Part shown: piece after piece, positions 1-24,912 of the stretch
Layout: the number at the start of each line of letters is the position of its first letter
Position numbering within the stretch: the stretch's first letter is position 1
IMG/VR virus record: IMGVR_UViG_2531839583_000011
Location: 1 to 24,912 of that record
Source: a virus
Taxonomy: Duplodnaviria > Heunggongvirae > Uroviricota > Caudoviricetes
DNA: 24,912 nt
Reading direction: 5' to 3' (one strand)
Program-made: the position numbers and the translations under genes
The notes under the pieces: model-generated
The model's database searches: none
What the model was told of the DNA's origin: nothing
The model's input: only the letters and a program-made list of their open reading frames with translations

Positions 1-1236
1 CTACGATAACCGCGCATTCAACATAGCTACCTGTTCGTCGTTCATGTCATCAATCCACATACCGTAAATTTCATACACCATCTGCGCAGTTTCATGCCCC
101 ATCTGGCTGGCTATAAATGCCGGGTTCGCTCCTGCCGTCAACAGCCAGCAGGCAAAAGTATGTCGCGTATGGTACGGATTACGGCGGCGAATACCAGCAC
201 GTTTTACTGCTGCATTCCATCTCGCACCCAAACTGCTTACCGAGTAATAAGGTTTCTGTTTTCCGTTACACATCCTGGGCATGAAAACAAAATGCAGTTT
301 TTGCTTTTCGGTTCTGCCGTACTCCCGATGATAAAAAGTGATTTCGCTTTTGCGATGATGCCCGGTCAGTTTGTATTGCTCCTTCAGTGCTTCAAGAGCT
401 GGCTGTAGTAATGTTACCGTCCGGATCCCGGCATTTGTTTTTGGGGGACCGAACATATCAAGTATCGTCAGGTTTCTTCTGACATTCACAATTCCCTTCT
501 CGAAATCCACATCCTCCCACGCCAGAGCTGCCAGTTCCCCGTGACGAAGCCCGGAGTAAACGGCAAATTTCCACAAGTTTTGGCTCTGTCCTTTTTCACT
601 TTCCATTAATGCATTGAATTCTGTTTTAGATAACGGGTCAGGCTTTATTCTGTTTCGCTGTAATTTTTTTACTCCTTCAAATGGTTTGGTTGATATAAAT
701 CCCGACTGATACGCAAAACGTAACAGCGAACAGAGCAGGGCGATATAGTTATCAACTGTGCGCACGGTTCTTCCTTTTTTGTTGGATCTTGGATTATCCA
801 GGTAAAGCGTTTCTCCATGCAGCAGTTCATTCCGGTAGTTTAAGATATCGCTATAACGAATATATGATATCGGGGTACTTTCACAAATTATTATTCTGAG
901 TGTTTTTAATTGTGATTTCGTTTTCTTCATTGTGTTTGTTGTTAACTCTGTCTCTTTAATTTTTGTCCAGATATCACAAAGCTCCCCGAACGTTTTTATG
1001 ACTCTCGTTGTCACCATTTTTGCCCCAGTGCTGGACTGGGGAAAACGTCTTAAATACTCAAATTCACCGGAGTTTATTTCATGAACTATCAGCGCTCTTA
1101 AATTTCCGGCTTTTTTAATATTACTGTTTGTAATCTCCCAGCCTTTTAATGTTTCCCGACATCGTTTTCCTCGAAACATGAACCAGATGCGAATGTTTCT
1201 ACCTCTAATCTCGACACCTGTTGGTAATTTAGACAT
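1..1236 (-). CDS. intR: Prophage tyrosine integrase (Rac IntR-like), complete, 411 aa
   Basis: Full-length ORF whose stop codon lies at window bases 1-3. The C-terminal tyrosine-recombinase signature is visible (HGELAALAWEDV ... HTRHTFACWLLTAGANPAFIASQMGHET ... VYEIY). It sits beside an excisionase-like gene. The length matches my recollection of K-12 IntR. Confidence 0.93.
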   Translation of the reverse strand: MSKLPTGVEIRGRNIRIWFMFRGKRCRETLKGWEITNSNIKKAGNLRALIVHEINSGEFEYLRRFPQSSTGAKMVTTRVIKTFGELCDIWTKIKETELTTNTMKKTKSQLKTLRIIICESTPISYIRYSDILNYRNELLHGETLYLDNPRSNKKGRTVRTVDNYIALLCSLLRFAYQSGFISTKPFEGVKKLQRNRIKPDPLSKTEFNALMESEKGQSQNLWKFAVYSGLRHGELAALAWEDVDFEKGIVNVRRNLTILDMFGPPKTNAGIRTVTLLQPALEALKEQYKLTGHHRKSEITFYHREYGRTEKQKLHFVFMPRMCNGKQKPYYSVSSLGARWNAAVKRAGIRRRNPYHTRHTFACWLLTAGANPAFIASQMGHETAQMVYEIYGMWIDDMNDEQVAMLNARLS

Positions 1237-1237
1237 A

Positions 1238-1453
1238 TCATGAGTCTTTGATAAACTGATTTATCTTTGGATAGTTGTACCAGATAATCCCTCGTTTGCT
1301 GTCTGGCTTACCTAAAGGAGATACTCGTTTGAAGTGGAAGCCCTCCACCCAACAGTTCTGGCGGTATGCTTCAATTTGTCTGGCCCCCAGACCAGTGCGA
1401 AGCATCAGGCCGTATTCAACCATCCACTCTTCATTAAAGATTACTTGTGCCAT
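1238..1453 (-). CDS. xisR: Excisionase (Rac XisR/YdaQ-like), 71 aa
   Basis: Internal Met at 1453 is preceded by a GAGGTGA Shine-Dalgarno. The product starts [16 protein letters not shown]. The stop lies 1 nt from the int start. The small basic protein is in the canonical xis position. Confidence 0.8.
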
Positions 1454-1552
1454 CGCATCACCTCTGGCAGGCGCCAATGTTAGACTGAAATTGACGCCTG
1501 ATGTTGATTATTAATAATCAGCTATGAAGTTTTAATTTGAATACAATGCAAT

Positions 1553-1741
1553 TCACGAGGACTGAAGTTTCTCGCAATTAAAATTTATCAGTTTTACTTT
1601 CTGCTCTCTGGAAACGCCTGCTTCTTTTTTACCTGAGAGCATTTTTTCGCATTCTGATTTCGTTAGTTTAGATTTTGAATATCTTGTCCAGTTAGTAGGA
1701 GTGCCACCTTCCTTTTCAATTGTAGCGGTAATTTTATACAT
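1553..1741 (-). CDS. ydaC: Rac YdaC-like small protein (function unknown)
   Basis: ATG at 1741 is preceded by GGAGG and overlaps the ralR stop. The product starts MYKITATIEKEGGTPTNW. Alternative upstream starts exist at 1753 and 1813. Confidence 0.6.
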   Translation of the reverse strand: MYKITATIEKEGGTPTNWTRYSKSKLTKSECEKMLSGKKEAGVSREQKVKLINFNCEKLQSS

Positions 1742-1940
1742 GAACGCCTCCATTAATATTTTCAGTGGTTCGTTTATTCCATCTTTCGAGCGCTTCTTTT
1801 TCACTTCCACCATAGCCAGTTCGGGATTCGCATCCGTTGCATTTTGCCCGGTAATATCCTGAAATGTCTTTCACCGTTACTGATGGACAACCACAAAACG
1901 GACATGGTTTAACATCGTCATATCTCAAAGTTTTTGTCAT
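1734..1940 (-). CDS. ralR: Restriction-alleviation protein Lar/RalR (reported as a type I TA toxin with DNase activity)
   Basis: The product starts MTKTLRYDDVKPCPFCGCPSVTVKD and continues ...CNGCESRTG, giving a CxxC...CxxC zinc-ribbon pattern. I recognise it as Rac RalR-like. It lies directly downstream of recT, as in Rac. Confidence 0.8.
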   Translation of the reverse strand: MTKTLRYDDVKPCPFCGCPSVTVKDISGYYRAKCNGCESRTGYGGSEKEALERWNKRTTENINGGVHV

Positions 1941-1984
1941 AAAAACTATCTCACGTTGGCGGTGCATTACACCGCCAGGCTGGA

Positions 1985-2818
1985 TTATTCTTCTGGATTA
2001 TCGATTACACTGTATTCCCCGGCTATAACCGATATGTCGTCTGGATTAATTGTTTCCACCTCTTTTCCATCCATCGATACTGCACGCTGGATTTCAATAG
2101 ATACCGGCAGATACTTGAACAGTTTTCGTATCACTGTCTTTTTGGCCATGTCTTCAAAGTGTTCATCCCAGATGGACGACGCCCCTTTTGACGCTGCGTT
2201 TTTTGCCGCCTTGCTGTGTGTGTCGCGAACTTTTTCTACTTGTTTGCGGGTCATGACTTCAAACTGCACTCCTCCGTCTTTCAGTTTTGCAACAGCATAG
2301 ACATGGGTTATAGGGGCATCTTCGTTTTCACCGGGACGATGAACCAGTTTTTCATCAAGGCCAAGTTCATAGCTGAATTCATCACATTCACGGACAACAC
2401 GAGCTGACAGACTGATGATTTGACCTGATCGACGGGCAAGGTCGATCATGCCGCGATAACCGATGATCAGCTGTACGTTCTTCTTACCGTTTTTTGCTTT
2501 TCCGTTGCCGAACGGTAGCAGATATGCATGACCGAGGGCGCTACCTGGCTCAAGTCCGAGCTGTGAACACTGTACGATGGCACCGATAAAACTCGTCGAG
2601 TCACAGTTTCTTAGTTCCGGTACTTTACGGATTTCTGTTGTAGCAATGCGGATCATGCGTTCCGCTGTCATGTGACGTGGCAGAGCTGCTGCCAGTTGCG
2701 CTTTCATTGCCGGGCTGTTAATCACGCACAGCACATCCTTATCGTTAACTGCTGCTGGTGCACGGTTTCCCTGAGTTTTTTGCAGATCGGCTTTTGCGAT
2801 AGGTGGTTGCTTAGTCAT
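1985..2818 (-). CDS. recT: RecT single-strand annealing recombinase
   Basis: The in-frame Met at 2818 gives a product starting [21 protein letters not shown], which I recognise as RecT. Its start overlaps the recE stop by 8 nt. At 277 aa it appears to be a somewhat diverged allele of the roughly 269-aa K-12 protein, as far as I recall that length. Confidence 0.95.
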
Positions 2819-5411
2819 TTGCATACTCCTTAGCCCAGCGGGGCAGTGATAACGTCTTAATAGCTGGCCATTCATCGGTATTTAGGCAGTCAGCCAGGGT
2901 CCGCAGATTGCGGTGATATTCCTGCTGGCCTGCCAGTTTTGCTTCTTCGCCCATCATGAAAATCTCAACCGGATAACGTCCGCATTCAACAGTTGTGCTG
3001 GCAACCAGAAAAACGAAAGTTGGCTGCACACCAAACTGTGCTTCATAACCGTCACTGTAGAATGCATCCTGAACGTGATAGCGGTAGTCGTAATAAGACG
3101 TTTTGAATCGTTGAATATCCGCTGTGGTTTTCACGTCCATGATCCAGTGAAATTCAGGAATAATTTTGTCCGGACGGCACCGACACAAAATTCCTGTTTC
3201 CGGATCTTCCCAGTAAATTGATGATTCAGCGTGTCCGGCGCTTTCAACAAGCCATTGCCCCAGCGGCAAAGCCATAACGCTTTGATACATGAGTTCAATT
3301 TTCCGGCCTTCTTCCGCAGTGATAACCGTTTTTCCTGTGCTTGCGCATTCCATCAGAAACGCTTTCTCTTCTTCTTTTCCGGCGTTTGTACGGCGGTTAA
3401 ATTCAGGTGCTACGATAAAGCGGTTACTAAATTCTTCCGGTTCAAGTACCCGGCAGTGGAAAGCGGTTCCTAAATCGAGCGTTTTTGTCTTTGTAGTGTC
3501 CACGGGGGCATTTTTACGCCACAAATACAGTGCCGGAGTATCAGCAATGTCATCGAGCTGAGACTTACTGACACCGGGACCCGCGTGGTAATTCTCATTC
3601 GAAATTCCGTAATAAATACCGGGCTCTATGTCTTCTACGATTACGGGATCTGCGACTTCGCCAGTTTCATCACTGCAATCGCGATGCGGATCGCTGCCAG
3701 CATTCTCATTGTGCGGATGTTCAGCGCCTTCCATTTCCTCCGGATCTTTTTCCTTAGCTTCAACCTGATTCTCTTCACCGAATGTTTCCTGGTATGTTGC
3801 GTCGCCCATCACCGCACCACAGTCAGGGCAGTTATCCCCGCCAGTCTGACCGCAGGCATTGCAGACTATTTCCTGTTCCTGTTGCACTACTGGCTCAGGT
3901 TGTTTCGCATCCGGGCTGATTATTTCCGTTTCTGGCTGGTTCTGGTACACAGAATCGCGAGTCTGGATCCCCTTTACCCATTTCGGATCGTTCGGGTCGC
4001 TAATTCCGTCAACAAATTCACCACGTGATGCAGCAAGCAATTTATCGGCATCGACAGGATCTTTTGATGGAATGTTTTTTCGGGCTTCATGGAGTTCTGC
4101 CCGCAGTTCCTGATATTTCGCATCAACAGAATTTACCTGTGACTGAGCATCCAGCGGCTGCGTGTCCTGATGATGTTCAGTTGCGTCCGGTTCCATTGTT
4201 TCAGCCTCTCCCTGTTCAACTGCCGTTGTTCCAGATGGTTGCGGTTTTTCTTCATCATCCTGTTTTCCTTCTTCTGTTACTCGCTGCGGCATCGGGGCAG
4301 AGGAGCGACCGCAGGCAATATCCACGATTTCCGGATCAGGGTTGGCATGATCGGTTTCAGTCAGTACTTTGTTCAGATATTCAGTGACGTGCGCGGGGAT
4401 GACCTCGATCCCAATTGGTGCTTCTTTTACGGACGCAACCACGATGGCGCGGGAATAATCCAGCCCGCCAGGCATGGTGATGAATTTGTCGCGGAAAACA
4501 GAAAAGGGCGGTTTATTTTCAGCGATAATTTCCTCAATGCGTTTAGCGTGTGCCGGATGAAGGTTATAGATGTCCAGATCCATTGAACGGGCCAGTACGC
4601 CAGTGGCTACGTCGCACGCCAGTGACGTCAGATCGTGTACGAAACCTTCGCCGCGATCGGTGAGGTTTCCGCCGCCAGCATTAGCACCGGAAGCCGTGCG
4701 AGTGATGTGTGAAACACGATTACCCTTCATCCACTCTTTTGTCAGCAGTCCTCGATCGGTGTAGTCAGCGTTCAGGTATGCTTCGAAAAAAGCAGTTATC
4801 AGTCCCAGGTTTGAATTACCAGGATTAGGGAAAACTTTGTCAGTGTCACGAACCAGTTTGTGGAGTTCGCGAATTTCCAGCGGGTCGAGCAGGCTGGTTT
4901 TGTGGGAAACAGCCAGGGCAGTAACAGCCGGTAGTTCTTCAGCCCGAGCAATGTGTAATGCCTGGAGTCCGTCGCGTGAAACGTGCGTTACCGGTTTTTC
5001 GCTGCCGTGTTGAGCAAGCCAACGAATGGGCAGTTCCTGGCCAGAAATTGGGAGTAGCATATTCTCCTCAATCTCAGTCATGTCTTCGCCGTTGACGTTG
5101 GTATTGCCTTGATAGTGAGCGTTGTCTGGTGCTGCTCCCGGTTTTAGTTCCCATGTCATGGAGTCTTTGCTGAGTTGATAGCGTTCACTCCAGGTAAAAT
5201 CGATCTCACCTTCAGCGGGCAGGTCATTAACGACAGGAAAATTCGTGGCAACAGCTTTAAAATAGCTGCTCAGTTTTTTACCTGACTTAACGATCAGGTA
5301 GTCCAGAGTGGCACAGGTCGATTCAAAATCGTTGCTTGCCCACAGGACGACGTCAGGTTCACCGGATGATTTTTTCGCTTTCCGTAACAGGAAGAGTGGT
5401 TTTGTGCTCAT
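2811..5411 (-). CDS. recE: RecE exonuclease VIII
   Basis: The 866-aa ORF has the same length as K-12 RecE. The C-terminal nuclease region is recognisable ([24 protein letters not shown] ... [31 protein letters not shown]). An acidic low-complexity middle region is also present. Confidence 0.95.
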
Positions 5412-5482
5412 TGTTTTTTAACCTCAACTCAGATTAAAATTCGTTTTGTTCAGTGAATGATCTTGCCGGATACACACTGTTC

Positions 5483-5507
5483 ATAGCCTGCGCCATACGC
5501 AGGCTAT
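5483..5507. repeat. Perfect 10-bp-stem inverted repeat between racC and recE
   Basis: The repeat reads ATAGCCTGCG-CCATA-CGCAGGCTAT. On the + strand it is followed by TTCTTTC. On the - strand, which is the coding strand here, no U-tract follows. Confidence 0.5.
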
Positions 5508-5512
5508 TTCTT

Positions 5513-5788
5513 TCAGATTTCACCTTTTAATTTCATTGCAATTAGAGTTGCCAGAAATTCGGCTTTTTTTTCTGCGGGCAGATTCTTTCCGATATGCACC
5601 AGGCACATTTTTTTGACACCTTCATCAAGTGTTTTTACGTTGCCTGATGGACCATCGATATCAACCACAGTGAATGGGGTTTCTTTATTTTCTGTTTTAA
5701 TTACGTAGCCAATGCGCTTTCCTTCCAGATTCACCTCGTGAACAATGTCATCGGTAGTTACAACAGTGGCTTCATAATTGGTAATCAT
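5513..5788 (-). CDS. racC: RacC (Rac prophage protein, function unknown), 91 aa
   Basis: Met at 5788 is preceded by AAGGAG. The product starts MITNYEATVVTTDDIVHEVNLEGKRIGYV, which I recognise as RacC. The 91-aa length agrees. Confidence 0.85.
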   Translation of the reverse strand: MITNYEATVVTTDDIVHEVNLEGKRIGYVIKTENKETPFTVVDIDGPSGNVKTLDEGVKKMCLVHIGKNLPAEKKAEFLATLIAMKLKGEI

Positions 5789-5862
5789 GTTTTTCTCCTT
5801 AATTAAGGTTGAGCGAATACCTGCCATTTCTGGCATAAATTCAGTTTCGAATAGTCAATTAA

Positions 5863-6033
5863 TTAAAGTTCATGTGCCATCTGGTCTTTTTCGGCACAAG
5901 CTTCACTGCAATATTTTCTCGGTTCGTCTTTTGATAAAATCCCGTGCATGAAGTGAAGCATTCTTTCAATAGCTTTGCTTTCTTCAACGTCTTTTTTGCA
6001 AAGGTGGTAAGCACATTTTATTTTCTTAGTCAT
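5863..6033 (-). CDS. ydaE: YdaE-like small zinc-binding protein, 56 aa (not in the ORF track because it is under 60 aa)
   Basis: My own translation of the - strand is [56 protein letters not shown]. The start overlaps the kilR stop (TGATG). An alternative ATG lies at 6039. Confidence 0.7.
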   Translation of the reverse strand: MTKKIKCAYHLCKKDVEESKAIERMLHFMHGILSKDEPRKYCSEACAEKDQMAHEL

Positions 6034-6254
6034 CACCATGACTCCGCCTTTACAGGTAAACCATCACGACCGAGGAAGACTTTAATCATGCGGTCAGTAA
6101 TGCATGTTTTTGTGGTCAGGTTACGAATATATAGTTTTCGCTTTTTAATATTGTTTGCCGAGGCAATATATGTCCGGCCTTCATGAAGAACATAATCGCC
6201 AGGAGTCACACACTGACGTGGTATTTCATCAGTTCCGAAGTGATGTGCAATCAT
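6033..6254 (-). CDS. kilR: KilR (FtsZ/cell-division inhibitor of Rac), 73 aa
   Basis: The product starts [42 protein letters not shown], which I recognise as KilR. The internal Met at 6254 gives the known 73-aa length. Confidence 0.85.
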
Positions 6255-6427
6255 AATTATCTCCATTTTTACAAATGAACTTTGTTGATGCGGTGCCTGG
6301 TGCCTCCAGGTGACTGCAACCAGTTAACAATTACAGTCGGCTTTCCCACCCAAACCAATAAGGACTAACATGACTTTTAACTGTGCCACGTGCGCTTAGC
6401 CGCATTCACCGCATCACAAAATTCACT

Positions 6428-6477
6428 TTAAAAAGGGCGGACATCAGCCGAACTTCAAGAAAAAAACTGATGCCGCC
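6428..6477 (-). terminator. Candidate leftward terminator upstream of kilR
   Basis: On the - strand GGCGGCATCAG pairs with CTGATGTCCGCC (11 bp with one bulge, 19-nt loop) and is followed by CTTTTTAAA. The loop is unusually long, so this call is tentative. Confidence 0.3.
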
Positions 6478-6695
6478 AGGACTACACACAGCAATGTCGT
6501 TATTTACAACCGGAGGCGCACTCCCACCATTTAAATTTAACAGACAAGACCGACTCTTTATGGATATCGGAAATGCGCCTTCGTGTTGTGCCCGGTTTTA
6601 TTTCACCACCTCCGGGCTTCGGTGGTCTCGGCTATACCCCTACAGCGAGAGCTTGTGTTAACATTTCAATACCCTTACAGTTGAGAGTTATTGAT

Positions 6696-7184
6696 ATGTT
6701 GGATGTATTTACTCCATTGTTGAAACTTTTTGCTAACGAGCCACTCGAAAGACTTATGTATACGATTATCATTTTTGGTCTCACTCTCTGGCTGATACCG
6801 AAAGAGTTTACTGTCGCATTCAATGCTTATACTGAAATACCTTGGCTCTTTCAGATTATCGTTTTTGCCTTTTCTTTCGTGGTCGCCATTTCCTTCTCAA
6901 GATTGCGAGCACATATTCAAAAGCATTATTCATTACTACCAGAGCAACGAGTATTGCTTCGTTTATCTGAGAAAGAAATCGCTGTATTTAAAGATTTCCT
7001 TAAAACAGGAAATCTTATTATCACTTCTCCTTGCCGTAACCCGGTTATGAAAAAATTAGAACGGAAGGGCATCATTCAACATCAGAGGGATAGCGCAAAC
7101 TGTTCTTATTATCTCGTCACCGAAAAATACTCCCATTTTATGAAGTTATTCTGGAACAGCAGGAGTAGACGTTTTAATCGTTAG
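6696..7184 (+). CDS. sieB: SieB superinfection-exclusion protein, 162 aa
   Basis: The internal Met at 6696 gives a product starting MLDVFTPLLKLFANEPLERLMYTIIIFGLTLWLIP, with two hydrophobic segments. I recognise it as Rac SieB, and the length matches. Confidence 0.9.
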   Translation: MLDVFTPLLKLFANEPLERLMYTIIIFGLTLWLIPKEFTVAFNAYTEIPWLFQIIVFAFSFVVAISFSRLRAHIQKHYSLLPEQRVLLRLSEKEIAVFKDFLKTGNLIITSPCRNPVMKKLERKGIIQHQRDSANCSYYLVTEKYSHFMKLFWNSRSRRFNR

Positions 7185-7336
7185 CTTACTGTGTGCTTCT
7201 CCAACCATCGGCGCGCACCAGTTTCGGTTTTAAATGTTTTGCTTTTGGTATACGTCATGGCAGTGAACGTTCCATCCTGGTTGGAGAACACGCCGCACAC
7301 CAGGGATTCGTTGTTGCCGAGGTCGATTTTTTGCAT
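7181..7336 (-). CDS. ydaF: YdaF-like small protein, 51 aa (not in the ORF track)
   Basis: My own translation is MQKIDLGNNESLVCGVFSNQDGTFTAMTYTKSKTFKTETGARRWLEKHTVS. The 51-aa length matches my recollection of K-12 YdaF. The gene overlaps the sieB end convergently by 4 nt. Confidence 0.65.
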   Translation of the reverse strand: MQKIDLGNNESLVCGVFSNQDGTFTAMTYTKSKTFKTETGARRWLEKHTVS

Positions 7337-7346
7337 TTTGCGAATC

Positions 7347-7481
7347 TCACATCTTGTTGCTACGTATAGCGACTTCTGCCTGCCAGAGATCCTAGTCGTT
7401 GCTGCGTAAAGCCTGCACAGCCTGGTTGTAAGTGATACCGCAACAATCCATCAAATACTGAACTACTTCGTAATGCACCAT
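7347..7481 (-). pseudogene. ydaG: ydaG-like reading frame interrupted by an in-frame amber codon
   Basis: The frame reads MVHYEVVQYLMDCCGITYNQAVQALRSND, then TAG at 7392-7394, then DLWQAEVAIRSNKM and a stop. Its total length is 44 codons, which equals the K-12 YdaG length as I recall it. Confidence 0.5.
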
Positions 7482-7648
7482 CTTATCTCTCCCCTTAACG
7501 CCGGGTGGCGGAACTAACTGCTGCACTGCAAAATTTGAATCCCGCCGTCATGTTCATACGCCTCGGGCTGGCTACTTAACCCCTGACCACTGCCTGGTAA
7601 CTCGAAGTATTGCCCGGCGTTCTGTGGGGCGGGGTGGGTTGGTAGGTA

Positions 7649-7695
7649 TATAATGTACTTTGTGTTCATCATTGTAAAGTACTTTAAGTACATTT
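7649..7695 (-). promoter_or_regulatory. Candidate leftward early promoter (pL-like) overlapped by GTAC-core operator repeats
   Basis: On the - strand the -35 is TTTACA (7673-7678), the spacer is 17 bp, and the -10 is CATTAT (7650-7655). AATGTACT occurs at 7652-7659 (+) and at 7687-7694 (-). A perfect palindrome, AAAGTACTTT, lies at 7676-7685. Confidence 0.45.
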
Positions 7696-7768
7696 TATGT
7701 ATAAAAAAATGAGACGGGATAAAGTGAAGCACAAACCCGGAGGGGGACGCTACCGGATTTATGCTGGT

Positions 7769-8188
7769 TTAAGAGGCTTTTTGTTTTTTCTTTCGTGCTA
7801 ACTCTTCGTAAATTGCATTGTACTTCTGTTTTTTCTCCTCAAGAGTTTTTAAAAGTTCATCTGTCTCACTGTCAGGGAGCTCGTCCAGAAGGTCAATGAT
7901 GATTTTTTGTCTTGGATTTAACTCCTGATAGAAACGTATCTGTCCACTTTCTTCTGTATCCTCTCCCAAAAGATAGGTTGGTGTTGTTCCAATGAGTGTT
8001 GCTAATTCCCTTAATTTCTCTCGGCGAGGAATTGTTTCACCATTAAACCATTTGCTAACCGCTTTTGGTGTTAATTTCATTCGACGGGCAATTTCTGCCT
8101 GCCTTCCATGTTGTTCATAACCAGCGTTTTCACAGGCTAGCGCAAGCCTACTGGCGAACTCTTTACGCGCTTTATCTTCATGAACCAT
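7769..8188 (-). CDS. CI-like prophage repressor (XRE-family HTH, no S24 peptidase domain), in the racR position
   Basis: The 139-aa product has an N-terminal HTH (GRQAEIARRMKLTPKAVSKWFNGETIPRREKLRELATLIG) and a charged coiled-coil-like C-terminus. It is divergent from a Cro-like gene. I do not recognise the sequence well enough to assert that it is identical to K-12 RacR. Confidence 0.8.
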   Translation of the reverse strand: MVHEDKARKEFASRLALACENAGYEQHGRQAEIARRMKLTPKAVSKWFNGETIPRREKLRELATLIGTTPTYLLGEDTEESGQIRFYQELNPRQKIIIDLLDELPDSETDELLKTLEEKKQKYNAIYEELARKKKQKAS

Positions 8189-8267
8189 AAGTTCAATGAT
8201 ATTCGCTCTTGAATGTACTGTCAGTTCTGTTATAGCATGTACTCAAAGTTCACATTGTGAGGATGAT
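8189..8267. promoter_or_regulatory. Divergent immunity control region (OR-like) with two ATGTACT repeats
   Basis: ATGTACT occurs at 8213-8219 and 8237-8243. This 24-bp spacing equals the spacing of two GTAC cores in the left-hand region. A candidate rightward promoter has TTGAAT (8209-8214), a 16-bp spacer, and TATAGC (8231-8236). Confidence 0.45.
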
Positions 8268-8522
8268 ATGAACCAGAAAACACTTGAAGATGTAATCAAA
8301 ACTGTTCGCGTTTCTGTTGTGGCCGACGTTTGTGGTGTCAGCCAAAGAGCAATCTACAAATGGATGGATAACGGAAAATTGCCTCGCACAGAATATACCG
8401 GCGAAACAAATTACGCTGAAAAAATCGCTCATGCATCAAACGGATTATTTTCTGCCGATGCAATTTTAACTATTGGCAGAAATAAAACTACTACGAAAAA
8501 GCTGATGGGAGTTGATTCATGA
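8268..8522 (+). CDS. Cro/YdaS-position HTH protein, 84 aa
   Basis: Met at 8268 is preceded by GAGGA. An HTH is visible (VVADVCGVSQRAIYKWMDNGKLP). It is the first gene of the rightward operon, and its stop overlaps the next start as ATGA. Confidence 0.75.
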   Translation: MNQKTLEDVIKTVRVSVVADVCGVSQRAIYKWMDNGKLPRTEYTGETNYAEKIAHASNGLFSADAILTIGRNKTTTKKLMGVDS

Positions 8523-8941
8523 AAATCAAGCATGAGCACATCGAATCAGTGTTGTTAGCCCTGGCAGCCGAAAAAGGGCAGGCGTGGGTCGCTAACGCAA
8601 TTACTGAAGAATATCTGCGCCAGGGGGGCGGCGAATTGCCCCTGGTACCAGGCAAGGACTGGAACAATCAGCAGAATATCTATCATCGTTGGTTGAAAGG
8701 TGAAACGAATGCGCAAAGGGAAAAAATTCAGAAACTGATCCCTGCGGTTCTGGCAATTCTTCCTCGCGAGCTGCGTCACCGACTCTGCATCTTCGATACC
8801 CTGGAACGCCGTGCATTACTGGCGGCACAGGATGCACTGAGTACGGCAATTGATGCGCATGATGATGCAGTCCAGGCCGTTTACCGTAAAGCACATTTCA
8901 GCGGCGGCGGTTCTCCTAGCGATTCTGTCGTAGTGCATTGA
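8519..8941 (+). CDS. ydaT: YdaT-family protein (CII-like regulator / reported toxin of Rac), 140 aa
   Basis: The product starts MKIKHEHIESVLLALAAEKGQAWVANAITEEYL. The length and position match Rac YdaT, and it is translationally coupled to the cro-like gene. Confidence 0.7.
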   Translation: MKIKHEHIESVLLALAAEKGQAWVANAITEEYLRQGGGELPLVPGKDWNNQQNIYHRWLKGETNAQREKIQKLIPAVLAILPRELRHRLCIFDTLERRALLAAQDALSTAIDAHDDAVQAVYRKAHFSGGGSPSDSVVVH

Positions 8942-8985
8942 TTGAAATTAATCGTACCGAACTGTTTTGTTCGGTATCAGTTAAA

Positions 8986-9428
8986 TGTAACGCTGCGAGC
9001 GTTACAAGGTGAAAACAAATGGCTTCAAACTGGATAAAGCTCGAAGTTATTACGCCGGATAAGCCGGAAATATTCAGGCTTGCTGAGATTCTGAATATTG
9101 ATCCAGATGCCGCATTAGGGAAAGTCATTCGCTTCTGGGCATGGGCGGATCAACAAATGATAGACGGTAACGCAGAGTGTAACGCTCGCGGCGTTACAAA
9201 AAGTGCAATAGATCGCATCACTTTTATGGCTGGGTTTGCTGATGCGTTAATTCAGGTTGGATGGCTGGTCGAAACTAATGGTGTGTTGTCGCTTCCTAAC
9301 TTTGAGCGCCATAACGGGAAAAGCTCTAAAAAACGGGCGGTTACAAACGAGAGAGTAACAAAAATACGAGAACTGAAACGAAAAGGTAACGCTGCCAGCG
9401 TTACAAAAACGGATCAAAAAGCGTTACC
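8986..9428. repeat. Iteron-like 21-bp palindromes and half-sites (candidate prophage origin / initiator-binding sites)
   Basis: Three full palindromes are present: TGTAACGCTGCGAGCGTTACA (8986-9006), TGTAACGCTCGCGGCGTTACA (9178-9198) and GGTAACGCTGCCAGCGTTACA (9385-9405). Half-sites lie at 9166-9173, 9337-9345, 9355-9360 and 9421-9428. A purine/AT-rich stretch follows (9430-9465). Confidence 0.6.
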
Positions 9429-9807
9429 AGAGGAAGAGAAAGAGGAAGATATAAATACTTATCTCCCCCTAAATCCCCCTCGCCAAAAACGAGCGTCTAA
9501 AAAATTCGAACCGGAGGCTATCGAGCTGCCTGACTGGTTGCCGGAAACACTCTGGCATGAGTGGGTTCAGTTCAGGCAGGCATTGCGAAAACCGATTCGA
9601 ACGGAGCAGGGCGCTAACGGGGCGATACGGGAGCTGGAAAAATTCCGCCAGCAGGGTTTTTCACCTGAGCAGGTGATTCGACACAGCATCGCCAATGAAT
9701 ACCAGGGCTTGTTCGCGCCAAAAGGTGTTCGACCTGAGACGTTACTCCGACAGGTTAACACCGTCTCGTTACCGGATAGTGCGATCCCGCCAGGCTTCAG
9801 GGGGTAA
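9019..9807 (+). CDS. ydaU: Replication initiator-like protein (YdaU/DUF1376-type)
   Basis: The 262-aa ORF follows an AAGGTGA Shine-Dalgarno. It precedes a DnaC-like loader gene and contains the iteron-like repeats within its own coding sequence, as the lambda O gene does. The family assignment rests on recollection and synteny. Confidence 0.7.
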   Translation: MASNWIKLEVITPDKPEIFRLAEILNIDPDAALGKVIRFWAWADQQMIDGNAECNARGVTKSAIDRITFMAGFADALIQVGWLVETNGVLSLPNFERHNGKSSKKRAVTNERVTKIRELKRKGNAASVTKTDQKALPEEEKEEDINTYLPLNPPRQKRASKKFEPEAIELPDWLPETLWHEWVQFRQALRKPIRTEQGANGAIRELEKFRQQGFSPEQVIRHSIANEYQGLFAPKGVRPETLLRQVNTVSLPDSAIPPGFRG

Positions 9808-9813
9808 CTGACC

Positions 9814-10560
9814 ATGAAAAATATTGCGGCAGGCGGCATTCTTGAACGTATCCGCAGACTGGCCCCGCCACATGTAACCGCCCCATTCAAAACGGTAGCG
9901 GAGTGGCGCGAGTGGCAACTTTCCGAAGGCCAGAAACGTTGTGAGGAGATCAACCGTCAGAATCGTCAGTTGCGGGTGGAAAAAATTCTGAATCGCTCTG
10001 GCATCCAGCCATTGCACCGCAAATGCTCGTTTGCGAATTACCAGGTGCAGAACGACGGTCAGCGATACGCGTTGAACCAGGCGAAATCTATCGCTGATGA
10101 ACTGATGACCGGGTGTACAAATTTTGCGTTCAGCGGAAAACCTGGTACCGGAAAAAACCATCTGGCGGCGGCTATCGGGAATCGCCTGCTGAAAGATGGC
10201 CAGACAGTGATTGTGGTTACCGTGGCTGATGTCATGAGTGCTCTACACGCCAGCTATGACGACGGGCAATCAGGCGAAAAATTTTTGCGGGAACTGTGCC
10301 AAGTGGATCTGCTGGTTCTTGATGAAATTGGCATTCAGCGCGAGACAAAAAACGAGCAGGTGGTGCTGCACCAGATTGTTGATCGCCGGACAGCGTCGAT
10401 GCGCAGCGTGGGGATGCTGACAAACCTGAACTATGAGGCGATGAAAACATTGCTCGGCGAGCGGATTATGGATCGCATGACCATGAACGGCGGACGCTGG
10501 GTGAATTTTAACTGGGAGAGCTGGCGTCCGAATGTCGTCCTGCCAGGAATTGCGAAGTGA
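9814..10560 (+). CDS. ydaV: DnaC-like helicase loader (AAA+ ATPase)
   Basis: A Walker A motif ([15 protein letters not shown]) and a Walker B motif (LLVLDEIG) are present. The 248-aa size is typical of IstB/DnaC-family proteins. It occupies the Rac YdaV position. Confidence 0.88.
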
Positions 10561-10582
10561 TTTTTACCGGGAGGAAATTTTA

Positions 10583-11344
10583 ATGGAGACTGTTTTTGAC
10601 GCACTGAAAGCAATGGGAAAAGCCACGTCGGTAGAACTGGCTGCGCGACTTGATATCAGTCGTGAAGAGGTACTGAACGAGCTGTGGGAACTGAAAAAGG
10701 CTGGTTTCGTTGATAAAAGCGTATACATCTGGCGTGTGGCTGATAACAACGTTCAGCAGGAACAGCCAGAGCAGGCAGAACTGCCGGAAGAAACCACCAC
10801 GGCAACAGTCGCAAAAATTTCGGAGTGCGATTTAACTGCGACGATTGAACAACGTGGCCCACAAACGGCGGATGAACTGGCTACGTTTTTCGGCATCACA
10901 TCACGCAAAGTGGCTTCAACGCTGGCAATGGCAATCAGTAAAGGTCGTCTGATTCGCGTTAATCAGAACGGTAAATTTCGTTACTGCATGCCGGGCGATA
11001 ATTTACCAGCAGAGCCGAAAGCTGCATCGGTAGCGGAAACTGATGGTAAAGCCTTTCCTCAGCCAGCCGGTGTTGCGTTACCAGCACAGGAAGCGGCAAC
11101 ACAGGAAGAAATTAAAACAGATACTATGGGGGACATTGTGCAGTCACTACCATCGTTCACTGAAACGCGAGCCAATGACCTGATTTTACCATCGCTGCAT
11201 ATGGCAAACCGCGAACTGCGCCGGGCGAAAAGTCATGTCCAGAAGTGGGAGCGAGTCTGCGCCGCGCTGCGTGAGTTGAACAAGCACAGGGATATTGTAC
11301 GACAGATTACTGATTCTTCCCGCCATGTTGCATCGGAAAAGTGA
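10583..11344 (+). CDS. ydaW: YdaW-like phage protein (N-terminal winged-helix-like region), apparently intact here
   Basis: Met at 10583 is preceded by GGGAGG. The product starts [43 protein letters not shown]. In K-12 this gene is a truncated pseudogene, as I recall. Confidence 0.65.
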
Positions 11345-11359
11345 TTGCCGGAGGCACCT

Positions 11360-11782
11360 ATGGCAAAAGTATTTACACCAGAAGAGCGGGAAAAAATTAA
11401 AGGGCAGGTTCTTGAACTCGTACGCCAGAGTGGGCGCGAGACGTTACGACAACTGGAAGCTAAAACTGGGGCAACAAGATATCTGATGAGCGTTCTGGCC
11501 AGAGAGCTGGTTGCCAGTGGCGATGTATACAATTCTGGCTACGGGTTATTCCCGTCTGAACAGGCTCGTAAAGACTGGCAAAATGCCCGCAAAAAATTAT
11601 CGAGGGCAAAGCTGAAGAAACCGGTTGTGGTTGATCCGGACCTTATCTGGTCGTTACCTGACGGAGAAATACGTCGCTACGACAGTCGCCTAAACATAAT
11701 CTGTCGCGAGTGCCGGAAGAGCGAAGTTATGCAGCGCATATTGTCGTTTTATCAGGGGGATGTTCGGTATTTATTGAAGTGA
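11360..11782 (+). CDS. Hypothetical phage protein, 140 aa
   Basis: ATG at 11360 is preceded by GGAGG. The product starts MAKVFTPEEREKIKGQVLELVRQSGRETLRQLEAKTG, which looks winged-helix-like. I recognise no family. Confidence 0.6.
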   Translation: MAKVFTPEEREKIKGQVLELVRQSGRETLRQLEAKTGATRYLMSVLARELVASGDVYNSGYGLFPSEQARKDWQNARKKLSRAKLKKPVVVDPDLIWSLPDGEIRRYDSRLNIICRECRKSEVMQRILSFYQGDVRYLLK

Positions 11783-12010
11783 CGAGATTAAAGTGCATTA
11801 GTTCAGATGCAAATTGACATTTTGTGGCACAGGGTAGAGCTAGCGTGGTTGTCCACTTTGTGCCAAAAGCGGACCTTTACGTATAGGAATATCGCGAATT
11901 AGTCGCACATGAAATGTCATTCCCGGAGACATTATTTATTCAGACTTGTAAGGGTATGATTCATACAAACAGCGAATGCCTTCGATAATTTTATCTCGCT
12001 CGCCAGGAGA

Positions 12011-12544
12011 TCATTTGTAAAAATCAAAAAATTCTTGGCAGTAGATACCAGATAACGCCAAATATACCAGGACGGCAACGTCTGGTTTTGGTCCTCTTTT
12101 TATCTCATCCAAATCTTTGTTTGTGCAGGAACGCATGGTGTCCCTGATATTCGTATCGTTAGTTAACGATTCGCTGACCGCCAGCACTACTGCTCTCTCA
12201 GTATGACTGAGAGCATTACTGGCTGAAATAATTCGCCCATAGAGTGCGGGATGTGGGGTATTATTACTTTCCGCTATCGCTTGCTGAACACGTTCCTCCT
12301 CTACTGGCATAAGGCGACTGATGAGATCGCTGAGCAAATCTTGCTTTGACTTATGATCGTACATTACCGTTGCCTTACTGACGCCAGCCTCTTTTGCAAC
12401 GTCATCGATTGAAAGTCCAACTGCACCTTCCCGAAGAACAACCCTTTCGCGTTTCATCGTTTCACCGGGTGAGGTCGTGCCAGCGCCGTCGCATCCAACA
12501 TCATGCGGGCAGCAGCAGATCCCATGGATGCGAATAAAAACCAT
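12011..12544 (-). CDS. TetR-family transcriptional regulator, divergent from the deaminase operon
   Basis: The HTH is typical of TetR (LSIDDVAKEAGVSKATVMYDHKSKQDLL). The start is ambiguous: 12544 adds a Cys-rich 29-aa extension (GICCCPHDVGCDG), while Met at 12457 gives 148 aa. Confidence 0.8.
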   Translation of the reverse strand: MVFIRIHGICCCPHDVGCDGAGTTSPGETMKRERVVLREGAVGLSIDDVAKEAGVSKATVMYDHKSKQDLLSDLISRLMPVEEERVQQAIAESNNTPHPALYGRIISASNALSHTERAVVLAVSESLTNDTNIRDTMRSCTNKDLDEIKRGPKPDVAVLVYLALSGIYCQEFFDFYK

Positions 12545-12758
12545 TATAACCTATTGATTATTATTTTTAAATTTTAATCCAGTGCTAGATTTCTGCTTAT
12601 CCCTAGGAACTAAATCATGGAGGTCGAGATTGCCTCCAGATCCTTTTGAGTAAGTGTGCATTTTGTACATGAGGGTTTAGTCAACAAGGTCTTTATTTTG
12701 GATTAATCCTATGGTAAAAAAGAGAAAATTAAGAGTTTGGATATATAAGGTAATTAAA
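12545..12758. promoter_or_regulatory. Divergent intergenic control region between the TetR gene and the deaminase operon
   Basis: It contains a near-palindrome TGTGCA-TTT-TGTACA (12655-12669), a perfect 10-bp palindrome GGATTAATCC (12700-12709), and the hairpin TGGAGG-N9-CCTCCA (12618-12638) followed by TTTT. I could not assign promoter hexamers confidently. Confidence 0.35.
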
Positions 12759-15084
<2,326 letters not shown>

Positions 15085-15183
15085 ATAGGATTGTGTAATT
15101 TTACACCCAAATGGACATTTGTAGATTTAGATTTTGTAACTTGAAAATTAAATCATAGCATGGAACTACATAGAAATTATCTT

Positions 15184-15210
15184 AAGTAACTCCGCGAAGC
15201 GGAGCTACTT
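15184..15210 (+). terminator. Strong hairpin about 100 bp after the SIR2 gene (possible operon end or RNA-stabilising element)
   Basis: AAGTAACTCCGC-GAA-GCGGAGCTACTT forms a 12-bp stem with one mismatch. No U-tract follows. A weaker hairpin with a T6 run lies at about 15284-15305. Confidence 0.35.
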
Positions 15211-15331
15211 ACTTCGACGTGGTCAATGTGTGGGCATGACCAGAAATAAATCCTTTTATTTCATTATGTGGAAGCGGTTTCAAAATCTCCATCGGGAGCT
15301 TTTTTGTTAGCATTGATATCTATTAACCAGA

Positions 15332-15628
15332 ATGTTCCTGTCCGCTTTTCGCTCAAAGCGGACTAGAAGGTTAGCTTGCGTCGGACTTGGCGTATTTAAA
15401 GAAGTGCTGGTGGTGACTGGTTGTTGTGTTCCATTTCTACAGAATAAAATCACAGAAACTATACCCAATAGTTGTATTGAATCACTGACGAGACAGCCTC
15501 ATATTTATCAGGACTGGTGTGCGTCTAATACAGGGGGTTGTCGTGCTGGTTCTCAAATGTGCGCTGGCTATTGCGGCTGTAATGGCAATTTATTGTCTTG
15601 CTGTTGTTCTTATGGAGCGGCTTTCTGA
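15332..15628 (+). CDS. Questionable cysteine-rich small ORF
   Basis: The 98-aa ORF has a C-terminus reading CASNTGGCRAGSQMCAGYCGCNGNLLSCCCSYGAAF. It has no convincing Shine-Dalgarno. Its 5' end contains a 9-bp-stem hairpin (15340-15363), and I recognise no homologue. Confidence 0.2.
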   Translation: MFLSAFRSKRTRRLACVGLGVFKEVLVVTGCCVPFLQNKITETIPNSCIESLTRQPHIYQDWCASNTGGCRAGSQMCAGYCGCNGNLLSCCCSYGAAF

Positions 15629-15778
15629 TTGATTACATACTGGCTAGAAAAAAGGTGTTACCTTGGTTTATCTTTGTCCGGCAAGGTGCGCTCATTAATC
15701 TTAAGTAAATTTATTGCTCAAGTATTCAGATTACTTCTTATGGTTGAAGTCTCCTGTCAATGTAGAACCAATATATTT

Positions 15779-15817
15779 ACAAAAATGAGACCCGTCGGGG
15801 ATAGCCCTGCCGGGTCT
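15779..15817 (-). terminator. Rho-independent terminator of the DUF1971 gene
   Basis: On the - strand AGACCCG pairs with CGGGTCT around a structured loop and is followed by CATTTTTGT. It lies 30 bp downstream of the stop at 15847. Confidence 0.6.
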
Positions 15818-15846
15818 GACTGTTAAAGCATTTTTAATATGATCAT

Positions 15847-16185
15847 CTATTTTTTGGTGCTATAGACTTTTTCGCCCGAGAAGTCTGGAGCGACCCAAAA
15901 GTTAATATTAAACTGAGCATCATCGCTTAGTTCAACACGGTGCCAGTATTGTGGTGGGCTTGTTGCAAAAGCGCCAGCATTAATGACTACTTTTATCTCC
16001 GGTTCAGTAGCATTCTCATCAGTAAAACCATAATATGTTACAGTGCCTTCCATTACGCACAACTGCCCAAAAACACCTGCTGCTGTATTATGATGTGTTA
16101 ATAACGCTGAAGGTACGTTCTCTTTTGTGAAGAACGGAGTTGAGCGTTTGATTACCCAATCTTTAGGAATTCTCTTGTGTGTCAT
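15847..16185 (-). CDS. YeaR-like DUF1971 protein (TehB N-terminal-like domain)
   Basis: Met at 16185 is preceded by GAGGAGGTGG. The product resembles E. coli YeaR as I recall it (RSTPFFTKENVPSALL ... YYGF ... FATSPPQYWHRVE ... FNINFWVAPD). Confidence 0.75.
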   Translation of the reverse strand: MTHKRIPKDWVIKRSTPFFTKENVPSALLTHHNTAAGVFGQLCVMEGTVTYYGFTDENATEPEIKVVINAGAFATSPPQYWHRVELSDDAQFNINFWVAPDFSGEKVYSTKK

Positions 16186-16503
16186 AACCACCTCCTCAAA
16201 AACATGCATTATAAATGCGTGTTTTTGAGGGTTATGTCAAGCTGTTATGAAACACATAATTGATATGTTGATTAGAGGAGAAGATATAATAAATATGGTT
16301 GTTTTTCGTATAACTATTTGTTTTACTTTTAGTTTATGCATTCTGCGTGTTAGGAATAAGTTATTAAAGTTTAATCAAAAAATCTCGATGTAGTCCACAT
16401 AGATTATTGTTACTGAACCTTATTGTGTGTATTAGTTGTGTTCTGAAATTTCAGCTTAATTATTTATGATGTATTTTTTAACGATAAATATTTTCCCAGG
16501 ATA

Positions 16504-16552
16504 CCTTTACTGTGTATATAAATAAATTATATACACATAAATAATGTAAAGG
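16504..16552. repeat. Composite nested palindrome inside an ORF-free AT-rich tract
   Basis: The element reads CCTTTAC-TGTGTATATAA-ATAAA-TTATATACACA-TAAATAAT-GTAAAGG. The inner arms are 11 bp and perfect. The outer arms are 7 bp and perfect, with an 8-nt asymmetric bulge. Confidence 0.6.
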
Positions 16553-16998
16553 CGTCCTTTTAGATATATCTTATCAAATGTTAATGACTTGAGTGGGAAA
16601 TATGATTCCAGCAACTTATCATGTGGCTACTTTATAAAAATAATGCCCATATAAAACAACAAGCGAAAAGGATTACGGATAAAAAAGGAGCGAGATGTGC
16701 GAACTTGTTATTTTCCATGTTTAACCACCTTAAATAATTGATGATGACGGGATGATTGCATCTGTAATGCTTTTATTGAAATGTTATGATAAAAAAGAAC
16801 TTTTGCATAACATTAAAATGTAATTTATCTAATCGTTTTTAATAATAAATGTCGTATTTCTATCCTTGTACCAGCTATTTGATATGTAGTGTTTGTTCAT
16901 GCTATGTGGGGCTTTACACCATAGCCAGTTTATTTATACTTTATTCGTCAGCCTGAACAACTGGCATCTGCTGCGCTGCGCCATCGAGAGATTGAGAA

Positions 16999-17598
16999 AT
17001 GGCGCATATACAACTGGTCAAACAAACCTCTTCTGGTTTACTTCTCCCGGCGACGCCGGAGAGTTGCGATTTTCTGCATCAAATCAAAATAGGTGAGTGG
17101 ATACACGCAGACTTTAAGCGTGTGCGTAACTACGCATTCCACAAGCGTTTTTTCAAACTCCTGCAACTGGGATTCGATTACTGGACTCCGGTCGGTGGGG
17201 CGATCACACCTCGCGAACGAGAACTGCTGTCTGGTTTCGTGGATTACTTGTGCGAATCAGTTGGTCGGGAACACACACCAGCCCTGAGTGATGCCGCAGA
17301 GCAATATCTAAATACAGTTGCGACACGCAGAACTCGGGATACGGCATTGCTAAAGTCGTTTGAGGCTTTCCGCGAGTGGGTAACCATTCAGGCCGGATTT
17401 TACACCGAGCATATTTATCCGGACGGTAGCCGTGGACGCAGGGCGAAATCCATCGCGTTTGCGAATATGGACGAAACCGAGTTTCAGCAGGTTTATAAAT
17501 CTGTTCTGAATGTGCTGTGGAACTGGATTCTGTTCCGTAAATTCTCCTCTCAGGAGGAAGTTGAAAATGTGGCCGCACAACTACTGGAGTTTGCGTAA
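16999..17598 (+). CDS. Nin-region phage protein (DUF1367-like)
   Basis: This 199-aa ORF is the first gene after the AT-rich tract. It is translationally coupled (TAATG) to the next gene. The family assignment is from recollection only. Confidence 0.7.
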   Translation: MAHIQLVKQTSSGLLLPATPESCDFLHQIKIGEWIHADFKRVRNYAFHKRFFKLLQLGFDYWTPVGGAITPRERELLSGFVDYLCESVGREHTPALSDAAEQYLNTVATRRTRDTALLKSFEAFREWVTIQAGFYTEHIYPDGSRGRRAKSIAFANMDETEFQQVYKSVLNVLWNWILFRKFSSQEEVENVAAQLLEFA

Positions 17599-17888
17599 TG
17601 GTGAATTTACGTAAAGCGGCTAAAGGCCAGATGTGCCAGATCAGAATCCCTGGCTACTGCAATCACAATCCCGAAACCTCTGTGCTGGCGCATTACAGGC
17701 TGGCGGGGACGTGCGGAACAGCGACAAAACCACACGATATGCAGGCAGCGATTGCCTGTAGCTCATGCCACGATTTAATCGACGGGCGGGTAAAAACCAG
17801 CGATTACACCAAAGAAGAATTACGCCTGATGCATGCAGAAGGTGTTTTTCGCACACAAGAAATCTGGAGAAAGGAAGGTTATTTATGA
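17598..17888 (+). CDS. YbcO-like (DUF1364) putative zinc-binding nuclease of the nin region
   Basis: The product starts MVNLRKAAKGQMCQIRIPGYCNHNPETSVLAHYRL and continues ...ACSSCHDLIDGR. It closely parallels DLP12 YbcO as I recall it, including the Cys motifs. Confidence 0.75.
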   Translation: MVNLRKAAKGQMCQIRIPGYCNHNPETSVLAHYRLAGTCGTATKPHDMQAAIACSSCHDLIDGRVKTSDYTKEELRLMHAEGVFRTQEIWRKEGYL

Positions 17889-18427
17889 TTTACCCAACAA
17901 ATACAGGCAAAAGCGGGGAACACCTTCGTCTCACCACGCTGGAAAGTGTCTGGATTCAGGGAAAACTGCGCATGTGGGGGCGCTGGTCGTATATTGGCGG
18001 CGGTAAGACGGGAAATATGTTTAACCAGTTGCTGGCATCCAAAAAATTGACGAAAACAGCCGTCAATGAAGCCCTGCGCAGGATGAAAAAAGCGGGAATA
18101 GAGAAACCTGAGCTGGAAGCGTTTTTGCGAGAGATGATCAATGGCAAGCAAAAGACCTGGCTGGCGCATTGTACTGATGCAGAGGCGTTATGTATTGATA
18201 GAGTCATAAGTGAGGTGCTGGCAAAACACCCAGGATTGATTTGTATCCTCCGGCAACGATATGAAGGGAGGGGGATGACTAAGCGTAAAATGGCTGAATT
18301 GCTGAATGATGCACATCCTGAGTGGTGTTTTAGCACATGCGAAAAGCGAATTGCTAATTGGTTAGCCGTTGCTGAATATGCCCTGTATATTCCCATGCGA
18401 GAATCATTTGCTCAAAAAATAGCTTGA
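17885..18427 (+). CDS. Putative late-gene antiterminator (Q-like, DUF1133-type), 180 aa
   Basis: ATG at 17885 follows AAGGAAGG and overlaps the upstream stop as ATGA. It is the last gene before a terminator, the tRNA array and the lysis cassette, which is the canonical Q position. The function is inferred mainly from position. Confidence 0.55.
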   Translation: MIYPTNTGKSGEHLRLTTLESVWIQGKLRMWGRWSYIGGGKTGNMFNQLLASKKLTKTAVNEALRRMKKAGIEKPELEAFLREMINGKQKTWLAHCTDAEALCIDRVISEVLAKHPGLICILRQRYEGRGMTKRKMAELLNDAHPEWCFSTCEKRIANWLAVAEYALYIPMRESFAQKIA

Positions 18428-18510
18428 TTTTTTACGCATAAATTGCTTCAATTCCGGTATGCTTCGCAAAGCTGTATCGCGAGGCGAACCAAGCGCATGA
18501 ACTTTACCAG

Positions 18511-18539
18511 AACCCGCCATTGAGCGGGTTTTGTTGTTT
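18511..18539 (+). terminator. Rho-independent terminator just downstream of the Q-like gene
   Basis: AACCCGC-CATTGA-GCGGGTT is followed by TTGTTGTTT. Confidence 0.6.
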
Positions 18540-18608
18540 CTGGGGGGGCATTTCGTTAAATGAAGCTGTGTTGTGCGCAATTAGCTAATAACACGAATCG
18601 TGAATGTA

Positions 18609-18614
18609 TATAAT
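18609..18614 (+). promoter_or_regulatory. Consensus -10 hexamer (TATAAT) upstream of the tRNA array; candidate late or tRNA promoter
   Basis: A perfect TATAAT is present, but I found no good -35 at 17 +/- 1 bp. The predicted transcription start, near 18621, coincides with the start of a structured leader. Confidence 0.3.
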
Positions 18615-18682
18615 GCGCTTGTTCCTTCGATGGTGTATTCGAATAACGGATTACTGAATACAGCTATCCCATTAAGGGAACA

Positions 18683-18756
18683 CCGCCATCTGCTCATCGG
18701 GAAGAGCCGACCATCATTTAAGTGGTAGGTGTGAGATTCGATACCTCGGTGGCGGT
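18683..18756 (+). pseudogene. Degenerate tRNA-like element
   Basis: A cloverleaf can be drawn: acceptor CCGCCAT/GTGGCGG, D arm GCTC/GAGC with a GG-containing loop, anticodon stem ACCAT/GTGGT, and T loop TTCGATA. However, the anticodon loop CATTTAA lacks U33, one extra nucleotide precedes the anticodon stem, the T stem has a mismatch, and there is no CCA. Confidence 0.3.
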
Positions 18757-18761
18757 TCTGT

Positions 18762-18837
<76 letters not shown>

Positions 18838-18840
18838 TAT

Positions 18841-18915
<75 letters not shown>

Positions 18916-19190
18916 GCATTTGAAATAAGCCTTATTGTATTGCAGCACTGGCGTATTTTTATTACGTGGGAGCAGGTTGTTTCGAAAAAGCATTCTGTTC
19001 TCTGGCTATGATTTGAGGCCAGGTGTAGCCTCAGTGCTGATTTTTTTACGGCAGCAGAATGGTGCATTATCGGTGGAGATTTTGTATTTCCTGGCAGGGC
19101 CGGTGATGTGCCATCCCGATGTTGTAAACATCGCTAAAAATGACATTGAGATTAATCATATACTAAGCAAAACCTGGAAATACATCCTTT

Positions 19191-19218
19191 ACCGCCTCCA
19201 CCGGGCGGTTTTTTTTAT
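19191..19218 (+). terminator. Strong rho-independent terminator in the late-operon leader
   Basis: ACCGCC-TCCACCG-GGCGGT is followed by a T8 run. Confidence 0.75.
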
Positions 19219-19601
19219 TCTGAACCCTAAAAAAAGAAACACGGACACTGATAATGCCCGTGTGGCAATGCCATGTAAGTTAGCGATGAATATGGCGCAA
19301 AAAAAGCGCGGCCGTCGGATTAACGCCGCGGGACAAAGTCCATGAAGAATCATAAGTATTGGCCTCCTTCTGGGGACATGTTCATACTACTAAGCTTCAG
19401 AAGTGGTTTAAATCATCAAATTAACCTTAATTTTCGATAAGTCTTATTTCATTTCTTTGCGCCACATCTGGCGCGCATCAAATAACGCCACGCAAAGGGC
19501 ATCTGCGGATGCCGGTGCTTTTGACGGGGTGTTTTTTACGGGCCGCTGGTGGCCATTTTTTGTTTCCATTACACAGCGCCCGCATCTGCGAGGTGGGGGT
19601 T

Positions 19602-19817
19602 ATGAAATCCATGGATAAGTTAACAACGGGTGTCGCCTATGGCACCTCCGCAGGCAGTGCTGGCTACTGGTTTTTACAGTTGCTCGATAGAGTAACTCCG
19701 TCACAGTGGGCTGCAATCGGTGTGCTGGGTAGTCTGGTTTTTGGCCTGCTGACGTACCTGACAAACCTTTATTTCAAGATTAAAGAAGATAAGCGCAAGG
19801 CTGCGAGAGGTGAATAA
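19602..19817 (+). CDS. Phage-21-type class II holin (pinholin S21-like) with a dual-start motif
   Basis: The product starts [58 protein letters not shown]. It has two transmembrane segments and a Met1/Met4 dual start, and is near-identical in pattern to S21 as I recall it. Confidence 0.9.
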
Positions 19818-20314
19818 TGCCTCCATCATTACGAAAAGCCGTTGCTGCTGCTATTGGTGGCGGAGCAATTGCTATAGCATCAGTGTTAATCACTGGCCCA
19901 AGTGGTAACGATGGTCTGGAAGGTGTCAGCTACATACCATACAAAGATATTGTTGGTGTATGGACTGTATGTCACGGGCATACAGGAAAAGACATCATGC
20001 TCGGTAAAACGTATACCAAAGCAGAATGCAAAGCACTCTTGAATAAAGACCTTGCCACTGTCGCCAGACAAATTAACCCGTACATCGAAGTCGATATACC
20101 GGAAACAACGCGCGGCGCTCTTTACTCATTCGTTTACAACGTGGGTGCTGGCAATTTCAGAACATCGACGCTTCTTCGCAAAATAAACCAGGGCGATATC
20201 AAAGGCGCATGTGATCAGCTACGTCGCTGGACATATGCTGGCGGTAAGCAATGGAAAGGTCTCATGACTCGTCGTGAGATTGAGCGTGAAATCTGTTTGT
20301 GGGGTCAGCAATGA
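19817..20314 (+). CDS. SAR endolysin (T4-lysozyme-like muramidase, R21-type)
   Basis: The N-terminal Gly/Ala-rich signal-anchor-release segment is present ([20 protein letters not shown]). The catalytic E-8aa-D-5aa-T triad is visible ([16 protein letters not shown]). Confidence 0.92.
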
Positions 20315-20775
20315 ACAGAGTAACCGCGATTATCTCCGCTCTAGTTATCTGCATCATCGTCTGCCTGTCATGGGCTGTTAATCATTACCGTGATAACGCC
20401 ATTACCTACCAAGCCCAGCGCGACAAAAATGCCAGAGAACTGAAGCTGGCGAACGCGGCAATTACTGACATGCAGATGCGCCAGCGTGATGTTGCTGCAC
20501 TGGATGAAAAATACACGAAGGAGTTAGCTAATGCGAAAGCTGAAAATGATGCTCTGCGTGATGATGTTGCCGCTGGTCGTCGTCGGTTGCACATCAAAGC
20601 AGTCTGTCAGTCAGTGCGTGAAGCCACCACCGCCTCCGGCGTGGATAATGCAGCCTCCCCCCGACTGGCAGACACCGCTGAACGGGATTATTTCCCCCTC
20701 CGGGAACGACTGGTAATGATGCAGGCCCAACTTGAAGGTGCTCAGCAATACATAACCGAACAGTGTTTAAAGTAA
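20311..20775 (+). CDS. Rz inner-membrane spanin (i-spanin)
   Basis: ATG overlaps the endolysin stop as ATGA. The product has an N-terminal transmembrane segment ([18 protein letters not shown]) followed by a coiled-coil region. Confidence 0.9.
20531..20716 (+). CDS. Rz1 outer-membrane lipoprotein spanin (o-spanin), embedded in the +1 frame of Rz
   Basis: A lipobox is present (LVVVGC), and the mature part is proline-rich ([16 protein letters not shown]). The gene is fully nested inside Rz. Confidence 0.88.
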
Positions 20776-20912
20776 AATCTTAACTACAATATGATTCATT
20801 TTGATGATTGTTTCATAAGGAACAGTGAAGTAAGATCTAAGAGGAGTTAAATTTTATACAGTATAATCATAATATTGCAGCAAGGTGGTTATAATTGAAA
20901 GAATATTTAGAT

Positions 20913-22370
20913 ATGAATACATCTCATGTAAGAGTTGTTACTCATATGTGTGGGTTTCTGGTTTGGCTCTATAGTCTTTCAATGTTGCCACCAATGGTTG
21001 TAGCATTGTTTTATAAAGAAAAAAGCCTGTTCGTTTTCTTTATAACTTTCGTTATGTTTTTTTGCATTGGTGGCGGAGCGTGGTATACAACTAAGAAATC
21101 TGGCATTCAATTACGTACCCGTGATGGGTTTATTATAATTGTAATGTTTTGGATTTTGTTTTCTGTTATTAGTGCATTCCCTTTATGGATTGACTCAGAA
21201 CTTAATTTAACGTTCATTGATGCTCTGTTTGAAGGGGTTTCTGGAATAACAACAACAGGAGCAACTGTAATTGATGATGTTAGTTCATTACCTCGGGCAT
21301 ATTTGTACTATCGGTCACAGTTAAATTTTATAGGTGGTTTAGGAGTTATTGTTCTGGCGGTTGCTGTATTGCCATTATTGGGTATTGGTGGTGCAAAGCT
21401 TTATCAGTCAGAAATGCCGGGGCCATTTAAGGATGACAAACTCACTCCCCGCCTGGCCGATACGTCACGGACACTGTGGATAACTTATTCTTTATTAGGT
21501 ATTGCTTGTATTGTCTGTTATAGACTTGCAGGAATGCCTTTGTTTGATGCTATTTGTCACGGGATTTCCACAGTTTCGCTTGGTGGTTTCTCAACTCATA
21601 GCGAGAGTATCGGATATTTTAATAACTATTTGGTTGAGCTGGTGGCTGGTTCTTTTTCCCTGCTATCGGCTTTCAACTTCACTCTTTGGTATATTGTTAT
21701 TAGCAGGAAAACGATAAAACCTTTAATCAGAGATATTGAACTTCGTTTCTTTCTGTTAATAGCCTTAGGGGTGATCATTGTTACCTCTTTCCAGGTCTGG
21801 CATATAGGTATGTATGACTTGCATGGAAGTTTTATTCATTCGTTTTTTCTTGCCAGCTCCATGCTCACTGATAATGGTTTAGCTACGCAGGATTATGCAA
21901 ACTGGCCCACGCACACGATAGTGTTTTTGCTGTCGTCAAGTTTCTTTGGGGGATGTATAGGTTCAACTTGTGGTGGAATTAAGTCACTTCGATTTCTTAT
22001 ACTTTTCAAACAAAGCAAACACGAGATAAATCAGCTTTCTCATCCCAGAGCGTTGTTGAGTGTAAATGTAGGAGGGAAGATAGTTACAGATCGTGTAATG
22101 AGGTCTGTATGGAGTTTCTTTTTTCTTTATACTCTCTTCACGGTGTTTTTTATACTGGTGTTAAATGGTATGGGATATGATTTTCTTACATCATTTGCAA
22201 CAGTGGCTGCATGTATTAATAATATGGGATTAGGTTTTGGGGCTACTGCATCGTCATTCGGAGTGCTTAATGACATTGCAAAATATTTAATGTGCATAGC
22301 TATGATTCTTGGTCGCCTTGAAATTTATCCTGTTATTATATTGTTTTCAGGTTTTTTTTGGCGCTCCTAA
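20913..22370 (+). CDS. trkG: TrkG potassium uptake protein (Rac moron), 485 aa
   Basis: The product starts MNTSHVRVVTHMCGFLVWLYSLSMLPPMVVALFYKEK, which I recognise as TrkG. It is a multi-pass membrane protein, the gene is AT-rich, and the length equals the K-12 protein. Confidence 0.93.
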   Translation: MNTSHVRVVTHMCGFLVWLYSLSMLPPMVVALFYKEKSLFVFFITFVMFFCIGGGAWYTTKKSGIQLRTRDGFIIIVMFWILFSVISAFPLWIDSELNLTFIDALFEGVSGITTTGATVIDDVSSLPRAYLYYRSQLNFIGGLGVIVLAVAVLPLLGIGGAKLYQSEMPGPFKDDKLTPRLADTSRTLWITYSLLGIACIVCYRLAGMPLFDAICHGISTVSLGGFSTHSESIGYFNNYLVELVAGSFSLLSAFNFTLWYIVISRKTIKPLIRDIELRFFLLIALGVIIVTSFQVWHIGMYDLHGSFIHSFFLASSMLTDNGLATQDYANWPTHTIVFLLSSSFFGGCIGSTCGGIKSLRFLILFKQSKHEINQLSHPRALLSVNVGGKIVTDRVMRSVWSFFFLYTLFTVFFILVLNGMGYDFLTSFATVAACINNMGLGFGATASSFGVLNDIAKYLMCIAMILGRLEIYPVIILFSGFFWRS

Positions 22371-22456
22371 TATATGGCTGATTTATAATTGTGAGTTTAA
22401 TATTATATTGACTCACTCATTGATCCAATACCTAACTTTACCAGCAACACCTCCGC

Positions 22457-22491
22457 CCCCAGTAGCACTGGCTGCTGGGGTGCGTTTTATT
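22457..22491 (+). terminator. Rho-independent terminator after trkG
   Basis: CCCCAGTAGC-ACTG-GCTGCTGGGG forms a 10-bp stem with one G.U pair, and is followed by TGCGTTTTATT. Confidence 0.65.
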
Positions 22492-22507
22492 CATAAAGCA
22501 AGGCTGT

Positions 22508-23299
22508 ATGAGCGAGAAATTAAAGATAGTCTATCGCCCATTACAAGAATTGTCACCGTATGCGCACAACGCCAGGACGCACAGTACTGAGCAGGTGGCA
22601 CAACTGGTAGAAAGTATTAAGCAATTCGGCTGGACTAATCCGGTGCTGATTGACGAAAAGGGCGAAATTATTGCGGGTTACGGTCGTGTTATGGCGGCTG
22701 AAATGCTCAAAATGGATTCTGTTCCGGTCATTGTTCTGTCTGGCCTGACGGATGAGCAGAAAAAGGCGTACCGCCTGGCAGATAATCGCCTGCCGATGAA
22801 TGCTGGCTGGGATGAAGATCTGTTGCGGATGGAGCTGTCGGACCTAATCAATGCTGATTTTGATGTCTCCCTGACAGGCTTCATCCCGACAGAAATTGAT
22901 GAACTGTTGACGGATGTTTTGCCCGGTACAGGAAATGAGGAGGAGCCGTATACGACGAAAATTGATACGCCTGTTTATGAGCCGTCGGGCGGTAAACCGG
23001 ATATCAGTGAACTGTACGACGATACGAAAACTCAGGAGCTGATCAGCCGGATACGTTCGGCGTCCCTTGAGCCTGATATTGAGAAATTCCTCCTGTGTGC
23101 GGCAGAACGTCACACGGTGTTTAATTTCAGCAGAATTGCGGACTATTACGCTCACGCCCCCTCTGAAATTCAGTGTTTTTTCGAGGAGTCGGCGCTGGTG
23201 ATCATTGATTATCAGCAGGCTATTGAAAATGGATTTGTCCGGATGACGCAGCGCATGGTGGAGATCATGCATGGTGGTGAGGAGGAGGAATATGCGTGA
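22508..23299 (+). CDS. ynaK: ParB-like nuclease-domain protein (full-length YnaK-like), 263 aa
   Basis: The N-terminal ParB/Srx-like domain is recognisable (LSPYAHNARTHSTEQVAQLVESIKQFGWTNPVLIDEKGEIIAGYGRVMAA). It sits in the ynaK position after trkG. As I recall, K-12 carries only a short version. Confidence 0.75.
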   Translation: MSEKLKIVYRPLQELSPYAHNARTHSTEQVAQLVESIKQFGWTNPVLIDEKGEIIAGYGRVMAAEMLKMDSVPVIVLSGLTDEQKKAYRLADNRLPMNAGWDEDLLRMELSDLINADFDVSLTGFIPTEIDELLTDVLPGTGNEEEPYTTKIDTPVYEPSGGKPDISELYDDTKTQELISRIRSASLEPDIEKFLLCAAERHTVFNFSRIADYYAHAPSEIQCFFEESALVIIDYQQAIENGFVRMTQRMVEIMHGGEEEEYA

Positions 23300-23990
23300 T
23301 GATTTTTGCGCCTTTATTCTGACTCACGGGCGACCGGACAAAGTTCTGACTTACCGGACGTTGCGTCGTGCTGGCTATACCGGGAAAATTTTTATCGTTG
23401 TTGATGATGAAGATAAGACACGGCATCAGTACATGGCTGAATTTGGTGAACAGGTGCTGGTGTTTTCCAAAGCCGATATCGCCAGTCGTTTTGACGAAGC
23501 CGATAATTTCTGTGACCGCCGCTCAATTTTTTACGCCCGTAATGCCTGTTTCGACCTGGCAAAACTGGTCGGGTGTAAATACTTCATTCAGCTCGATGAT
23601 GATTATCACGAGTTCCAGTTTCGGGTGGATCGCAACTATGACCAGGCCTATTTTCCGATAAGGAAACTGGATGCGATCCTTTCTGAAATGCTGGCGTACT
23701 ACGAATCAATACCTGCTCTTTCCATCGCTATGTCGCAGGGCGGGGATTTTCTTGGTGACAATGGCGGCCATGCTTCGTGGGTGAAACGCAAGGCAATGAA
23801 CAGCTTTATCTGTTCGGTTGATCGACCGTTCTCATTCATGGGGCGCATTAACGAGGATGTGAATACGTACACGAATCTCGGTCGCTGTGGTGAATTGTTT
23901 ATGACGATCGGTGCTGTCCAGTTAGGGCAGAAACAGACGCAGAAAAACAGCGGCGGAATGACCGAGCTGTATCTGGATTCCGGAACGTGA
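23292..23990 (+). CDS. GT-A-fold glycosyltransferase-like protein (ydaY position), probably truncated at its 3' end at a deletion junction
   Basis: ATG at 23292 follows GGAGGAGGA and overlaps the ynaK stop by 8 nt. GT-A hallmarks are visible: [22 protein letters not shown] and a DxD-type FIQLDDDY. The reading frame ends exactly where J homology begins. Confidence 0.55.
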
Positions 23991-24487
23991 ATGCGAACTC
24001 CGGGACGCTCAACAACGTCACGATTAACGAGAACTGTCGGGTTCTGGGAAAACTGTCCGCCAACCAGATTGAAGGCGATCTCGTTAAAACAGTGGGCAAA
24101 GCTTTCCCCCGGGACTCCCGTGCACCGGAACGGTGGCCATCAGGGACCATCACCGTCAGGGTTTATGACGATCAGCCGTTTGACCGGCAGATTGTTATTC
24201 CGGCGGTGGCATTCAGCGGCGCTAAACATGAGCGGGAGAATAACGATATTTATTCGTCATGCCGCCTGATAGTACGGAAAAACGGTGCTGAAATTTATAA
24301 CCGTACCGCGCTGGATAATACGCTGATTTACAGTGGTGTTATTGATATGCCTGCCGGTCACGGTCACATGACACTGGAGTTTTCGGTGTCAGCATGGCTG
24401 GTAAATAACTGGTATCCCACAGCAAGTATCAGCGATTTGCTGGTTGTGGTGATGAAGAAAGCCACTGCAGGCATCACGATTAGCTGA
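23987..24487 (+). pseudogene. tmpR: C-terminal remnant of the lambda-J-like host-specificity (tail tip) protein (tmpR-like)
   Basis: The product begins [15 protein letters not shown]...[15 protein letters not shown]...[10 protein letters not shown], contains IDMPAGHG and ends [14 protein letters not shown]. This parallels the last roughly 165 aa of lambda J as I recall it. The N-terminal roughly 1000 aa of J are absent. Confidence 0.75.
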
Positions 24488-24507
24488 ATTTTTATAACCC
24501 AGATACG

Positions 24508-24533
24508 GGCGCCAGAAATGGCGCCTTTTTTAT
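24508..24533 (+). terminator. Rho-independent terminator after the J remnant
   Basis: GGCGCC-AGAAAT-GGCGCC is followed by TTTTTTATT. Confidence 0.8.
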
Positions 24534-24555
24534 TGCAGAAAAGCGAGAGGTAATT

Positions 24556-24912
24556 ATGCGTAAAGTTTATGCAGCTATTTTGTCCGCAGCCATCTGTCTG
24601 GCCGTATCAGGTACGCCTGCATGGGCGTCTGAACACCAGTCCACACTGAGCGCAGGGTATCTTCATGCCCGTACGAACGTACCCGGCAGCGATAATCTGA
24701 ACGGGATTAACGTGAAATACCGTTATGAATTTACGGACACGCTGGGGCTGGTGACGTCATTCAGTTATGCCAATGCCAAAGATGAGCAAAAAACGCATTA
24801 CAGCGATACCCGCTGGCATGAGGATTCCGTGCGTAACCGCTGGTTCAGCGTGATGGCGGGGCCGTCTGTGCGCGTGAATGAATGGTTCAGCGCGTATGCG
24901 ATGGCGGGTGTG
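24556..24912 (+). CDS. lomR: Lom/Ail-family outer-membrane protein, 5' part (runs off the window end)
   Basis: ATG at 24556 follows GAGAGG. A signal peptide is present (MRKVYAAILSAAICLAVSGTPAWA), followed by beta-barrel-like alternating sequence (STLSAGYLHARTN...GINVKYRYEF). It sits in the lom position after J. Confidence 0.85.
   Translation, partial: MRKVYAAILSAAICLAVSGTPAWASEHQSTLSAGYLHARTNVPGSDNLNGINVKYRYEFTDTLGLVTSFSYANAKDEQKTHYSDTRWHEDSVRNRWFSVMAGPSVRVNEWFSAYAMAGV

Follow-up and report, generated by a model that had tools for sequence, protein, structure and literature searches.

Conserved palindromic repeats in the initiator gene of a Rac-like prophage mark a probable bipartite origin of replication

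The stretch of DNA analyzed here (the window; 24,912 nucleotides) is a Rac-like prophage at the ttcA site. An E. coli relative that is 99.9% identical has the ttcA-intR-xisR-recET-...-trkG context, in which ttcA, intR, xisR, ralR, recT, recE, racC, kilR, sieB and the repressor gene are followed by a cro-like gene, ydaT, a gene annotated as 'hypothetical protein', ydaV, DUF1627 and DUF977. At a query coverage of 80% or more, the window variant was detected in no fewer than 679 of the 5426 complete E. coli genomes. The features considered in this study lie in and around the gene for a 262-aa protein (Table 1), which by its homology to PHROG 2509 is taken to be the replication initiator. The ydaT-like protein encoded upstream of it matches a cII-like PHROG, and the YdaV protein encoded downstream is the presumed partner of the initiator's C-terminal domain.

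Table 1. Features of the initiator region, with positions in the window
Feature	Positions	Strand	Description
Palindrome copy 1, upstream	8986..9006	.	21-bp unit TGTAACGCTGCGAGCGTTACA; TGTAACGC-TGCGA-GCGTTACA
Initiator gene	9019..9807	+	262 aa; PHROG 2509 'replication initiation protein', E 4.7e-88
Site A	9166..9198	.	Half-site GGTAACGC 9166-9173 and copy 2 9178-9198 (21-bp unit TGTAACGCTCGCGGCGTTACA; TGTAACGC-TCGCG-GCGTTACA)
Degenerate half-sites, pentamer core only	9340..9345; 9355..9360	.	GTTACA; GTAACA
Cluster B	9385..9428	.	Copy 3 9385-9405 (21-bp unit GGTAACGCTGCCAGCGTTACA; GGTAACGC-TGCCA-GCGTTACA) and half-site GCGTTAC 9421-9427
Purine/AT-rich tract	9429..9463	+	21-nt all-purine AGAGGAAGAGAAAGAGGAAGA 9429-9449, then AT-rich TATAAATACTTATC 9450-9463
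Junction element	9465..9479	+	CCCCCTAAATCCCCC; boundary of the N-terminal module and the shared DnaT-like module
ydaV	9814..10560	+	DnaC/IstB-like helicase-loader ATPase; Pfam IstB_IS21, E 3.8e-20; PHROG 50 'DnaC-like helicase loader', E 8e-85

The initiator consists of an N-terminal domain (residues ~11-98), a disordered linker (residues 99-159) and a DnaT-C-like three-helix bundle (residues ~170-262). In an AlphaFold2 model built with a 22-sequence alignment, the N-terminal domain was predicted as helices followed by a beta-hairpin (pLDDT 70-89), the linker had pLDDT values below 50, and the C-terminal helices at residues 176-188, 196-211 and 216-225 had values of 82-91. The DnaT C-domain (2ru8) was matched over residues 170-262 (phmmer E 1.6e-4) with an identical PDSxIPPGFRG tail motif. 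[quoted passage not shown] A match to the 'O-like' PHROG 678 was limited to residues 76-236. Neither Pfam nor NCBIfam contained a model for the N-terminal domain, and a Pfam search with the N-terminal 140 aa returned no family even at E values up to 10.

Comparison with K-12 Rac showed the initiator to be a mosaic. Residues 139-262 were 81% identical to K-12 YdaU, and BLASTP detected no similarity to YdaU in the first 138 residues. The N-terminus of K-12 YdaU is a DUF1376 domain (PF07120, E 2.7e-26), a family that the window protein did not match. The name 'YdaU-like initiator', used in the initial annotation, thus suits the C-terminal half of the protein but not the N-terminal half, which is unrelated to YdaU. 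At the DNA level, the window was 96% identical to K-12 from position 9550 onward, and ydaV was near-identical. The K-12 ydaU locus had no match to the palindromes of the window even when three mismatches were allowed. In K-12 ydaU, ATGTTCAAACA occurs three times (twice direct and once inverted; L002 3792-3859) at the equivalent position, just upstream of its own linker. Because K-12 differs both in the N-terminal domain and in the repeats, the cis repeats travel with the N-terminal domain, as happens in lambdoid O proteins, whose origin-specific half is accompanied by its iterons. Among Rac prophages, one helicase-loading module is joined to at least two non-homologous origin/initiator N-terminal modules.

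Three perfect palindromes of the form GTAACGC-N5-GCGTTAC were present at 8987-9005, 9179-9197 and 9386-9404, in agreement with the initial annotation, and were spaced 192 and 207 bp apart. A search of the whole window that tolerated up to two mismatches recovered exactly these three, each with zero mismatches. Dinucleotide-preserving shuffles of the window had a mean of 0.06 palindromes, and none of the 100 shuffles reached three, so the enrichment of the motif against shuffled sequence is borne out. The heptamer GCGTTAC/GTAACGC occurred 10 times in the window vs. 2.2 times expected, and eight of these occurrences fell within 8987-9427. Four additional half-sites with a GTTAC/GTAAC core were also recovered, where at least four had been noted earlier: two are exact heptamers (9167-9173 and 9421-9427) and two retain only the pentamer core. 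In relatives, an exact GCGTTAC is found at +334, which corresponds to 9353-9359 of the window. Tandem Repeats Finder did not detect the repeats, which are too dispersed for it, and its sole call was an AGAGGA hexamer repeat at 9429-9449.

The three palindromes differ in their surroundings. Copy 1 is located between the ydaT-like (cII-like) gene and the initiator gene, in non-coding DNA, where it ends 12 nt before the initiator ATG (9019) and abuts the AAGGTG Shine-Dalgarno sequence. Site A codes for DGNAECNARGVT, which lies in a low-confidence loop of the N-terminal domain in the AlphaFold2 model; its extra half-site is direct and corresponds to a 12-bp (4-aa, NAEC) insertion relative to TL-2011b. 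Cluster B directly abuts the purine tract and codes for part of the disordered linker, with cluster B and the tract together (9385-9463) specifying residues 123-148.

The initial annotation had the array end beside a purine/AT-rich segment that encodes EEEKEEDINTY, and the present analysis placed this segment at 9429-9463. The interval 9400-9459 had a GC content of 35%, an AT skew of +0.54 and a strong A/purine strand bias. The segment is a candidate DNA-unwinding or helicase-loading region. The junction element that follows it also occurs in K-12 ydaU (CCCCCCCTAAATCCCCCCC), and Pseudomonas and Klebsiella relatives have variants of the type CCCCCCTTACCCCCC; the element may merely reflect the coding of PPLNPP.

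Searches with the N-terminal domain (tblastn) identified homologues in phages of Escherichia, Klebsiella, Salmonella (epsilon15), Xanthomonas, Pseudomonas, Ralstonia and Vibrio, and an exhaustive, profile-free search showed that the N-terminal domain family comprises 6577 clusters at 50% identity. Two sets were used for comparison, one of 80 viral contigs and one of 80 loci that each came from a different species; the latter ranged from 38 to 68% GC and included Enterobacterales, Pseudomonas, Burkholderiales, Planctomycetota and Verrucomicrobiota. The compared loci are not phylogenetically independent. From the third positions that vary freely beside the sites, we argue that synonymous sites are saturated.

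The heptamers were concentrated around the start of the gene in the 80 species loci, with 6.3 exact heptamers per kb within -200 to +500 of the gene start (351 hits) vs. 0.087 per kb outside this interval, which is about the chance level (18 hits). The offsets of the sites were conserved as well, with a dyad at +148/+160 (site A) and cluster B at about +345 to +390. Homologues of cluster B had three to six half-sites with 11-12-bp phasing in all lineages examined, usually in the order forward, forward, reverse, reverse. At least three exact heptamers were present in the first 470 nt of the gene in 132 of 145 unique loci. The upstream copy was found only in Rac-like and other Enterobacterales loci.

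The purine tract was conserved together with the sites. The downstream cluster almost always had a conserved (AGAGA)n purine tract directly beside it in the lineages examined, and this was also true of lineages with altered iterons. The 23-mer AGAGAAGAGAAGAGAAGAGAAGA was identical across many phyla, among others in Hahella, Pseudohongiella, Pseudomonas, Xanthomonas phage CP2, Duganella and epsilon15. This tract was usually the longest purine run of its locus and was translated in all three frames (e.g., as PREEKRRED or PEKRREEK). The purine tract of the window, AGAGGAAGAGAAAGAGGAAGA, is a degenerate version of this family consensus.

The sites within the gene could be the by-product of a needed peptide repeat, GNAxSVT, with the DNA having no cis function. 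G-N-A-x-S/G-V-T is specified by site A as well as by copy 3, and most homologues retain DGNAxSVT. Codon usage argues against this explanation. In the 68 loci where site A encodes GNAxSVT, glycine was GGT in 67 of 68 (background 17%), asparagine was AAC in 65 of 65, alanine was GCT in 56 of 68 (background 21%), serine was AGC in 52 of 52 (background 26%) and valine was GTT in 63 of 68 (background 22%), whereas variation was free in the spacer codon and at the third base adjoining the heptamer. Codon choice was thus essentially invariant and leaned toward codons seldom used in high-GC hosts. The reading frame was not conserved: the heptamers of cluster B encode GNA/SVT in the frame of the window, but the same DNA is read as VTx/ALP (or VTxxAL) in TL-2011b and a Klebsiella phage, and one copy of the palindrome is non-coding. 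The peptide motif also falls in low-confidence or disordered regions of the protein model.

When the codons of the window gene were resampled synonymously, two in-gene palindromes arose in 8 of 20000 trials (p of about 4e-4) and six or more heptamers in none of 20000. The sites are not a by-product of the protein sequence, because synonymous resampling almost never yields them. Among 54 enterobacterial relatives, the arms of the palindromes were 80-100% conserved and the 5-bp spacers were variable, the non-coding copy included (spacer conservation of copy 1, 55-78%). We reject the peptide-repeat explanation alone on the strength of the codon, reading-frame and resampling tests and give it almost no credence. 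Since codon choice, changes of frame, the arm/spacer pattern and resampling agree, selection acts on the DNA itself: the sites are under DNA-level selection.

In divergent lineages, the sequence of the sites changed and the layout was kept. Three loci (L138, L161 and L162) had GTCACGC/GCGTGAC at both site A and cluster B. The epsilon15 homologue (32% identity) had GTCCGC at +54, +65, +78 and +100 and again at +333, +344, +357 and +368, and a Planctomycetales locus (L143) had eight copies of GCGCAAC in the same two-cluster layout. Retention of the layout while all sites of a locus change together is what would be expected of the binding sites of one co-evolving protein. Sites located within a gene are inevitably inherited together with its product, so co-inheritance alone does not reveal which protein binds them.

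The variant sites also bear on the possibility that the palindromes act as RNA or ssDNA hairpins (antisense or attenuating terminators, mRNA stability elements or primosome-assembly-type signals) rather than as duplex sites. The GTCAC variants are changed in both arms with complementarity preserved, and each palindrome of the window folds into a stable hairpin of 8-9 bp (-7.6 to -8.9 kcal/mol; z -3.6 to -4.6). On the minus strand, CTTTTCGTTT comes after copy 3, and this copy was marked as terminator-like, but a T-rich tail is present at only one of the three copies. Conservation of the sequence itself across phyla goes beyond what mere pairing would call for, and many sites are direct half-site repeats with 11-12-bp phasing that are unable to pair with each other. 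A scan of 7500-10800 against Rfam at permissive E-values returned only noise. A hairpin function is accordingly very unlikely. A known RNA, including the oop-like family, was considered as an explanation of copy 1 and was rejected, as it had no Rfam match.

A stronger competitor than hairpins is that the sites serve transcriptional control instead of marking the start of replication: they would be operators at which the initiator or another phage protein represses its own synthesis or stops read-through in the early operon. Dimeric regulators bind perfect dyads of the kind formed by the full sites, and copy 1 is directly upstream of the ribosome-binding site of the initiator gene. Iteron plasmids provide a precedent, since inverted repeats at the rep promoter are bound there by Rep dimers. 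Both DNA-level selection and the way the sites co-vary with the gene fit operators equally well. The initial annotation had copy 1 as a possible autoregulatory site, which may apply to the enterobacterial subset in which this copy exists. However, most of the sites are intragenic, the upstream copy is absent outside the Enterobacterales, and the promoter scan detected no sigma-70-like promoter beside any palindrome, copy 1 included. The conserved pairing of cluster B with a polypurine/AT-rich tract in the linker-coding segment has no obvious role in repression, yet such an arrangement is standard for an origin. We consider operators alone an unlikely explanation, although one with more in its favor than hairpins. 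The same sites could serve both as operators and as an origin.

The palindromes and half-sites are probably iterons, and the replication origin that they form would lie within the initiator gene of this Rac-like lambdoid prophage. An origin is the most likely function because the signal formed by the sites and the purine tract is conserved inside one initiator family of very different bacteria. The iterons and the tract occur in the context of an initiator with a DnaT-C-like domain and an adjoining gene for a DnaC-like loader. The initial annotation had proposed an origin within the gene in the style of lambda. Several results agree with that proposal: the sites lie inside the gene beside the tract, they are under selection as DNA, their conservation extends across phyla along with that of the N-terminal domain, and in divergent lineages they change in concert. 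The array is not the tight one of lambda. The layout, of which the initial annotation had recorded only a part, is bipartite, with site A in the region that codes for the DNA-binding domain and cluster B, whose half-sites abut the conserved polypurine tract, ~200 bp downstream.

Initiator binding, unwinding at the purine tract and the start of replication at this locus are all three inferred, and a possible sequence of events is as follows. Derepression would lead to transcription of the early rightward operon (the cro-like gene, the ydaT/cII-like gene, the initiator gene and ydaV) through the region. Dimers of the initiator N-terminal domain would then bind the GTAACGC-N5-GCGTTAC dyads and the phased half-sites at the upstream copy, at site A and, about 200 bp further on, at cluster B. 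The resulting multi-site nucleoprotein complex would destabilize the adjoining polypurine/AT-rich tract (9429-9463). The DnaT-like C-terminal domain could then engage the ssDNA and, with the DnaC-like YdaV, recruit the host DnaB.

A more speculative reading, which we hold to be possible but doubtful, is that the iterons together with the near-invariant (AGAGA)n tract constitute a portable 'origin cassette' of a very large, uncharacterized initiator family. The tract would then be a sequence-specific single-strand loading site that is read by the DnaT-like (or equivalent) C-terminal module, and not a generic AT-rich unwinding element. A sequence-specific loading site would explain why the 23-mer was kept from enterobacteria to Planctomycetota despite the change of the iterons.

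The principle of an origin within an initiator gene is textbook knowledge. Searches of the literature on oriJ, ydaU/ydaV, DUF1376, prophage-initiator iterons and DnaT-like phage initiators yielded no account of the origin of this family. The family itself appears to be undescribed, as do its iteron consensus, its bipartite layout and its conserved polypurine tract. If confirmed, the iteron consensus, the two-cluster layout and the polypurine tract would provide a sequence-level definition of the origin for a large phage and prophage replication family whose members are annotated as 'hypothetical protein', and the origins of such phages would be predictable straight from sequence. The natural variants GTAAC, GTCAC, GTCCGC and GCGCAAC would be a ready system for the study of initiator-iteron co-evolution. 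Confirmation would also make the locus a clean case of a DNA signal that constrains codon choice, and even protein length, within a gene.

The window and K-12 Rac share the chromosomal site (ttcA/intR side), the gene order and the C-terminal module of the initiator, but differ in the immunity region, which contains racR in K-12 and the gene for a 139-aa repressor in the window. An active origin, oriJ, has been reported for Rac (PMC3945230). Since K-12 ydaU lacks GTAACGC palindromes, mapping of oriJ in K-12 can neither confirm nor refute the sites in the window, and since Rac prophages have at least two non-homologous modules, results obtained with K-12 oriJ are not transferable to all Rac-like elements.

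The iterons of plasmids such as pSC101, R6K, RK2 and pSK41 (RepA) are 17-22-bp direct repeats located outside the rep gene. No sequence homology was detected between the initiator and the winged-helix Rep proteins of these plasmids. With regard to DnaA boxes, none were found near the region in the window, and their window-wide count was at the chance level.

In the DopC/DopE system, a domesticated lambda-O-like protein combines an N-terminus of the origin-binding type with a DnaT C-terminal motif, and a gene for an IstB/DnaC-like ATPase adjoins its own (PMC5509034). The window has the same combination of an N-terminus of the origin-binding type, a DnaT_C domain and an IstB-like neighbor. DopC has a helix-turn-helix N-terminus of the lambda-O type, and its authors found no iterons at the locus (PMC5509034); in contrast, the N-terminus of the window initiator is from another family, and iterons are abundant. 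In the Stx phages P27 and 933W, extra iterons lengthen the O protein by 13 aa (PMC7466680), and the extra half-site in the window likewise lengthens its protein, by the 4-aa NAEC insertion.

The lambda ori/O system resembles the one proposed for the window in having an origin in the initiator gene, dyad-symmetric repeats and an adjoining AT-rich tract. It also has a two-domain initiator, with an origin-specific N-terminus and a C-terminus for the helicase loader, and the gene order cro, cII-like gene, initiator and loader. The repeats of lambda, four contiguous 19-bp iterons, are bound by dimers of the O initiator. In the window, the GTAACGC dyads are not contiguous but occur in two clusters ~200 bp apart plus an upstream copy. 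The C-terminus of the window initiator is DnaT-like, and its presumed partner is DnaC/IstB-like rather than lambda P. The N-terminal domain falls outside the Pfam family of lambda O because it has no Pfam match. With its N-terminal domain, C-terminal domain and loader all different, the initiator is not of the lambda O family, nor is its origin-specific half of the K-12 YdaU (DUF1376) family. Finally, the tract of the window family is a conserved polypurine (AGAGA)n run and not simply AT-rich as in lambda.

In E. coli and Salmonella, many proteins with a length of 374-380 amino acids (P0011-P0058) were about 96% identical to the first ~57% of the initiator, the 262-residue product of the replication gene. 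The C-terminal part of these proteins was longer than that of the initiator and different from it, so the iteron-bearing N-terminal domain occurs with no fewer than two alternative C-terminal modules. In epsilon15-like phages and in some Vibrio phages, a C-5 cytosine methyltransferase gene lies immediately upstream of, and overlaps, the initiator gene; this neighbourhood was seen in epsilon15 (L007) and in L053-type Vibrio and Salmonella phage matches.

The window initiator gene and K-12 ydaU have in common an element, CCCCCTAAATCCCCC, and variants of the form CCCCCCTTACCCCCC were present in Pseudomonas and Klebsiella relatives. Its codons include CCC and CTA, which are rare in E. coli. Two possible readings of the element are a recombination joint and some other cis element. 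The K-12 ydaU gene of Rac carries its own repeat set, which includes degenerate copies in addition to those in the table, and these repeats are a candidate for the core of oriJ, the reported Rac origin.

Coordinates of features in the window and in the K-12 Rac ydaU locus (L002)
Feature	Location	Strand	Context
Hairpin, 8-bp stem, TACCGAAC-N6-GTTCGGTA	window 8955-8976		between ydaT-like stop codon and initiator gene
CCCCCTAAATCCCCC element	window 9465-9479; L002 3913-3931		where N-terminal module meets shared C-terminal module
K-12 ydaU repeat set	L002 3753-3859		directly upstream of K-12 YdaU linker
ATGTTCAAACA repeat	L002 3792	+	K-12 ydaU
GTGTTCAAACA repeat	L002 3825	+	K-12 ydaU
ATGTTCAAACA repeat	L002 3849	-	K-12 ydaU
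Cargo cluster	window 12011-15084		between DUF977 gene and nin-like region
TetR-like regulator	in 12011-15084	-	cargo cluster
Adenosine-deaminase-like protein	in 12011-15084		cargo cluster
Ham1/ITPase-like protein	in 12011-15084		cargo cluster
SIR2_2-domain protein	in 12011-15084		cargo cluster
ParB_N-domain protein (ynaK-like)	in window 22508-23990		directly after trkG
TET-associated glycosyltransferase (TAGT) domain protein	in window 22508-23990		after ParB_N-domain gene

Where the window has its cargo cluster, the 99.9% identical E. coli relative (L001) has the anti-phage genes iteA/iteS, so the cluster looks like a swappable defence-island hotspot, the contents of which are possibly a nucleotide-targeting defence system. 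The ParB_N and TAGT genes after trkG may belong to a module for DNA modification.

The hairpin upstream of the initiator gene had a terminator-like score on the minus strand, where it is followed by CGATTAATTT. An Rfam scan of window 7500-10800 gave no match for it and a promoter scan found no promoter. In lambda, the terminator of the oop RNA sits between cII and O; the hairpin, next to the cII-like ydaT-like gene, has the matching position.
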